A stretch of DNA of 64,000 bases from Spirochaetia bacterium (GTDB taxonomy: Bacteria; Spirochaetota; Spirochaetia; CADAEX01): positions 3,200,001 to 3,264,000 of the forward strand of contig OY759746.1 in NCBI GenBank assembly GCA_963662795.1, written 5' to 3'. The translations under genes were made by a program, and so were the position numbers. The notes under the pieces were generated by a model. That model was not told the DNA's origin, searched no databases, and saw nothing but the letters and a program-made list of their open reading frames with translations. Every line of letters begins with the position of its first letter. Position 1 is the stretch's first letter. This document shows positions 1 through 64,000 of the stretch, piece by piece.

Positions 1-2
1 TT

Positions 3-266
3 GTCGCCGCAATCTGCGCATCTCCTGCTGTTGTTCTTGGAAAGGCAGGCATTCTTGCAGGCAAAAAAGTTACCGGTGCGCCCGGTTTTGTGGAAAAGCT
101 TCCATCTGATGCTGTTTTTACAGAAGGCAGGGTTGTCACAGATAAAAATATAATAACCTCCCGAGGCGCAGGTACTGCTGCAGAGTTTGCCGGTACAATT
201 ATAGCTTATTTTGAGGGGAAAGAGACTTCGGATAAGCTTCTCGATTCAACGCTTTACAAAAGGTAA
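3..266 (+). CDS. DJ-1/PfpI (ThiJ/YajL-like) family protein, C-terminal part; 5' end outside the window
   Basis: Manual translation VAAICASPAVVLGKAGILAGKKVTG...GRVVTDKNIITSRGAGTAAEFA...KR* contains the AIC.SP nucleophile elbow and the ITSRG.G motif. Stop TAA at 264-266. Confidence 0.9.
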   Translation, partial: VAAICASPAVVLGKAGILAGKKVTGAPGFVEKLPSDAVFTEGRVVTDKNIITSRGAGTAAEFAGTIIAYFEGKETSDKLLDSTLYKR

Positions 267-311
267 TACTCTTTATCAAGGCGGGAATTGTTAATAAGCC
301 TGAAAAAAAGG

Positions 312-350
312 AACAAAGGCCTGAATACCATCAGTACACAGGCCTTTGTT
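312..350. terminator. Probable bidirectional terminator between convergent DJ-1 gene and ackA
   Basis: Perfect 12-bp inverted repeat AACAAAGGCCTG (312-323) / CAGGCCTTTGTT (339-350) in the convergent intergenic gap. Confidence 0.65.
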
Positions 351-414
351 GATAAGCCGGACAACGATTTAACTTTAACACCAGAGCTCCGGCAGAATAC
401 AGAAAATAAAATTA

Positions 415-1752
415 TTAAAGCGGTTTTGCGATAATATCCTTAATTCCGGGGAATTTTTTAAGGTCCTTATTGATGTTTTTCATCCTGTCTTTGTTTACAT
501 AATTTTTGTTCTGGAAGCTGTATGTGAAATTAGTGTGGACATCATAAGTGCCTTCAAGAAGCGCCTTTGTATCTTCTGTCATTACAAGCTCTTCGTCTGT
601 CGGGATTACAAAAATCTTTACCTTTGAGTCTTTGGCAGATATTTCTGTTTCAGCGTTTCTGGTCATGGAACTCTTGTTTTTTTCCAGGTCAAGCTTTATG
701 CCGAACTCTTCAAGACCCGAAGTTGCAAGCATCCTTGTAACAGGCCCTCTTTCACCAACGCCTGCTGTAAAAACAATTGCGTCAACATGTCCGAGCGCGA
801 AAGCGTAGGAGCCGATATATTTTTTTATTCTGTATGCTTCCATTTTCTGCGCAAGAATAGCCCTTTCATTTCCCTCTTCGGCTGCGATTTCAATATCTCT
901 CCTGTCTACCCATTTTTCAGTAATACCGAGAACTCCGCTTTTCTTGTTAAGGGCGTTTTCAGCCTGTTCCGGAGTCAATCCTGCTTTCCTCATCATGTAG
1001 AATGAAATTGCCGGATCATGGTCTCCGCTTCTTGTTCCCATTATAAGTCCTTCAAGCGGAGTGAGGCCCATGGATGTATCGTAGGATACGCCGTTTTTTA
1101 CAGCGTTTATGCTTGAGCCGTTTCCGATATGCGCGATAATCAGGTTGGTCGTGAAAGGATCCTTTCCGAGAAGGGCTGATGCTCTTTTTGCTGTGTAAAG
1201 GAAAGATGTTCCGTGAAAACCGTACCTGCGGACTCCGTACCTGGAATACCACTCATAAGGCAGCGCATAAAGGTATACTTCTTTAGACATAGTCTGATGC
1301 CATGCTGTATCCATTATGGCGCAATGCTTTACATTGGGAAGTTCTTCCTGGGCAGCCTTGATTCCTATAATGTTTGCAGGGTTATGAAGAGGCGCCAGCC
1401 CCTGAATGGAATCAAAAGTTTCAATTATTTTATCATCTATAATAATTGATTTGTTGAATTTTTCTCCGCCGTGCACAACCCTGTGTCCTACAGCCTTTAT
1501 ATCGTCTATTGACTTGATTGCACCGACAACCGGGTCAACAAGTGTTTTCATGATAAGATCAATTGCTTCCTTGTGTGTTGGGCACGAATGTTCGAGTTTG
1601 TATTCTTCTTTTCCTGATGTGTTATGCTTGATAAATGAGCCTTCAATTCCGATTCTTTCTACAATTCCGTTTGCGAGCACTTCCTGTTTGTCAAAGTCAT
1701 AGATTTGATATTTTAATGAAGAACTACCGCAATTTAATGTGAGTATTATCAC
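415..1752 (-). CDS. ackA: Acetate kinase
   Basis: Motifs LNCGSSSLK, GHRVVHGG, APLHNP, RRYGFHGTS, MGLTPLEG, TRSGD, IPTDEE. Start moved to GTG at 1752, behind a GGAGG SD. Confidence 0.97.
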   Translation of the reverse strand: MIILTLNCGSSSLKYQIYDFDKQEVLANGIVERIGIEGSFIKHNTSGKEEYKLEHSCPTHKEAIDLIMKTLVDPVVGAIKSIDDIKAVGHRVVHGGEKFNKSIIIDDKIIETFDSIQGLAPLHNPANIIGIKAAQEELPNVKHCAIMDTAWHQTMSKEVYLYALPYEWYSRYGVRRYGFHGTSFLYTAKRASALLGKDPFTTNLIIAHIGNGSSINAVKNGVSYDTSMGLTPLEGLIMGTRSGDHDPAISFYMMRKAGLTPEQAENALNKKSGVLGITEKWVDRRDIEIAAEEGNERAILAQKMEAYRIKKYIGSYAFALGHVDAIVFTAGVGERGPVTRMLATSGLEEFGIKLDLEKNKSSMTRNAETEISAKDSKVKIFVIPTDEELVMTEDTKALLEGTYDVHTNFTYSFQNKNYVNKDRMKNINKDLKKFPGIKDIIAKPL

Positions 1753-1865
1753 AAATTTCCTCCAAAACAGTGTTTTATGATTTATTCTGCCGTAAAACAC
1801 TGAAAAATACAATAGAAGATATACTGCTGTGAAGTAAAAGGAATGGTGATGCAGTTTACTCTCAT

Positions 1866-3215
1866 GTGACCTCCGGTACTTTTATGATCATAATCTGTCT
1901 CATTAATTGCATTGCGGTATTTCCTGTTTTTACTCAGGAACAGAAGCAGGAAATAAAGCAGAAAGTGCTTAAAAAATGGGAGATAGAGGCAAGGGGTGAA
2001 TATGATTCCGAAGAGGGTAAATCATCGATGCTCAAGGCAGGAGATTCCCGTTATTTCATGTCTGTTATGGATTTCGAAAAGGGAGGGAAAACTATTTTTA
2101 ATTTTTCAACCCCGTATGCTGTTTTTGGAAAGGTGGCGGGGAAAGGCCTTTTAAAGGAAATCAGGAATCCGGCAGCACATTACCCCGGTTCTTCGGTTTT
2201 CAGGGAAAAAACAGAAGTAGCAGCAGATAAAAGTTTTAAGAGTTCAGGCAACAGCGGAATCAGATTAAGCGCAGGAGAGGCTTTTTCTGTTTTTAATGAG
2301 ATGAGCACATCAGAATCAGGCACTCTTGACTGGAGCGGCGCATACGGCAGATATAAAATCAAACGATGGCTGGATATATCATGCGCGGCTGCAAAATACA
2401 AAGAAAAAGATGACAGCGTCTCTGACTCCTGGTATACAGAGCGGAGAACGGGATACGGACGGGAAGTTGTAAATACATCTTTTTCAGCTTCTGCCGGTGG
2501 AAGCTCTGCAGGGGCCGGCGCTGCTGCAGCATTAACGTCCTGCAATGGAACTCCCCCTGGTCTTTTTTACCGTTTTTCACCTTACCTTGCCCTCTTTTTT
2601 ATAAGAATTGACTTGCTTATTTCAGGAACGAATGACAGCTATATAAAGCCGGAAGGCTCTCTCTCGTCATCAGCGCTGCGGAAAGGGGCTCTTTTATCTT
2701 TATATCCGCTTGATTTTTTAAGATTCACCGGCAGGTATGTCTCAGACATTTATCACGAAAAACTTTCTGATAAAAATTACGGTTCATATTCAGAAGAAAA
2801 ATCTGCATCTATTTTTTTTGATCCCGCTTTTCTGATATTTGGTACAGGCATAAGTGATAAAAGCAACTTCAGCAATGATACGAATGAAAAGAACCGGGAT
2901 ATCTGTTTTTCAGGCGGTTTAAAAGCGCATAACTGTAAGGCTGTACTTGAAAAAAAGGACAGATACCGGAACAGTGAAAAATATTGTGATACCCTGAGGC
3001 TTGAAGCCGGAATCAGAAACAGGATTGTGAATATTTATATTCTCGGTAAACTGATTAAGCAGGAAGATACGGAAAAAAACCTAAAAACAAGGATAACAGT
3101 TTACGGATCTAAAATGTCAGTATTTGGTGAGTATTCTGCATCGGCATTGAATGACGCAACCGGGCGGACAGAGAGTTTCTTTGAATACAGCACAGGTTTT
3201 ACGGCTAAATATTGA
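1866..3215 (+). CDS. Hypothetical exported protein, possibly an outer-membrane beta-barrel
   Basis: 449-aa ORF with signal-like N-terminus, many Gly/aromatic alternating segments and C-terminus EYSTGFTAKY. No family recognised; start uncertain. Confidence 0.55.
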   Translation: MTSGTFMIIICLINCIAVFPVFTQEQKQEIKQKVLKKWEIEARGEYDSEEGKSSMLKAGDSRYFMSVMDFEKGGKTIFNFSTPYAVFGKVAGKGLLKEIRNPAAHYPGSSVFREKTEVAADKSFKSSGNSGIRLSAGEAFSVFNEMSTSESGTLDWSGAYGRYKIKRWLDISCAAAKYKEKDDSVSDSWYTERRTGYGREVVNTSFSASAGGSSAGAGAAAALTSCNGTPPGLFYRFSPYLALFFIRIDLLISGTNDSYIKPEGSLSSSALRKGALLSLYPLDFLRFTGRYVSDIYHEKLSDKNYGSYSEEKSASIFFDPAFLIFGTGISDKSNFSNDTNEKNRDICFSGGLKAHNCKAVLEKKDRYRNSEKYCDTLRLEAGIRNRIVNIYILGKLIKQEDTEKNLKTRITVYGSKMSVFGEYSASALNDATGRTESFFEYSTGFTAKY

Positions 3216-4551
3216 GCATGAATTTTGCAAGTTCGAAATATATTGTAAGCCCGAATACATCAATCACTGTCGCCATAAGCGGCCCGGACATAACTGTCGG
3301 ATCATGCCCTGTTTTATGTATGACGAGAGGTGCAATAGCTCCGATTGTAGTTGAAAACAAGACAACAAAACACAGTGAAAGTGATATGGCAAAAGCCTGA
3401 TATACGTTAATTCCAGGCGGCAGCAATATGCCCCTTATAAAAACAACAAGCCCGGTACCTAAACCCATTATGAATCCAACCATCAGCTCTTTTTTTAAAA
3501 CTTTCCAGATATCCTTGAAATAAAGTTCTTCAGTCGCAAGACCCCTTATTATAAGAGTTGTTGACTGGCTTCCCGCGTTACCGCCGGTTTGTGTAATTAC
3601 CGGCATGAACATGAAAAGAAATGCGGCTCCGATTATAATGTCTTCGTAATGATGAAGTACGTTTGTTGTAATGGTACCGACAATCAGGAGGACTGTAAGC
3701 CATGGTATTCTTCTTTTTACAAGATCAAAAACTGATGATTCAAGATACGGAAGAGGATTTCCTCCCATGGCGACCATCTTGTAAACATCTTCTGTCTGTT
3801 CTTCGTGAATAACTTCAATAACATCATCAAAGGTTACTATACCAAGCAGAACGTTGTTTTTATCAACAACCGGCACAGCCAGAAGGCTGTATGTTTCAAG
3901 GATTTTGGCAACCTCTTCCTGATCTGTTTCTTCATGAACAGATATAACATCTGTTTCCATAATCCCTGAAATAATCTGTTCATCTTTTGCGGCAAGTATG
4001 TCTCTAAGGGATACAACCCCTATAAGTCTTTTCAGCTGGTCAAGCACATAAAAATAGTAAACAGTTTCAATTTCCTCAGCACCTTTTCTTACAAATTTCA
4101 GGGCCTGGGCAACAGTAATCGAGGGTTTTATTGCAATATAGCGCGGAGTCATTAGCCCTGCAGCATCATCCTCATCAAATTTAAGAAGGAAGAGTGTCTC
4201 TTTTTTTGCTTCGTCACTCAGGTTTTCCCAGACTGATTTTCTTACTTCATGGGAAACAGACTGTATAAAGTCTACAATGTCATCAGGTTCCATCTCATTT
4301 AAAAGCTGTTTGATGTTTTCAACATTAAGCTCGCTCAGTATCATTTCCTGTTCTTTGTAGGTAAGTGAATTGATAAGCTCTACTTTCATTTCAAGATTAA
4401 GGCTTTTAAATATATGTATTGATTCTTCGGGGGTTAATGTGTTCCAGTTTTCAATGAGGTCCTGCAGTGAAATTTCCAGAAGCAGATTTTTTATTTCTTC
4501 CGGTTTGAGTATATTCAGATATTCTTTAATATATTCAAGAGAATATTTCAT
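3205..4551 (-). CDS. mgtE: Magnesium transporter MgtE
   Basis: MgtE-N region, CBS pair (AAGLMT, GIVTFDD), RRIPWL, GGNAGSQ, DPTVMSGP..T..D. ATG at 4551 follows AAGGAGG. Confidence 0.95.
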   Translation of the reverse strand: MKYSLEYIKEYLNILKPEEIKNLLLEISLQDLIENWNTLTPEESIHIFKSLNLEMKVELINSLTYKEQEMILSELNVENIKQLLNEMEPDDIVDFIQSVSHEVRKSVWENLSDEAKKETLFLLKFDEDDAAGLMTPRYIAIKPSITVAQALKFVRKGAEEIETVYYFYVLDQLKRLIGVVSLRDILAAKDEQIISGIMETDVISVHEETDQEEVAKILETYSLLAVPVVDKNNVLLGIVTFDDVIEVIHEEQTEDVYKMVAMGGNPLPYLESSVFDLVKRRIPWLTVLLIVGTITTNVLHHYEDIIIGAAFLFMFMPVITQTGGNAGSQSTTLIIRGLATEELYFKDIWKVLKKELMVGFIMGLGTGLVVFIRGILLPPGINVYQAFAISLSLCFVVLFSTTIGAIAPLVIHKTGHDPTVMSGPLMATVIDVFGLTIYFELAKFMLNI

Positions 4552-4565
4552 AAACAAAGCCTCCT

Positions 4566-5507
4566 TCAGTCAATGTAGATTATTTCCTTTTCCAGTCTGA
4601 AACCGTAGGTTTTAAATACTTTGTCTTCAATCAGCTGAATCAGCTCTTTAATATCCGCCGCAGTAGCATTTCCGTTATTGATAATTATATTGGCATGAAG
4701 CGGTGAAACCTGTGCTCCTCCGATGCTGCAGCCCCGCAATCCCAGGCTGTCAATAATTTTTCCGGACGGGTGGCCGAACTCCCTGTTGTTTTTGAATACA
4801 GATCCTGCGCAAGGATATGAATAGTGCCCTTTTGCTGTTCTGTCTTTTTTAAATTCCGCAGCTTTACTTAAAAGTATTTCTTTTCCCGACTGCTGAAGAA
4901 TGAATTCCGCTGCCAGAATTATGTTTCCGGTATTCTGAAAAGGGGAAATCTTATAGCCGAAATCACTTTGTTTTACTCTGTACTCGCATATTTTACCAAG
5001 GTTGTCCATGTATGAGACTTTATAGAGCAAATCAGAAACAGATTTTTCGTAACATCTTGCGTTCATGTAAACGCTGCCGCCTGTTGAACCAGGCATACCG
5101 TAGAAGTATTCAAGCCCTGAAAGTGATTTTTTGCAGGCTTCTTCCGCAAGTAAGCTGAATTCAACTCCAGCCCCTGATTTTATGATGTTGCCGTTAAACG
5201 AGATTGAGCTGAATCCCTTCATGTCAATAACAGCACCCCTGAATCCGCTGTCGCTGAAGAGGATGTTTGCCCCGCCTCCGAGAATAAACCGGGGAAGATC
5301 ATTTTCCTTTATTACAGAAAGAATTTTTTCAAGAGATGATATATCTTTGGGCGATGCAAAAACATCAGCATTACCTCCGATATTAAAGGTCGAGTGTTTC
5401 GCCAGAGGTTCGTTAAACAACATTACCCCGTTTATATTGATTTTATTGAATATTTTGCTTAAACTTTCCACAGATTTATGATACTTGTAAATAAAACAAG
5501 TTTCCAT
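4566..5507 (-). CDS. murB: UDP-N-acetylmuramate dehydrogenase
   Basis: HSTFNIGG, LGGGANIL, GMPGSTGG..MNA, AGSVFKN, HANIIIN, LEKE. Confidence 0.95.
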   Translation of the reverse strand: METCFIYKYHKSVESLSKIFNKININGVMLFNEPLAKHSTFNIGGNADVFASPKDISSLEKILSVIKENDLPRFILGGGANILFSDSGFRGAVIDMKGFSSISFNGNIIKSGAGVEFSLLAEEACKKSLSGLEYFYGMPGSTGGSVYMNARCYEKSVSDLLYKVSYMDNLGKICEYRVKQSDFGYKISPFQNTGNIILAAEFILQQSGKEILLSKAAEFKKDRTAKGHYSYPCAGSVFKNNREFGHPSGKIIDSLGLRGCSIGGAQVSPLHANIIINNGNATAADIKELIQLIEDKVFKTYGFRLEKEIIYID

Positions 5508-5558
5508 AGTTTATTATTAAAAACAACATTATTGATTCTGCAATAAACGGGGGATTAA

Positions 5559-6974
5559 ATGGGTTTAAGGCTTTTCAATACCATGGGTAGGGGAATGCAG
5601 GAATTTGTACCAATCAACAAGGGAGAGGCCTTTGTCTACGCATGCGGCCCGACTGTTTATAATTATGCCCACATCGGAAATCTGCGCACATATATTTTCG
5701 AAGATATTCTCAGAAGGGTGCTTGAATTCTCAGGCTATAAAATCAAACATGTAATGAATGTTACTGATGTCGGCCATTTAACTGATGACGCGGACAGCGG
5801 TGAAGATAAAATGGAAAAATCGGCCAGGGAAACAGGTCGGACTGTATGGGATATTGCAAAGTTTTATACAGATGCGTTTTTCAGCGATATAGAAAGCCTT
5901 AATATAGAAAAGCCTGAAATTATATGCCGTGCGACAGATCATGTGGGCGATATGATTGATCTGATTAAAAAACTTGAAGATAAGGGTTATACATATGTTT
6001 CCGGCGGAAACGTTTATTTTTCAATAGACAAGTTTGCTGATTATGGAAAGATGGCACTTCTGGACAGGCAGAATCTGCAGGCAGGGTCCAGAATTGAAGT
6101 AGACAGCAACAAAAGAAATCCTCATGATTTTGTCCTCTGGTTTACGAAATCAAAATTTGAAAACCATGCAATGCTCTGGGATTCTCCCTGGGGTAAGGGT
6201 TATCCCGGATGGCATATTGAATGCAGCGCAATGAGCATGAGATATCTTGGTGAAAGCTTTGATATCCACTGCGGCGGAATTGACCACATAAATGTCCACC
6301 ATACAAATGAAATTGCCCAGTCCGAGGCCGCAAGCGGAAAAAAATGGGTTAATTACTGGCTTCACGGTGAATTCCTTGTAATGAATAAATCAAAAATGGC
6401 CAAATCCGCAGGGAATTTTATAACACTTTCAACATTGAAAGAGAAAGGATATGATCCGCTTGATTACAGATACTTCTGCCTTTCCGGTCATTACAGAAGC
6501 CAGCTGCAGTTCAGTTTTGAATCACTCGATGCAGCAAGGACTGCAAGGGTAAATCTGGTGGAAAGGGTTAAAGCGCTTAATGCAGAGGCACTCGGGGCGG
6601 TACCAGATAAACTGTCGGAAAAAGGGACTTTATATCTTGAGGATTTCAAATCAGGAATAGAAGACGATCTAAACTGTCCCAAAGCGCTTGCTGTTTTCTG
6701 GACAATGCTTAAGGACCAGAACCTTGAAGCAGGTGAAAAGCTTAGCCTGGCACTTATGTTTGACAAAGTTACAGGCCTTGAATTATCTGAAAAAAAGGAT
6801 GAAAAGGAAGAAATAGCAGAACTTGATGACAATATCCGCCGGTTGATAGATGAGAGGGAAGAAGCAAGAAAATCAAAGGATTTCGCCCGTTCTGATTCAC
6901 TAAGATCCGAGCTTAAAATGCTCGGTATTGAAATTAAAGATACTCCTGACGGTACAGTCTGGAAAAAATTGTAA
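5559..6974 (+). CDS. cysS: Cysteine--tRNA ligase
   Basis: [37 protein letters not shown]. Confidence 0.97.
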
Positions 6975-6996
6975 CTAAAAAAGCCCAAAGTTGTTT
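6970..6996 (+). promoter_or_regulatory. Putative ECF-type promoter of the ECF sigma gene (autoregulatory, leaderless transcript)
   Basis: TGTAAC (6970-6975)-N16-TGTTT (6992-6996) resembles the AAC/GT ECF promoter pattern. It ends 5 nt before ATG 7002, which has no SD. Confidence 0.5.
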
Positions 6997-7001
6997 AAAC
7001 T

Positions 7002-7526
7002 ATGAATTTACATACAGATATACCTTCATTTGAAAGACTGTATAAAACAGTTTTCCCAATTGTTTATAAAGTCGCATATAATATAATTGGTGAATCAAAT
7101 GCGGCAGAAGATGTATGCCAGGAGGCTTTTATTAAATATTATAACCTTACATCTCCTCTTCCGACTATGGATGATGCAAAATACTGGATGATAAGGGTAG
7201 TGAAAAATATCTCTTTTAATTACTGTAAAAGGGAATCGCGAAAAAACAAAATATTTGATAAAATAAAAAATGATCCTGTTTATTCCGATAATACAGGTGA
7301 AAAAGAACTCCTGCTCGGAGAGACAAAAGAAACAGTACAAAACATGTTAAGGCAGCTGCCTGAAAAATTAAAGGCGCCTCTTGTTTTACGTGAATTTGCC
7401 GGTCTTAATTACAGGGAAATAGCAAAAGTACTAGGCATATCTGAGAGCAACGTCAAAGTAAGAATATTCAGAGCAAGAGAAACTTTACAGAAACTGATTT
7501 CACCAGGAGATGTATATGTGCCCTGA
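7002..7526 (+). CDS. ECF RNA polymerase sigma factor (sigma-24/RpoE-like)
   Basis: 174 aa; region 2 AAEDVCQEAFIK...W..RV.KN; region 4 LPEKLK..LVLREFAGLNYREIAKVLGISESNVKVRIFRAR. Confidence 0.93.
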   Translation: MNLHTDIPSFERLYKTVFPIVYKVAYNIIGESNAAEDVCQEAFIKYYNLTSPLPTMDDAKYWMIRVVKNISFNYCKRESRKNKIFDKIKNDPVYSDNTGEKELLLGETKETVQNMLRQLPEKLKAPLVLREFAGLNYREIAKVLGISESNVKVRIFRARETLQKLISPGDVYVP

Positions 7527-8064
7527 CAAGGAAACACTTTCAGCTTTTATTGATAATGAAGTTGAAGGAGTTTTTAAAAAAGATATCGAAAATCATTTGG
7601 CTTCATGCACAAAATGCAGCAAGGAAACAAAAAAGCTGAAATATATTTCAGAGCTTTGCTTAACTGATGATACGGTTAAGGATAAACATATTGAAGAGGC
7701 ACAAAGCCGGGTTTGGGAAAGGATAGACTCCGAAATCCATAATGTAATAAGAAACAGGGAAACATCCAGTATCTGGTCCCGAAAGGTTTCTATACCATTT
7801 CCTGTTATGGCTGCGGCCGCAGCTGTAATACTGTTATTTGCAATTTCGACACTTTACGGCTTCTATTCACTGAATTCAGGCAAATATGATTCCCGATTGA
7901 ATTTTTCTGAAGCTGTTACAATCAGGGAACCTGAGGATTTTAATTTGTTTGAGAAGGAATTGATTCTTAATGTAGATTTAAATCTGCCTGAAAATACTGT
8001 TTTTATGATCAGCGGAACACCTATGCTTATCAGGGAAGTGGATTATCATAATATCAATAAATAA
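7510..8064 (+). CDS. Zinc-finger (ZAS/zf-HC2) membrane anti-sigma factor
   Basis: CPDKETLSAFIDNE...HLASCTKC (HxxxCxxC) plus one TM helix. Overlaps the sigma gene stop. Confidence 0.85.
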   Translation: MYMCPDKETLSAFIDNEVEGVFKKDIENHLASCTKCSKETKKLKYISELCLTDDTVKDKHIEEAQSRVWERIDSEIHNVIRNRETSSIWSRKVSIPFPVMAAAAAVILLFAISTLYGFYSLNSGKYDSRLNFSEAVTIREPEDFNLFEKELILNVDLNLPENTVFMISGTPMLIREVDYHNINK

Positions 8065-8077
8065 CAGGGAAATTAAT

Positions 8078-8692
8078 ATGTCTGGAAGAATTGTATTACT
8101 GGCTGTTGTATTTGCTGTTGCATCTAATCTTGCCGCTCAGGAGTCTTCTCAGGATAAAAACCCCACGGTGATGCCGGAAACCGGCCCTCTTTCAAAAAGT
8201 ACTTCATTACAGGAAAAAAAGCTTAAGAGCTATACAATAAATCTTGCAATACGGATCTTTGATGATTTAAATACTTTAATAGTAAATTCAAGCTGGTCGA
8301 GGACTACTGTCTCCGGCAAACCCGTAACAATAAACCTTAAAGCCAATAATCTTCAGATTGCCGCTGCTTTCATCCCTTATTATGTAGATGACAGAAATGT
8401 CGTTCTCCTGGCGCAGGGAAAAGTAATGTTAAAGCCTGTTAACCTTGCAGCGGGAAAATATTATTCAACAGTAGATTCACTGCCTCTCAGGATTGGGGAA
8501 AAAGCTTTTTTTCTCCCTTTGGGTCTGATTGATGAAAAAATGGAGAATATTTCTTCGTGTGTACTTGAAATTGAAGTGCAGAATTGTGATAAGATTACTG
8601 AAGAAAGTAAAGAAGACGGGAGTGCTATTCTTGAAACTGAAAATCAGCCAGATCAGGGCAAACAGGCCAAAAACGGAAAAAATACCAATTGA
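8078..8692 (+). CDS. Hypothetical exported protein in the ECF operon
   Basis: 204 aa with a clear signal peptide (VLLAVVFAVASNLAA/QE), 13 nt after the anti-sigma gene. Confidence 0.7.
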   Translation: MSGRIVLLAVVFAVASNLAAQESSQDKNPTVMPETGPLSKSTSLQEKKLKSYTINLAIRIFDDLNTLIVNSSWSRTTVSGKPVTINLKANNLQIAAAFIPYYVDDRNVVLLAQGKVMLKPVNLAAGKYYSTVDSLPLRIGEKAFFLPLGLIDEKMENISSCVLEIEVQNCDKITEESKEDGSAILETENQPDQGKQAKNGKNTN

Positions 8693-10385
8693 CAGGGCAT
8701 TTCAAAAAACAATAAAAAGGGCACGCGGTTCATCGTGTTTTATACCGATCCTCATTTTCATATTTTTATCACTTGTATACGGTTTTACTTCATATTTTTC
8801 CAATCCTTCTCCTGTTATTGACTCAATATCTCCGGAAATAGGCTATCCGGGTGAAACTCTTGAATTGACAGGAAAACATTTTGGAGAACCAAGTCCTGAC
8901 AACAAGGAAGGGTTAATAATAAAACCTGTGGATGCCTCTGTTTATATTGGAAGGGAAAGACTTGTTCTCTCTGATTACCTTATCTGGAATGATAAAAAAA
9001 TCAGAATAAGGATTCCCTCTGATATAGCTTCCGGCGGAGTTTTTGTTGAAAGTAAAAGCGGAAAAAGCAATGAGATAACATTTATAAACAGAAAAGAAAT
9101 CCCTGTTATTATATCAGGCCCTGTTGATCCGGGGCAGCCCTATATATCGTCATTCGAACCTACGGTCGGTGCCGTGAGTGACGTTATTACACTTAACGGA
9201 ATGAATTTCGGAATGGAAAAAGAAAAAAGCCAGGTATATTTTTCCCTGGATGCAGCCAATTCCGGCGTAAGAAGCGAAGCGGCTGAAGATCTTTCCATTT
9301 CAGCTTCAGATGCGGACTTTGACTATAGCAGCTGGACTGATAACGAGATAAAAGTGAGGGTTCCTGACGGAGCTTCTTCCGGTAAAATGTGGGTAAAAAC
9401 TGACAGGGGAACAAGCAATTCTGTCTATTTTGAAAAAACAGAAATTTCAGGGACACGGAGCTATGGAGAGAAAAGGGGATATCAGGTCCGGTATGAGATA
9501 AATTTAAATGCCGGAGAAGCAGGCGAGGATAACAATATCTATATCTGGGTACCAAGGCTCTCTGCTTCACCTGAACAGCGGAAAATAGAATATGAACGCA
9601 ATATAGCTCCTGAACTTGATAATTATCACAATCTTATGCTTTACCATTTTGCGAACATGAAAACCAGGGAAACAAAATCCATACTTTTGAATGTATGGTT
9701 TGAAAGATACGAAGTCCTTACACATATCAGCAGGAATAAAACAAGCTGGAATTATGACAAGGACACTCAATTTTACAGGGAATTTACAAGAGATTTATAC
9801 CAGCTTAAGCTTGATGATCCGGGACTTGATCCTGCATTTAAAAAAATAGGCAGACATAAAGAACCCTATTCAGCGGCTGAATCTATATACAGAATAGTCA
9901 GAACAATGAATTACGTTATAAGCCCGTCAGAAAAAGACGTAATTGCAAATTTCCAGAACCTGACAGGCGATTCATATACCTATGCAATGATTTTCACCAT
10001 ACTTGCCCGCAAGGCGGGAATTCCGGCAAGGCCTGTGGCCGGGTTTCTGGTTTTTGATAACAAAAAGACAGTAAAACATTTCTGGGCAGAGTTTTATATT
10101 ACAGGATTCGGCTGGATTCCTGTCGACCCTGCACTCGGGGACGGAGCAGCTTTCGGGAACATCCCGCAGGTTGAAAACCCTTCCGATTACTACTTTGGAA
10201 ATCTTGACAGCAACCATATAACATTTTCACGGGGCATTATTACTGTTCCTGTTATCTCTCCGAACGGAAGAAGTATCTTTAAAAACAAGATGTACTCGCT
10301 CCAGACAGCCTATGAGGAAGTTTCAGGCGATATCAAATCATATACAATAGACTGGAATGACCTGAAAATAATTGAATGGTGGTAA
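8631..10385 (+). CDS. Membrane-anchored IPT/TIG-repeat plus transglutaminase-like domain protein
   Basis: TM helix; two IPT/TIG repeats (P.I.S..P..G..G..L.G..FG...W.D..I...P); TG core GDSYTYA..F..LARKAGIPAR.V.G, HFWAEFY..GFGWIPVDP. Start set at TTG 8631 after GGGAG (ORF track gives 8529). Confidence 0.85.
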   Translation: MKLKISQIRANRPKTEKIPIDRAFQKTIKRARGSSCFIPILIFIFLSLVYGFTSYFSNPSPVIDSISPEIGYPGETLELTGKHFGEPSPDNKEGLIIKPVDASVYIGRERLVLSDYLIWNDKKIRIRIPSDIASGGVFVESKSGKSNEITFINRKEIPVIISGPVDPGQPYISSFEPTVGAVSDVITLNGMNFGMEKEKSQVYFSLDAANSGVRSEAAEDLSISASDADFDYSSWTDNEIKVRVPDGASSGKMWVKTDRGTSNSVYFEKTEISGTRSYGEKRGYQVRYEINLNAGEAGEDNNIYIWVPRLSASPEQRKIEYERNIAPELDNYHNLMLYHFANMKTRETKSILLNVWFERYEVLTHISRNKTSWNYDKDTQFYREFTRDLYQLKLDDPGLDPAFKKIGRHKEPYSAAESIYRIVRTMNYVISPSEKDVIANFQNLTGDSYTYAMIFTILARKAGIPARPVAGFLVFDNKKTVKHFWAEFYITGFGWIPVDPALGDGAAFGNIPQVENPSDYYFGNLDSNHITFSRGIITVPVISPNGRSIFKNKMYSLQTAYEEVSGDIKSYTIDWNDLKIIEWW

Positions 10386-10451
10386 TTATGACTATTGGAT
10401 TAGATTCCAGATACCGAAAAGTTAATAAGCGGATTTAATTTGACTATTGCG

Positions 10452-10481
10452 TTGACAAATCAAGTCGCGGACTAATATAAT
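10452..10481 (+). promoter_or_regulatory. Sigma70 promoter of the Crp-like gene
   Basis: TTGACA (10452-10457)-N18-TATAAT (10476-10481), both hexamers at consensus. Confidence 0.7.
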
Positions 10482-10511
10482 TTAATAACGAATATAATTA
10501 CCGGGAGAAGT

Positions 10512-11750
10512 ATGAATAACCCCTTACAGCTGTCATTGGTTAATTTTAAAAAAGGCGCTTATGTTATTGTTGAAGGAAAACAAGTCGCCACTAAATTTTT
10601 CATCATACGAACCGGTAAAGTCCTGATAAGCAGAGAATTTGAAGTAGTTGAGGAACAGGACGGAAATATTCTGGGGCCGGGCGATTTTTTCGGTGTTATT
10701 TCAACAATGTCGGGGCACAGCCATATTGAAAATGCCCAGGCCCTTACAGATGTTTCTCTTATAGCTGTTCAGAAAGACCAGTACGGCCTGCTTATTGAAA
10801 AAAATACCCAGATAGCATTGAAAATTGTCCAGAGTTTTTCAAGAAAAATGAGATATCTGGACGAGGCCTTAACAAGAATCACATTAAAAAGCATTGCTGA
10901 TGAAAGACCGGACCACCTTTTCAAGGTAGCTGAGTATTATGCCAGGCAGAGCATGTATAATCATGCTTTTTTTGCGTATTATCAGTATATAAGGTACTGC
11001 CCGACAGGAGAAAACCTTAATACTGCCAAGGAAAGAATGGCAAAGATCAAACCCTATGCAAATGCTCTGTATCTTGAAGAAAAAGCTGAAGATATTACAA
11101 GAACATATCCTAAAGACACCATGATATTCAGCGAAAGCCAGCCTGGACAGGAGCTTTATATTATTCAGAAAGGCAGCGTAAAGATAACAAAGATTGTAAA
11201 TGATAATGAAATTCTCATTGCAATACTCAAAACCGGAGATATTTTCGGTGAAATGTCGCTTCTGGAAAATAAACCCAGATCAGCTTCTGCAATTGCCTAT
11301 GAGGATTCAGTTCTGATGGCAGTAAACAAGGTAAACTTTCAGAGAATGGTTGGTCAGCAGCCGCAGATGATCACACGGCTTACACAGCTGCTTGCAGAAC
11401 GTATCTGGCTTATGTACAGGCAGCTTGAGAATACCCAGATGTCGAATCCCATCGGCCGTCTGTATGATGCGCTTTACATACAGCTTGAAAAGGCAAGGGT
11501 TTCAATTTCTCCCAAGACACCATATACATTCAACATCGGCCCGAAAGAGCTTCTTGAGATGGTAGGTCTCACTAAATCGGACAGCAACGCCCTGATAACT
11601 GAACTTTTTTCAAATAAAAAAATGAAACTGATTGAAAATAAAATATTTACCGCTGATACGGAAGAAATTACAAAGCAGGCAAATTATTTCCGTAAAATGG
11701 AAAAAATTGAGCAGTCAAGAAGAAAGAGCTCCATGCTCTCTGTTTATTAA
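10512..11750 (+). CDS. Crp/Fnr-like protein with two cyclic-nucleotide-binding domains and a central TPR-like segment
   Basis: cNMP domain 1 (FFIIRTGKV..GPGDFFG), TPR-like helices (AEYYARQ..YYQYIRYCP), cNMP domain 2 (LYIIQKGSV, GDIFGEMSLL, PRSASAIA), C-terminal ELLEMVGL HTH-like region. Confidence 0.85.
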   Translation: MNNPLQLSLVNFKKGAYVIVEGKQVATKFFIIRTGKVLISREFEVVEEQDGNILGPGDFFGVISTMSGHSHIENAQALTDVSLIAVQKDQYGLLIEKNTQIALKIVQSFSRKMRYLDEALTRITLKSIADERPDHLFKVAEYYARQSMYNHAFFAYYQYIRYCPTGENLNTAKERMAKIKPYANALYLEEKAEDITRTYPKDTMIFSESQPGQELYIIQKGSVKITKIVNDNEILIAILKTGDIFGEMSLLENKPRSASAIAYEDSVLMAVNKVNFQRMVGQQPQMITRLTQLLAERIWLMYRQLENTQMSNPIGRLYDALYIQLEKARVSISPKTPYTFNIGPKELLEMVGLTKSDSNALITELFSNKKMKLIENKIFTADTEEITKQANYFRKMEKIEQSRRKSSMLSVY

Positions 11751-11777
11751 AAATCTCAGACAGTACTATAGGTTCCC

Positions 11778-12491
11778 CTAATTAAGCCGGGGAAACGCAA
11801 CTTCATCAATTACTTTTATGGCGTATGATTCCCCTTTTTTCTCTGCCCTGTATAACAGCTGAAATCCGTCGTTATCGCTTATTGGGAAAAACATTTCGCC
11901 CTTTTCACTTAAGTCTTCAGTAAACTCTCCGGCAAAGCTGTCAATTGAACCGTTTAAAACAATCAAATCAAACGGTCGGCTGGTTTTGAAAAAATTTAAC
12001 TCTTTGGTAAACTGGTTAATTATATTAGGGTACTTTTCAGGCATGAAAAGGGCATATTTATCATTTTCTCCCTTGTCTGTTTCAATCAGAAAAACAGTAC
12101 TGTAAAGAGAAGATAAAACCGCTGCAGTAAAACCTGCCCCTCTGCCCATAACAAGCGCCCTGTTTCTGTCTGTATTCTGCAGATTGAGAAGAATTTTAAG
12201 AATATCGGAATGGGAGACGATTGTTCCGGATGCTGTACCGGTATTATCAAGCGGAAGAGAGATATCAATATAGGCATATTTTTTAATTTTTTCCGGGAGA
12301 AAATCTTCCCTTTTGACCGCAGATAAGGCCTGAAATATTTTTTTATCTTTTTTCGGGTATTTTTTTTCAAATGAAGATACAAGAGCAGATCTTTGCTGTG
12401 CAAATGAGTCATACAACTCCTGCGGTGTAACAAAAGAGGGTACAAAAACTAAAAACAGAAGTATATAAACAAAGTACGGTTTTTTTTGCAT
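11778..12491 (-). CDS. Divergent protein-L-isoaspartate O-methyltransferase-like protein with signal peptide
   Basis: PIMT-like AL..VKREDFLP...YAY.D..LP, degenerate SAM motif ALVMGRGAGF, PFDLIV, L...G....P; hydrophobic N-terminus. Confidence 0.65.
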   Translation of the reverse strand: MQKKPYFVYILLFLVFVPSFVTPQELYDSFAQQRSALVSSFEKKYPKKDKKIFQALSAVKREDFLPEKIKKYAYIDISLPLDNTGTASGTIVSHSDILKILLNLQNTDRNRALVMGRGAGFTAAVLSSLYSTVFLIETDKGENDKYALFMPEKYPNIINQFTKELNFFKTSRPFDLIVLNGSIDSFAGEFTEDLSEKGEMFFPISDNDGFQLLYRAEKKGESYAIKVIDEVAFPRLN

Positions 12492-12592
12492 GAATTAAAT
12501 ATAGCACAATTGGTTTTTTTCTTGAAGCACTGTTGTTTATTTGTTAATATTACGCCTGTTAAGGGGTTTCCTCAGGAGGGGTGGGCATCAAT

Positions 12593-15238
12593 ATGAAAGC
12601 AGTCGAACTTGAAAAAACGTACAATCCTAAAGATTTTGAAGACAGGATTTATGATGAGTGGATAAAAAACAATGAATTTCTTCCCAGAATCAGGGAAGGG
12701 GTAAAACCATTTGTTATTGTAATTCCACCGCCTAATGTTACCGGTGTACTCCACATGGGACACGGGCTGAATAATTCCCTGCAGGATATTTTAATCAGGT
12801 ATTACCGTATGAATGGGGTACCGACTCTATGGCTTCCCGGAACAGACCATGCAGGTATTGCTACCCAGAATGTTGTAGAAAAAAGACTTCTTGCCGGCGG
12901 GATAAAAAGGGTTGATCTCGGCAGGGAGAAATTCATTGAAAAAACATGGGAAGTAAAGAAAGAGCACCATGCAATTATAATTGATCAGCTTAAAAAAATA
13001 GGTTCATCCTGTGACTGGACAAGAGAGCGGTTTACTCTTGATGAAGGGCTCTCAGCCGCGGTAAGAGAAGTCTTTGTAACCCTTTATGAACGGGATCTTA
13101 TATACAAGGGGAAATACCTCGTAAACTGGTGCGCATCCTGCGGTACTGCGCTTGCAGATGACGAGGTTGAGCATCAGGAGCTTGACGGGAGAATGTATCA
13201 TTACTACTATCCGCTTGAAGACGGTTCAGGACAGCTTGAAATTGCGACAACAAGACCTGAAACAATGCTTGGCGATACCGCACTTGCCGTAAACCCTGAT
13301 GATGAGCGCTATACAAAATATGTCGGGATGAAGGCGCGCCTTCCCCTTACCGACAGGATAATCCCGATAATCGCAGACTCTTATGTCTCAAAGGATTTCG
13401 GAACCGGTGTTGTTAAAATAACTCCTGCCCACGATCCCAACGACTGGGAAATAAGCGAGCGGCATAACCTTGAAAAAATTAATATCCTGAATGAAGACAG
13501 AACACTCAACAACAACGTACCTGAAAAATACAGGGGTATGGGCGTAATGGATGCGAGAAAAGCCGTTATCGGGGATATCAAAAAACTGGGTCTTTATATC
13601 AGGGATGTAGACCATAAGCATCAGGTCGGACACTGTTACAGGTGTCACAATGTTGTAGAACCTTACATGTCAGAGCAATGGTTTGTAAAAATGAAGCCTC
13701 TTGCAGAGAAAGCCCTTGATGCATGGAAAAAAGATGAAATCATTTTTTACCCGAAAAAATGGGAGAATACATATAGGCACTGGCTTGAAAACATAAGAGA
13801 CTGGTGTATATCAAGACAGCTGTGGTGGGGGCACCGCATCCCTGTCTGGTACTGCGATGACTGCGGGGAGATGACTGTTTCAAGAACAGACATTGAAAAA
13901 TGCCCCAAATGCGCAAGTTCAAATCTCAGACAGGACAATGATGTGCTTGACACCTGGTTTTCCTCCTGGCTCTGGCCGTTTTCAACCCTTGGCTGGCCCG
14001 AGAAAACTGATGACATTAAATACTTTTTTCCTACAACAGCACTTGTAACAGCTTATGATATTATTTTCTTCTGGGTTGCCAGAATGATAATGGTAAGCCT
14101 TGAGTTTATGGGAGAAGTTCCGTTCCGCGATATCTACATCCACGGCCTTATTAGGGACAAAAACGGAAGAAAGATGTCAAAATCCCTTGGCAACGGAATA
14201 AATCCCCTTGATATAGTAAATGAATACGGAGCTGATGCTTTCAAGTTTACTCTGGCTTTCCTCGCTGCCCAGGGGCAGGATATTCTGATCGACAGTGAAT
14301 CGTTTAAATTCGGTTCCAAGTTCGCCAACAAACTCTGGAACGCTTCACGATACATACTGATGAATCTTGAGGACAGAAACATACTTGATTATGAGAGCGT
14401 TAAAAAGAATGATATAGACAGGTGGATTATACACAGGTTAAATGAGACAACTTCCGTAATTGAAAAAGCGCTTAAATCATACCGTTTTAATGATGCGGCA
14501 AAGGCTGCCTATGAATATTTCTGGGAAGATTTCTGCGACTGGTATATCGAAGCTTCCAAATTATCACTTTATTCAGAAGAACCGGCAGAAAAGGACAGGG
14601 CAATAACCATTCTGCTTCATCTTCTTTCTGAAACACTCAAACTTCTCCATCCTTTCCTTTCTTACATTACAGAAGAGATATACCTTAAGATTCCCGGCAG
14701 CGATTCAAGTATTGTCAATTCACAGTATCCTGTTTTTGATGCTGCCAAAACGGATGAGGGACTTGCGGAAAACATGAAGCAGCTTCAGGATTTTATCAGA
14801 CAGGTAAGAACACTGAGGAGCGAGTTTACAATTCCCCCTTCAAAAAAAATAAAGCTCAAATTACGCTTTGACAAAGGCTTTTCTCCCTCTGATTTTTTCA
14901 AAAATAACAGAGCTCTTGTTGCCATGCTTGTAACTGCTAAGGAAGTTGATTTTGTTGATTCAAACCCTTCAGAGGGGGGCAATATTTCCATAGCAGGTTC
15001 CGGATATGAAGCATATATCGCGGTGCGTGACGTTATTGATGTTCCGATGGAAATTGTAAAGCTGAAAAAAGAGATAGAAAAGTCAGAGTCTCTCTACCAA
15101 AGGGCCTCGGGAAAACTTTCAAATCCCCAATTCATGGATAAGGCGCCGGAAGATATCATTGAAAAAGAAAGAAATACAAAAGAAGAACTCGGTATAAAAA
15201 TAGCAAAAATGAAAAGTTATATAGCTGAATTACAGTAG
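12593..15238 (+). CDS. valS: Valine--tRNA ligase
   Basis: PPPNVTGVLHMGH, DHAGIATQ, TTRPET, DWCISRQLWWGH, KMSKS, C-terminal coiled coil. Confidence 0.98.
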   Translation: MKAVELEKTYNPKDFEDRIYDEWIKNNEFLPRIREGVKPFVIVIPPPNVTGVLHMGHGLNNSLQDILIRYYRMNGVPTLWLPGTDHAGIATQNVVEKRLLAGGIKRVDLGREKFIEKTWEVKKEHHAIIIDQLKKIGSSCDWTRERFTLDEGLSAAVREVFVTLYERDLIYKGKYLVNWCASCGTALADDEVEHQELDGRMYHYYYPLEDGSGQLEIATTRPETMLGDTALAVNPDDERYTKYVGMKARLPLTDRIIPIIADSYVSKDFGTGVVKITPAHDPNDWEISERHNLEKINILNEDRTLNNNVPEKYRGMGVMDARKAVIGDIKKLGLYIRDVDHKHQVGHCYRCHNVVEPYMSEQWFVKMKPLAEKALDAWKKDEIIFYPKKWENTYRHWLENIRDWCISRQLWWGHRIPVWYCDDCGEMTVSRTDIEKCPKCASSNLRQDNDVLDTWFSSWLWPFSTLGWPEKTDDIKYFFPTTALVTAYDIIFFWVARMIMVSLEFMGEVPFRDIYIHGLIRDKNGRKMSKSLGNGINPLDIVNEYGADAFKFTLAFLAAQGQDILIDSESFKFGSKFANKLWNASRYILMNLEDRNILDYESVKKNDIDRWIIHRLNETTSVIEKALKSYRFNDAAKAAYEYFWEDFCDWYIEASKLSLYSEEPAEKDRAITILLHLLSETLKLLHPFLSYITEEIYLKIPGSDSSIVNSQYPVFDAAKTDEGLAENMKQLQDFIRQVRTLRSEFTIPPSKKIKLKLRFDKGFSPSDFFKNNRALVAMLVTAKEVDFVDSNPSEGGNISIAGSGYEAYIAVRDVIDVPMEIVKLKKEIEKSESLYQRASGKLSNPQFMDKAPEDIIEKERNTKEELGIKIAKMKSYIAELQ

Positions 15239-15294
15239 GCATTTAATCACCTTAGTTTTATTCTGACCTTAACCGGCAGGAGGAGAGCAAAACA

Positions 15295-17007
15295 TTGAAA
15301 GCAGGAAGTTATTTTTTCAAGACATACAAGGAAGTTCCGCGCGAAGCGCAGACGCCAAGCCATATACTCATGCACAGGGCGGGAATGATACAGAAACTCT
15401 CAAGCGGTATATACAGTTATCTTCCGCTTGCCCTGAGGTCGCTTAAAAAAATTGAGACCATAATAAGGGAAGAGCTTGACAGCCGCGGGTGTCAGGAGGT
15501 ACTGATGCCTGCCGTTCAGCCGGGCGAACTCTGGGAAGAAAGCGGACGGTGGAATTACTACGGACCTGAGCTCCTCCGTTTCAAGGACAGAAAAAATGCC
15601 GATTACTGCCTGGGCCCTACCCATGAAGAGGTTATCACCGATATGGTAAGAAGAAACCTCACTTCCTACAAACAGCTGCCTCTTAACCTGTACCAGATCC
15701 AGACCAAATTCCGCGATGAGATCCGGCCCCGTTTCGGCCTCATGAGAGGGCGTGAATTCATAATGAAAGATGCTTATAGTTTTGATGTGAATGAGAATGA
15801 TGCCAAAAAAAGCTATAAAGTTATGTATGATGCGTATAACGCTGTTTTCAAACGGTGCGGCCTTGAATTCCGTGCAGTTGATGCGGCCACCGGCGCTATC
15901 GGCGGTGATATGTCCCACGAGTTTCAGGTATTGGCTGAAACCGGCGAGGATGAAATCCTTTCCTGCAGCCGTTGTTCATATTCCGCCAATGTTGAAAAAG
16001 CGGTCTCAGGCAAGGTTATTGAAAAACCGGTTAAAGACGGCAGCAAAGATGCATCGGAAGTACACACCCCGGGGATGAAAACAGTTGAAGAGGTTGCCTC
16101 TTTTCTTTCACTTGACCCCTCAATGCTGATAAAAACCCTGATCTACCTGGTTGATGATAAACCTGTTGCCGTTCTGGTAAGGGGCAACTGCGAAGCCAAC
16201 GAGTCAAAAATACAGGCGTTTCTGGGAGCCAACTCTGTTGCGCCGGCTGATGAAGAGACAGTCAGGAGAGTAACAGGCGCGGATGTCGGGTTTGCAGGTC
16301 CCCGTGGACTGAAAGAAGGGATTGAAATACTAATTGATAAACAGATTTATGGTGATACCGGCTATGCATGCGGCGCGAATAAAACAGACTATCATCTTAC
16401 CGGCATCGATCCGGAAAGAGATATTGCAGCTGATAAAACCGGGGATTTTACTTTCGCGCTTGAAGGAGACCCCTGTCCGCACTGCGGCGGGACACTGAAA
16501 AAATTCAGGGGCATTGAAGTAGGACAGGTTTTTTACCTTGGCACAAAATACTCTTCTCCGATGAAATGTGTTTTTATTGATAATGAGGGAAAAGAGCAGA
16601 CTGCTGTCATGGGCTGCTACGGCATAGGGGTAAGCAGGACAATGGCCGCCGCGATAGAGCAGAACCATGATGATATGGGAATAATATGGCCTGCTGCCAT
16701 AGCCCCTTTTGAAGTGACAGTAATTCCTGTCCAGGGCGGAAACGATCTTGTTGAAAATACAGCTGAAAATATCTACAACGAACTGAGAAAAAGCGGTGTT
16801 GATGTAATTCTTGATGACAGGAACCTGAGGGCCGGAGTCAAGTTCAACGACGCTGACCTTGTAGGTTATCCTGTCCAGATTATCTGCGGAAGCCGTCTGG
16901 TTGAACAGGGGATGATGGAGATAAAGGTGAGAAAAACAGGTGAGAAGAGCGAAGTCAAAATAGAAGAGGCAGCTGCTGTTATAAAAGAGATGCTTTTAAC
17001 CCTGTAA
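15295..17007 (+). CDS. proS: Proline--tRNA ligase (bacterial type with editing domain)
   Basis: LGPTHEE, FRDEIRPRFGLMRGREF.MKDAYSF, GIEVGQVF.LG.KYS, MGCYGIGVSR. TTG start after AGGAGGAG. Confidence 0.97.
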   Translation: MKAGSYFFKTYKEVPREAQTPSHILMHRAGMIQKLSSGIYSYLPLALRSLKKIETIIREELDSRGCQEVLMPAVQPGELWEESGRWNYYGPELLRFKDRKNADYCLGPTHEEVITDMVRRNLTSYKQLPLNLYQIQTKFRDEIRPRFGLMRGREFIMKDAYSFDVNENDAKKSYKVMYDAYNAVFKRCGLEFRAVDAATGAIGGDMSHEFQVLAETGEDEILSCSRCSYSANVEKAVSGKVIEKPVKDGSKDASEVHTPGMKTVEEVASFLSLDPSMLIKTLIYLVDDKPVAVLVRGNCEANESKIQAFLGANSVAPADEETVRRVTGADVGFAGPRGLKEGIEILIDKQIYGDTGYACGANKTDYHLTGIDPERDIAADKTGDFTFALEGDPCPHCGGTLKKFRGIEVGQVFYLGTKYSSPMKCVFIDNEGKEQTAVMGCYGIGVSRTMAAAIEQNHDDMGIIWPAAIAPFEVTVIPVQGGNDLVENTAENIYNELRKSGVDVILDDRNLRAGVKFNDADLVGYPVQIICGSRLVEQGMMEIKVRKTGEKSEVKIEEAAAVIKEMLLTL

Positions 17008-17038
17008 ATAAATGTAAGGCCGGTTCTCCATAGTGCAG

Positions 17039-17066
17039 GGGCGGGCAGTTTCAAGGGTTCCCGCCC
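17039..17066. terminator. GC-rich hairpin between convergent proS and the LEA-type gene
   Basis: GGGCGGG (17039-17045) / CCCGCCC (17060-17066); no strong U-tract. Confidence 0.4.
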
Positions 17067-17079
17067 ATTACAGGCAATT

Positions 17080-17931
17080 TTATTTTGATACGGCAGTACT
17101 CTTTTCTATTCTGAACGGAACATCTGCTGAACCGAAACCCGGATAGGCAGTTCTCAGCGATACATTCCCGTCAAGTACAAGATCAAGCCCTTTTCCCTTA
17201 AATATAAACTCAAACAGTTCTTTTCCTACTTTGGAAGGATTTATTTCGACCGGTATTTTGACAGTAGTGCTTTTACCGGGCGCCATTTCTTCGATATTCT
17301 TGATTATTCCTTTCATCCACTGCGATTTGTTGACCGTAAAATCAAAGTTGAAACTGTCAGGTGAAATAGCGAAACTGTTTTTATTTACAATATTGACGGA
17401 TAATTCAAGAAGCGCTGAAAAGGGTGTAATACTTAATGCCTTAAAACTCTCAAAAGTAACTTCCGGCATCTTTAAAACAGGAAAAGTCCCTTCGTGCTTT
17501 ACAGGAAAAGCCTTGCTGCCGAAAACAGGAAGGTCAACAGTGAACTCACTCTCAATCCTGTATGCAGCGTTGTTTTTTGAAGCCAGGTCCTTAAATACAT
17601 TAAAAAGTTCTTTATATTCAACTGAAACCGGTATTTCGACAAAGCTGCTGTCTTCTTTTTTAATGGATAAAGGAGATGGGGAAACACCTGATATGAATTT
17701 ATTGTTTTCAACAAATAAATCATATTTGAAAGAGGCAAGGTCAAGAGATACCGCGTTGGGGTTATCTATTTTATATTTAAAAATAAATTCCATGGTATTG
17801 AAGCTTATTCCTGATATCTTTACGCTGTCAAATGATACCTCAGGTTCCTTGAATATTGTTTTAAACGACGCGCAGGAAGTTGAAATCATCAGCAGTGTAA
17901 AAACCGTAAAAATAATAATATTCTTTTTCAT
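17080..17931 (-). CDS. LEA type 2 / WHy-domain lipoprotein with two tandem domains
   Basis: Lipobox ISTSC; first domain with NPN motif (IDNPNAVSL); second similar domain (PEV.F...VNKNSF). Confidence 0.8.
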   Translation of the reverse strand: MKKNIIIFTVFTLLMISTSCASFKTIFKEPEVSFDSVKISGISFNTMEFIFKYKIDNPNAVSLDLASFKYDLFVENNKFISGVSPSPLSIKKEDSSFVEIPVSVEYKELFNVFKDLASKNNAAYRIESEFTVDLPVFGSKAFPVKHEGTFPVLKMPEVTFESFKALSITPFSALLELSVNIVNKNSFAISPDSFNFDFTVNKSQWMKGIIKNIEEMAPGKSTTVKIPVEINPSKVGKELFEFIFKGKGLDLVLDGNVSLRTAYPGFGSADVPFRIEKSTAVSK

Positions 17932-17999
17932 ATCAGTCCTCTTTATTGAAGATTATAATCCATGATACTATTAATCGTCACCACTTAAACTGCGAAATA

Positions 18000-18028
18000 T
18001 TGATATTCGTAAAATTAAAAAGTATATT
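18000..18028 (+). promoter_or_regulatory. Sigma70-like promoter of the CoA-disulfide reductase fusion gene
   Basis: TTGATA (18000-18005)-N17-TATATT (18023-18028) in a very AT-rich intergenic region. Confidence 0.5.
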
Positions 18029-18070
18029 AAGATAAATAAATATAATAAATTAAATATATTGAGGAGTGTT

Positions 18071-20539
18071 ATGCGATATATAATGATCGGCGGAGTCGCT
18101 GGCGGAGCTGCCGCTGCGGCGAGGTTAAGAAGAAATGATGAAAAAGCGGATGTTGTAATCTATGAGCGGGGAGAGTATATATCCTATGCCAACTGCGGCC
18201 TTCCATATTACCTTGGAGAGGTAATTAAAGAGAGGGAAAGCCTTTTTGTTGAAAGTCCGGAGAGTTTCAGGGAAAACCTGAATATAGATGTAAATATTTT
18301 ACATGAAGTTATATCAATAGACAGGTTAAATCACACAATAAAGATAAAAGATCTTAAAACAGGGAAACTGAAAGAAGACAGATATGACAAGCTTGTCCTT
18401 TCCCCTGGGGCAGAACCTTTTATTCCGCCTGTCCCCGGAGCGGATAATGAGAACATTTTTTCAGTACGCGGTGTTCCTGATATAGACAGAATAAAAAAAT
18501 TCACAGATGAAAGTAAACCCTCATCAGCCGTTATTGTCGGGGGAGGTTTTATCGGTATAGAGATTGCTGAAAACCTTGCCGAAAGAGGGGTAAAGACTTC
18601 AATCGTAGAGCTTTTGGGACAGGTAATGACAACAGTTGATTTTGAAATGGCCTCCATAGTTCATGAACACCTTAAATTAAAAGGAATAGGCCTTTTCCTG
18701 AATGAAGGGATAAAAAAGATAGAGAAAAATGACAAAGGGATGACTGCCTTCCTTAACTGCGGCACTAAAATTGATACAGACATGATAATATTTTCCGCCG
18801 GTATAAAGCCTGAGATATCTCTTGCTGTTGACGCAGGACTTGTTACCGGAAGGGGAATACGTGTCAATGAATATATGCAGACGACAGACCCTGACATTTA
18901 CGCGGTAGGGGACGCTGTTGAGACAGTTTCCCCTGTTACCGGCAAATATGTTGTGGTCCCGCTTGCGGGCCCCGCCGGGAAGCAGGCGAGAATTGCCGCA
19001 GATAATATTGCGTATAACTCCGGCAAAAAATACAAAGGGGCGATTGGTACAGCTGTGGCGAAGGTTTTTGATCTTACTGTCGCCTCAACAGGATATTCCG
19101 AGAAGGCCCTTAAGAGGGACAATATAGAGTATAAAACTGTTATTACCCACGGTTTCTCCCATGCGGGATACTACCCTGGAGCCATGCCTCTTACTCTGAA
19201 GTTGATATTTTCTCCCCAGGGAAAGCTCTACGGCGGACAAGTTATAGGCTATGACGGGGCGGATAAGCGGATAGAGATGATAGCATCTGTTCTCAGATTC
19301 GGAGGATCGGTAAACGAACTTACAGAACTTGAACAGGCTTATGCACCTCCCTATTCTTCCAGCAAGGACCCTGTAAACATTCTGGGTTTTACCGCGGAAA
19401 ACCTTCTTATGGGAAGGTCGGATCATATTACATGGGCTGATCTTAAAGAGAGGATTGACAGCAGAGATGACTCCATCTTTCTTCTTGACGTTCGGACCAA
19501 AGATGAGACAGAACTCCACAGGATGGAAGGCGCCCTTAATATTCCGAAAGAGGAAGTCAGGTCAAGATTAAATGAAATCCCCAAAGATAAAAAAATTATA
19601 GTCCTCTGCATGGTGGGACTGCGTTCCTATCTTGTAGAGAGGGTGTTAAAGCAGAACGGATATGATGCGGCAATACTTTCCGGAGGACTTAAAATATATT
19701 TTTCTGCCTCTGCAGAACAGGATAACAGGGCAGAAACCTTAAAAGCATGCCCGATAGACGGAGATATGAAAATGGAAGTGAATAATATACTGCATAATAT
19801 AAAAACTGTTGAACTTGACGCCTGCGGACTTCAGTGCCCCGGGCCGATAATGAAACTTAAAAAAGAGATTGATAAACTCGCGGCCGGAGAGCGGATTATT
19901 GAAAAAGCTTCTGATCCCGGATTTGAGAAAGACATAAAATCATGGTGCAACATGACAGGCAACACTCTTGTCAGCACAGTATCTGAAAAAGGAATTATTA
20001 CAGCTGTTGTTGAAAAGGGTGCCGGCACAGTACCTGCCGGAAATGAGGGTTTCATAGTCAATTCAGGGGCAAAGGATGTCACTCTTATCAGTTTCTCTGA
20101 TGATATGGATAAAGCGCTTGCCTCTCTGGTAATTGCAAACGGAGCACTTTCTGCCGGTAAAAAGGTAACTATTTTCTACACATTCTGGGGCCTCAATATA
20201 ATAAAGAAAGTGAAAAAACCGTCTGTCAAAAAAGGGATTATGGGCAGAATGTTTTCTATTATGCTCCCCTCAAACAATGCAAAACTTAAACTCTCCAAGA
20301 TGAACATGGGCGGCATGGGTTCAGCCATGATGAGGATGATTATGAAAAGCCAGAAAATCGACACCTTGAATACCATGCTTGAAAACGCTGTAAGCAGCGG
20401 CATCAGGATTATCGCCTGCCAGATGTCAATGGATGTAATGGGGGTAAAGAGGGAAGAGCTGATTGACGCGGCTGAGATCGGAGGGGTTGCCAACTATCTC
20501 GAAAGCGCATCCGATGCGAGAATAAACCTTTTTATATAA
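18071..20539 (+). CDS. CoA-disulfide reductase-like FAD oxidoreductase fused to rhodanese, TusA/SirA and DsrE2-like domains
   Basis: GGVAGG, SYANCGLPY, GGGFIG, YAVGDA, AYAPPY; rhodanese LLDVRT..E..CMVGLRS; TusA LDACGLQCPGP; DsrE2 FYTFWGL..ACQMSMDVMG. ATG 18071 follows GAGGAG. Confidence 0.9.
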   Translation: MRYIMIGGVAGGAAAAARLRRNDEKADVVIYERGEYISYANCGLPYYLGEVIKERESLFVESPESFRENLNIDVNILHEVISIDRLNHTIKIKDLKTGKLKEDRYDKLVLSPGAEPFIPPVPGADNENIFSVRGVPDIDRIKKFTDESKPSSAVIVGGGFIGIEIAENLAERGVKTSIVELLGQVMTTVDFEMASIVHEHLKLKGIGLFLNEGIKKIEKNDKGMTAFLNCGTKIDTDMIIFSAGIKPEISLAVDAGLVTGRGIRVNEYMQTTDPDIYAVGDAVETVSPVTGKYVVVPLAGPAGKQARIAADNIAYNSGKKYKGAIGTAVAKVFDLTVASTGYSEKALKRDNIEYKTVITHGFSHAGYYPGAMPLTLKLIFSPQGKLYGGQVIGYDGADKRIEMIASVLRFGGSVNELTELEQAYAPPYSSSKDPVNILGFTAENLLMGRSDHITWADLKERIDSRDDSIFLLDVRTKDETELHRMEGALNIPKEEVRSRLNEIPKDKKIIVLCMVGLRSYLVERVLKQNGYDAAILSGGLKIYFSASAEQDNRAETLKACPIDGDMKMEVNNILHNIKTVELDACGLQCPGPIMKLKKEIDKLAAGERIIEKASDPGFEKDIKSWCNMTGNTLVSTVSEKGIITAVVEKGAGTVPAGNEGFIVNSGAKDVTLISFSDDMDKALASLVIANGALSAGKKVTIFYTFWGLNIIKKVKKPSVKKGIMGRMFSIMLPSNNAKLKLSKMNMGGMGSAMMRMIMKSQKIDTLNTMLENAVSSGIRIIACQMSMDVMGVKREELIDAAEIGGVANYLESASDARINLFI

Positions 20540-21511
20540 GTGAGGAACTTAATGGCCGGGGAAATTAAAAACATCAGGGTACTGATCCTGAAAAAATATG
20601 ATGAACATATTTTCAGAATTATAAGGGACTGTTTCCCCCCGGACTGGAGTGTTACAGCGTCTCCTCCCGGAGATGAATTACAGGAGAGGGAAATTCTCTC
20701 CTGCGATGTGCTTATCCCTGAACACACCAATGTTACGGTTCAGATGATAGAGACTGCGGGAAGGCTTAAAGTTATACAGTCAGGCGCCGGGTATGACAGC
20801 ATCGACCTTGATGCGGCGCGGAAAAAAGGAATAATTGCGGCCAACGCTCCAGGTGTTAACTCAAATGCGGTGGCCGAGCATGTTTTCGCTTTTCTTCTTG
20901 CCTGGTATAAACAGACAGGACCGCTTGATACTGCCGTTAAGAACGGAAAATGGCCGAGGGAAAAAACGGGAAGGGCTCTTGAAAACCTTACCATAGGTAT
21001 TGCCGGCTTCGGCATGATCGGAAGACGGGTGGCAGAGATTGCTTCAGTTTTCGGTATGAGAATTCTTGTTTTTTCAAGAAGCCCTGTTGATGTAACTGAC
21101 GGAAAGAACATATTTACGGCAGACAAGGAGACGCTGATAAGCGAATCCGACGTAATCACGCTTCATCTTGCCTCAACAGGTGAAACTCAGGGCTTTATAG
21201 GAAAAAATGAACTTGCCATGATGAAAAAAGAGGCATTTTTAATCAACACTGCAAGGGGAAATCTTATAGATGAGGAAGCTCTTATAGACGCGCTTGAAAA
21301 GAGGATGATAGGCGGGGCAGCCCTTGATGTATTTAAAACAGAACCGCTTCCCCCCGGCAGCAGGCTTAGGAATCTTGACAACGTTCTTTTATCGCCCCAT
21401 ACGGCAGGTGAACCTGATTATATAGCTTCCTACAGGAAACGGTTTACATATTTTTATGAGAACATAAAAAAGATACTTAATGGAGACAGTGACGCGGTAA
21501 TTCTGAAATAG
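20540..21511 (+). CDS. D-isomer-specific 2-hydroxyacid dehydrogenase (SerA/GhrB-like)
   Basis: GAGYD.ID, NSNAVAEH, GFGMIG, LINTARG, ALDVF..EP, SPHTAG. Confidence 0.9.
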   Translation: MRNLMAGEIKNIRVLILKKYDEHIFRIIRDCFPPDWSVTASPPGDELQEREILSCDVLIPEHTNVTVQMIETAGRLKVIQSGAGYDSIDLDAARKKGIIAANAPGVNSNAVAEHVFAFLLAWYKQTGPLDTAVKNGKWPREKTGRALENLTIGIAGFGMIGRRVAEIASVFGMRILVFSRSPVDVTDGKNIFTADKETLISESDVITLHLASTGETQGFIGKNELAMMKKEAFLINTARGNLIDEEALIDALEKRMIGGAALDVFKTEPLPPGSRLRNLDNVLLSPHTAGEPDYIASYRKRFTYFYENIKKILNGDSDAVILK

Positions 21512-21532
21512 TGCGCGGCTTTTTTTATTGCG

Positions 21533-22678
21533 TTATGCATCCTGTTTTTCAACAAGATAGAGAAACTCTTTTACATGTATTTCCCTGTTTTTTAGGTTTC
21601 TGCTGCCGCGGAAAGTATTGTATTTTGTCTCAAGCACAGTGACTTTTCCGATTTTTTCAAGCAGGTCTACCATCGCATCAAGCGGAATAAACCCTTCGGA
21701 GTTGAAAGAAACAAGAAGAAATTTTGCCTTAAGCTTTGACGCAAGCTCTTTAAAAGCGTTATAGGACTCAATCCTGTTGTTGTATGATGATCTGTTCCAG
21801 TTTTCAGGAATTCCCGAGACCCTGCTTGTTTTGTCTGGCAACCTATAATCGGTAATCAGGTTTAGCATGAAGTAATTTGACCCGTATGGATGCTGATTGT
21901 AGGGAGGGTCAAGGTATGCGATATCCACCTCTGGCGCTTTGTCTGCAATCACGGCGGCATCTCCCCTTAAAATCAAAGTCCTGCAACTGAAATTGCTGAA
22001 AACCGGAAACTGCAGATTAATGTCCCCTGTTATTCTTGAAAGGGCATCTCCGTTGGTTCCTCCGAACCGTCCGATACCTGATTTTCTGCATTTATAATAT
22101 CCTTTGAAAACACCTGCCGTATTTGCATGGATTGAAGCCTCGGAGAGGAGGGGCGCAAGAAAATAAGGCCTGTATTTTTCATCAATTGTGTCAATCAGAG
22201 CGCGGGCTGTATCAATATATTTTGCGTTTCTGACTGTATAAAAAACCCGCTCTCCTTTTTGAATGTTCCAGCTGTCCCGGGGTGCGTAATGCTCTCTGAT
22301 AATACCGGATTTAAGCGGGCTGGATGCAAGTTCAGAGATGAGATAATTAAACAGCTTTTCAAGATATTTTAAATCTGTTTCATCTGCGTCTGAAAGATAG
22401 CATCTGTTTATGACTTCTGAGTATTTTTCAAGATCGTTTACAACAAGCAGTCGTGAATGTTTTTTGAAATAACGCGAAACAATACCAGAACCTGAAAACA
22501 GATCAAAAATTGAAAGTTTTTCACTGTTGAGTCTTTCCTTTACACGGGACAATCCGTTTCCTATAAAAGCAAGAAGTGCCCTCTTGTTTCCCAGATAGGT
22601 AATAAGCTGTTCCGTCAGATATGAGGGATTTTCCCTTTCTGTTTCTTCGGTCATTAAACTGTCCGCCCTGGTGCTCAT
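21533..22678 (-). CDS. DNA adenine methyltransferase (alpha group, M.NlaIII/M.HpyI/FokI-like), orphan
   Basis: YLGNK, FDLFSGSGIVS (motif I), VNDLE, YLDPPYN (motif IV). No endonuclease adjacent. Confidence 0.88.
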   Translation of the reverse strand: MSTRADSLMTEETERENPSYLTEQLITYLGNKRALLAFIGNGLSRVKERLNSEKLSIFDLFSGSGIVSRYFKKHSRLLVVNDLEKYSEVINRCYLSDADETDLKYLEKLFNYLISELASSPLKSGIIREHYAPRDSWNIQKGERVFYTVRNAKYIDTARALIDTIDEKYRPYFLAPLLSEASIHANTAGVFKGYYKCRKSGIGRFGGTNGDALSRITGDINLQFPVFSNFSCRTLILRGDAAVIADKAPEVDIAYLDPPYNQHPYGSNYFMLNLITDYRLPDKTSRVSGIPENWNRSSYNNRIESYNAFKELASKLKAKFLLVSFNSEGFIPLDAMVDLLEKIGKVTVLETKYNTFRGSRNLKNREIHVKEFLYLVEKQDA

Positions 22679-22716
22679 AATTAAATATTAGCATAAAAAA
22701 ATTTAAATCAGTATAA

Positions 22717-23910
22717 CTATTGCTGCTTTTTAAAATAAGATGATATAGCCCCTGCTAGTGCAAAATAATCTTCCCTTTTGGAGTAAATACCTGTTGAAAT
22801 TCTTATCGATTTTTCTGCCCGCCCGGCATCCCTTCCCATGCTGGTCAGTATAGCTGAGGGCCCGTTGATGTCCTCTGTGCAGGCGCTGAAGCGGCTTACG
22901 CATATCCTTTTTTCCGCCATGTAGTCAAGAAAACTTTCCATATCATCTATTTCGGGGATGCTGATGCAGAGTACTCCGGGAACCTTCCTCGATGGTGATT
23001 CAACATTTATTTCAAAAGAGAGTTTTAAAAGAATTCCAAGCCCCTCTGAGGTGAGGATTTCAAGCCTCTCCAGATCTTTTTTTAAATTAGCGCTGTGGTA
23101 TTCAAGAGCTTTTGCCAGTGCCGCGGCAGAGTGGGTGTTTTCAGTGCCCGGGAAAAGAGAACCTTCCTGGCTGCCCCCGTACCTGAAGCTGCCCAGTTTA
23201 AAATCATCCGGTACTGAAAGGATTCCGCACCCCTTGGGAGCATAGAGTTTGTGGCTGCTTAAGGCAAACATTTCGCAGTAATTCCTCCACTCCTCGACCG
23301 GCATCCTTGCCGCTGACTGGACCGCGTCCATAAAGACCATGGCATCATACTGCTTTGCGATATCTGATATTTCTTTTAAAGGCTGAATCCCTCCAGTCTC
23401 ATGATTTACAGGGGAATAAACAATGATATTATTCTTTTTCTGATTTCTCTCCAGAACAGTTTCAAGCTCTGCAGGGGCGATAGCCCCTTCTGAATCAACA
23501 TCAAGTATTTTGTATCTGCCCGCCGGCAGGCTGGTAATATTATTAAGCACTGCTGAATGTTCAATTGCTGTTGTGATAAAAAAGGATTTCTTATCCGCGC
23601 GGTAAAGCCCATTGATACCTGCAAAAAGCGCTTCCGTGCCGGATGAGCAGAAATGGATTTCTTCAGGCATTGATTTAAAACAGGAAGCGGCAGTTGTCCT
23701 GCTCCTGTCAAGGTCTTCCCATGCTTTAAGCCCTGCCGTATGATAGCTTGAAGGGTTTCCCCATTTATTTCTGCATGAATCTTCAAATGCCCCGATGCAT
23801 TCAGTCAGTACCGGCGTTGTCGCGTTGTAATCCATGTAGATTAAATCAGCCGGCAGTGAGGTTTTCAGTTTTTCAAGAAGTGCCCTGTTCTTTTCGCAGT
23901 TGCATGCCAT
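22717..23910 (-). CDS. Cysteine desulfurase, IscS/NifS group I-like
   Basis: YMDYNATTP, GNPSS.H, IEHSAV, NHETG, DAVQ, SSHK.Y.PKG (PLP Lys), GTEN, SAC catalytic Cys, IRIS.G. Confidence 0.88.
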   Translation of the reverse strand: MACNCEKNRALLEKLKTSLPADLIYMDYNATTPVLTECIGAFEDSCRNKWGNPSSYHTAGLKAWEDLDRSRTTAASCFKSMPEEIHFCSSGTEALFAGINGLYRADKKSFFITTAIEHSAVLNNITSLPAGRYKILDVDSEGAIAPAELETVLERNQKKNNIIVYSPVNHETGGIQPLKEISDIAKQYDAMVFMDAVQSAARMPVEEWRNYCEMFALSSHKLYAPKGCGILSVPDDFKLGSFRYGGSQEGSLFPGTENTHSAAALAKALEYHSANLKKDLERLEILTSEGLGILLKLSFEINVESPSRKVPGVLCISIPEIDDMESFLDYMAEKRICVSRFSACTEDINGPSAILTSMGRDAGRAEKSIRISTGIYSKREDYFALAGAISSYFKKQQ

Positions 23911-23986
23911 GATTTTTTATCGTCCTTTAGCGGCGGTTAGTCAATATCCTTACTCTGTATTTTGCCCGACAGGGATAAGACAGAAA

Positions 23987-24760
23987 CTACTCTTTCTCTC
24001 CGTTATGCGCGGATAATCCGGCTATTTTATCAAAAAGTTTTTTGAGCTTTTTCTTTTCCCTGCCGTTGATGTTAGCCCGGGAGAAGATGTCCCTTAGAAA
24101 TACCTTCAGGTCGCTGTTGTCAGTTATTCTGAAAAAGCCCAGTTTCCCAAGGGATGAGGTGATATCTTCCGCAAGAGAGTTCACCTCGCTGAGGGAAGCC
24201 CTTTTTTCAGCCTCTGCAATATTGGGATCGACGTCGCGAATAGGCTCGCCGGCCTGTTTTTCAATATCAGGGAGGCGGGAATATAAAACATAGGCCATAA
24301 TCTGTACAGCGTGGGAAAGGTTTAGTGACGGGAAAAGGGGAGATGAGGGGATTACAGTGCTTATTGTGCACTCTTTAAGCTCATCATCCCTAAGTCCGTG
24401 CTTCTCGTTCCCGAAAACCAGGGCTGCTTTTCCGTATCCTTTTTCAATGATAAAATCCGCTGTCTCTTCAGGTGAGAATGAAGTGTATTTTCTCTTTTTC
24501 CCGATCCTTCTTGTGGCAGCTGATGCGAAACTGATATCAGAGAGGGCTTCTTTGAGCGTCGAAAACTCCTCCCTTTTTTCATAAATTTCAAATGCATGCA
24601 CAGAGATGTAGCTGATTTTATTCTCATCATATGCTTTGGGATTTACAATTCTCAGCCTTGTAAGACCCATGTTTTTCATTGCGCGGCAAATTGAGCCTAT
24701 ATTGGAGCTTTCATCCGGAGATACAAGGATTACATATATTTTGTCGAGTATATTGCCCAT
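23987..24760 (-). CDS. trmJ: SPOUT RNA methyltransferase, TrmJ/LasT family
   Basis: NIGSICRAMKNMG, ATRR, LVFGNE..GL...EL, IPS...FPSLNLSHAV. Confidence 0.85.
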   Translation of the reverse strand: MGNILDKIYVILVSPDESSNIGSICRAMKNMGLTRLRIVNPKAYDENKISYISVHAFEIYEKREEFSTLKEALSDISFASAATRRIGKKRKYTSFSPEETADFIIEKGYGKAALVFGNEKHGLRDDELKECTISTVIPSSPLFPSLNLSHAVQIMAYVLYSRLPDIEKQAGEPIRDVDPNIAEAEKRASLSEVNSLAEDITSSLGKLGFFRITDNSDLKVFLRDIFSRANINGREKKKLKKLFDKIAGLSAHNGEKE

Positions 24761-24845
24761 AATAAAACCATTAAAACAAATATTTTAAAAAAAATATATT
24801 ACTATCAATAGATATAGAGCCATGATTTTGATAATATAAATCACC

Positions 24846-26018
24846 ATGGACAGATTTACACAAAAAATTGAAGATGTTTTTTTCCCTCCTATTGTTAAAT
24901 TCAAGGCAGAGGCCGCAAAAAGACTTGATTACTCCAAGCCTGTTCTGAATCTTAATCAGGCAATCCCGAATTATCAGCCCCCTGTTGTAATAAAAGAGGC
25001 GATAAAGAAAGAGCTTGATAATCCCTCTTTCTGCTTTTATACATTTGACGAGGGGATTCCCCAGCTGAGGGAAGCAGTTTCAGACTCGCTCAACAGTACA
25101 TATGAGACAAAAGTAAAACCCGGCAATATCTGTGTCGTACCCGGAGCCAACAACGGATTTTTCTCCATGCTGCCTGTTATTGCATCAGCAGGTGATGAGA
25201 TTATCATACTGACCCCTTTTTATTTCAATCATTATATGTCCCTGAAAATAGCAGGTATTACTCCGGTTGAGATTGTCCTTGATCCTGAAAACAGTTTCTC
25301 ACTTCCCTATGATAAAATTATCTCCGCGATTACTGAAAAAACAAAAGCTCTTGTTTTTGTAAATCCTTCAAATCCGACAGGAAGGTCCTACAGCCAGGTG
25401 GAAGTGGATACGCTCTATCAGATTTGCAGGAAAAGAAAGGTCTATCTTATAAGTGATGAGGTATACTCCTGTTTTCATGATTCATATCCGGCACCGGCAT
25501 CTGTCCTTAATAATCCGTCATTTCCTGATTATTCAGTCTGTATAAATTCCTATTCAAAGACGTTCAGTATTACGGGACTGCGTGTCGGATTTATAGCAGC
25601 ATCTGAGGATTTTATTCATCACTTTACAAAAGTGCAGGATTCAAATGTTGTATGTGTTTCGACACTGTCGCAGGCGGCAGCCCTCGCAGGGCTTAAATAC
25701 GGTAAAGAGTGGCTTGAAGAGAAAATAATTTTTTCAAGAGAGAAGAAAGATAAATTCCTTAAATACTTCAGGGAGTCAGGGAGCACTTTTTTCTCGATTG
25801 TCTCGTCAGGCTCTTTTTTTGTCTATCTTAATTTTAAAGACCGGAGCATCAAAGCGCCTCAGCTCTGCTACAGTATGATGGAAACGGAAAACCTTGTAAC
25901 GCTGCCGGGTGAATATTTCGGCTCAGAACAGGACTATGCTATCCGTCTTGCACTCGGCAACCTGCATGAGCATGAGATTGCCCCTGCAGTTGAAAAACTT
26001 GTCAGGTTCAGGGGATAG
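24846..26018 (+). CDS. PLP-dependent aminotransferase class I/II
   Basis: NPSNPTG, ISDEVY, SYSKTFSITGLRVG. Confidence 0.9.
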   Translation: MDRFTQKIEDVFFPPIVKFKAEAAKRLDYSKPVLNLNQAIPNYQPPVVIKEAIKKELDNPSFCFYTFDEGIPQLREAVSDSLNSTYETKVKPGNICVVPGANNGFFSMLPVIASAGDEIIILTPFYFNHYMSLKIAGITPVEIVLDPENSFSLPYDKIISAITEKTKALVFVNPSNPTGRSYSQVEVDTLYQICRKRKVYLISDEVYSCFHDSYPAPASVLNNPSFPDYSVCINSYSKTFSITGLRVGFIAASEDFIHHFTKVQDSNVVCVSTLSQAAALAGLKYGKEWLEEKIIFSREKKDKFLKYFRESGSTFFSIVSSGSFFVYLNFKDRSIKAPQLCYSMMETENLVTLPGEYFGSEQDYAIRLALGNLHEHEIAPAVEKLVRFRG

Positions 26019-26078
26019 ATTACAGTATTCGGAAATAGTTGTACGGGGAGGGGAATTTCTGTTCCCCGGGGAGTATAA

Positions 26079-27479
26079 ATGCGGGAAGCTGAAAAAGAAC
26101 TGATTGAAATTATCCTGACTCTTAATCTGTTTTACTACTGCGGGAATGGAAACGGCGCAGGAGAAGGCCTTTTCATGCTTACCGAAAAGGACAGGGCCCC
26201 TTTTTTTATTGATATCAACGGTGTCGCATCATTTCCTCATTACAGGAAAATATTCCTGGATGCTTTTTTATCTTCAATTAAGAATTTGACTGAAAAAGTG
26301 GGCAGTGAAAGCGGCGGTGCGGGTAATCATCTGACACTTGCGGCGTGCGGACATTCGGCAATACCTTTCGCTTCCATGGCGGCGGAGAAGCTTTCCCTCC
26401 CCATGGTTTATATTAGGGAAAGCGCAAAAAAGCACGGTAAAAAGAATATGATTGAGGGCTCAATCAGTGATGGCAGTGACTGCATTATATTTACAGAAAC
26501 CTACTCATCCGCTGCCGGAATAGAAAGCGCCGTAAAGGGTCTTCTGGAAAGGAAATGCAGAATAATCGGCATTTCCTCATTAATAAACATGACTGGTGAA
26601 AATACCATTGATATTGAAGGTGAAAGAAAGCCTGTTGAAAGCCCGCTTTCGCTTAAATCACTGATTGATTATGCTGAAAAAACCAAAGCTCTGCCGGAGA
26701 AAATTATTAAGTCAGCGCGCAGCTGGATGAGTGTGTTTGAAACTGATGCGGAGGATGATGCCGCAGTTATAACAGCAGTCTCACCATCTGCTTCAGAAGA
26801 TGCGGGATGGGTAACAGTATCCGGGTCTCAGAAAAATGAAACAGATGCTGCAGAAATTCTCCTTGATTTAAAGGCTGTTACCCTTTCTGTCTCATCCCCT
26901 TACCGGTATGCCTCCGGAATATTAAGCCCGATTTACTGCGACAACCGTCTTATGATTTCTTCACCTGCCAAATGGAAAGTTGTTATTGAAATCATGGAGA
27001 ATATTATCAAAAACCGGATAGGACTTGAGAACATTGAGGTAATCGCTGGAACTTCCACTGCCGGTATTCCACACGCAGCCCGCCTTGCATCATCACTAGG
27101 CCTTCCGCTAGTCTATGTTAAGTCAGAAAAAGGGGAGAGAGGGAAAAAATCCAATATCGAAGGGCTACTTCCGTACGGTAAAAGAGTGCTGGTTGTTGAA
27201 GATCTTGTAAGCACAGGAAAAAGCTCAATAGAGGCCGTGAGAATCCTCCGCGGGCACGGTGCAATAGTTGAAAGCTGTATCGCGATATTCAGCTATCAGA
27301 TGAAATCTGCGCTTGATATATTCTCTGAAGAAAAATGCGCCCTTTATACAGCCTCGAATTTCAGCGTACTGATTAAAACCGCAGTTGAAAAAAAATATAT
27401 AACGGAAGAAGAGGCTGAGAAGGCTGTAAGCTGGAACATGAATCCTGAAGGGTGGGGGAAAACACATGGCCATGAATGA
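26079..27479 (+). CDS. pyrE: Orotate phosphoribosyltransferase with an extra degenerate N-terminal PRT domain
   Basis: C-terminal domain YASGILSPIYCDNR, TAGIPHA, LVVEDLVSTGKS. N-terminal copy PFFID, AIPFA, PMVYIRESAKKHGKKNMIEG lacks the ED PRPP motif. Directly upstream of pyrF. Confidence 0.85.
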   Translation: MREAEKELIEIILTLNLFYYCGNGNGAGEGLFMLTEKDRAPFFIDINGVASFPHYRKIFLDAFLSSIKNLTEKVGSESGGAGNHLTLAACGHSAIPFASMAAEKLSLPMVYIRESAKKHGKKNMIEGSISDGSDCIIFTETYSSAAGIESAVKGLLERKCRIIGISSLINMTGENTIDIEGERKPVESPLSLKSLIDYAEKTKALPEKIIKSARSWMSVFETDAEDDAAVITAVSPSASEDAGWVTVSGSQKNETDAAEILLDLKAVTLSVSSPYRYASGILSPIYCDNRLMISSPAKWKVVIEIMENIIKNRIGLENIEVIAGTSTAGIPHAARLASSLGLPLVYVKSEKGERGKKSNIEGLLPYGKRVLVVEDLVSTGKSSIEAVRILRGHGAIVESCIAIFSYQMKSALDIFSEEKCALYTASNFSVLIKTAVEKKYITEEEAEKAVSWNMNPEGWGKTHGHE

Positions 27480-28425
27480 AAATTTCGCGGATTCTCTTAT
27501 CAGGGAAATAGATTCAAGGAAAAACCCGTCTGCAGCAGGTCTTGACCCTTCGCTTGCAAACCTGCCGCCGGAAATACTTGAAAAATACAGATTGTCATCA
27601 GGGAATATGAGCTTTAAAGCCGCATCGGATGCTGTGCTTGATTTCAACAAAAATCTTATTGACTGCCTTTATGATATTGTCCCTGCTGTCAAGCTTCAGT
27701 CGGCATATTATGAGCAGCTTGGTCCGGACGGGATATCGGCTCTGCTTGAAACCGCAAAGTACGCAAAATCAAAAGGGCTTATTGTAATCGGGGATGTAAA
27801 GCGGAATGATATCGGCAGCACCTGCGGCGCGTATTCTTCAGCCTACATCGGCAGGGTAGACCTTCTGGGAGCTGAAACTCCTCTATTTGATTTCGACGCA
27901 ATAACTGTCAACAGCTATCTCGGTTATGAAGGAATTGAACCTTTTTTAAAGGACTGCCGCCTTTACGGCAAAGGTATTTTTTCGCTTGTGAAAACTTCAA
28001 ACAAAGGATCTCTGGAATTTCAGGGAGTGATGACAGATAACGGACCTAATTACTCTGTGATGGGACGGCTTGTTTCAGAGTGGGGCAGGTCCCTTACCGG
28101 CTCATCCGGATACAGTTCAGCCGGGGCTGTTGTGGGGGCTACATTCCCTCATGAGGCAAAGCTTTTAAGGGAAGAGATGAAAAACTCGTTTTTTCTTGTG
28201 CCGGGTTACGGCGCTCAGGGAGGAGGGGCGGAAGGCGTTATCAACTGTTTCAACCCTGACGGATGCGGCGCAATTATTAATTCTTCCCGCGCGATAATGT
28301 ATGCGTACATGAAAGAGAATGACAGCAAAAATTATAAAAAACACGCAAGAGATGAAGCGTTAAGGATGAAAAAAGAAATTTCAGATGAACTTATGAAAAG
28401 AGGAATTTGCAGATGGGAGAATTAA
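27466..28425 (+). CDS. pyrF: Orotidine-5'-phosphate decarboxylase (subfamily 2)
   Basis: GLDP, VKLQSAYYE, GDVKRNDIGST, LVKTSN, VVGAT, LVPGYGAQGG, NSSR. Confidence 0.95.
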   Translation: MAMNENFADSLIREIDSRKNPSAAGLDPSLANLPPEILEKYRLSSGNMSFKAASDAVLDFNKNLIDCLYDIVPAVKLQSAYYEQLGPDGISALLETAKYAKSKGLIVIGDVKRNDIGSTCGAYSSAYIGRVDLLGAETPLFDFDAITVNSYLGYEGIEPFLKDCRLYGKGIFSLVKTSNKGSLEFQGVMTDNGPNYSVMGRLVSEWGRSLTGSSGYSSAGAVVGATFPHEAKLLREEMKNSFFLVPGYGAQGGGAEGVINCFNPDGCGAIINSSRAIMYAYMKENDSKNYKKHARDEALRMKKEISDELMKRGICRWEN

Positions 28426-28426
28426 G

Positions 28427-29302
28427 ATGAGAAAACCTGTTTATGAAATAGCAGCTGTTCATGATTTATCAGGTTACGGCAGGTGTTCACTTACTGTCGC
28501 TATTCCTATTCTGTCCTGTATGGGAATGCAGGTGTGTCCTCTGCCTACATCCATTCTTTCAACCCATACGGGCGGTTTCAGGGATTACACTTTTTTTGAT
28601 TTTACTGACCAGATGCAGGGGATAATTGACCACTGGAAAAAGCTGGATATCAGTTTTGACGCTATCTATACAGGCTTTCTGGGTTCATCAAGGCAGATAG
28701 ACATAATCGCGGATTTCATTGACCGTTTTCATCATGATAATCTTCTTGTTGTTGTTGATCCAGTTATGGGCGATGAGGGCGAGCTTTATGATACTATCGG
28801 CACACCTATTGTCGAGGGGATGAAAAAGCTTGTTAAAAAGGCTGACCTCATTACACCCAATATTACAGAAGCCGCTATTCTGCTTGGTGAGAAAAATTAC
28901 GGTAAACTTACTGTCAAAGAGATTAAAGAGATTCTTGAAAAATTGTCTGATATCGGCCCGGGGATGGTAGTTGTAACAAGTGTGATATGTGAAAATGAAA
29001 AACATCCGGTTGTTGTCGCTTATAAAAGGAAAAGCGGAAGATACTGGAAAATACGCAGCGATTACTTCCCTGTCTATTATCCCGGTACCGGCGATATTTT
29101 TTCAAGCATAATGACAGGGTGTATCCTCAGGGGCGACAGTCTTCCTGTATCAGCCGCTACAGCTGTCGAGTTTATCTCGGCGGCAATAAAGGAAACCTAC
29201 GGCCACGATCTTCCGCCCCGCAACGGCATAATGTTTGAGAAGGTCCTTAACCTCCTCGCAGGTACAAAGCTTTCAGGATTTTTGAATATTTCAGCATTAT
29301 GA
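28427..29302 (+). CDS. pdxK: Pyridoxamine/pyridoxal kinase
   Basis: HDLSGYGRCSL, LSTHTGGF, YTGFLGS, VDPVMGD.G, ITPNITEA, GTGD.F. Confidence 0.88.
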   Translation: MRKPVYEIAAVHDLSGYGRCSLTVAIPILSCMGMQVCPLPTSILSTHTGGFRDYTFFDFTDQMQGIIDHWKKLDISFDAIYTGFLGSSRQIDIIADFIDRFHHDNLLVVVDPVMGDEGELYDTIGTPIVEGMKKLVKKADLITPNITEAAILLGEKNYGKLTVKEIKEILEKLSDIGPGMVVVTSVICENEKHPVVVAYKRKSGRYWKIRSDYFPVYYPGTGDIFSSIMTGCILRGDSLPVSAATAVEFISAAIKETYGHDLPPRNGIMFEKVLNLLAGTKLSGFLNISAL

Positions 29303-30162
29303 TAGTAACAGATTTTGACGGCACATTATTCAGCGATTCTCACAGTTTCAACGATAAAGACCTGGCAACACTAAAGTATCTTGGCGAAAAGGGAATATTA
29401 CGGGTAATTGCGACAGGAAGGTCGCTTTTCTCCGCAAACAAAGTCATACCGCCTGATTTCCCGATCGACTATCTGGTGTTTTCTTCAGGCGCAGGAATAA
29501 TGGAATGGAAAAGCAGGGAAATAATCAGTCTCTTCTCTCTCAAGAGGTCCCAGATAAAGGCAGCCTCCGAAATACTTATCAGCGGCGCTTTTAATTTTAT
29601 GCTGCATAAGAAAATCCCTGATAATCATTTTTTTTATTACTGCCGCCATACCGGCGATGACGATGATTTTGATAGAAGGTGCAGATTATATACCGGCTAT
29701 TCAATGGAGTGGGATGAGAGTGCCGTAGAAGCAATGGAAGAGGCTTGTCAATTTGTCGTAATAATTCCTTATACTGACAATGCTGATCCTCTCTCGAGAT
29801 TCAGCGTATTAAAAAGCGCTCTTGATGAGCAGGGAAATCTGCATATCATAAGGGCAACATCCCCGATTGATAAAAAAACACTATGGATAGAGATTTTTCC
29901 GGCAGGAGTTTCAAAGGCACACGCGGTAAAAACCATTGCGGATATAAAAGGGATAGATTATAAATATATTGCCGCTGTGGGCAACGATTTTAACGATCTG
30001 GATATGCTTAGGTGGGTAAAAAACAGTTTTGTTGTTGAGAATGCTCCTCCCGAGCTTAAAAAAGAGTTTGTAAACGTCAGGTCAAACAATGACTGCGGAT
30101 TTACCGAGGCGGTAGAAAAATGGAAGGTCCTTCACAATAAAGGTAATACGGAAACTTTATAA
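29299..30162 (+). CDS. Cof-type HAD hydrolase (subclass IIB)
   Basis: DFDGTL, ATGRS, VSK, GNDFNDLDML. Confidence 0.9.
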   Translation: MIVTDFDGTLFSDSHSFNDKDLATLKYLGEKGILRVIATGRSLFSANKVIPPDFPIDYLVFSSGAGIMEWKSREIISLFSLKRSQIKAASEILISGAFNFMLHKKIPDNHFFYYCRHTGDDDDFDRRCRLYTGYSMEWDESAVEAMEEACQFVVIIPYTDNADPLSRFSVLKSALDEQGNLHIIRATSPIDKKTLWIEIFPAGVSKAHAVKTIADIKGIDYKYIAAVGNDFNDLDMLRWVKNSFVVENAPPELKKEFVNVRSNNDCGFTEAVEKWKVLHNKGNTETL

Positions 30163-30176
30163 AAAGGCAGGTTTAT

Positions 30177-30710
30177 ATGTCAGATGTATCAATCTTTGAC
30201 AATGCAATAAGAAAGGTAAAGGATTTTCCAAAAAAAGGGATATTGTTTTACGATATAACAGGCCTGCTGATTAAACAGGATGCATTCAGCTACTGCATGG
30301 AAAAAATGGTGAAGCTTTATGAGAACAGGGGCATAACAAAAATAGCTGCAGTAGAAGCGAGGGGTTTTATATTCGCATCCCCTCTTGCGTTAAGGCTTAA
30401 TGTCCCTCTTCTTCTTGTCCGCAAGAAGAACAAACTCCCCGGTGAAAAACTGACAAAAAGTTATTTACTTGAATACGGCGAAGATTCAATTGAAATACAT
30501 AAAAACGATATAGCTCCCGGTGATAATATTCTTGTTGTTGATGACCTTATCGCAACCGGCGGAACAATAAAAGCTGCCTGCGAACTTCTTGAATCTGCCG
30601 GAGCTTCCATAGAAGAGATTTTTGCGGTAATCGGCCTCCCATTTCTTGACTATAACAAGAAACTTACCAGATACCGGATTAGTACTTTCATTAATTATGA
30701 AAGCGAATAA
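30177..30710 (+). CDS. apt: Adenine phosphoribosyltransferase
   Basis: DFPKKGILFYDIT, EARGF, RKKNKLP, LEYG, VVDDLIATGGT. Confidence 0.96.
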   Translation: MSDVSIFDNAIRKVKDFPKKGILFYDITGLLIKQDAFSYCMEKMVKLYENRGITKIAAVEARGFIFASPLALRLNVPLLLVRKKNKLPGEKLTKSYLLEYGEDSIEIHKNDIAPGDNILVVDDLIATGGTIKAACELLESAGASIEEIFAVIGLPFLDYNKKLTRYRISTFINYESE

Positions 30711-30767
30711 ACAGCGCCGCTGCAGTAAATGCAGCAGAAACGGTACTGAAAAAAATAAGGGCAGATA

Positions 30768-30796
30768 TTGACATAAAACTGATATTTGGATATTTT
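30768..30796 (+). promoter_or_regulatory. Sigma70 promoter of the tRNA-Gln/tRNA-Glu pair
   Basis: TTGACA (30768-30773)-N17-TATTTT (30791-30796), 14 nt before tRNA-Gln. Confidence 0.65.
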
Positions 30797-30810
30797 AAGA
30801 ACGAATTTAT

Positions 30811-30881
30811 TGCCCGATAGTGTAACGGTAACACTCATGATTCTGGATCATGTTTTGGGGGTTCAAATCCTCCTCGGGCAG
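30811..30881 (+). tRNA. tRNA-Gln(CTG)
   Basis: Acceptor TGCCCGA/TCGGGCA, anticodon arm CATGA-TTCTGGA-TCATG, T-loop GTTCAAATC. CCA not encoded. Confidence 0.95.
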
Positions 30882-30894
30882 AAAAATCTGATAG

Positions 30895-30966
30895 GGCCCC
30901 TTCGTCTATCGGTTAGGACAGGAGATTCTCATTCTTCAAAGAGGGGTTCGATTCCCCTAGGGGCTA
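30895..30966 (+). tRNA. tRNA-Glu(CTC)
   Basis: Acceptor GGCCCCT/AGGGGCT, anticodon arm GGAGA-TTCTCAT-TCTTC, T-loop GTTCGATTC. CCA not encoded. Confidence 0.95.
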
Positions 30967-30968
30967 TT

Positions 30969-31006
30969 AAAAACCTGTTCAGTAATTGCTTATTGAACAG
31001 GTTTTT
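30969..31006. repeat. 38-bp direct repeat, copy 1 (terminator hairpin of the tRNA operon)
   Basis: AAAAACCTGTTCAGTAATTGCTTATTGAACAGGTTTTT with 13-bp perfect inverted arms; identical to 37030-37067. Confidence 0.93.
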
Positions 31007-31429
31007 GTTTCTGCACTGCGTTTGTAATACCAAATTATTCTACTTTTTATTCACTGATAATCAGTGTAATAATTGTCTTAACTATTATCTGCTCTGTCAA
31101 TTTACATAACGAATATTTTTTTCAGAGAAAGGTCTCCGGTTTATTTTTGTATCAATATAGGTCTTACCGTAAAATCAAAAGTTTTTCCGGTATTGTATGA
31201 GTAAAAATACCTGGATTACTGTGAAATATAAGACAAATTGAATATTGAATAAAAAATGTATAGAGAGAATCCTGATTTGGAGTTAACATATCAATGAAAC
31301 ATTATGCCTTTAATCAGCTTAGAAGCGGCAGTTAATATATTTCATAGTTAAAATTATAAATAGTAAACTGAATATACGCTTCATATCCTCATTCTTTTGA
31401 TGAATACAACAGGTGATAAGGAGAAATAA

Positions 31430-33298
31430 ATGAGTCGTATCTGCTATGCAGCATATAATGAAGATTTCATTAAACTGGCAGAAGGAATATTTAAAAAGCT
31501 GGGTAAAGATGTTGACATTCAGATATATGATCCTGGAAATCCCGGAGAGCTTGAGAAAAAAGGCCTCAGGGTCCTTATGGCACGCGGAGCAACCGCAATG
31601 AAAATAAGAAAAGCAGTGGATCTTCCAGTTGTGGAAATACCTATCCCTTTTGAGGACCTGATTCAGGCTTTAAATACAGCAAGCAGAATTGGCAGGAGAA
31701 TCGGTGTCGTCGGGTCAGGCAATCTTCTGCAGGGTCTTGATAATCTTAATCCCCTTTTAAATGTAAGCATAACTCAGGTTCAGGCAAGAAATGAAGACGA
31801 TACAATCAAGCAAATGCTTAAACTTAAAAATGAAGGCATAGATGTATTCGTAGGAGGGAAACTGCAGGCGCGTATCGCAAAAAAACTGCAGATGAATTAC
31901 GTAAGGATTGATTTCAGCGAAAAAGCGCTTTCTTATGCAATTTCCGAAGCTGAGGCCTTGCTCGATACAACCTTCTGTAATGTGAGAAAAAATGAAGAGC
32001 TTAACGCAGTTCTAAACCATACACAGGAAGGGTATATAGCAATCGATACTTTCGGGACAATTTCAATGATTAATAAAACTGCCCTTAAACTGCTTCCGGA
32101 TAATCAAAACCCCATAGACAACCCTCTTATAGATATTTTTCCTGAGTTAAAAGATCTTCTGGAAGTATTAACAACCGGAACAGCAAGGATGCAGGAGATA
32201 TTATACCTTAAAGGAACATCTGTCCTGTGTGATATGATTCCCCTAAAACTGGGCAACAATGAGAGAATAGGAGCGATTGCAACATTTAATGATACAAAAA
32301 CCATAACTATGGGAGAACAGAAAATCCGGAATAAACTGATGAGTAAGGGATTGATAGCAGAATATCATTTTGATGATATAAAAGGGTGCAGCAGTGAAAT
32401 CAGGGAATGTATTAAAAACGCGAAACTGTTTTCAGCATCAGATTTAACTGTGCTGATAACCGGGGAAACCGGAATAGGAAAGGAATTATTCGCCCAGAGT
32501 ATCCATAATTCAGGAGAAAGAAAAAAAGGGCCTTTTGTCGCTGTGAACTGCGCCTCGCTTCCTGAAAGTATTCTTGAAAGCGAATTGTTCGGATATGAGG
32601 AGGGTGCGTTTACAGGCGCCAAAAAAAACGGAAAACCGGGTCTGTTCGAACTTTCTCACAAAGGAACAATATTTCTGGATGAGATAAGCGAAATGCCACT
32701 GGTACTGCAGGGAAGACTGCTTAGAGTTCTTCAGGAAAGAAAGGTGATGAGACTTGGAAGTGACCGTTTTATCCGGATTGATGTAAGGATAATCGCGGCG
32801 ACCAACAAAAAACTTAGAGAACTTGTAAATGAAAAAAAATTCCGGGCGGATCTTTTTTTCCGGCTTAATGTACTGACATTATTTATACCTCCTCTTAGAG
32901 AAAGACAGGAGGATATTATTGAGCTTTTCATGGAACTCTGGAATTATTCGTCAAAAAGCAGAAAACTTGAAATACTGGACAGTGCTGTAGAAGCGCTGGA
33001 AGAATACAATTGGCCTGGTAATGTAAGACAGCTGAAGAATTTCATTTCAAAGCTGAGTATTATCAACACAGAAGAGGTAATAACAGGGGAGATCATAAAA
33101 ACAATGATAAAAAAATATGAACCCTGTATAGATGAAGAAAAAAAAGAAACAATGTCTTATAAAGGCAGTAAAACAATTTCTGAAAGAGAGGTGAAAGAAG
33201 CCCTGATAAAAGCTGAAGGAAGTCATAGCCGTGCAGCAGAAATCCTTCAGATACACCGGAGTACCTTGTGGAGACTTTGCAGGAAATTTAAGTTCTGA
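31430..33298 (+). CDS. Sigma54-dependent transcriptional activator, PrpR-like (PrpR-N + PAS + AAA+ + Fis HTH)
   Basis: ARGATA...V..PVVEIP (PrpR-N), PAS-like segment, GETGIGKE, ESELFG, GAFTGA, FLDEISE, WPGNVRQL, AAEILQIHRSTLWR. Confidence 0.93.
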   Translation: MSRICYAAYNEDFIKLAEGIFKKLGKDVDIQIYDPGNPGELEKKGLRVLMARGATAMKIRKAVDLPVVEIPIPFEDLIQALNTASRIGRRIGVVGSGNLLQGLDNLNPLLNVSITQVQARNEDDTIKQMLKLKNEGIDVFVGGKLQARIAKKLQMNYVRIDFSEKALSYAISEAEALLDTTFCNVRKNEELNAVLNHTQEGYIAIDTFGTISMINKTALKLLPDNQNPIDNPLIDIFPELKDLLEVLTTGTARMQEILYLKGTSVLCDMIPLKLGNNERIGAIATFNDTKTITMGEQKIRNKLMSKGLIAEYHFDDIKGCSSEIRECIKNAKLFSASDLTVLITGETGIGKELFAQSIHNSGERKKGPFVAVNCASLPESILESELFGYEEGAFTGAKKNGKPGLFELSHKGTIFLDEISEMPLVLQGRLLRVLQERKVMRLGSDRFIRIDVRIIAATNKKLRELVNEKKFRADLFFRLNVLTLFIPPLRERQEDIIELFMELWNYSSKSRKLEILDSAVEALEEYNWPGNVRQLKNFISKLSIINTEEVITGEIIKTMIKKYEPCIDEEKKETMSYKGSKTISEREVKEALIKAEGSHSRAAEILQIHRSTLWRLCRKFKF

Positions 33299-33311
33299 AA
33301 AACTTTTTTAA

Positions 33312-33357
33312 TGTTGCAAAAAACGTTGCAAATGTTTCATGTAAAACATCTGCAACA
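33312..33357 (+). promoter_or_regulatory. Putative enhancer (UAS) for the PrpR-like activator
   Basis: Palindrome GTTGCA-A-ATGTTT-N6-AAACAT-C-TGCAAC (33325-33356) plus an extra TGTTGCAAA half-site at 33312, about 140-180 bp upstream of the sigma54 promoter. Confidence 0.55.
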
Positions 33358-33494
33358 CTATAACTAATGATTTTCAGGACAGACAGCCGCATAATCCCTC
33401 TAGATTATTTATTTTTAAGCCGTTTAAAGCAGAAAAACAGTCAATTATCGTAAAATTATTCAAAATCCCAGATAACCTATCAAAATCTCAAGTT

Positions 33495-33510
33495 TGGCAC
33501 AGTAATTGCT
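33495..33510 (+). promoter_or_regulatory. Sigma54 (-24/-12) promoter of the aldolase-symporter-dehydratase operon
   Basis: TGGCAC-AGTAA-TTGCT matches TGGCAC-N5-TTGCW exactly; 39 nt before the start codon and next to a GAFTGA activator gene. Confidence 0.9.
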
Positions 33511-33549
33511 GTTACTTATGCAATTATAAGAATTATAAAGAGGATAATT

Positions 33550-34581
33550 GTGATTGACTTAAGAAGTGATACTCTGACAAAGCCTACAAAAGCTATGTAC
33601 TCTGCAATGATGAATGCTGAGCTGGGAGATGAAGGAAGACTGACAGATGATAAAAGAGGCGGCGATCCTACAATACGGCTGCTTGAAGACAGGGCGTCTG
33701 AAATAACAGGCAAGGAATCTGCCCTGTTTTGTGTAAGCGGTTCAATGGGAAATCTACTCGCCCTTATGACATATACAAATTATGGTGATTATTGTGCTGT
33801 GAACGAAAATCTTCATGTGTGCCGGAGCGAAAAAGGTATTTTTGCGGACAGACCCGGAGGTATCAAACCGCTTTTTTACGATACTGATTTACTCGGCACA
33901 CCGGATATTGCATCTATTGATGAACTGTTAAATAAAAACAGTGTAAAAGCGGCATGCATTGAAAATACAAATAATTTTTTCGGAGGCACCTGTATAACAC
34001 CCGATTATATCGCAGATATTTCAAAAACCGTAAAGAAATATAATGTTCCTCTTCATATGGACGGAGCAAGATTGTTTAACGCCTCAGTATATCTAAACGC
34101 AGATGCAAAGGAAATTACAAGGCATGTTGATTCAGTGATGTTCTGTATCTCCAAAGGACTTGGAGCACCTGTAGGGTCTCTTCTTTGCGGTAAAAAAGAT
34201 TTTATTGAAAAAGCAAGGGAGAATAAAAAATATTTGGGAGGTGTTGTCAGACAGGGGGGTATTGTAGCGGCTGCGGGGATACAGGCCCTTGATACAGAAA
34301 TACCTCTTTTGAAAATCGATCATGATAACACAAAAATGCTTGCTGACTTGCTGTCTGAAATACCTGAATTGAAGATCAATAAAAAATCTGTACAGACAAA
34401 TCTTCTGAAAATTGACATTTCCGGAACAGGAATGGCTGCTGATATTTTTACAGGGAAGTTAAAGGAAAAAGGATTACTGGTAAATGCTGTTGACTCAGGA
34501 AGTATCAGAATTGTTTTATACAAGGAAATAAACCGCAGACAGGTCGAAGAATCTGTTCAAATTATAAAAAGCTGTTTATAG
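33550..34581 (+). CDS. Low-specificity L-threonine aldolase family protein (LtaE-like, PLP fold I)
   Basis: IDLRSDT.TKPT, SGSMGN, IENTNN..GG, LHMDGAR.FNA, CISKGLGAPVGS, GGVVRQ.G. Confidence 0.88.
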   Translation: MIDLRSDTLTKPTKAMYSAMMNAELGDEGRLTDDKRGGDPTIRLLEDRASEITGKESALFCVSGSMGNLLALMTYTNYGDYCAVNENLHVCRSEKGIFADRPGGIKPLFYDTDLLGTPDIASIDELLNKNSVKAACIENTNNFFGGTCITPDYIADISKTVKKYNVPLHMDGARLFNASVYLNADAKEITRHVDSVMFCISKGLGAPVGSLLCGKKDFIEKARENKKYLGGVVRQGGIVAAAGIQALDTEIPLLKIDHDNTKMLADLLSEIPELKINKKSVQTNLLKIDISGTGMAADIFTGKLKEKGLLVNAVDSGSIRIVLYKEINRRQVEESVQIIKSCL

Positions 34582-34649
34582 CAGCCGAAAAATGTCTCTT
34601 ATATAGAAGGTCAAAATGTACCTTCTAATTTTATATTCAGGAGTACTAT

Positions 34650-35876
34650 ATGTATAAATGGTGGAAAAAACAATCGCTTTCCATGAAAGTCCTAATCGGA
34701 ATGGTTCTCGGTATCGCAGTTGGGATGATATGGGGACCAGGCGCAGTACAAATCAAATTTATCGGCGATATTTTTATTAATTTGCTTCAAATGGCCCTTA
34801 TCCCGATAGTTTTATTTGTAATGAGTTCTGCAATCTGCAGTGCAAAAAATCCTAAAACACTGGGAAACATCGGTGGAAAGGTTATTGCCTATTATATGCT
34901 TACAACAGTATTGGCTGCTGTAGTCGGGCTTGTTGTCGGTAAAGTGCTTCGGCCTGGTGTTGGATTCTCATTTGCAGGTATTTCAACAGAGGGTGTAAAA
35001 CTGGCAGAATTTACATCATTTCAGGATTTTATCCTCGACCTGTTTCCGAAAAACATTATAAGTTCGATGAGCTCTGGGAATGTACTTCATGTTGCTGTTT
35101 TTTCAATCTTCATAGGGCTTGCAGTTGTTTTTATGGGTGAAAAAGGAGAACCAGTAAGAAAGGGTCTCAAGTACATGTCGGATCTTGTACAGTCTCTGGT
35201 CGGAATAATAATTTCCTTTTCACCTATTGGCGTATTCTGTCTGATGGCGGCTACTTTCGGTAAATACGGTTCTTCACTTTTTGGTCCCATAGCTAAACTG
35301 CTTGGAACTTTCTATCTGGGAGCTATAGTACATTTCCTCCTTGTTTATATCCTCCTGCTTTGGATAGTAACTAAAATATCTCCATGGACATTTATCAAAA
35401 AAGCATCTGCATTAATGATTTATACCATGAGTACCTGCAGCAGCACCGCTTCAATTCCTATAAATCTTAAAATAGCAAAAGAGGAATTTAACCTTTCCGA
35501 TGCTGTGGCGAATTTTACAATTCCGCTTGGTTCCCAGATAAATAAGGACGGGAACGGAGTTCTGCTTCCTATCGTTCTTATTTTTACAGCACAGGCGGCA
35601 GGAATTTCAATTTCTATTCCCCAGATGTTCCTTATGGTAGGTTTTGCGGTTCTTGTTACCTTAGGCGGCGGCGGAATTCCCGGTTCTGGTATTGTGAAAA
35701 TTGCTGTACTTGTAGCTGCATTTAACCTTCCGCTTGAAATAGTACCTATTATGGCCGGTTTATACAGACTTGTGGATATGGGTATAACTACTCTTAACTG
35801 CACAGGAGATCTTGCCGGAGCCATAATAATTGACAAACTTGAAGAGAATCGGCTGAAAAAAGAAAAAGTTGCATAG
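34650..35876 (+). CDS. Dicarboxylate/amino acid:cation symporter (DAACS, GltP/SstT family)
   Basis: IGDIFINLLQM, STCSSTASIP, PLGSQINKDG, GIPG, DMGIT.LNCTGD; many TM helices. Confidence 0.92.
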   Translation: MYKWWKKQSLSMKVLIGMVLGIAVGMIWGPGAVQIKFIGDIFINLLQMALIPIVLFVMSSAICSAKNPKTLGNIGGKVIAYYMLTTVLAAVVGLVVGKVLRPGVGFSFAGISTEGVKLAEFTSFQDFILDLFPKNIISSMSSGNVLHVAVFSIFIGLAVVFMGEKGEPVRKGLKYMSDLVQSLVGIIISFSPIGVFCLMAATFGKYGSSLFGPIAKLLGTFYLGAIVHFLLVYILLLWIVTKISPWTFIKKASALMIYTMSTCSSTASIPINLKIAKEEFNLSDAVANFTIPLGSQINKDGNGVLLPIVLIFTAQAAGISISIPQMFLMVGFAVLVTLGGGGIPGSGIVKIAVLVAAFNLPLEIVPIMAGLYRLVDMGITTLNCTGDLAGAIIIDKLEENRLKKEKVA

Positions 35877-35885
35877 ATATTGTTC

Positions 35886-35907
35886 CCCCCTGTTAAAATA
35901 CAGGGGG
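35886..35907 (+). other. Intra-operon hairpin between symporter and dehydratase
   Basis: CCCCCTGT-TAAAAT-ACAGGGGG, 8-bp stem, no long U-tract. Confidence 0.45.
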
Positions 35908-35961
35908 ATTAAGTTATGATAATATAATTAAAAGTTTTTTTGCAAAACAGCTGAGGACGGA

Positions 35962-36921
35962 ATGACCGGAGTTGATGACATTATAAATGCAGAGAAGCAG
36001 ATATCGCCCTATATCAATTTCCAGCCTCTGATTTACAGCAGTTATTTCAGTGAAAAATTCAACAGTAAAATATTTTTTAAACCCGAAAACCTACAGGTAA
36101 CCGGTTCTTTCAAGATTAGGGGTGCTCTTAATAAAATTCTGTCATTAAATGAAAGTGAAAAAAAATCCGGAATAATTACTGCCTCCTCAGGAAATCACGC
36201 ACTGGGGGTTGCGTTCGGCGCAAAACTGACTGGCACAAAGGCTGTTGTTGTAATGCCTGAAAACGCTCAGAAAGCAAAGATTGAAGGAGTTAAAATCCTG
36301 GGGGCTGATGTTGTATTATTTGGACAAACACCTGTTGAAAGGTATGAGAAGGTATTTCAGCTTCAAAATGAATTTGGATATACACTGATACATTCATGCG
36401 ATGATTCAAAGGTGATTGCAGGACAAGGTACAATCGGACTCGAAATTATGAAGGATTTAAATAATGCAGACTCTGTAATAGTACCTCTCGGTGCCGGAGC
36501 TCTTCTTGCGGGAATAGCCTGTGCAGTAAAAAACTATAATCCCAAAATTCGTGTGATCGGTGTTGAACCTGACGCAATTCCCAGATTCACAGTCAGCAGA
36601 AAAGCAAATAAGCCTCAGGATGTCCCATATAATCCGACAATCGCTGACGGTTTAAGAATGACCAGGACTTATCCGCAGCTTTATGAAATGATTGAGAAAT
36701 ATGTTGATGAGATTATAAGCGTTTCAGAGGAGTTCATAAAACAGGCTGCAAGAGAGGTTATTCTGAATGGCAGGCTGGTAGTTGAACCTTCAGGTTCAAT
36801 CGGTCTGGCTGCAATTCTGTCATGCAGATTAAAGCTGAAAATGGGAAGGAAAAATGTAATTGTATTGTCAGGCGGGAATATAGATCCTGTCATTTTATGT
36901 CGATTAATCAGTAATCAGTAA
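35962..36921 (+). CDS. Threonine/serine dehydratase or serine-racemase family PLP enzyme (fold II), no regulatory domain
   Basis: KPENLQVTGSFKIRGA, ASSGNHA, AGQGTIGLEI, PLGAGAL, TIADGL, VVEPSG, LSGGN; 319 aa. Confidence 0.9.
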   Translation: MTGVDDIINAEKQISPYINFQPLIYSSYFSEKFNSKIFFKPENLQVTGSFKIRGALNKILSLNESEKKSGIITASSGNHALGVAFGAKLTGTKAVVVMPENAQKAKIEGVKILGADVVLFGQTPVERYEKVFQLQNEFGYTLIHSCDDSKVIAGQGTIGLEIMKDLNNADSVIVPLGAGALLAGIACAVKNYNPKIRVIGVEPDAIPRFTVSRKANKPQDVPYNPTIADGLRMTRTYPQLYEMIEKYVDEIISVSEEFIKQAAREVILNGRLVVEPSGSIGLAAILSCRLKLKMGRKNVIVLSGGNIDPVILCRLISNQ

Positions 36922-37029
36922 AAATATCAGGGAAACATGGATTTTGAAATCAGCCGTACTACTTCAGCTGTATAATAACTGAAGTTTAAATTGCTGATCA
37001 TATTTATATGTAAAAAAACTTGATAAGAA

Positions 37030-37067
37030 AAAAACCTGTTCAGTAATTGCTTATTGAACAGGTTTTT
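37030..37067. repeat. 38-bp direct repeat, copy 2 (bidirectional terminator between the islet operon and cimA)
   Basis: Identical to 30969-31006; A-tract/hairpin/T-tract between convergent genes. Confidence 0.93.
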
Positions 37068-37121
37068 TTATAATCCCCGGGGTTTTACAGCTATTTCAAA
37101 TCCTGACCCGGTTCATCACGC

Positions 37122-38693
37122 TTAATTTTCACCCAGAACATATGTGTTGTAATAATAATCAATACTGTCGATCAGCGCTTCCCATGATGCTTCAACAATA
37201 TTTTCCGAAACTCCGACAGTATCCCATTCAATCTTATGGTCGGTTGTCGTAATAAATACTCTTACTTTCGCGGCAGACGCCGATTCAGGGTTGAGTATTC
37301 GCACCTTGTAGTCAATCAGGCTGATTTTTTTGAGAAAAGGGTAGTGCGGAGTCAGGGCATCCCTCAAAGCCTTGTCAAGAGTATCGACAGGGCCGACGCT
37401 TACGGCAGCTCCAAGAACATTTTTTCCCAGTGATTGCATGAATATCCTGCCGACAGTTTTGCTCGGAGTATCACCTGTTTTGTAGGATTCAAGGTGATAG
37501 TTATTCAATTCGATAATTGGTTCGTATTTTTTTATGGTTTTTCTAATCAGAATATCAAATGATGCTTCCGCGGCCTCATATTCATAACCCTCTTCCTCTT
37601 TTTCCTTGAGGACCTCAATGAGGTTCTGAACCTCGGTGCTTCCTTTGTCAAATTCTCCGTATTTTGCCAGTTTATTGACAATAGTGGATTTGCCTGAAAG
37701 TTCAGAAAGCAGTATTTTTCTTGAATTGCCGACAAGCTTGCTGTCAATATGCTCCATCAGGTCAGGGGCCTTGTTGATAACGTCTGCATGCTGCCCCGCT
37801 TTGTGGCTGAATGCTGCTTCCCCTACATAGGGCTGTCTTTTTTCAGGTATGATATTTCCAATTTCATAAACATATCTCGAAAGAGATGTTATCCTGCTGA
37901 TTTCCGGGGCAATGCTGGCGTCATAGTCAGTTTTGAGGCAGATATTGGGCGCAATAGCGCAAAGATTTGCGTTGCCGCATCTCTCCCCCCAGCCGTTTAT
38001 CGTTCCCTGTATCTGGATTGCGCCGTAATCAAGGGCTAAAATCGAATTGGCTACAGCTGTACCGCAGTCATTGTGAAAATGAACCCCGAGCGGGGCAAGC
38101 TTATCAACAGGAAGTTTTTTCAGTATATTTATCACTTCGGAGGGGAGAACTCCTCCATTGGTATCGCACAGGACAAGGGTTTTAGCCCCTGCATCAGACG
38201 CAGTCCGGAGAACTTTTATTGCGTATTCGCTGTCATCCTTGAATCCGTCAAAAAAATGTTCAAGGTCAAAGAGAACTGTTCTTCCCTGTTTTTTAAGATA
38301 TGCAATTGAATCGTGAATCATCTCAAGATTTTCCTCAGGCGATGTTCCGAGAACTCTTTCAACATGCCCTTTCCAGGTTTTTCCCACGATCATAATATGT
38401 TCAACTTCAGCCTGAAGCAGCGCATTTAAATGATTATCTTTATCTGCCGCAATTCCCGGTTTTTTGGTTGAGCCGAAAGCGACAATTTTTGCGTGCGACA
38501 ATTTCTCTTTATTCATATGAGTGAAAAAAGATGCCTCTTTTTTATTGGCAAGCGGAAACCCTCCTTCTATATAGTCGAATTTCATCTCATCAAGTTTGTG
38601 GGCAATCTTTATCTTGTCTGTAAGCGTAAAGTTTATTTCAATTCCCTGCATTCCGTCACGCAGTGTTGTGTCATATAGTTCAATTTTTTTCAT
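37122..38693 (-). CDS. cimA: Citramalate synthase
   Basis: YDTTLRDG.Q, YIEGGFP, AFGST, EHFFDG, LCDTNGG, HFHND, GERCGNANL, AFSHKAG.H, YEAAEASF, W.TVGVSENIVEASW. Confidence 0.88.
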   Translation of the reverse strand: MKKIELYDTTLRDGMQGIEINFTLTDKIKIAHKLDEMKFDYIEGGFPLANKKEASFFTHMNKEKLSHAKIVAFGSTKKPGIAADKDNHLNALLQAEVEHIMIVGKTWKGHVERVLGTSPEENLEMIHDSIAYLKKQGRTVLFDLEHFFDGFKDDSEYAIKVLRTASDAGAKTLVLCDTNGGVLPSEVINILKKLPVDKLAPLGVHFHNDCGTAVANSILALDYGAIQIQGTINGWGERCGNANLCAIAPNICLKTDYDASIAPEISRITSLSRYVYEIGNIIPEKRQPYVGEAAFSHKAGQHADVINKAPDLMEHIDSKLVGNSRKILLSELSGKSTIVNKLAKYGEFDKGSTEVQNLIEVLKEKEEEGYEYEAAEASFDILIRKTIKKYEPIIELNNYHLESYKTGDTPSKTVGRIFMQSLGKNVLGAAVSVGPVDTLDKALRDALTPHYPFLKKISLIDYKVRILNPESASAAKVRVFITTTDHKIEWDTVGVSENIVEASWEALIDSIDYYYNTYVLGEN

Positions 38694-40206
38694 TATTCAT
38701 TTCCTTTGATAGCAGTATTTTATTAAGCGCGCTTACGTATGCGATTGCACTTGCTTCAAGAATATCTGTTGATGAACCCCTTCCTTTTGAATCAACTCCG
38801 TCCACAGAAATTGAAACCTGTACTTCTCCCATCGCCTGTTTTCCAGGTGTAACCGCATGTACCTTGTATTCTTTAAGTATGGCGTTGACTCCTATTGCCC
38901 TTTCAATTGCCCTGAAAATAGCATCGACCGGGCCGTCTCCTGTTGCAGCTTCTTCCAGTACAGTATCATTATGTCTTATTTTAATGGTCGCCGTAGGAAT
39001 GGAAGTATTGCCGGATAATATATTAAAATATTCAAGTTTGTAGGATGATGAGTACATTCCAAGTTCGTCAATTATAATTGTAATGAGATCTTCGTCATAA
39101 ACCTCTTTTTTTCTGTCCGCAATATAGAGAAATTTGTCAAATATTTTTTTTGACTCTTCTTCTGATATGACAAAACCAAGCTCGCCAATTCTTTTTTTGA
39201 ATCCGTGGAATCCGGAATGCCTACCCAGAACAATATCGCTGCTGCCCCTGCCAATTGAGGAGGGAGTCATGATTTCATAGGTTTCCCTGTGTTTTAACAG
39301 TCCGTCCTGGTGGATTCCTGATTCATGGGCAAATGCGTTATCGCCCACAACGGGTTTGTTTCTTGAGATTTCAAGCCCTGTAATGTTTGAAATAAGTCTT
39401 GATGAATTATATATCTGATTTGTTTTGATGTTAGTGGTATATTTAAGCAGGTCTTTTCTGACTGACATAACCATGATTAATTCTTCAAGAGCGGCGTTGC
39501 CGGCCCTTTCTCCAATTCCGTTGATTGTCACTTCTGCCTGTCTTGCTCCGGCCTCTATGGCGGCAAGGGTGTTGGCAACCGCAAGTCCAAGATCGTTATG
39601 GCAATGCACAGAGATAATTGCCTTGTCAATATTGGGTACATTGTTTTTTATCCCGGTTATTATATTACTCATCTCCTGCGGGATTGTGTAGCCTACCGTA
39701 TCCGGTATATTGATGATTGTCGCACCGGCCTCTATTACTTTTTCTATTATTGAATATAAAAACGGCAGGTCACTTCTGGTTGCGTCTTCAGGTGAAAACT
39801 CAACTTCCGCGGCCTTGTTCTTCGCGTATTTTACAGCTTTTACTGCCATCTGAATTATTTCTTCAGGGGGTTTGTTGAATTTGTATTTCATGTGTATTGG
39901 TGATGTTGCGATAAAGGTGTGGATCCTTGAATGCTGTGCTTTTGCTACTGCTTCTGCTGCAATATCAATATCCTTTTCAACCGCTCTTGCGAGCGCAGTT
40001 ATAACAGGTCCCTTGATATTTTCTGAAATCATTTTGCAGGCCTGAAACTGCTGGGGAGATGAAACAGGAAACCCGGTTTCAATCGCGTCAACTCCCATCC
40101 TTGATATCTGTACAGCAACCTCATATTTTTGTTCCACAGTCATTGATGCGCCGGGGGATTGTTCTCCGTCCCTGAGTGTCGTATCAAAAATAAATATACG
40201 CTCCAT
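38680..40206 (-). CDS. leuA: 2-isopropylmalate synthase
   Basis: [56 protein letters not shown]. Confidence 0.95.
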
Positions 40207-40287
40207 TAAAAAACTCCTTTTAAAATTTCAACTTGAAAATTCTGCTTAACAATTCAATTAAAAATCCGGTCGATAAATTAATTGAAT

Positions 40288-40322
40288 AAAAAAAAACCGT
40301 CCAACCCTTGCGGGAAGGACGG
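40288..40322 (-). terminator. Attenuator terminator upstream of leuA
   Basis: Minus strand CCGTCC-TT-CCC-GCAA-GGG-TT-GGACGG followed by T9, about 80 nt before the leuA start. Confidence 0.88.
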
Positions 40323-40348
40323 CGTAAAAGCCGATACAAAACAACAGT

Positions 40349-40444
40349 TTATCCTTCCTGCATACCATTCCCTGTTAGTAGAATGATGTTAATGAGTAGG
40401 ATAATAATAGAAATAATGGTTTTCTGTCTGTAATTAATATTCAT
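40349..40444 (-). CDS. Ile/Leu-rich attenuator leader peptide of the leuA-cimA operon (31 aa)
   Basis: MNINYRQKTIISIIILLINIILLTGNGMQEG*: 9 Ile and 4 Leu (three CTA), no Val. Its 3' end GGAAGGAT can pair with GTCCTTCC in the terminator 5' arm. Confidence 0.85.
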   Translation of the reverse strand: MNINYRQKTIISIIILLINIILLTGNGMQEG

Positions 40445-40565
40445 TGTGCATATAATTAACCGGCACATAAAAAAAGTCAAGACTTTTTTTATATTTTAGC
40501 TGATGCGCTGTTCTTTTTTTATTTATTGCTTGACCATGTTAATTTTATAACTGAAAATATTAATT

Positions 40566-42335
40566 ATGGGTGTATTAAAAGGGTTCGAACAGCTGGCCCA
40601 TGAACTTCCTGAAGATGAACGGAATGACCTGCTGAATGAACTTAAAGACGAACTCCGCGCTTATTCCAATACCGGGCATGTTGATACAGCAGATGAAAAT
40701 TCTGCTGTTGACCTTTCCGCAGCAGAAAATGAAGAGGGATCAATAAAGGATCCAAAATATCTGGAGAAGATCTACAGCAAAATACCTCTAGTCGAGAAAA
40801 TAATGGTAATTTTCAGAAAACTGTTCACAGGTAAAAGTATTGAACAGCTTATTGAAGATTATATTCTTAAGAAACTTGGAAAGGAAATTGAAGCCTCATT
40901 CCCGGGGCTGATTGACGCAAAGAACAGCAGACTAAAAGAACGTTTTTACAGTGAAATATCCATATTTGCCGGGAGTATTGATGTTTTTTCCCAGCCCATA
41001 AATTATATAAGCAAGGCGGGACCTGCGTTATTTTACCGCTATGCAGCATCCAGGGAAATGTCGGGTTTTGAAGAACATCTTAAACAGAATACCAGCCCTG
41101 AATCAATTTATGCTTCCGGAAGTCTAAAAAATTATGAAGACTTAAAGCTCGAGATCAATGTTAAATATAATGAAATTATGGATTCTGTTGATGCTGATGA
41201 AAAAAAGAACATGTATGGACTCGCACGTTCACTTTTTTATGTAACCCAGCTGGTCTTATATCCCTATGAATTACTTAAAAAAAATTTTGTTATTGATGCA
41301 AGCGGTTACAGATTCTGTCAGTTTGCAGGCGCAAGAAAACTTTTAGGACAGCTGGACACCCTTATCACCAGTATGACATCGGAAATAATGGATTATCAAT
41401 TGTTCTGCAATTATCTTTTTGATTTTTATTTAACAGGCAATGAAACAGGCACAGACTCTTCAGGTACTGACGAATATCCTGCAAAAGCAAAAAAGAAGGC
41501 AATGGAGGCTGTGTCTCAAATTTATTCACTTAAAAAAACAATTCCTTTCAAAAAAATACTTAAACTGATATATAAAAATACTGAATATAAACCAGGCCGT
41601 ATTTCCGGCGGTGAAGAGTGGTTTGCCATATATAAACAGCTTCTTAAGGATGAAATTGATGAAATAACTGAAAATTTCATATTCAGACAGAAGAAAAAGA
41701 GTGTTGTAGCAAAAATGAGAGCATTTATTCCGGAAATGCCGGTGGCTGAAAAGTATTATTTTATATTCAGACTCGGCAGTAATTCTTTCCCTCTTAAAAA
41801 ATCAAATCTGTTATATTATTTATACATATTTTATCAAAAATATTACATGAAGATAGTTGAAAAAACAGCATCAGTAATCATGCTTGACGGCAATTTTTAC
41901 AAGGAATCAAATAAAAAGGAACTTAATGAGGCATTTAACCACATCAATTCTTTTAGTGAATCATATCAGGAATATGTTTCAAAAATCGGGATTGATACTC
42001 AATCAGACAATGATACTCTTTCTTATGCTCAGGATAAACATACAACCGGCGGAAAGAAAAAGAAGAAAGAAACTATGGTAAAAGTTTTGTCTAAAGAAGG
42101 GTACAGGCTTTATAAAAGTTATTATGATGCTTTTATCTCAATCAAGAATATCCTGGGCGGTGTTGCGACAGGTAACGCTTCCGGTAAATATGATACACTC
42201 TCCAATCTTTCCGTAGTCTGCGAGGAGAAAACCAGTATGTCTGTAATTGCTATTGATAAAATGTACCGGCAGCTGTCTGAAATACTCAATATCTTCAAGG
42301 AATACGATGAGCTTGAAAATGATGAATATGAATGA
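40566..42335 (+). CDS. Conserved hypothetical helical protein (resembles spirochaete DUF5312 family)
   Basis: 589-aa ORF with GGEEWF, GNFYK..N..E and YDTLSNL motifs. Family assignment is from memory only. Confidence 0.55.
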   Translation: MGVLKGFEQLAHELPEDERNDLLNELKDELRAYSNTGHVDTADENSAVDLSAAENEEGSIKDPKYLEKIYSKIPLVEKIMVIFRKLFTGKSIEQLIEDYILKKLGKEIEASFPGLIDAKNSRLKERFYSEISIFAGSIDVFSQPINYISKAGPALFYRYAASREMSGFEEHLKQNTSPESIYASGSLKNYEDLKLEINVKYNEIMDSVDADEKKNMYGLARSLFYVTQLVLYPYELLKKNFVIDASGYRFCQFAGARKLLGQLDTLITSMTSEIMDYQLFCNYLFDFYLTGNETGTDSSGTDEYPAKAKKKAMEAVSQIYSLKKTIPFKKILKLIYKNTEYKPGRISGGEEWFAIYKQLLKDEIDEITENFIFRQKKKSVVAKMRAFIPEMPVAEKYYFIFRLGSNSFPLKKSNLLYYLYIFYQKYYMKIVEKTASVIMLDGNFYKESNKKELNEAFNHINSFSESYQEYVSKIGIDTQSDNDTLSYAQDKHTTGGKKKKKETMVKVLSKEGYRLYKSYYDAFISIKNILGGVATGNASGKYDTLSNLSVVCEEKTSMSVIAIDKMYRQLSEILNIFKEYDELENDEYE

Positions 42336-43035
42336 ATACAGTAATCTGCTGCATTCCATGAAATTCCCGGGGACAGATGTACCGGGTGCTTTTCTGACAA
42401 AATCCTCTTCAGGCGATATGGGAAGAAACAGCCTGCCTGCAAATAAGAACCGCCTTGAAATCATGAATCTGCTCGGAATAAAGGATCTTGTAACCCTCAA
42501 TCAGAATCATACACGGATAGTCTTTACTGCTGATGAAATTGCCGGTCTGACAAATGTTACAGGTGACGGTCTGATAACGGCAGGGCGGGAAACGCTTGCG
42601 GTAACGGTTGCGGACTGTCTGCCCATTTTCCTTTTTGACGGGGTAAAAAAAGTGTACGGCATTGTCCATTCAGGATGGAAAGGGACAGGGATTGCTGTAA
42701 ATGCTTTAAGGAAAATGGGAAAAGAGTATGGATCAAGGGCTTCAGATATCAGCGTTATTATCGGCCCCTCAATAGGGAAATGCTGCTATGAGGTGGACAG
42801 GGAGAGGGCGGAAAACTTTGCTTCTGAATGGGGCAGCGATTCAGTTGTCCACAACGGATCACATTTTTTTCTTGACCTGCAGAAAGCCAACCTGACAGCA
42901 CTTACCGCGGAAGGGATAAAGACTATCGAAATTGCAGATGCATGTACCTGCTGCGGCAGCGGGTTTTACTCATACAGAAGGGACGGGGCCAAAGAATTTT
43001 CTCTTATGCTTGCACTAATCGGCTATTTTGGATAA
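42328..43035 (+). CDS. pgeF: YfiH/PgeF family (peptidoglycan editing factor / purine nucleoside phosphorylase-like)
   Basis: QNH, GDGLIT, VADCLP, HSGWKG, IGPSIG.CCYEV, CTCC, FYSYRR. Confidence 0.88.
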   Translation: MNEYSNLLHSMKFPGTDVPGAFLTKSSSGDMGRNSLPANKNRLEIMNLLGIKDLVTLNQNHTRIVFTADEIAGLTNVTGDGLITAGRETLAVTVADCLPIFLFDGVKKVYGIVHSGWKGTGIAVNALRKMGKEYGSRASDISVIIGPSIGKCCYEVDRERAENFASEWGSDSVVHNGSHFFLDLQKANLTALTAEGIKTIEIADACTCCGSGFYSYRRDGAKEFSLMLALIGYFG

Positions 43036-43044
43036 TTTATTCTC

Positions 43045-44781
43045 ATGAAAGATATCAAAGTGCAGCTCCAGAAAAAAGTTTATAAAGCTATAAAAAAAAT
43101 AGCCGGAGATAATGAAATACTCCCTGAAAATGTGATAGTTGAAAACCCACCAAAGCCGGAACTGGGCGATATAGCATTTCCCATGTTCCCCTACGCAAAG
43201 ATATTAAAAAAATCTCCTGCTTCAATTGCAGTCCTGATTTCTGACATCCTATCGGCTGATGACAATCTCAACATGTACAAACCTGAAGGCCCGTATGTCA
43301 ATATCAGACTCGGAAGGGAGAATATAACAAAGCAGACATTTTCTGATGTCGAAGAGAAAAAAGACAGATACGGATTCAATACATCAAGACAGAATGAAAA
43401 GATAATGGTCGAGTTTTCCTGCCCGAATACCAATAAGCCTCTTCATCTTGGACATCTGAGAAATGACTCGATTGGTGAAAGTATTTCAAAAATACTCGCA
43501 TTCAACGGAGCTGCCGTGTCAAAGGTCAACCTTATAAACGACAGGGGAATACATATCTGTAAATCAATGCTTGCCTACAGGGAATTCGGAGGAGGAACTA
43601 CACCTGAATCTGAAAAAATCAAAAGTGATCATTTTGTCGGAAAATACTATGTCGAGTTTGACAAGTGGCTTAAGAAAAATCCTGAGGCTGATAAAATGGC
43701 CCGTGATATGCTTCTTGCCTGGGAAAAAGGCGACCCTGAAGTTAGGGATCTCTGGACTAAAATGAATAAATGGACTGTTGACGGCATTGAAGAAACATAC
43801 AGAAAGACAGGAGTCTCCTTTGACAGGATATATTATGAAAGTCAGACATATACGGCAGGCAGGGATGAAATTCTTAAAGGGCTTGAAAAAGGGGTTTTTT
43901 ACAGGGATGAGAATAACACGGTGTGGGTTGATCTATCTGATATAAATCTGGACAAAAAAGTCCTTTTAAGGGGAGACGGAACATCGCTTTATCTTACCCA
44001 GGATATCGGGACTGCCATTGCCCGCCATAATGACTGGCCGTTCAATACACTGATTTATGTAGTAGCATCCGAACAGCAGTACCACTTTAAAGTCCTTTTC
44101 CATATACTCGGAAAACTCGGCTATGAATGGGCTGATAAGCTTTATCATCTTTCCTACGGAATGGTTAATCTTCCTGAGGGGAGAATGAAATCAAGGGAGG
44201 GCACGGTTGTGGATGCCGATGATTTAATAGCGGAATTATCCGCTCTTGCCGCCGCCGAGATAAAAAACAAGGAGAGGGAAGAAGAGGTCGGCAATATCGA
44301 TTCGACTTCGGAGAAGATTGCACTTGGAGCATTGAATTATTTTCTCCTTTCCGCGGCGCCGACAAAGGATATGATATTTAACCCGGCCGAATCACTCTCT
44401 TTTAACGGTAACACAGGCCCTTATCTGCAATATATGGGAGCAAGAATCAGCAGCATATTGAGAAAATACGGAAACACGGAAGAGCTTAAAAAGGTGGATC
44501 TAAGCCTTCTGAGCCTTGACGATGAATGGGAAATCATAAAACTTATCCATATTTTTCCTGAGACAGTAGAAGAGGCTGGACGGGAACTGAACCCATCCCT
44601 GCTTGCCTCCTATATTTATGAGCTGGCAAAAAAATTCAGTAAATATTACCATGATTATCCTGTGCTTAATAACGAGAATAAGTCACTTGTAGGCGCAAGG
44701 GCAGCTCTTTGCAGCGCGGTAAGGCAGGTTTTCGAGAACTGTTTCAGCCTTATCGGCATACCTTATCTTGATGCCATGTGA
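43045..44781 (+). CDS. argS: Arginine--tRNA ligase
   Basis: EFSCPNTNKPLHLGHLRN, DGTSLY.TQD, YVV..EQ..HF, MKSREG, GNTGPYLQY..ARI.S. Confidence 0.97.
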   Translation: MKDIKVQLQKKVYKAIKKIAGDNEILPENVIVENPPKPELGDIAFPMFPYAKILKKSPASIAVLISDILSADDNLNMYKPEGPYVNIRLGRENITKQTFSDVEEKKDRYGFNTSRQNEKIMVEFSCPNTNKPLHLGHLRNDSIGESISKILAFNGAAVSKVNLINDRGIHICKSMLAYREFGGGTTPESEKIKSDHFVGKYYVEFDKWLKKNPEADKMARDMLLAWEKGDPEVRDLWTKMNKWTVDGIEETYRKTGVSFDRIYYESQTYTAGRDEILKGLEKGVFYRDENNTVWVDLSDINLDKKVLLRGDGTSLYLTQDIGTAIARHNDWPFNTLIYVVASEQQYHFKVLFHILGKLGYEWADKLYHLSYGMVNLPEGRMKSREGTVVDADDLIAELSALAAAEIKNKEREEEVGNIDSTSEKIALGALNYFLLSAAPTKDMIFNPAESLSFNGNTGPYLQYMGARISSILRKYGNTEELKKVDLSLLSLDDEWEIIKLIHIFPETVEEAGRELNPSLLASYIYELAKKFSKYYHDYPVLNNENKSLVGARAALCSAVRQVFENCFSLIGIPYLDAM

Positions 44782-44865
44782 TAATTTAAAAATCTGCTCC
44801 TATTGACCAGTCCTGATTATTATGATATATCAATATACTGAAATTCAGTATATGGTGGGAAAAAA

Positions 44866-45183
44866 ATGTACGCACTGGTAGAAATCAAAGGTAAGCAGTA
44901 TAAAGCAGAAAAAGGTTCTGTTTTAAGAATCGACAGAGTAGAGCTGGAAAAGGGAAATGAACTGGAATTTGACAAGGTATTGATGCTTAGAGGCGATAAG
45001 GATGATATAAAAATTGGAATGCCTTATCTTGCAGGCGTTAAAGTTCAGGCAGTAGTTGAAGATCAGATCAGGGATAAAAAAGTAGTTGTATTTAAATACA
45101 AGAAAAGAAAAAACTACAGAAGAACAAAAGGGCACAAACAGCCCTATACAATGATTAAAGTCAGCGAAATTACAGGTGCCTGA
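44866..45183 (+). CDS. rplU: 50S ribosomal protein L21
   Basis: MYALVEIKGKQYK, FKYKKRKNYRR.KGHKQPYT. Confidence 0.97.
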   Translation: MYALVEIKGKQYKAEKGSVLRIDRVELEKGNELEFDKVLMLRGDKDDIKIGMPYLAGVKVQAVVEDQIRDKKVVVFKYKKRKNYRRTKGHKQPYTMIKVSEITGA

Positions 45184-45195
45184 GGAGGCATAATT

Positions 45196-45561
45196 ATCCT
45201 TGAAATAACGGTATGTCTTGACGGCAGCAGGATATTAAAGTCTGTAAATGCTTCCGGGCATGCGGGTGAGGCTGTTTCAGGTAATAACATTACCTGTGCA
45301 GCAGCTACAGTGCTCCTGAGAACAGCATACAGAACCTTATTGCTGCCTGACTTTGAGACAGAAACTGTTATTTCTGCCCCCGGCGAAGGGCGGCTATATT
45401 TTGAAATTGAAAAATACAGCAGTAATCAGATAAACCGGCTTAAAGGAATTACTGATTATCTGATCACAGGATTGAAAGATCTTGCGGCTGAATATCCCGG
45501 AGAGATTAAATTGCAGGAAAAATCAGCAGATGAAAAACCTGGAAAATCAAGGAGTCGATAA
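45196..45561 (+). CDS. prp: Ribosomal-processing cysteine protease Prp (DUF464/YsxB-like) with non-canonical start
   Basis: Frame is open from 45184: ..[14 protein letters not shown]......[16 protein letters not shown] (catalytic His and Cys). No ATG/GTG/TTG before these motifs. AGGAGG at 45183-45188 precedes ATT (45193) and ATC (45196). Confidence 0.8.
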
Positions 45562-45812
45562 TGGCACATAAAAAAGGCGGCGGAAGCTCAAAAAACGGAA
45601 GAGATTCCAATTCACAAAGGCTGGGTATTAAAAGGTCAGGCGGACAGGTTGTTAAAGCCGGGACTATTATAGTCAGACAGCGCGGAACAAAATATCACCC
45701 CGGGATTAATGTCGGTCTCGGAACAGATTATACAATATTTGCGAAAGAAGACGGCAAGATTGTATTCAGTGACAAAAAAGGCAAAAAGGTAATTTCTGTA
45801 GAAACCCTTTAG
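45561..45812 (+). CDS. rpmA: 50S ribosomal protein L27 (short form)
   Basis: [21 protein letters not shown]. Confidence 0.97.
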
Positions 45813-45822
45813 CAGGAGATTC

Positions 45823-46884
45823 GTGCGCGGTTTTATTGATGAAACAATTATAGAGGTCAGATCCGGAAACGGAGGACCTGGAAGTGTATCTTTTAGAAGG
45901 GAAAAGTATGTCCCCAGAGGCGGCCCTGACGGCGGAGACGGCGGAAAAGGGGGAAATGTTGTTTTCAGGGTAAAGAATAACCTTAAAACACTCTCCGGCC
46001 TCAGGTACAAAAGATTTTTTAATGCTGAAAACGGTAAACGCGGGGCTGCCAATAAAAAACATGGCCGGGATGGCCTGGATGCGGTTATCGAAGTCCCTCC
46101 CGGAACAATTATAAAAAATCCTGATACCGATGAACTAATTAAAGATCTCACAGAACTCTCCCATGAAGAAGAATGGGTTTTCCTTAAAGGGGGCAAGGGC
46201 GGCCTTGGAAATTCCAATTTTGCCACTTCAAGAAAACAGACTCCCCATTATGCCCAGCCGGGTTTGACAGGAGCGGAGAGAAAAATAAAAGTAGAGCTGA
46301 ATATTATTGCGGATATTGGATTTGTCGGTTATCCTAATGCTGGCAAATCAAGCCTCCTTGAACGCCTTACAAATGCGCATCCCAGGATAGCAAGCTATGC
46401 TTTTACTACAAAAATACCAAACCTCGGCGTTTACAGACTTGGAGAACAGGATCTTATTCTTGCGGATATTCCCGGAATAATTGAAGGTGCTTCAGGCGGC
46501 GCCGGGCTGGGACTGAGATTTCTCAAGCATATCAGCAGAACAAGAGGGCTTTTGTTTCTGATTGATCTGACGGATGAGAATTATCTTGAAAGTTTTCCCA
46601 TCCTCCTGAATGAGCTTAAGACATTTTCCAGTGAACTGGCATCAAGAAAAAGAGTCATTCTCGGCACTAAAATGGATGTTGAAGGAACAGAGGAAGCACT
46701 TGAAAAACTTGCTGAAAAATACAAAGAGGAAGAGGTCGTCGGAATATCTGTATTTTCAGGAAAGGGAATTGACGGGTTTAACAAATTATTCTATTCCATG
46801 TTAAGCGGAATTGAGGAAAATGAAAATTCGGCTGAAATAACTAAATCCGGCGGCTTTGATATTGAAGAAAAAAGTTCCTCATGA
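45823..46884 (+). CDS. obgE: GTPase ObgE/CgtA
   Basis: FRREKYVPRGGPDGGDGG, GYPNAGKSS, YAFTT..PNLG, ADIPG. Confidence 0.96.
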   Translation: MRGFIDETIIEVRSGNGGPGSVSFRREKYVPRGGPDGGDGGKGGNVVFRVKNNLKTLSGLRYKRFFNAENGKRGAANKKHGRDGLDAVIEVPPGTIIKNPDTDELIKDLTELSHEEEWVFLKGGKGGLGNSNFATSRKQTPHYAQPGLTGAERKIKVELNIIADIGFVGYPNAGKSSLLERLTNAHPRIASYAFTTKIPNLGVYRLGEQDLILADIPGIIEGASGGAGLGLRFLKHISRTRGLLFLIDLTDENYLESFPILLNELKTFSSELASRKRVILGTKMDVEGTEEALEKLAEKYKEEEVVGISVFSGKGIDGFNKLFYSMLSGIEENENSAEITKSGGFDIEEKSSS

Positions 46885-47450
46885 AACTGATTGTCTTCGG
46901 CGGAAGTTTTAATCCCCTTCACACAGGCCACCTTTTCATTGCTGAAGAAACCCGGAATGAGCTGGGCTATGATAAAGTTTTGTTTGTCCCATCCAATATT
47001 TCATCCCATAAGGATGATTTTACCGGATTAAGTCCGCAAATACGGCTTGAAATGCTTGAAGAGGGTTTAAAGAATTATGATTATTTCATGATTGATACCT
47101 GTGATATTGACCGGGGCGGAATATCCTGGTCAATTGATACAATCGAACATGTTTACCGGAATTATTCTTTTTCAGGAAAACCGGGATTTATTATAGGCGA
47201 TGATCTTCTGGAAGGATTTAAAAGCTGGAGAAATGTTGAAAAGTTGAGAAGTCTTATTGACCTTGTAGTGGTAAAAAGGAATTCCATTAAAAAAATAGAT
47301 TCAGACCTGCCTGATTACTATATTGATAACTCAATACTTCCCGTATCGTCAACAGAAATAAGAAACAGGGTGAAGCTTGGGAAGACAATCAGGCATCTTG
47401 TACCTGAATCTGTAAGATTAAAGATATTGCAAAATGGTTATTACAGATAG
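46881..47450 (+). CDS. nadD: Nicotinate-nucleotide adenylyltransferase
   Basis: FGGSFNPLHTGH, IIGDD, VSSTEIR. Confidence 0.93.
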   Translation: MKLIVFGGSFNPLHTGHLFIAEETRNELGYDKVLFVPSNISSHKDDFTGLSPQIRLEMLEEGLKNYDYFMIDTCDIDRGGISWSIDTIEHVYRNYSFSGKPGFIIGDDLLEGFKSWRNVEKLRSLIDLVVVKRNSIKKIDSDLPDYYIDNSILPVSSTEIRNRVKLGKTIRHLVPESVRLKILQNGYYR

Positions 47451-48018
47451 TTTATTGAATCAGATCGACAGTTATATTAAGGAAAACCTTTCTGAAAAAC
47501 GGTACAGGCATTCTGTATCTACTGCTGTTACAGCAGAGCAGCTGTGCCGTATATTTTCTCTTGACAGCAGAAAAGGATACCTCGCAGGTCTTCTTCATGA
47601 TATAGCGCGTGAGCTTGATATTGAAAAATTAACAAGCCTCTCGCTTAAAAACGGTGGAGCCATAAGGGATTCAGAAAAAAAACACCCGGTTCTTCTTCAC
47701 GGCCGTGCAGGCGCGGAAATGGTTAAAGAGCTTTTTAAAATAACTGACACGGAAATCCTCGATGCGGTAAGTCATCATACAACCGGAAATAAAGGAATGA
47801 GCAGCCTTGCAAAGGTAATTTTCATTGCTGACTATATTGAACCTTACCGGACTCATATTACACAGGAATATTTAAGCAGTCTTAAAGGTAAATCACTGGA
47901 CAGCATGCTGAAAATTGTTTTAAATTCGATTCTTGAATATATCAGGGAAGAATCGATGATGGTTTCTGAAATATCCCTTGAATTGCTGAAGGAGCTTGAA
48001 AATGAGAGGAAAGAATAA
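47434..48018 (+). CDS. yqeK: HD-domain bis(5'-nucleosyl)-tetraphosphatase YqeK
   Basis: KRYRHS, LLHDIA, LLHG..GA, HHTTG, ADYIEP; follows nadD. Confidence 0.88.
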   Translation: MVITDSLLNQIDSYIKENLSEKRYRHSVSTAVTAEQLCRIFSLDSRKGYLAGLLHDIARELDIEKLTSLSLKNGGAIRDSEKKHPVLLHGRAGAEMVKELFKITDTEILDAVSHHTTGNKGMSSLAKVIFIADYIEPYRTHITQEYLSSLKGKSLDSMLKIVLNSILEYIREESMMVSEISLELLKELENERKE

Positions 48019-49216
48019 AATCCTGAACCGTAATACATTTTTTCTTACTCTTATCCTGCTTGTCTTTATAGTTACCGGGTTTTTTGTCTACAGGCAGCTA
48101 AAATCAGATGATTTTATGCTGAAACTTGAAAAAAATGAATATATTGCAGTAAGCTTCAATGTCCAGAGAGATCAGAAGCTGATGTTTTCGGAATTAATTA
48201 TATTTAGTCCAAAAACACATAAGGCTGCAATCTTCAATATTCCCGGAAATTACGGCTCCATAATAGAGTCCCTTTCAAGGATTGAAAGACTGGATATCCT
48301 GTTTGATTTTAAAAAACCTGACAGGATGATTAAAAAAATTGAAAACATAACTGATATTAAAATTGATTATTTTGTAAATATTGATTCGGAAAATCTGGTC
48401 AAGGCTGTTGATATGCTGTCCGGCCTGGAAATGTTTATAGCAAATCCAGTCGAAATTATTAATGATAAAGAGATTGTCATGCTCCCTTCCGGAAGCAGCA
48501 ATCTTGATGGAGAAAAAATACTTACCTTCCTTTATGCAGAAACACTTGATGAAAATGACCCGGATCTTATAGGACGATGGCATAAGTTTGTACAGGGATT
48601 TCTCAAAAAAACCGGTGAGAAATCAGATTACCTGTCAGACAAGGAAATATTCGGAAAATATTTTTCCTGGTTTACAACAGATATGAACAAGGAATCTTTC
48701 AAGACATTTATCCATCAGATAAAAATGCTTGACAGTGAAAGAATGATACTTCAGAGAATACTTGGAGACAGAAAGAAGATAGATGACCAGGTACTCCTGT
48801 TTCCATATTATAACGGCAATCTTTTGAGGGAGACAATCAAACAGACTCTCTCATCAGTATCGAGCGAAGATATAATCAGCGATGAAGAGCTTAATGTTGT
48901 TGTAGAAATACTTAACGGAACAAATATTCCGGGCATGGCAGGAAGAACAGCCCATTTTTTTACCAATCTTGGATATGATGTAATTTCCACTAAAAATGCG
49001 GATAGAAATGATTATGAAAAGACACTGGTAATTGCAAACGGAGTAAATCCTGCAGCAGCCCAGAAAGCCGCAAATATTATCCGCTGCAACAATATAGAAT
49101 CAGGCAATGAAAGAATTGAAATAACAACCGATAATGAAAATAACTATAACCCGGGGAATAAAATTGATGTAACTATCATCCTGGGGAAGGATTTTGATGG
49201 AAGATATTGCAAATAG
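48002..49216 (+). CDS. LCP-family membrane protein with LytR C-terminal domain
   Basis: N-terminal TM helix, divergent LCP core, VEILNGT..PGMA..A...GY.V...NA, IILGKDF. Confidence 0.8.
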   Translation: MRGKNKILNRNTFFLTLILLVFIVTGFFVYRQLKSDDFMLKLEKNEYIAVSFNVQRDQKLMFSELIIFSPKTHKAAIFNIPGNYGSIIESLSRIERLDILFDFKKPDRMIKKIENITDIKIDYFVNIDSENLVKAVDMLSGLEMFIANPVEIINDKEIVMLPSGSSNLDGEKILTFLYAETLDENDPDLIGRWHKFVQGFLKKTGEKSDYLSDKEIFGKYFSWFTTDMNKESFKTFIHQIKMLDSERMILQRILGDRKKIDDQVLLFPYYNGNLLRETIKQTLSSVSSEDIISDEELNVVVEILNGTNIPGMAGRTAHFFTNLGYDVISTKNADRNDYEKTLVIANGVNPAAAQKAANIIRCNNIESGNERIEITTDNENNYNPGNKIDVTIILGKDFDGRYCK

Positions 49217-49568
49217 GAAAGAAAAAGTACTTAAAATCGCCCAATTTATTGACGAACTAAAGGCACAGGATACAACTGTTCTTGACCTCACTAACCATGA
49301 CAGCAGCTGGACAGATTTTTTTATAATTACAACTGTAAACAGCTCTGTTCAGATGAAAGGTATTTATAAAAAATTACAGGCTGAGCTTGAAGTCCAAAAA
49401 ATTGAGCCCCTGTGGCGGCATAAAAGAATTGATAACGATAAATGGGTTTTAATAGATTGTGAATATTTTGTCATTCACCTTATGGACCGGGAAAGCAGGG
49501 ATTTTTATGAACTTGAAAAACTATGGTTTAACAGCGAAATGATTTATCAATCATCAAAATCATCATAG
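49194..49568 (+). CDS. rsfS: Ribosome silencing factor RsfS (Iojap)
   Basis: KAQD..VLDL, DFFII.T, WVLID...VIHLM..E.R.FYELEKLW. Confidence 0.92.
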   Translation: MMEDIANRKEKVLKIAQFIDELKAQDTTVLDLTNHDSSWTDFFIITTVNSSVQMKGIYKKLQAELEVQKIEPLWRHKRIDNDKWVLIDCEYFVIHLMDRESRDFYELEKLWFNSEMIYQSSKSS

Positions 49569-49879
49569 CCGAGGGAATCATCAGGCTCGAAATCATCATA
49601 CTCTTCCTCAAGAATGTCATCAGAATACCCGGATTCCTCATCTTCGGACAGCAGATCGTTTATATCCTCATCTTCATCTTCATCAGGGAATTCTTCATCA
49701 TAGTCTTCAAAATCACCTGAAAAATCATCAAAATCGCTCGTAAAATTGTCAAAATTATCGTCAAAACTGCTTCCGCCCTCATCAGAATCATCTTCAGAAT
49801 CATCCGGCTCATCCAGTGAATCGTAGACATCATCAAGTTCATCAACCGGAGAAGCCTGTAAATCTTCTTTAAATATCAT
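49547..49879 (-). CDS. Small hyperacidic, probably disordered protein (110 aa)
   Basis: ATG at 49879 after AGAAGG; 54 of 110 residues are D/E by hand count. Candidate promoter TTGACA (49936-49931)-N18-TATTTT upstream. Confidence 0.7.
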   Translation of the reverse strand: MIFKEDLQASPVDELDDVYDSLDEPDDSEDDSDEGGSSFDDNFDNFTSDFDDFSGDFEDYDEEFPDEDEDEDINDLLSEDEESGYSDDILEEEYDDFEPDDSLGYDDFDD

Positions 49880-50010
49880 GATTACCTTCTTAAATATTAT
49901 ATAGTTAAAATAAAGCCTTGAATCATATAATGTCAATAAAAAGGGCAGTATATTTTTAATGATAAATACTTATCTGAACTATTACTTTTTAGATGAAAAG
50001 AAAATATTAA

Positions 50011-50038
50011 TTGAAATTCTGGAATATTGGTCTATAAT
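50011..50038 (+). promoter_or_regulatory. Sigma70-like promoter of ispE
   Basis: TTGAAA (50011-50016)-N16-TATAAT (50033-50038). Confidence 0.5.
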
Positions 50039-50087
50039 AAAGTTTATGCTGAATGGCATGTCATTTTGAAATGAGCAGAGAGTTTAA

Positions 50088-50966
50088 ATGCCAGAAATAT
50101 TAAATATTGCTTCTTATGCGAAAATCAACCTGCACCTTGACGTTGGAAACAGGAGAAATGACGGGTTTCATAATATTAATTCAATATTTCAGGCAATTTC
50201 ATTACATGATTCTATCGATATGGATATAAATGAAAATACAGACAAGTCAGAATCCATAGATAATCTTATAGAGATAAACGGGAAATTTACCTGCGCTAAA
50301 GACAAAAACCTTATATTCAGGGCCGCATCCTCTTTTATGCTGGAATCGGGACTCCGCTTCCACGTGAAGTTCAATGTTGAAAAAGTTATTCCGGAAGGCG
50401 CAGGTCTCGGCGGGGGTTCAAGCAACGCTGCCGCTGTACTGAAAAATCTATATTCACGGTTTCCCGGAGCTGCCGGCAGCAGAACCTTAACCCCGGCAGC
50501 AGCTTCTTTAGGCAGCGATGTCCCGTTTTTTCTTGATAAAAATACTGCACTGGTATCAGGACGCGGAGAAACTATAAGCTCTGTAGACATAAAGATCCCT
50601 GAATATAAAATATTACTTGTTTATCCCGGATTTAAAGTAAATACAGCACAGGCTTACAGCTGGATAGACAGTGAAAGAAACGGTAAAGAATATAGGATTA
50701 ATGAAGTTGACCTGTCTGTACTCAGTAAGAACCCCTCAGAATGGAAATTTTTCAACTCTTTTCGAAATCCGCTTGTAGAAAGGTATGATATTTATACCAG
50801 AATATTTGCTATCTATAAAAACTATGGATCAGATTATTTTAATATTACAGGCAGCGGTTCGGCTGCTTTTGGAATTTTTTCTGATATTAAAAAACTGGAA
50901 CCGGCTTATAATGAATTAACAGGATTATGTCCTGATGTATGGATAACAGATATGATTACAGGTTAG
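50088..50966 (+). CDS. ispE: 4-(cytidine 5'-diphospho)-2-C-methyl-D-erythritol kinase
   Basis: AKINLHL, IP.GAGLGGGSSNAA, LGSDVPFF, GRGE, TGSGS. Confidence 0.93.
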   Translation: MPEILNIASYAKINLHLDVGNRRNDGFHNINSIFQAISLHDSIDMDINENTDKSESIDNLIEINGKFTCAKDKNLIFRAASSFMLESGLRFHVKFNVEKVIPEGAGLGGGSSNAAAVLKNLYSRFPGAAGSRTLTPAAASLGSDVPFFLDKNTALVSGRGETISSVDIKIPEYKILLVYPGFKVNTAQAYSWIDSERNGKEYRINEVDLSVLSKNPSEWKFFNSFRNPLVERYDIYTRIFAIYKNYGSDYFNITGSGSAAFGIFSDIKKLEPAYNELTGLCPDVWITDMITG

Positions 50967-51015
50967 CCCTGACGGAATAACTTGATTTTGAGCCATGAAC
51001 TTTAGGAGGGTTTTT

Positions 51016-51273
51016 ATGGAAATTACTGACATCAGAATACGAAAAGTGGAAGCTGGCGGAAAGTTAAAAGCTTATGTAACTGTAACTTTTGACAATTGCT
51101 TTGTTGTTCATAACCTTAAAGTTATAGACGGAAAGGGCGGAACATTTATAGCTATGCCGAGCAGAAAAACCAAAACCGGAGAGTATAAGGATGTCGCTCA
51201 CCCTATTCTTCCTGATTTCCGGTCCCAGCTGCAGGACAAAATACTTGAGGAATTCAATAAACAGGAGCCCTGA
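51016..51273 (+). CDS. spoVG: SpoVG family nucleic-acid-binding protein
   Basis: [45 protein letters not shown] follows AGGAGG. Confidence 0.95.
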
Positions 51274-51373
51274 TTTTTTTCCTGCAATTACAATGATCTG
51301 TAAAAAAAGGAATAATATAACACCGCACTATAGAAAAAAAATAAACAATAATGTAGTATGACGGGGGATTGAT

Positions 51374-51445
51374 TGGGACGTCGGCAAGTGGTAAGCCAAC
51401 GGTTTTTGGTTCCGTCAAGCGCAGGTTCGAATCCTGCCGTCCCAG
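51374..51445 (+). tRNA. tRNA-Gln(TTG)
   Basis: Acceptor TGGGACG/CGTCCCA, D-loop AAGTGGTAA, anticodon loop TTTTGGT, T-arm GCAGG-TTCGAAT-CCTGC. Confidence 0.93.
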
Positions 51446-51508
51446 AAAATTAATACAGGTAAATATCCTGGAAAAAGCAAGATTTTAAATATGCGTAAGG
51501 AGAATCTG

Positions 51509-52135
51509 ATGGAAGTTAATACTCTGGAGGTAAAAACCAGAACAGCTCTAAAAAAATCTGCGAGCAAACAAGCAAGAAAAGAGGGGAATATACCGGCAGT
51601 TGTATATGGTCATGGCAGCCCCAGACATATTGTAGTCAGCGAACGTGAATTTGAAAAAAAATTCCACACAGTATCTGAAAATACAATTATTTCACTTATA
51701 GAAGCTGAAAAAAAGATCTGTGATGTCCTTATCAAGGATTATCAGGAAGATCTTAGAACTGAATCAATAAAACACATTGATTTTTTCGAAGTTGAAAGCG
51801 GTAAATTATTGAAAACCCGTGTACCTGTTGTTGTAACCGGTAATTCAATCGGTGTTAAAGCAGGTGGTCTTATGGAACAGCTTGTTCATGACATCGATGT
51901 GGAATGTCTTCCTGTAAATATACCTGAGAAAATTATTATTAATATCGATGCGCTTGATATCGGTAAGTCAATTCACTTAAAGGATATTGATAAAATTGCC
52001 AATGTAAAATTTACCGGTCTGGAAGATACTGTAATTGTTCATGTTGTTCATGCAAAAGCAGTAGTTGAAGAGGTACCGGAAGAAGAAGAAGTTGAAGGTG
52101 CAGTGGCGGCAGAAGAAACAGCCAAGGAAGAATAA
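51509..52135 (+). CDS. rplY: 50S ribosomal protein L25 / general stress protein Ctc
   Basis: R..G.IPAVVYG, HIDFF, GVKAGG, acidic tail. ATG 51509 follows AAGGAG. Confidence 0.95.
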   Translation: MEVNTLEVKTRTALKKSASKQARKEGNIPAVVYGHGSPRHIVVSEREFEKKFHTVSENTIISLIEAEKKICDVLIKDYQEDLRTESIKHIDFFEVESGKLLKTRVPVVVTGNSIGVKAGGLMEQLVHDIDVECLPVNIPEKIIINIDALDIGKSIHLKDIDKIANVKFTGLEDTVIVHVVHAKAVVEEVPEEEEVEGAVAAEETAKEE

Positions 52136-52136
52136 A

Positions 52137-52715
52137 CTGCGGATAGCTGTAATTGGACTTGGTAATCCTGGCCCTGAATATGTCTCAACAAGGCATAATG
52201 CGGGGTTTTTAACAGTTGATTTATTAAGTCAAAAACTTGATATCAAACTGAAAAGAAGCCTTTTTTCAAATTATTATTTAGGCAAAGGGGTTTATATGGG
52301 AGAAGAAATATCCCTTATAAAACCCCTTACTTATATGAACAGGTCAGGATTGATTATTGGATCAATAACAGGGCGCAGAAAGATAGCAATGTCCGATGTT
52401 ATTGTAGTGTGTGATAACATGGACCTTCTTCCTGGAGTCGTAAGATTAAAAAAGGGCGGAGGAGATGCCGGTCATAACGGGCTTAAGTCTATTATCAGTC
52501 ATTCCGGATCAGGGGATTTCAACCGGTTTTATATTGGAATAGGCAGACCTTCCAATCAGGAAGAAGTAAAGGATTATGTTCTTGGTGTTCCCGGTAAAAA
52601 TGAATACCCTGAATTTATGAAAGGAATCAATCTGGCCGCGGATTTTATTTTGAAAATTGTAAGTTCATCCCCTGAACAGGTTATGAATGAAGTCAACAGA
52701 ATCAAAAACAGATAA
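52137..52715 (+). CDS. pth: Peptidyl-tRNA hydrolase
   Basis: GLGNPG.EY..TRHNAGF, KPLTYMNRSG, GHNGLKS, IGIGRP. Start uncertain: CTG at 52137 follows the rplY stop and AAGGAAG. Confidence 0.92.
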   Translation: MRIAVIGLGNPGPEYVSTRHNAGFLTVDLLSQKLDIKLKRSLFSNYYLGKGVYMGEEISLIKPLTYMNRSGLIIGSITGRRKIAMSDVIVVCDNMDLLPGVVRLKKGGGDAGHNGLKSIISHSGSGDFNRFYIGIGRPSNQEEVKDYVLGVPGKNEYPEFMKGINLAADFILKIVSSSPEQVMNEVNRIKNR

Positions 52716-54111
52716 AATAGTAAATAAAGCAGATAGTCTGCTGTCCTGTTATTTTTTAAATAACAAATCAAACAGCATTCTTACGGCATTTTCCGCCGGT
52801 CCTGACTCGACAGTACTGCTTGATGTTCTTTTCCGGCTTAAAGATAAATACAGGATAAAGCTGGCAGCTGCCTACTATAATCACTGTCTGCGGGAAGAAT
52901 ATGAAATCGCGGATGAAATGGAGACTGCATCCGCTTACTGCAGCTCAAGGGGGATTGAGCTTTATCTGGGTGAAGATTCAGAAGGTTTTATAAGAGAAAA
53001 ATCACCTGATTCCGGGATAGAAGCTGCGGCAAGAACTGCAAGATATGCATATCTGAACAAAATTGCCGATGGTGAACAATTTGACTATATTGCCACCGCA
53101 CATACCATGGATGACAATATTGAAACAATAATCATGAGATTTTTTTCAGGAAGCGGTCCTGAGGGGCTGAAAGGAATTGCTGAAAACGCAGGAAAATTGA
53201 TAAGGCCTCTTCTTGGAGTAAAAAAAGAAGAAATCATGGAATATCTTGATGAAAACAATATCAGATATTCAGTTGATTCTACAAATAAAAAAAATGAATA
53301 TCTGCGGAACAGGGTAAGAAATCAGCTTATCCCGTCAATAAAGAGTGTTTTTCCCGGATTTGAAAACTCTCTTCTGGACCTCTCCGGAAAAATGGCTTTA
53401 GCTGACGGCTTTACTGCAGACGAAACTTATAAAAGAATAACCTGGGAAAAAAAAGGTGACCACCTCGAAACTGATTTCAGAAATTTCATGAGTCATCCGC
53501 CGTACATAAGAATTAAGGCTTTATATAATGCTTTTAATATCACAGATGATAATGACAAGAGACTATCCTATAAATTTCTGAAGCCTGTAACCAGGGATAA
53601 TATCGATTTAAAGAGTCCTGTGATACTTGACGGCCATTCCTGCAGGCTCGAAAAACTAGGTAACTCCCTTTTTTGGAAAACTGATATTGTAATTCGAAAT
53701 AAAAATAGTTATCTTTTAACTATCAAAACAGGCGGGGAATATAAGCTGCCTGTAAGTTATTCAGGGGAAAGTATTTATATTTCAACAAATATTGTTAACA
53801 GATCTCAATGCGGAAAAGATGATATCTGGTTGCCGGTAAATAAAGTATCTGGTAGTATTCAGATAAGAAGCAGAAAACCTGGAGACTGCATAATTACTTC
53901 CAATGGAAGCAAAAAACTTAAAAAACTGTTCCAGGAAGCAGGTATTGACAGAGATATCAGGGATTTAATACCGGTTATCTGCGATAACAGCGGTATTTTG
54001 GCAATATGGGGATCTGTTTTTAATAATAAAAACAGGATTGCCGGCAGGATTAAAGATTCCGGCAGTAATGAAAATACAGATGTGATATTATTTAAATCAA
54101 GGCAGGGGTAG
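52687..54111 (+). CDS. tilS: tRNA(Ile)-lysidine synthase
   Basis: SAGPDS PP-loop, EAAARTARY, AH..DDNIET, IRPLL, RNRVR, KKLKKLF. Confidence 0.93.
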   Translation: MKSTESKTDKIVNKADSLLSCYFLNNKSNSILTAFSAGPDSTVLLDVLFRLKDKYRIKLAAAYYNHCLREEYEIADEMETASAYCSSRGIELYLGEDSEGFIREKSPDSGIEAAARTARYAYLNKIADGEQFDYIATAHTMDDNIETIIMRFFSGSGPEGLKGIAENAGKLIRPLLGVKKEEIMEYLDENNIRYSVDSTNKKNEYLRNRVRNQLIPSIKSVFPGFENSLLDLSGKMALADGFTADETYKRITWEKKGDHLETDFRNFMSHPPYIRIKALYNAFNITDDNDKRLSYKFLKPVTRDNIDLKSPVILDGHSCRLEKLGNSLFWKTDIVIRNKNSYLLTIKTGGEYKLPVSYSGESIYISTNIVNRSQCGKDDIWLPVNKVSGSIQIRSRKPGDCIITSNGSKKLKKLFQEAGIDRDIRDLIPVICDNSGILAIWGSVFNNKNRIAGRIKDSGSNENTDVILFKSRQG

Positions 54112-56142
54112 ATGGCAGACAATAATATAGACAACAGGGAAAACAAGGAAGACAAAAACAACAATAATCCTAAAAAAAACAACTCAGGAAACGGCGGTCC
54201 GATTAAATATAATTTCGGAAATAACAGATTTGCCCTGTTTTTTCTCGTGACCCTTATAGGTCTTTTTCTTGTTATGTTTGTTTTTAATGATACAGGCGCG
54301 ATTAAGGAAATATCATATACAACCTTTATGGGCTATGTAGAGGAAAACAGCATTGAAAGCCTTAAAATATATGATAACCAGGAAATCCAGGGGAATATAA
54401 TTGGTGTAAACGGAAAACTGGTTCCGTTTAAAACCCGCATCCCTTACTATGATGATAACCTCCTTGTCGTACTGAAGGATAAAGGGATAAAAGTCACAGG
54501 TGCGGTAAAAAACGTATCAACCTACAGGCTCCTTATTGATCTTATACCCTGGGTAATAGGTTTTGGATTTATCTGGTTTATGTTCCGTCAGATGCAGGGC
54601 GGCGGCAATAAAGCCCTGAGCTTTGGAAAGAGCCGTGCCAAAAGATACATGGACAGCGACAAGAAATTTACCTTTGCAGATGTCGCAGGACAGAAAGAAG
54701 CCAAGTTCGAACTGGAAGAAGTAGTGGATTTTCTTAAAACCCCCGGTAAATTTACAAAAATCGGGGCAAAGATACCGAAAGGTGTCCTTCTTGTCGGTAT
54801 GCCGGGAACAGGGAAAACCCTTATGGCAAAGGCAATTGCGGGTGAAGCCGGTGTGCCTTATTTCCATATGTCAGGTTCTGACTTTGTTGAAATGTTTGTC
54901 GGAGTCGGCGCAAGCAGGGTAAGAGACCTTTTTGAACAGGGGAGAAAGAATGCCCCCTGTATACTTTTTATAGACGAGCTTGACGCTGTAGGAAGAACCA
55001 GAGGTGCAGGATACGGCGGCGGGCATGATGAGAGGGAACAGACACTGAATCAGATGCTTGTTGAAATGGATGGTTTTGACACCAAAGACGGAGTTATTAT
55101 TCTGGCAGCGACAAACAGGCCGGATGTTCTTGATCCTGCCCTGCTGCGGCCCGGAAGATTTGACAGGCAGGTAGTTGTAGACATGCCTGATATCGGCGAA
55201 CGTGAAGAAATACTTAAAATACATGCAAAGAAAATACCGGTTGCGCCGGATGTAGATCTTAAAAGAATTGCAAGGGCAACTCCCGGAACATCGGGGGCTG
55301 ATATTGCAAACCTTGTAAATGAAGCAGCACTTTTTGCTGCAAGGAAAGACAAGAAATTTGTAACTATGCTTGATTTTGAAGAGGCAAGGGACAAGGCGCT
55401 TCTGGGTGTAGCCAGAAAATCAAGGGTTATTTCTCCGGAAGAAAAGGCTGCTACATCATATCACGAAGCAGGGCACGCCCTTCTTCATTATTTTCTTGAA
55501 AATGCAGATCCTCTTCACAAGGTTACTGTTATTCCACATGGCAGGGCTTTGGGTATGGCTCTTTCTCTGCCGGAGAAGGAAATCTATTCGAGGAACAAGG
55601 GATGGCTTCTTGACAGGATTAAAATAGCTCTTGGCGGGTATGTTGCCGAGACCATAATTTTTAACCACACAACTACAGGAACCCAGAATGATTTGAAACA
55701 GGCTACACAAATTGCAAGAAAAATGGTCTGTGAATGGGGTATGAGTGAAAAAATCGGCCCTGTAGCGTTAGGACAGGAAGATGAGCCTATTTTTATCGGA
55801 AAGGAAATTGCACAGCACAAGGACTATTCAGAAGATACTGCCCGTACAATAGATATGGAGATAAGTGTCATCATAAAGGGATGCCTTAACGAGACGATGC
55901 AGATACTTACTGAAAACAGGGATAAGCTTAATCTGCTGGCAGATACTCTTATTGCAAAAGAAACTCTTGATGACTATGAAATAAGACAGCTGCTTGATAT
56001 AACTTACAGAAACAAGAATATAATAATTGAAAGCAATGAATCGCCTTTTAATTCAGAAACCGGTTTTATGCCTGGCGAAGAACCTGAAAATAGCGGGAAG
56101 GATAATGAAAACATTAAATCCGAAGGTAACGAAAAGGAGTAG
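54112..56142 (+). CDS. ftsH: ATP-dependent zinc metalloprotease FtsH
   Basis: Two TM helices, [27 protein letters not shown]. Confidence 0.98.
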
Positions 56143-57973
56143 AATAACTGCTTTAGCAATACTGCTTTATTTTACTTCTTTCAGTTATCTGTTTTCCGAT
56201 GTAAATAATGATATCGCGCGGCTGTATGTTTCTGCAGCAGACAGTTTTTATAAAGAAAATAAAATAGAAGACGCTGAGGTATTTCTGGACAAATCCCTGC
56301 TTTATGATGACAGACTGTCTGATTCCTGGTATATCAAGGCTCTGATTAATACAGATACCAGAACAGATGTTCTTGCTTCCATAAACCTTTTAAAAAGGGC
56401 GATAACCTACAGAAACTGGTCTATTTACAGGGAGAATAACGCTTTTTATGAGCTTGGAACACTTTACTGCAGAATCAAGGATTACGAGAGGGCTATCTCT
56501 TCCCTTTATGTCGTCAAGGATGAACTTATTGATAATGCGGCTTATCTTGATTCCTATACTCTTTCACTGATCAATCGCGGTTTTTTTAATGAGGCTGAAG
56601 ATTTACTTGAATACGCTATTGAAAAACATCCTGACAATAACCTGTTTATTAAAAGGCTTGCCGGGATTGATAAAAATTTCAGAGAGAAGATTTTATTAAG
56701 AATACTTGAGCTTAATAATCTGTACAAATATGATCCTGATGTAATCCTGGAAATTACAAGGTTAACGGATGATAAAGGAATAAAGAAAGAACTCATAGAA
56801 AAGCTTACCGACCTGCAGGATGAGAGTCCTGAACTGCTTATTGAAAAACTTTCGCTGGCCGGAGAAGTTACCCTCACTGATATTGAAGCTTTTAATGATT
56901 TAAATGGTTTTTCAAATTACAGAAATATTAAAAATATTGATTTATTAATAAAGGATGATAAAATTCGCGAATCGCTGCTGGAAAAAATGTCTCAATATAC
57001 AGGAAGTATTGTTGATGATGCCAATCTTGACGGCATCAACGAAAAAATAATGTATTATAATAACGGTTTATCCCAATGGTACAGCGAAGATAATAATCAG
57101 GACAATATAAACGATATATTCGCGGGATTTGAAAACAGGAAACCCAAATTCATTAATATTCAGGACCGGATGCTTGTCTCTTATTATGATTATCCTCTTG
57201 TGAAAACAGTAATTATTTTTGGAAGTGATAATAATGAAATATTTACTTTCAATCAGAGAAAAGCTTCTCTTGATATACTGTCTTTCAGCAATCCGCTTTT
57301 ACCTCCTGTTCTAAAAGCTGATCCCGGGGAAGAGTTCAATAAAATTAAAAACAGGGCGGAAAACTACAGGAAAAGCAGCAACAGCGGTAATCTGCAGGTC
57401 CTGACTGAATATTTTAAAACAGAAAGGATTACCAATTTTGAGACTTATGATGATGCAACTGCAGTTATAAGCCGCGGGACAATAAAAGATGGCAACAGGG
57501 TGTTTAAAATATCAGATATAGACCAGGATAACCGCTTTGAGACAAAAGAATTCTACAGGGACGGAGTTCTTGAGAGCATAAATTATGACGGCAACAGTAA
57601 CGGTATTTATGAATTTAAAATAGAAAAAGATATAAAATACTGGGATATGAACGAAGACGGTATTTATGATTTCAGGGAATGGACAGATAAAGAAAGCAGC
57701 CTGCAGTATTCTGAATTTTCGACAAAGCTTGACGGAAATTTTAATTTTACTGCCAGATACTCCGGCGGTAAGCTAACCGATGTAAAAAAAGAGGGAGTCT
57801 GGACAGGAGTATCTTATGACCCTGAAAACAACCTGTTCTGGATCGGCGAAAAATGCACCGGATTGCCTGCAGAAATAAATATAGAAACTGAAGGGACAAT
57901 AAATTGCGGAGACAGAATGGTTTACGTTGTAAAGATTGGTCAGGACTATTTTGCAGAAGTAATTACGAGGTGA
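56105..57973 (+). CDS. Exported TPR-repeat protein with repeated DxDxDG-like motifs
   Basis: Signal peptide, N-terminal TPR-like helices, and C-terminal motifs DANLDG, DNNQDN, DIDQDN, DGNSNG, DMNEDG. Start set at ATG 56105. Confidence 0.7.
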   Translation: MKTLNPKVTKRSRITALAILLYFTSFSYLFSDVNNDIARLYVSAADSFYKENKIEDAEVFLDKSLLYDDRLSDSWYIKALINTDTRTDVLASINLLKRAITYRNWSIYRENNAFYELGTLYCRIKDYERAISSLYVVKDELIDNAAYLDSYTLSLINRGFFNEAEDLLEYAIEKHPDNNLFIKRLAGIDKNFREKILLRILELNNLYKYDPDVILEITRLTDDKGIKKELIEKLTDLQDESPELLIEKLSLAGEVTLTDIEAFNDLNGFSNYRNIKNIDLLIKDDKIRESLLEKMSQYTGSIVDDANLDGINEKIMYYNNGLSQWYSEDNNQDNINDIFAGFENRKPKFINIQDRMLVSYYDYPLVKTVIIFGSDNNEIFTFNQRKASLDILSFSNPLLPPVLKADPGEEFNKIKNRAENYRKSSNSGNLQVLTEYFKTERITNFETYDDATAVISRGTIKDGNRVFKISDIDQDNRFETKEFYRDGVLESINYDGNSNGIYEFKIEKDIKYWDMNEDGIYDFREWTDKESSLQYSEFSTKLDGNFNFTARYSGGKLTDVKKEGVWTGVSYDPENNLFWIGEKCTGLPAEINIETEGTINCGDRMVYVVKIGQDYFAEVITR

Positions 57974-57974
57974 T

Positions 57975-59774
57975 TTGTTGAATAAAAATAATTTTTACAT
58001 AATTTTGAGTCTTCTGATACTGATGACAGGACTTGCTGCATGCAAGTCATCTCCTAAGAAACGCAGTGAATTTCCGGAATATGCCGGGAGGCTTAATGCA
58101 AACCGCATAGATAAATATCTTGAGGACAAAAGACCGTTTGCCGCATATCAAATGCTTCTTAATGAGGAAAAAACAAACCCTGCAGATCTGGAATATAATC
58201 CTGCTGATGAAAAAAATAAAATATTTGATTACATAAAAAAACAATACCGGAAGGCAGAAGCTGACCGTGATTATTATGTCTCTTCATCAATAATAACATC
58301 TCTTGAAAAACTTGGAAAATCAGAAATACTTGATGGAAAAAATTCAGATGATCTGCTTCTTGATTTTATTGAAAACGAATATGAGAAAAAGAATTATTTT
58401 ACATCTTTAAAATATTTTACTTCCTATATCCGGAATAACAAGGCAGATGATAAATTACTTGTAAAATATGCGGACCTTGCCGTTGCAGCCAACAATAATT
58501 ATTATCTGAAAATAATTCTAAATGAATTCCAGAACAGAAAGATAAAAATTGAGCAGAAATATATAGATGCAGTCCAGAAAAGCGACCCTCCCTCCGAAAT
58601 GATCAAGGGGACTGTCACAATATGGGTAAACAAGGGAATAAAAGTTGAATCAGGTGTTGGACGACCAGACAGGGTTATAGGAAGCGGCTTTTTTATCGAT
58701 CCGAGAGGATATTTAATAACAAATTATCACGTTATTGAGAGCGAAGTAAATCCTGAATATGAGGGATACTCAAGGCTTTATATAAGGCTTTCCGATTCTG
58801 TCGGTACCAGAGTACCGGCTAAAGTTATTGGCTGGGATCCTATATTCGATATTGCACTTCTTAAAACAGAAATAGACCCGGAATATATTTACAGTTTCAG
58901 CGAAAGTATGAATTTCCAGATAGGTGATAAAATATTTGCCATCGGTTCGCCGGGTGGTCTTGAAAATACATTGACATCAGGGATTATTTCTTCAAGAAGC
59001 AGGAAATTTATACAGATTGGAGATGCCATCCAGGTTGATGTTCCCATAAATCCAGGCAACAGCGGCGGTCCGCTTCTTAATGAAAACGGTGAGCTTATCG
59101 GCGTCGTATTTGCCGGAATAGAACAGTTCGAGGGGATCAATTTTGCTATACCGGCTCACTGGATTGCAGATATTGTACCTGAGCTATACAGGGGTGGTGA
59201 AATATCCCATTCCTGGATAGGGTCAGTTATACATGAGAAAAACGGAATACTTGAGAATATATACAGTGTGCCTGGAGAACCTGCGGATGTTGCAGGAATC
59301 AAAAAAGGCGATATTATAAAATCCATAAATGGTTATAATGTTGCAAGCATACTTGAAGCCCAGAAAATTTTCATGTCTATCAGAAAAGATACAGTTGTTG
59401 AAATCGGATATGTCAGGGAAGGCAATAATTTAAAGGTTTTACTGCCCCTGGGAGGCAGAACAGACAAATCGTTTGACAGCGCAATAAAACGGGATTCGAT
59501 GAAAAACCTCATACTGCCGCTTTACGGCATGGAGGTGGAACTGACAGGAAGTTATCTTTTTAAGGAAAGTTATAATATTAAAAAGATATATGAAGGTTCA
59601 ATAGCAGATGAAACAGGTCTGTCTGTAAACGACCCTCTTGTTATCAAAGGGTGGAAGTATGATCTTAAAAAAAGATATGCCATGCTCAGAATAGAAGTGA
59701 AAAAACGAAAAGCAGGATTTATGGAAAGCAATATCCAGCTGATTACTTCAATCGATTCAAACAATCTGCTATAA
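57975..59774 (+). CDS. Trypsin-like serine protease with PDZ domain (HtrA/DegP-like lipoprotein)
   Basis: Lipobox LAAC; GSGFFI, TNYHVI, DIALLK, GNSGGPL catalytic triad; PDZ segment PADVAGIKKGDII. Confidence 0.9.
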   Translation: MLNKNNFYIILSLLILMTGLAACKSSPKKRSEFPEYAGRLNANRIDKYLEDKRPFAAYQMLLNEEKTNPADLEYNPADEKNKIFDYIKKQYRKAEADRDYYVSSSIITSLEKLGKSEILDGKNSDDLLLDFIENEYEKKNYFTSLKYFTSYIRNNKADDKLLVKYADLAVAANNNYYLKIILNEFQNRKIKIEQKYIDAVQKSDPPSEMIKGTVTIWVNKGIKVESGVGRPDRVIGSGFFIDPRGYLITNYHVIESEVNPEYEGYSRLYIRLSDSVGTRVPAKVIGWDPIFDIALLKTEIDPEYIYSFSESMNFQIGDKIFAIGSPGGLENTLTSGIISSRSRKFIQIGDAIQVDVPINPGNSGGPLLNENGELIGVVFAGIEQFEGINFAIPAHWIADIVPELYRGGEISHSWIGSVIHEKNGILENIYSVPGEPADVAGIKKGDIIKSINGYNVASILEAQKIFMSIRKDTVVEIGYVREGNNLKVLLPLGGRTDKSFDSAIKRDSMKNLILPLYGMEVELTGSYLFKESYNIKKIYEGSIADETGLSVNDPLVIKGWKYDLKKRYAMLRIEVKKRKAGFMESNIQLITSIDSNNLL

Positions 59775-59827
59775 TAAGAAAATAAGTTACAGAATTAAGC
59801 CCTCAAATGGAGAACACCTTTTAAAAA

Positions 59828-61624
59828 ATGGAAAATATCAGAAATTTTTGCATAATAGCGCATATTGATCATGGCAAGTCAACGCTGGCTGACAGATTTA
59901 TTGAAAAAGCTGCGATTATTGAATCACGTAATTTCAAGAATCAGATACTTGATTCAATGGATATCGAAAGGGAGCGCGGAATTACAATTAAATCACAGGC
60001 AGTAACCATGCCGTACAAAGGCAAAGATAATGCCGATTATGTACTCAACCTTGTCGACACTCCCGGGCATGTGGATTTTACCTATGAAGTCTCAAGAGCA
60101 ATATCCTCCTGCGAAGGGGCTCTCCTTCTGATTGATGCCTCACAGGGTGTTGAAGCGCAGACCCTTGCCAACCTTTACATGGCCATGGAGCACAATCTGG
60201 AAGTAATTCCTGTTATCAACAAGATCGATCTTCCAAGCGCGGATATTGACGCTGTAAAGCACCAGATCAATCACGATCTGGGTCTTGATCCAGACCTTGC
60301 TGTTCTTGTTTCAGGCAAAACAGGATTCGGCCTTGATGATCTTCTTGAGGCAATAATTCATCTTATACCAGCGCCGTCCGGAAAAAATGAGGAACCTTTA
60401 AAAGCCCTGATTTTTGATTCGCATTACGATCCATACAGGGGAGTTGTTGTTCATATAAGGGTTTTTAACGGTATTTTAAATGAAGGGTGCTCTGTCAGAT
60501 TTATGAACGCCGGTGCTGTCTACAAGGTAGAAGAGGTTGGAAAATTCAGGATTAAGCTTGAAAGGTCGGCAGTGCTTGAAGCAGGTGAAGTCGGCTATAT
60601 AATTGCGGGAATAAAAAATATTTCCGATATAAGGGTAGGGGATACGGTAACAGACAATGCCCGTCCTGCGGAAAAGCCCCTTCCCGGTTTCAAGGAAGTA
60701 AAGCCGGTTGTTTTTTCATCAATTTATCCGGTTGATGCCAACGATTATAATGAACTTGCATCAGCAATGGAAAAACTTAAGCTTAATGACGCGTCACTCA
60801 TTTATGAAAAAGACTCATCTGCCGCCCTTGGTTTCGGGTTCAGATGCGGTTTCCTGGGGCTCTTGCACCTTGAGGTAGTCCAGGAAAGGATTGAAAGGGA
60901 GTTTGGACTTTCAATAGTTCTCACCTCCCCTTCTGTGCGGTACAAAATCGGCCTTAAGGACGGGAAAGAAATATCTATTGATAACCCGCTTGAATTCCCC
61001 GATCCGATGAAAATTGAATACGCGGAAGAGCCCTACATTAATGCAGCAATTATAACCCCATCCGAATACCTCGGCTCAATAATGACTCTATGCATGAGCA
61101 AGAGAGGGGTACAGGAATCAATGAATTATCTTGACCAGAAGAGAATAGAGGTTGTCTATGATATGCCTCTCGCCGAGGTCCTTTTTGATTTCTATGACAA
61201 ACTTAAATCAGTAAGCCGCGGTTATGCTTCCTTTGACTATTCTGTAAAAGGTTATAAAAAGACCGATCTTGTAAAGCTTGATATCCTTGTAAACGGGGTA
61301 TCTGTTGATGCTTTATCCATGCTTGTTTTCAAGGAATCAGCCCGTGCCAAGGCGAATAACGTCTGCAGAAGACTCCGGGAGGAGATACCGAAACATCAGT
61401 TTAAAATACCTATCCAGGGAGCTGTCGGCAACCAGATAATTGCAAGGGAGACAATTACTGCCTTAAGGAAAGATGTAACAGCCAAATGCTATGGCGGAGA
61501 TATTTCGAGAAAGCGCAAGCTGCTTGAAAAACAGAAAGAAGGCAAGAAGCGGATGAAGATGGTGGGAAATGTTGAATTGCCGCAGAGCGCTTTTCTCTCT
61601 GTTCTCAGGACTGATGATGAATAA
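59828..61624 (+). CDS. lepA: Elongation factor 4
   Basis: IAHIDHGKSTLADR, ERGITIK, DTPGHVDF, GFRCGFLGLLH, KCYGGDISRKRKLLEKQK. Confidence 0.98.
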   Translation: MENIRNFCIIAHIDHGKSTLADRFIEKAAIIESRNFKNQILDSMDIERERGITIKSQAVTMPYKGKDNADYVLNLVDTPGHVDFTYEVSRAISSCEGALLLIDASQGVEAQTLANLYMAMEHNLEVIPVINKIDLPSADIDAVKHQINHDLGLDPDLAVLVSGKTGFGLDDLLEAIIHLIPAPSGKNEEPLKALIFDSHYDPYRGVVVHIRVFNGILNEGCSVRFMNAGAVYKVEEVGKFRIKLERSAVLEAGEVGYIIAGIKNISDIRVGDTVTDNARPAEKPLPGFKEVKPVVFSSIYPVDANDYNELASAMEKLKLNDASLIYEKDSSAALGFGFRCGFLGLLHLEVVQERIEREFGLSIVLTSPSVRYKIGLKDGKEISIDNPLEFPDPMKIEYAEEPYINAAIITPSEYLGSIMTLCMSKRGVQESMNYLDQKRIEVVYDMPLAEVLFDFYDKLKSVSRGYASFDYSVKGYKKTDLVKLDILVNGVSVDALSMLVFKESARAKANNVCRRLREEIPKHQFKIPIQGAVGNQIIARETITALRKDVTAKCYGGDISRKRKLLEKQKEGKKRMKMVGNVELPQSAFLSVLRTDDE

Positions 61625-63260
61625 CTTCAAGTGAATTGCTGATTATCTTCCTGAATCTGTAGCAGGAGAGCAGAATATACTTGACAGTAACATCGGAATA
61701 ATCTTTTGAATAATTTATACCCGGGTATTTGGGCAGGAGATAATCGGAATCCTGAGTCAGCTTTTTTATAAGATATAGATTGTCATTTTTAATGTGCCCG
61801 TTGAGCGCATCAACGCCGGCTTTGATTATTGTATCTGTCTTTTCAAGTTCAGACTCGAGCAGAGATTTTATTTCTTCCCGTTTTACCGGCATAAGCTCTT
61901 CTCTGCCTATGGTTTTTTCCGGTTTTTCCGGATTCTCCGAATTTGAGAGAATCAGTTTTTTGAATTCGTCTTCATCAGCAATATTGTTTGCATTTCCTGC
62001 AATTCCGCACGAGAATAGGGAATAAACTGATTTTCCCCCTGCAATTAAATCCGACATAGTCTCTGAATAAGATTTCAAAACTGATGTAGTGTAGACATCC
62101 TGTCCCTTTATATTTTTAACAGGAATCAGATCACGCGAAAATGAAAGAGCATAATTTTTATCACCTGATAATCTGCCCATATTTATAAGACAGTCAATCA
62201 TTGAGGGGGAATCCTTTGAATGAGTTTTTCCGGGTGTAAAGCTGAAATCAAGACCGCTGTAGAAAACAGGTTTGTCAGTAATCTGCAGCGCAATATAAAG
62301 CGCTGTTATCCCTACTGAACCAAGAGGGGGAATAAAAGAGGGTATAAGATTTAAGTTTCTGCATTTTTCAAGAAATTCAGAATTTGTGAAATGAGATGTA
62401 AAATAATACTTTTTACCCTGAAATATACGGGAAGTAAGCGGATAAGATGTAATATCCGCAATAAGGGGTATTCTGCTGTTTCTGAAACCTACAAAATCAA
62501 AAATGTTATACAGCTGGGATTCAACTGCAACAATATAGTCCGGCGTTATTCCGTACCCGGTTAGTGTTTTTATTGCAGTATCAAGTGCGAGTATTTTAAA
62601 AAATCTGCGGTGTTTTTTTATCACAGGAAGTGATGATTCAAGAGATTCACCTGCGCCAGCAATAAAAACGGGAGAATCAACAACCAGATTTCTGATATCA
62701 TTTTTTTCACAGAATTCAGGCATATTAAGGAAAATATTCGCAAAATACCTGTGTCCCAGGGAATAAAGGGTAAGTGAGTTTTTTAAAAAATTCTTGAGGC
62801 TTTTTTTGATATTTTCATTGCATTTCTGATAAAAACCCCTGTTAAGATAATATCCCCTGTTTAAAGGGATGAAAAGAACGTGTTTAATCATACCGTGCTT
62901 CATGTTATCGAGGTAATTCAGAAAAATATCAGGATCTTCAATTTTGAGATATTCAAACTTGCCGGAATAACGGGATTCAGGATTATCTTTAAGATTATAC
63001 AGGTTTATATCAAATTCGATGCACAGAATCTTGCAGCCTGCGGGAAGGCTGCCGTATAATTCTTCAATCCCGTAGAAAAGAAGGGGAGAGGGTATAATTA
63101 TCAGCGTATCAGGCTTGATTTCCTGCTGTCTGATTTTTTGATTTATTTTATCCTGCGGATTTGCTTTATCATATAAAAGTGTGTTGTGGTAGAAAACTGT
63201 ATAACTATCCTCCTTAACTGCTTTTATCAGGTAAGGAGGAAGAGCCATATCATTTTGCAC
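61605..63260 (-). CDS. DUF115 / MptE-like, motility-associated factor (Maf) glycosyltransferase family protein
   Basis: IAGAGESL, LDTA...L...GI.PD, GSV...AL..A, GLDFSF..GKTH. Confidence 0.75.
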   Translation of the reverse strand: MQNDMALPPYLIKAVKEDSYTVFYHNTLLYDKANPQDKINQKIRQQEIKPDTLIIIPSPLLFYGIEELYGSLPAGCKILCIEFDINLYNLKDNPESRYSGKFEYLKIEDPDIFLNYLDNMKHGMIKHVLFIPLNRGYYLNRGFYQKCNENIKKSLKNFLKNSLTLYSLGHRYFANIFLNMPEFCEKNDIRNLVVDSPVFIAGAGESLESSLPVIKKHRRFFKILALDTAIKTLTGYGITPDYIVAVESQLYNIFDFVGFRNSRIPLIADITSYPLTSRIFQGKKYYFTSHFTNSEFLEKCRNLNLIPSFIPPLGSVGITALYIALQITDKPVFYSGLDFSFTPGKTHSKDSPSMIDCLINMGRLSGDKNYALSFSRDLIPVKNIKGQDVYTTSVLKSYSETMSDLIAGGKSVYSLFSCGIAGNANNIADEDEFKKLILSNSENPEKPEKTIGREELMPVKREEIKSLLESELEKTDTIIKAGVDALNGHIKNDNLYLIKKLTQDSDYLLPKYPGINYSKDYSDVTVKYILLSCYRFRKIISNSLEVIHHQS

Positions 63261-64000
63261 TAATTAGCCAGAAAATATTTTGAAAATACAGTGCTAAAAT
63301 TATCTGTCAGTTTATCTGATTTAAGAAAATATGATGTCAAAGACTGATCGTTCAGCTGCTGCAGGATGTACGGGTAGTATGCTTCTACAATCTGAGCAAA
63401 CTCCTCATTTACTGAAGTCTTGTTCAATGATAAAAGGACGAGAGAATTTCCAAGAATAACCGGTTCTGAAATATCACCTTCTTTTAGTGAAAACGCTTCT
63501 GTAAGAAAATCTGCATTATAGTTTAATGAATTAAGATCGGCAGGGGCGTTTTCAATTTCAATCTTTTTAAACAGCATTTTATTGCCGTAATTTACAGGAA
63601 AAGATGAAGTTTCGAATATTCTGAAGTTGTTACCGGAAGCTGCCTGCTTAAGATTACCTTCAGTTTTGATTTTATCTGCAATTTTAATAAAATAATCTTC
63701 GATTTTACCTGTTTCATAGTTTTTCATGTAATTCCTGATAGTTGTGACAGATGTGCTGTCATTGAGGTCAAGCATAACAGGCGCTGTATTGCATTTATAA
63801 ATAACCCATCCGGAGATAGTTTCAAGTACCGGTGAAATCTCACCACGGGTCAGGGCAAATACCTTTTCAATGTCTGAGCTGTTCTTCAGCTCCATTTTGA
63901 GGCTGTAATTAAAGGTTTTACCCATATCTCCGCCATTGTCTGCATAACTGTCCTTTGACTGGTTTTTTGCCGTATCGCTGAACGAATCGGGATTTGCTGC
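63260..64000 (-). CDS. SurA/PpiD-like periplasmic chaperone with parvulin PPIase domain; 5' end outside the window
   Basis: Frame open to the window edge: ..PDSFSDTAKNQSKDSYADNGGDMG...VFALTRGEISPV (parvulin pattern), then F..AFSL..G.ISEPV. Confidence 0.75.
   Translation of the reverse strand, partial: AANPDSFSDTAKNQSKDSYADNGGDMGKTFNYSLKMELKNSSDIEKVFALTRGEISPVLETISGWVIYKCNTAPVMLDLNDSTSVTTIRNYMKNYETGKIEDYFIKIADKIKTEGNLKQAASGNNFRIFETSSFPVNYGNKMLFKKIEIENAPADLNSLNYNADFLTEAFSLKEGDISEPVILGNSLVLLSLNKTSVNEEFAQIVEAYYPYILQQLNDQSLTSYFLKSDKLTDNFSTVFSKYFLAN

Follow-up and report, generated by a model that had tools for sequence, protein, structure and literature searches.

A Putative Sigma-54-Controlled Module for a Neutral β-Hydroxy Amino Acid, Probably L-Threonine, in a Spirochaete

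Introduction

Which amino acid is taken up and broken down by a short run of spirochaete genes that appears to have a sigma-54 activator and promoter of its own? This question is raised by a locus in a stretch of 64,000 nucleotides from a Spirochaetia bacterium, which is called the window here and in which an activator gene precedes those for a threonine-aldolase-like enzyme, a cation symporter and a short pyridoxal phosphate (PLP) enzyme. Mucins are rich in threonine, which anaerobes of the gut prefer as a fuel, and yet, to our knowledge, the transport and regulation that supply it for fermentation are ill-defined except in Escherichia coli. No published description of the module was found in the papers searched, in agreement with the preliminary description of this DNA, which did not recognize the combination as a known pathway; a plasmid search gave no match. 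Three elements are defined here: a recognizable and unstudied branch of threonine-aldolase-like enzymes, a carrier of the glutamate-transporter family whose site appears to be rebuilt for a neutral substrate and which is the fixed partner of that branch, and a sigma-54 activator of the module's own, whose putative binding motif is conserved.

Organization of the Module

All the features named in the preliminary description were found again where it had placed them, with exact agreement of the open reading frames, and they are as follows.

31430..33298, + strand: activator, 622 aa, with PrpR_N, weak PAS, Sigma54_activat, AAA lid and HTH_8 domains
33306..33363, strand not applicable: putative upstream activator sequence, with three GTTGCA/TGCAAC half-sites
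33495..33510, + strand: predicted sigma-54 (-24/-12) promoter, TGGCACAGTAATTGCT
33550..34581, + strand: aldolase, 343 aa, GTG start, Beta_elim_lyase (Pfam, 5.5e-82)
34604..34627, + strand: hairpin with T-rich tail in the aldolase-carrier intergenic region
34650..35876, + strand: DAACS/SDF-family cation symporter (carrier), 408 aa, SDF (Pfam, 1.3e-107)
35962..36921, + strand: fold-type II PLP enzyme (dehydratase), 319 aa, PALP (Pfam, 1.2e-77)

Activator and Predicted Sigma-54 Control

The activator has the build of a sigma-54 enhancer-binding protein, namely an AAA+ domain (PF00158, 5e-67 in the domain search) with a GAFTGA loop at residue 392 and a C-terminal helix-turn-helix (HTH_8, 2e-05). 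It scores below the cut-offs of both the PrpR model (381 bits against 499) and the PrdR model (380 bits against 795), and what it has in common with these regulators appears to be the architecture only. It is presumed to be the sensor of the substrate. Orthologues with 63-74% identity adjoin the aldolase gene in G011, G008, G002 and G200, and their PrpR_N domains are 69-80% identical. The sensor domains of the window operon, which has the dehydratase, and of G002, which lacks it, are 76% identical, so that the aldolase route is probably the common function. At the aldolase-carrier loci the regulator is of one of two types, a LysR protein or a sigma-54 activator with PrpR_N and PAS domains.

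The predicted promoter, which reads TGGCAC-N5-TTGC, is the sole match to TGGCAY-N5-TTGCW in the 64 kb, where 0.13 matches were expected and at least one occurred in 12 of 100 shuffles. It has the GG/GC spacing of sigma-54 promoters and lies close upstream of a gene, its end being 42 nt ahead of the final base of the GTG that starts the aldolase, and the genome encodes rpoN (391 bits, cut-off 277). All seven loci with the activator have this -24/-12 element, located 33-60 nt ahead of the start codon of the aldolase gene. The half-sites, some 140-190 nt further upstream than the window promoter, form nested palindromes: the arms of one inverted repeat (I3), GTTGCAAATGTTT (33325-33337) and AAACATCTGCAAC (33344-33356), are 92% complementary, and a second inverted repeat (I4) is present in the same region. 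The window locus has three half-sites compared with a shuffle mean of 0.12, a figure to be read with the motif having been defined after looking at the data; clusters of four to five half-sites occur at five of the six other activator loci, which gives clustered half-sites at 6/7 overall. The locus had been described as a self-contained sigma-54 module, and its activator, upstream half-sites and -24/-12 promoter do recur across seven loci. The three structural genes would then be transcribed together from this promoter. The hairpin after the aldolase gene could perhaps be a partial terminator or attenuator, in a region where five sites of this type compare with a shuffle mean of 4.7, that is, no excess.

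The Aldolase and Its Subfamily

The aldolase shows the features of the fold-type I L-threonine aldolase family, that is, the Beta_elim_lyase domain, the PLP lysine, the stacking histidine and two carboxylate-binding arginines. The residues aligned with His83, Lys199, Arg171 and Arg316 of the Thermotoga maritima enzyme and with Lys222 of the E. coli enzyme are kept, and H89, K202, R174 and R320 are invariant or nearly so among 26 diverse members. Within the family, it belongs by its sequence to a large unnamed branch, which is separate in a tree made by a quick method (support 100) and is marked by a 6-7 residue insertion after GD[DE] and by the loop H-x-x-x-[S/T/N]-E-K. The LHVCRSEKG stretch, rightly singled out before as atypical, contains H-x-x-x-S-E-K and is thus the signature of the entire subfamily. 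The residue that the insertion replaces presumably lines the active site. In addition, the subfamily has extra basic residues, Arg30 being invariant and Lys95 present in nearly all rows printed. Of the three substrate-contacting residues of threonine aldolase, which include Tyr87 and His125 (review PMC4761611), two differ in the window enzyme, Tyr87 being replaced by Ser and His125 by Asn.

The insertion-bearing subfamily has no studied member, and the closest and best-scoring solved chain is the insertion-less T. maritima L-allo-threonine aldolase (PDB 1jg8, 8e-69). On the LtaE model NF007825 the window enzyme reaches 230 bits and five other aldolases of the insertion clade 210-265 bits, below the cut-off of 312, and the genome encodes a canonical LtaE elsewhere (439 bits). 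The aldolase scores 303 bits on the GntG family model NF041359 (cut-off 230), but this model is generic, E. coli LtaE (448) and the canonical copy of the genome (436) scoring higher, and is silent on substrate. As a separate observation, the aldolase gene of G287 overlaps by four bases a gene for an Asp/Glu-type racemase and adjoins genes for methylaspartate ammonia-lyase and for a carrier that has the arginine.

The Carrier

Transmembrane segment 8 (TM8) of the carrier reads YRLVDMGITTLN, in which the Asp for the amino group is kept and the Arg for the distal carboxylate is replaced by Ile. That arginine, which we take to be the counterpart of GltPh Arg397, is present in GltP and DctA of E. 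coli and also in two carriers encoded elsewhere in the genome, whereas all ten readable partner carriers of the aldolase subfamily keep the Asp and have Ile or Thr at the Arg position. Accordingly, the carrier lacks the TM8 residue that marks the acidic amino-acid and dicarboxylate carriers of the SDF family (GltP, GltPh and DctA). A kept Asp together with a lost Arg presumably means neutral substrates, to go by GltPh and the ASCT transporters, and the binding site is thus predicted to be of the neutral amino-acid type. Moreover, the NMDGT motif is altered, to NKDGN in the window and to NKDGN or N[Y/T]DGS in the partners. The carrier passes no NCBIfam cut-off; on the SstT model NF010151 it scores 135 bits (136.6 in the genome search), below the cut-off of 308.

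The Dehydratase

The dehydratase belongs to the superfamily of serine/threonine dehydratases and racemases, has no C-terminal regulatory domain and shares 42% identity with the TdcB of E. coli, TdcB being its closest solved relative (1.8e-68). It scores best on threonine ammonia-lyase models, with 321 and 299 bits, both under the cut-offs (the latter on the TdcB model NF006389, cut-off 453), and lower on the models for L-threo-3-hydroxyaspartate ammonia-lyase (NF005454, 252 bits, cut-off 452) and BhcB (NF045641, 229 bits, cut-off 550); E. coli TdcB ranks the same models in the same order. No NCBIfam equivalog cut-off was reached by the dehydratase or by five relatives.

Its motifs are SSGNH, within the ASSGNHA noted earlier and confirmed here, and a GAGAL phosphate loop. 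Of the 120 database sequences most closely related to it, 119 also read SSGNH. The preliminary description had assigned SAGNH to the threonine dehydratases and SSGNH to serine racemases and L-threo-3-hydroxyaspartate ammonia-lyases. This rule is borne out only in part: it holds for two TdcB proteins (SAGNH) and four serine racemases (SSGNH) and breaks down for a Thermus thermophilus chain deposited as “threonine deaminase” (1ve5), which has SSGNH. Of the features of serine racemase, the dehydratase has the second serine and the Glu, while the position aligned with the Asp ligand, which we take to be the metal ligand Asp216, reads Arg.

This is the sole IlvA/TdcB-type gene of the genome, and it would be dispensable for isoleucine synthesis because a citramalate synthase gene adjoins the module.

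Gene Linkage and Spread

A carrier with the neutral-type pocket is encoded directly downstream of the insertion-clade aldolase at 11 of the 12 loci with readable downstream DNA (5/6 genomes and 6/6 metagenome loci), and no carrier or activator match was found beside the canonical aldolase at any of 72 loci. The genome-contig search with the aldolase gave a single locus, identical to G008. The pair has a wide distribution among anaerobes of gut and sediment, its hosts being spirochaetes, Bacillota and, by source names, Synergistota-type organisms. Co-occurrence of all three structural genes, which had been set as a test beforehand, was therefore borne out for the aldolase and carrier, which are together nearly always, but not for the dehydratase, which joins them only in one small spirochaete subclade. 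From this distribution the dehydratase is seen as a later addition in the spirochaete lineage, and the aldolase and carrier as the conserved core.

What Does the Module Degrade?

On balance, the module is probably an inducible operon through which a neutral β-hydroxy-α-amino acid is taken up and broken down, L-threonine being the likeliest and L-allo-threonine or L-serine possible additional substrates. The PrpR_N-PAS activator would sense the substrate or a close derivative, bind the GTTGCA/TGCAAC repeats and drive the sigma-54 promoter at 33495-33510. The carrier would bring in the amino acid along with cations, the aldolase would split it into glycine and an aldehyde (acetaldehyde in the case of threonine), and the dehydratase would turn a further portion of it into ammonia and a 2-oxo acid (2-oxobutyrate or pyruvate). 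Amino-acid import with retro-aldol cleavage and dehydration, as proposed earlier, agrees with the gene families. Glycine could pass on to the glycine cleavage system, GcvT being encoded in the genome; the glycine reductase families PF09338 and PF04723 had no match in this genome or in any control genome, hence the result is uninformative. Threonine is preferred because studied members of all three structural-gene families act on it. Furthermore, in the threonine fermentation of Clostridioides difficile a dehydratase and an aldolase are the two gateway enzymes, as described in a preprint (bioRxiv 10.1101/2023.09.18.558167).

Several observations sit uneasily with threonine. A canonical LtaE is already present; the operon aldolase, below the LtaE cut-off, has altered contact residues and the extra Arg30 and Lys95; the G287 aldolase is set among acidic-type genes; the dehydratase resembles serine racemases in SSGNH and reaches no equivalog cut-off; and the carrier has NKDGN for NMDGT.

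The module might instead serve a rarer neutral β-hydroxy amino acid, for example L-allo-threonine, 4-hydroxythreonine, β-hydroxy-leucine or -valine, phenylserine, or D-threonine after epimerisation. The aldolase subfamily and its carrier might then be a module of wide occurrence that degrades a non-proteinogenic β-hydroxy amino acid, and in the spirochaete lineage the SSGNH enzyme, as an epimerase or dehydratase, would have extended this module to a second stereoisomer. This is a tentative proposal, which we regard as rather unlikely. It gains from the separate, well-supported aldolase branch with its remodelled loop and insertion beside a canonical LtaE elsewhere in the genome, from the scores of the aldolase and partner carrier below curated cut-offs (the generic GntG model apart) and from the second serine of the dehydratase. 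However, no gene hinting at an unusual aldehyde product was found beside any of the 12 loci, and so common a pair in gut and sediment anaerobes fits an abundant substrate. Moreover, the E. coli aldolase can cleave threonine with Asn at the His125 position, the H126N/F exchange being reported in a review to have doubled kcat (PMC6411801).

It is improbable that the aldolase-like protein is a racemase, epimerase or β-lyase acting on a small neutral amino acid such as serine, alanine or cysteine, and that the operon serves the catabolism of small amino acids in general. In favour of this, promiscuity is known among threonine aldolases, the G287 member is flanked by racemase and methylaspartase genes with no obvious β-hydroxy substrate, and the subfamily has no studied member, its nearest solved chain being the insertion-less T. 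maritima enzyme; against this, the residues tied to aldolase chemistry are all kept across the 26 diverse members.

The least likely substrate is 3-hydroxyaspartate or another acidic β-hydroxy amino acid, proposed in the preliminary description and here very improbable, which would be imported and degraded to glycine and glyoxylate by aldol cleavage, and to oxaloacetate by ammonia elimination: the SSGNH shared with serine racemases, the extra Arg and Lys of the aldolase subfamily and the acidic-type neighbours of the G287 member speak for it, but the carboxylate-binding Arg is missing from 10/10 partner carriers, the dehydratase ranks the hydroxyaspartate lyase and BhcB models below the threonine lyase ones just as E. 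coli TdcB does and has Arg at the racemase metal-ligand position, and the cluster contains no BhcA- or BhcD-type gene.

If the substrate is threonine, the module offers a compact testable model of inducible threonine use and a natural example of specificity change in an aspartate-type carrier; if it is another compound, the pair marks an undescribed nutrient niche of its spirochaete, Bacillota and Synergistota-type hosts.

Comparison with Known Systems

Like the window module, the E. coli tdcABCDEFG operon, for anaerobic threonine and serine breakdown, unites an activator of its own with an importer of threonine and serine and with a short PLP dehydratase of catabolic type. Unlike the module, it has no aldolase, its dehydratase TdcB has SAGNH, and it continues with tdcD-G, which the module lacks. 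Its importer TdcC is annotated as a threonine/serine:H+ symporter and presumably belongs to a family other than the SDF family of the window carrier; likewise, its annotated activators TdcA and TdcR are, we assume, not of the sigma-54 type found in the window.

The BhcABCD cycle and L-threo-3-hydroxyaspartate ammonia-lyase also bring together a PLP aldolase and a fold-type II dehydratase for a β-hydroxy amino acid. However, the window aldolase is of fold-type I, unlike BhcC, which we take to be of fold-type III, and the window carrier is without the Arg needed for the acidic substrates of hydroxyaspartate systems.

C. difficile, an anaerobe, likewise channels one amino acid through these two initial reactions, although in the preprint (10.1101/2023.09.18.558167) the dehydratase and aldolase genes are not described as an operon. 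Its CD2733, which has a neighbour named as “Na+/H+ antiporter”, may be a relative; the C. difficile cluster with P0108 has only 11 members on few contigs.

LtaE and the T. maritima enzyme 1jg8 have the fold, family, PLP Lys, stacking His and both carboxylate-binding Arg residues in common with the window aldolase, which is 36% identical to LtaE. The window enzyme differs from them in the insertion of 6-7 residues after GD[DE], in a deletion of six residues, in H-x-x-x-[S/T/N]-E-K instead of H-I-x-H-Y-E-[L/M], in the Asn at the His125 position of its sub-branch and in the tightly linked carrier gene.

Finally, E. coli SstT and the mammalian ASCT1/2 are of the same family as the window carrier and likewise have the carboxylate-binding Arg replaced, and the Thr of the type B partner carriers presumably matches that of ASCT1. 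The window carrier is, however, only 25% identical to E. coli SstT and lies nearer the aspartate carriers, with 29% identity to GltP and a match of 6e-96 to a chain from an ancestral-reconstruction study.

Gene organization and conservation of the operon

The operon is composed of four genes which, in the ORF reading of the window, share one strand.

Genes of the operon
31430-33298, + strand: activator of 622 amino acids, with PrpR_N, a weak PAS match, a sigma-54 interaction domain, AAA lid and HTH_8
33550-34581, + strand: aldolase (Beta_elim_lyase, 5.5e-82)
34650-35876, + strand: SDF-family carrier (1.3e-107)
35962-36921, + strand: dehydratase, a PALP enzyme of 319 amino acids (1.2e-77)

The GAFTGA position of the activator is residue 392. 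The features observed in the preliminary description, that is, the activator, the palindrome, the sigma-54 promoter and the three structural genes, are all confirmed. A 107-aa ORF directly 5' of the activator (30786-31109) has no Pfam or NCBIfam match.

Judged from the sequences, the operon is somewhat more probably than otherwise a system for inducible uptake of a neutral β-hydroxy amino acid, most likely threonine. The core reaction would be cleavage to glycine and acetaldehyde, with the glycine processed via GcvT, which is found in the genome, and dehydration to 2-oxobutyrate would be a second, lineage-specific route.

The four-gene set is also complete in G011 and G008, genomes of another genus of the same family, where the flanking genes are not those of the window. 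A three-gene version without the dehydratase occurs in G002, of the same genus, and in G200, of another family, and no close dehydratase was found anywhere in the G002 genome.

Identity to the window proteins
G011: activator 74%, aldolase 74%, carrier 93%, dehydratase 68%
G008: activator 71%, aldolase 71%, carrier 89%, dehydratase 67%
G002: activator 73%, aldolase 47%, carrier 43%
G200: activator 63%, aldolase 45%, carrier 41%

Of the combination of aldolase, carrier and dehydratase put forward initially, the aldolase-carrier pairing is thus recurrent, while close dehydratase orthologues are confined to G011 and G008; the next tier, at 38-45% identity, consists mostly of open frames that reach or exceed about 400 aa. 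In G200 a frameshift or an assembly error divides the partner carrier (C20, locus L029, 8095-9339) into two ORFs, one of 309 and one of 84 aa.

The aldolase subfamily

Four features set the window aldolase and its relatives apart from canonical threonine aldolases: 6-7 residues are inserted behind the GD[DE] motif, 6 residues are deleted elsewhere, the C-terminal part has a small insertion, and an H-x-x-x-[S/T/N]-E-K loop stands where canonical enzymes have H-I-x-H-Y-E-[L/M]. The substrate loop is indeed atypical, as had been noticed. Insertion and loop occur in all of the 120 best database matches, whose source names include Clostridioides, Tissierella, Anaerosphaera, Pyramidobacter, Planococcus and Oceanobacillus. 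In a quick maximum-likelihood tree of 59 rows (one truncated row left out), 33 insertion-bearing rows are split from 26 canonical ones with SH-aLRT support of 100, and the window, G011, G008 and P0002 are grouped with support of 99. As judged by sequence, the insertion-bearing aldolases are a distinct subfamily. Its members score 210-265 bits on the LtaE model, below the 312 cut-off, and the second aldolase copy of the genome (C1:1695115) scores 439; because E. coli LtaE outscores every subfamily member tested on the 'GntG family' model, that label is uninformative. Catalysis-linked residues are kept across 26 diverse members. Asn stands at the His125 position in the window's sub-branch, as it does in 16 of 125 insertion-bearing rows caught by the motif pattern, and a review reports that His-to-Asn at the equivalent position leaves the E. 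coli aldolase active (PMC6411801).

The canonical LtaE encoded in the same genome, the remodelled loop and the extra basic residues conserved in the subfamily speak against ordinary threonine, as does the company of a subfamily aldolase in genome G287, where it is found with an Asp/Glu-type racemase, a methylaspartate ammonia-lyase and a carrier that has the Arg. A rarer neutral β-hydroxy amino acid is an alternative substrate, which we consider rather unlikely. In the G287 cluster (C1, locus L030, 4971-13512), an SDF carrier bearing the acidic-type arginine is followed by racemase, aldolase, ammonia-lyase and TRAP transporter; the aldolase start and racemase stop overlap by 4 bases, and a 139-aa ORF and a gene of MutL type, the partner of glutamate mutase, lie 5' and divergent. 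This cluster places an insertion-clade aldolase in a methylaspartate-pathway setting.

The carrier partner

Aldolase matches at E <= 1e-70 occur in 7 of 401 genomes of the class, six with the insertion (G133 is the exception), and in five of these six one carrier type lies directly 3'. A profile-guided metagenome scan returned 80 loci, 8 with the insertion and 72 canonical; the carrier is present in all six insertion-bearing loci with downstream DNA, and none of the 72 canonical loci gave a carrier or activator match at the thresholds used.

TM8 of the partner carrier reads Y-R-L-[F/V]-D-M-G-[T/I]-T-T in 10/10 readable cases. By GltPh numbering, the kept Asp is presumably the binder of the α-amino group, and what we take to be the position of the distal-carboxylate Arg is Ile in the window's carrier type and Thr in the other partners. 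Loss of this Arg in all ten, whereas it is retained in E. coli GltP, DctA and two carriers elsewhere in the source genome, is the chief argument against 3-hydroxyaspartate, the substrate suggested at first, or any acidic one. In addition, the NMDGT motif is NKDGN in the window carrier (residues around 297-301) and N[Y/T]DGS in other partners; its methionine presumably adjoins one sodium site, and the Lys there may change ion coupling. Some 3 kb separate another SDF carrier, with Asn for the TM8 Arg, from a distantly related PALP-family gene of 27% identity to the operon dehydratase (G000:C1:547314-551904); the two may form a second carrier and PLP-enzyme pairing.

Promoter and regulation

The gap between activator and aldolase contains nested GTTGCA/TGCAAC palindromes and, at 33495-33510, the sole match in 64 kb to TGGCAY-N5-TTGCW (0.13 expected). 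The genome has rpoN, scoring above the curated cut-off, and the sigma-54 interaction domain is matched 13 times in it at E <= 6e-47. A PrpR_N-type sigma-54 activator is paired with the aldolase in seven loci, one of which (metagenome locus L044) is fragmented on a low-coverage contig. TGGCA[C/T]-N5-TTGC is present in all seven, with 33-60 nt from its end to the final base of the aldolase start codon, and 3-5 clustered GT[T/C]GC[A/G] half-sites lie farther 5' in six, a motif chosen post hoc from the same data, so that its shuffle figures are descriptive only. At two metagenome loci a divergent LysR gene replaces the activator. Since the sensor domain is conserved between the window and G002 as well as the ATPase domain (76% identity each), one signal is probably sensed with or without the dehydratase in the operon. 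On metagenome contig L046 (1850-2200), ~33-bp repeats (for example GTGTGCTGTATATAATGCTGTAGATA) form a long tandem array that separates the upstream half-sites from the activator gene.

The dehydratase

The best solved relative of the dehydratase is TdcB (1.8e-68; 42% identity to the E. coli enzyme), with serine racemases behind. Threonine ammonia-lyase ranks top among the models, in the same order as for E. coli TdcB, with all cut-offs missed. SSGNH is found in the enzyme and in 119/120 of its nearest relatives, and the spirochaete subclade (7 sequences) has a GAGAL phosphate loop in place of the usual GGGGL. A citramalate synthase (597 bits against a cut-off of 450) and a 2-isopropylmalate synthase are encoded convergently at 37122-40206 on the minus strand, and the operon's dehydratase is the only one of IlvA type in the genome, so isoleucine is probably made via citramalate. 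Given this opposite-strand neighbour, we read the dehydratase as catabolic.

Comparison with known systems

PMC6615313 lists 39 activator groups in its Table 1, none with such an operon, and literature searches gave no paper joining 'threonine aldolase' with sigma-54 terms and none with the operon as topic of its title or abstract start; we therefore found no description of the module in the literature searched. The PrpR_N-PAS architecture of CD2732 is common to 35 other activators (supplement, PMC6615313), so a match to CD2732 is non-specific. According to a preprint (bioRxiv 10.1101/2023.09.18.558167), threonine fermentation in C. difficile has the same two gateway reactions, cleavage and dehydration.
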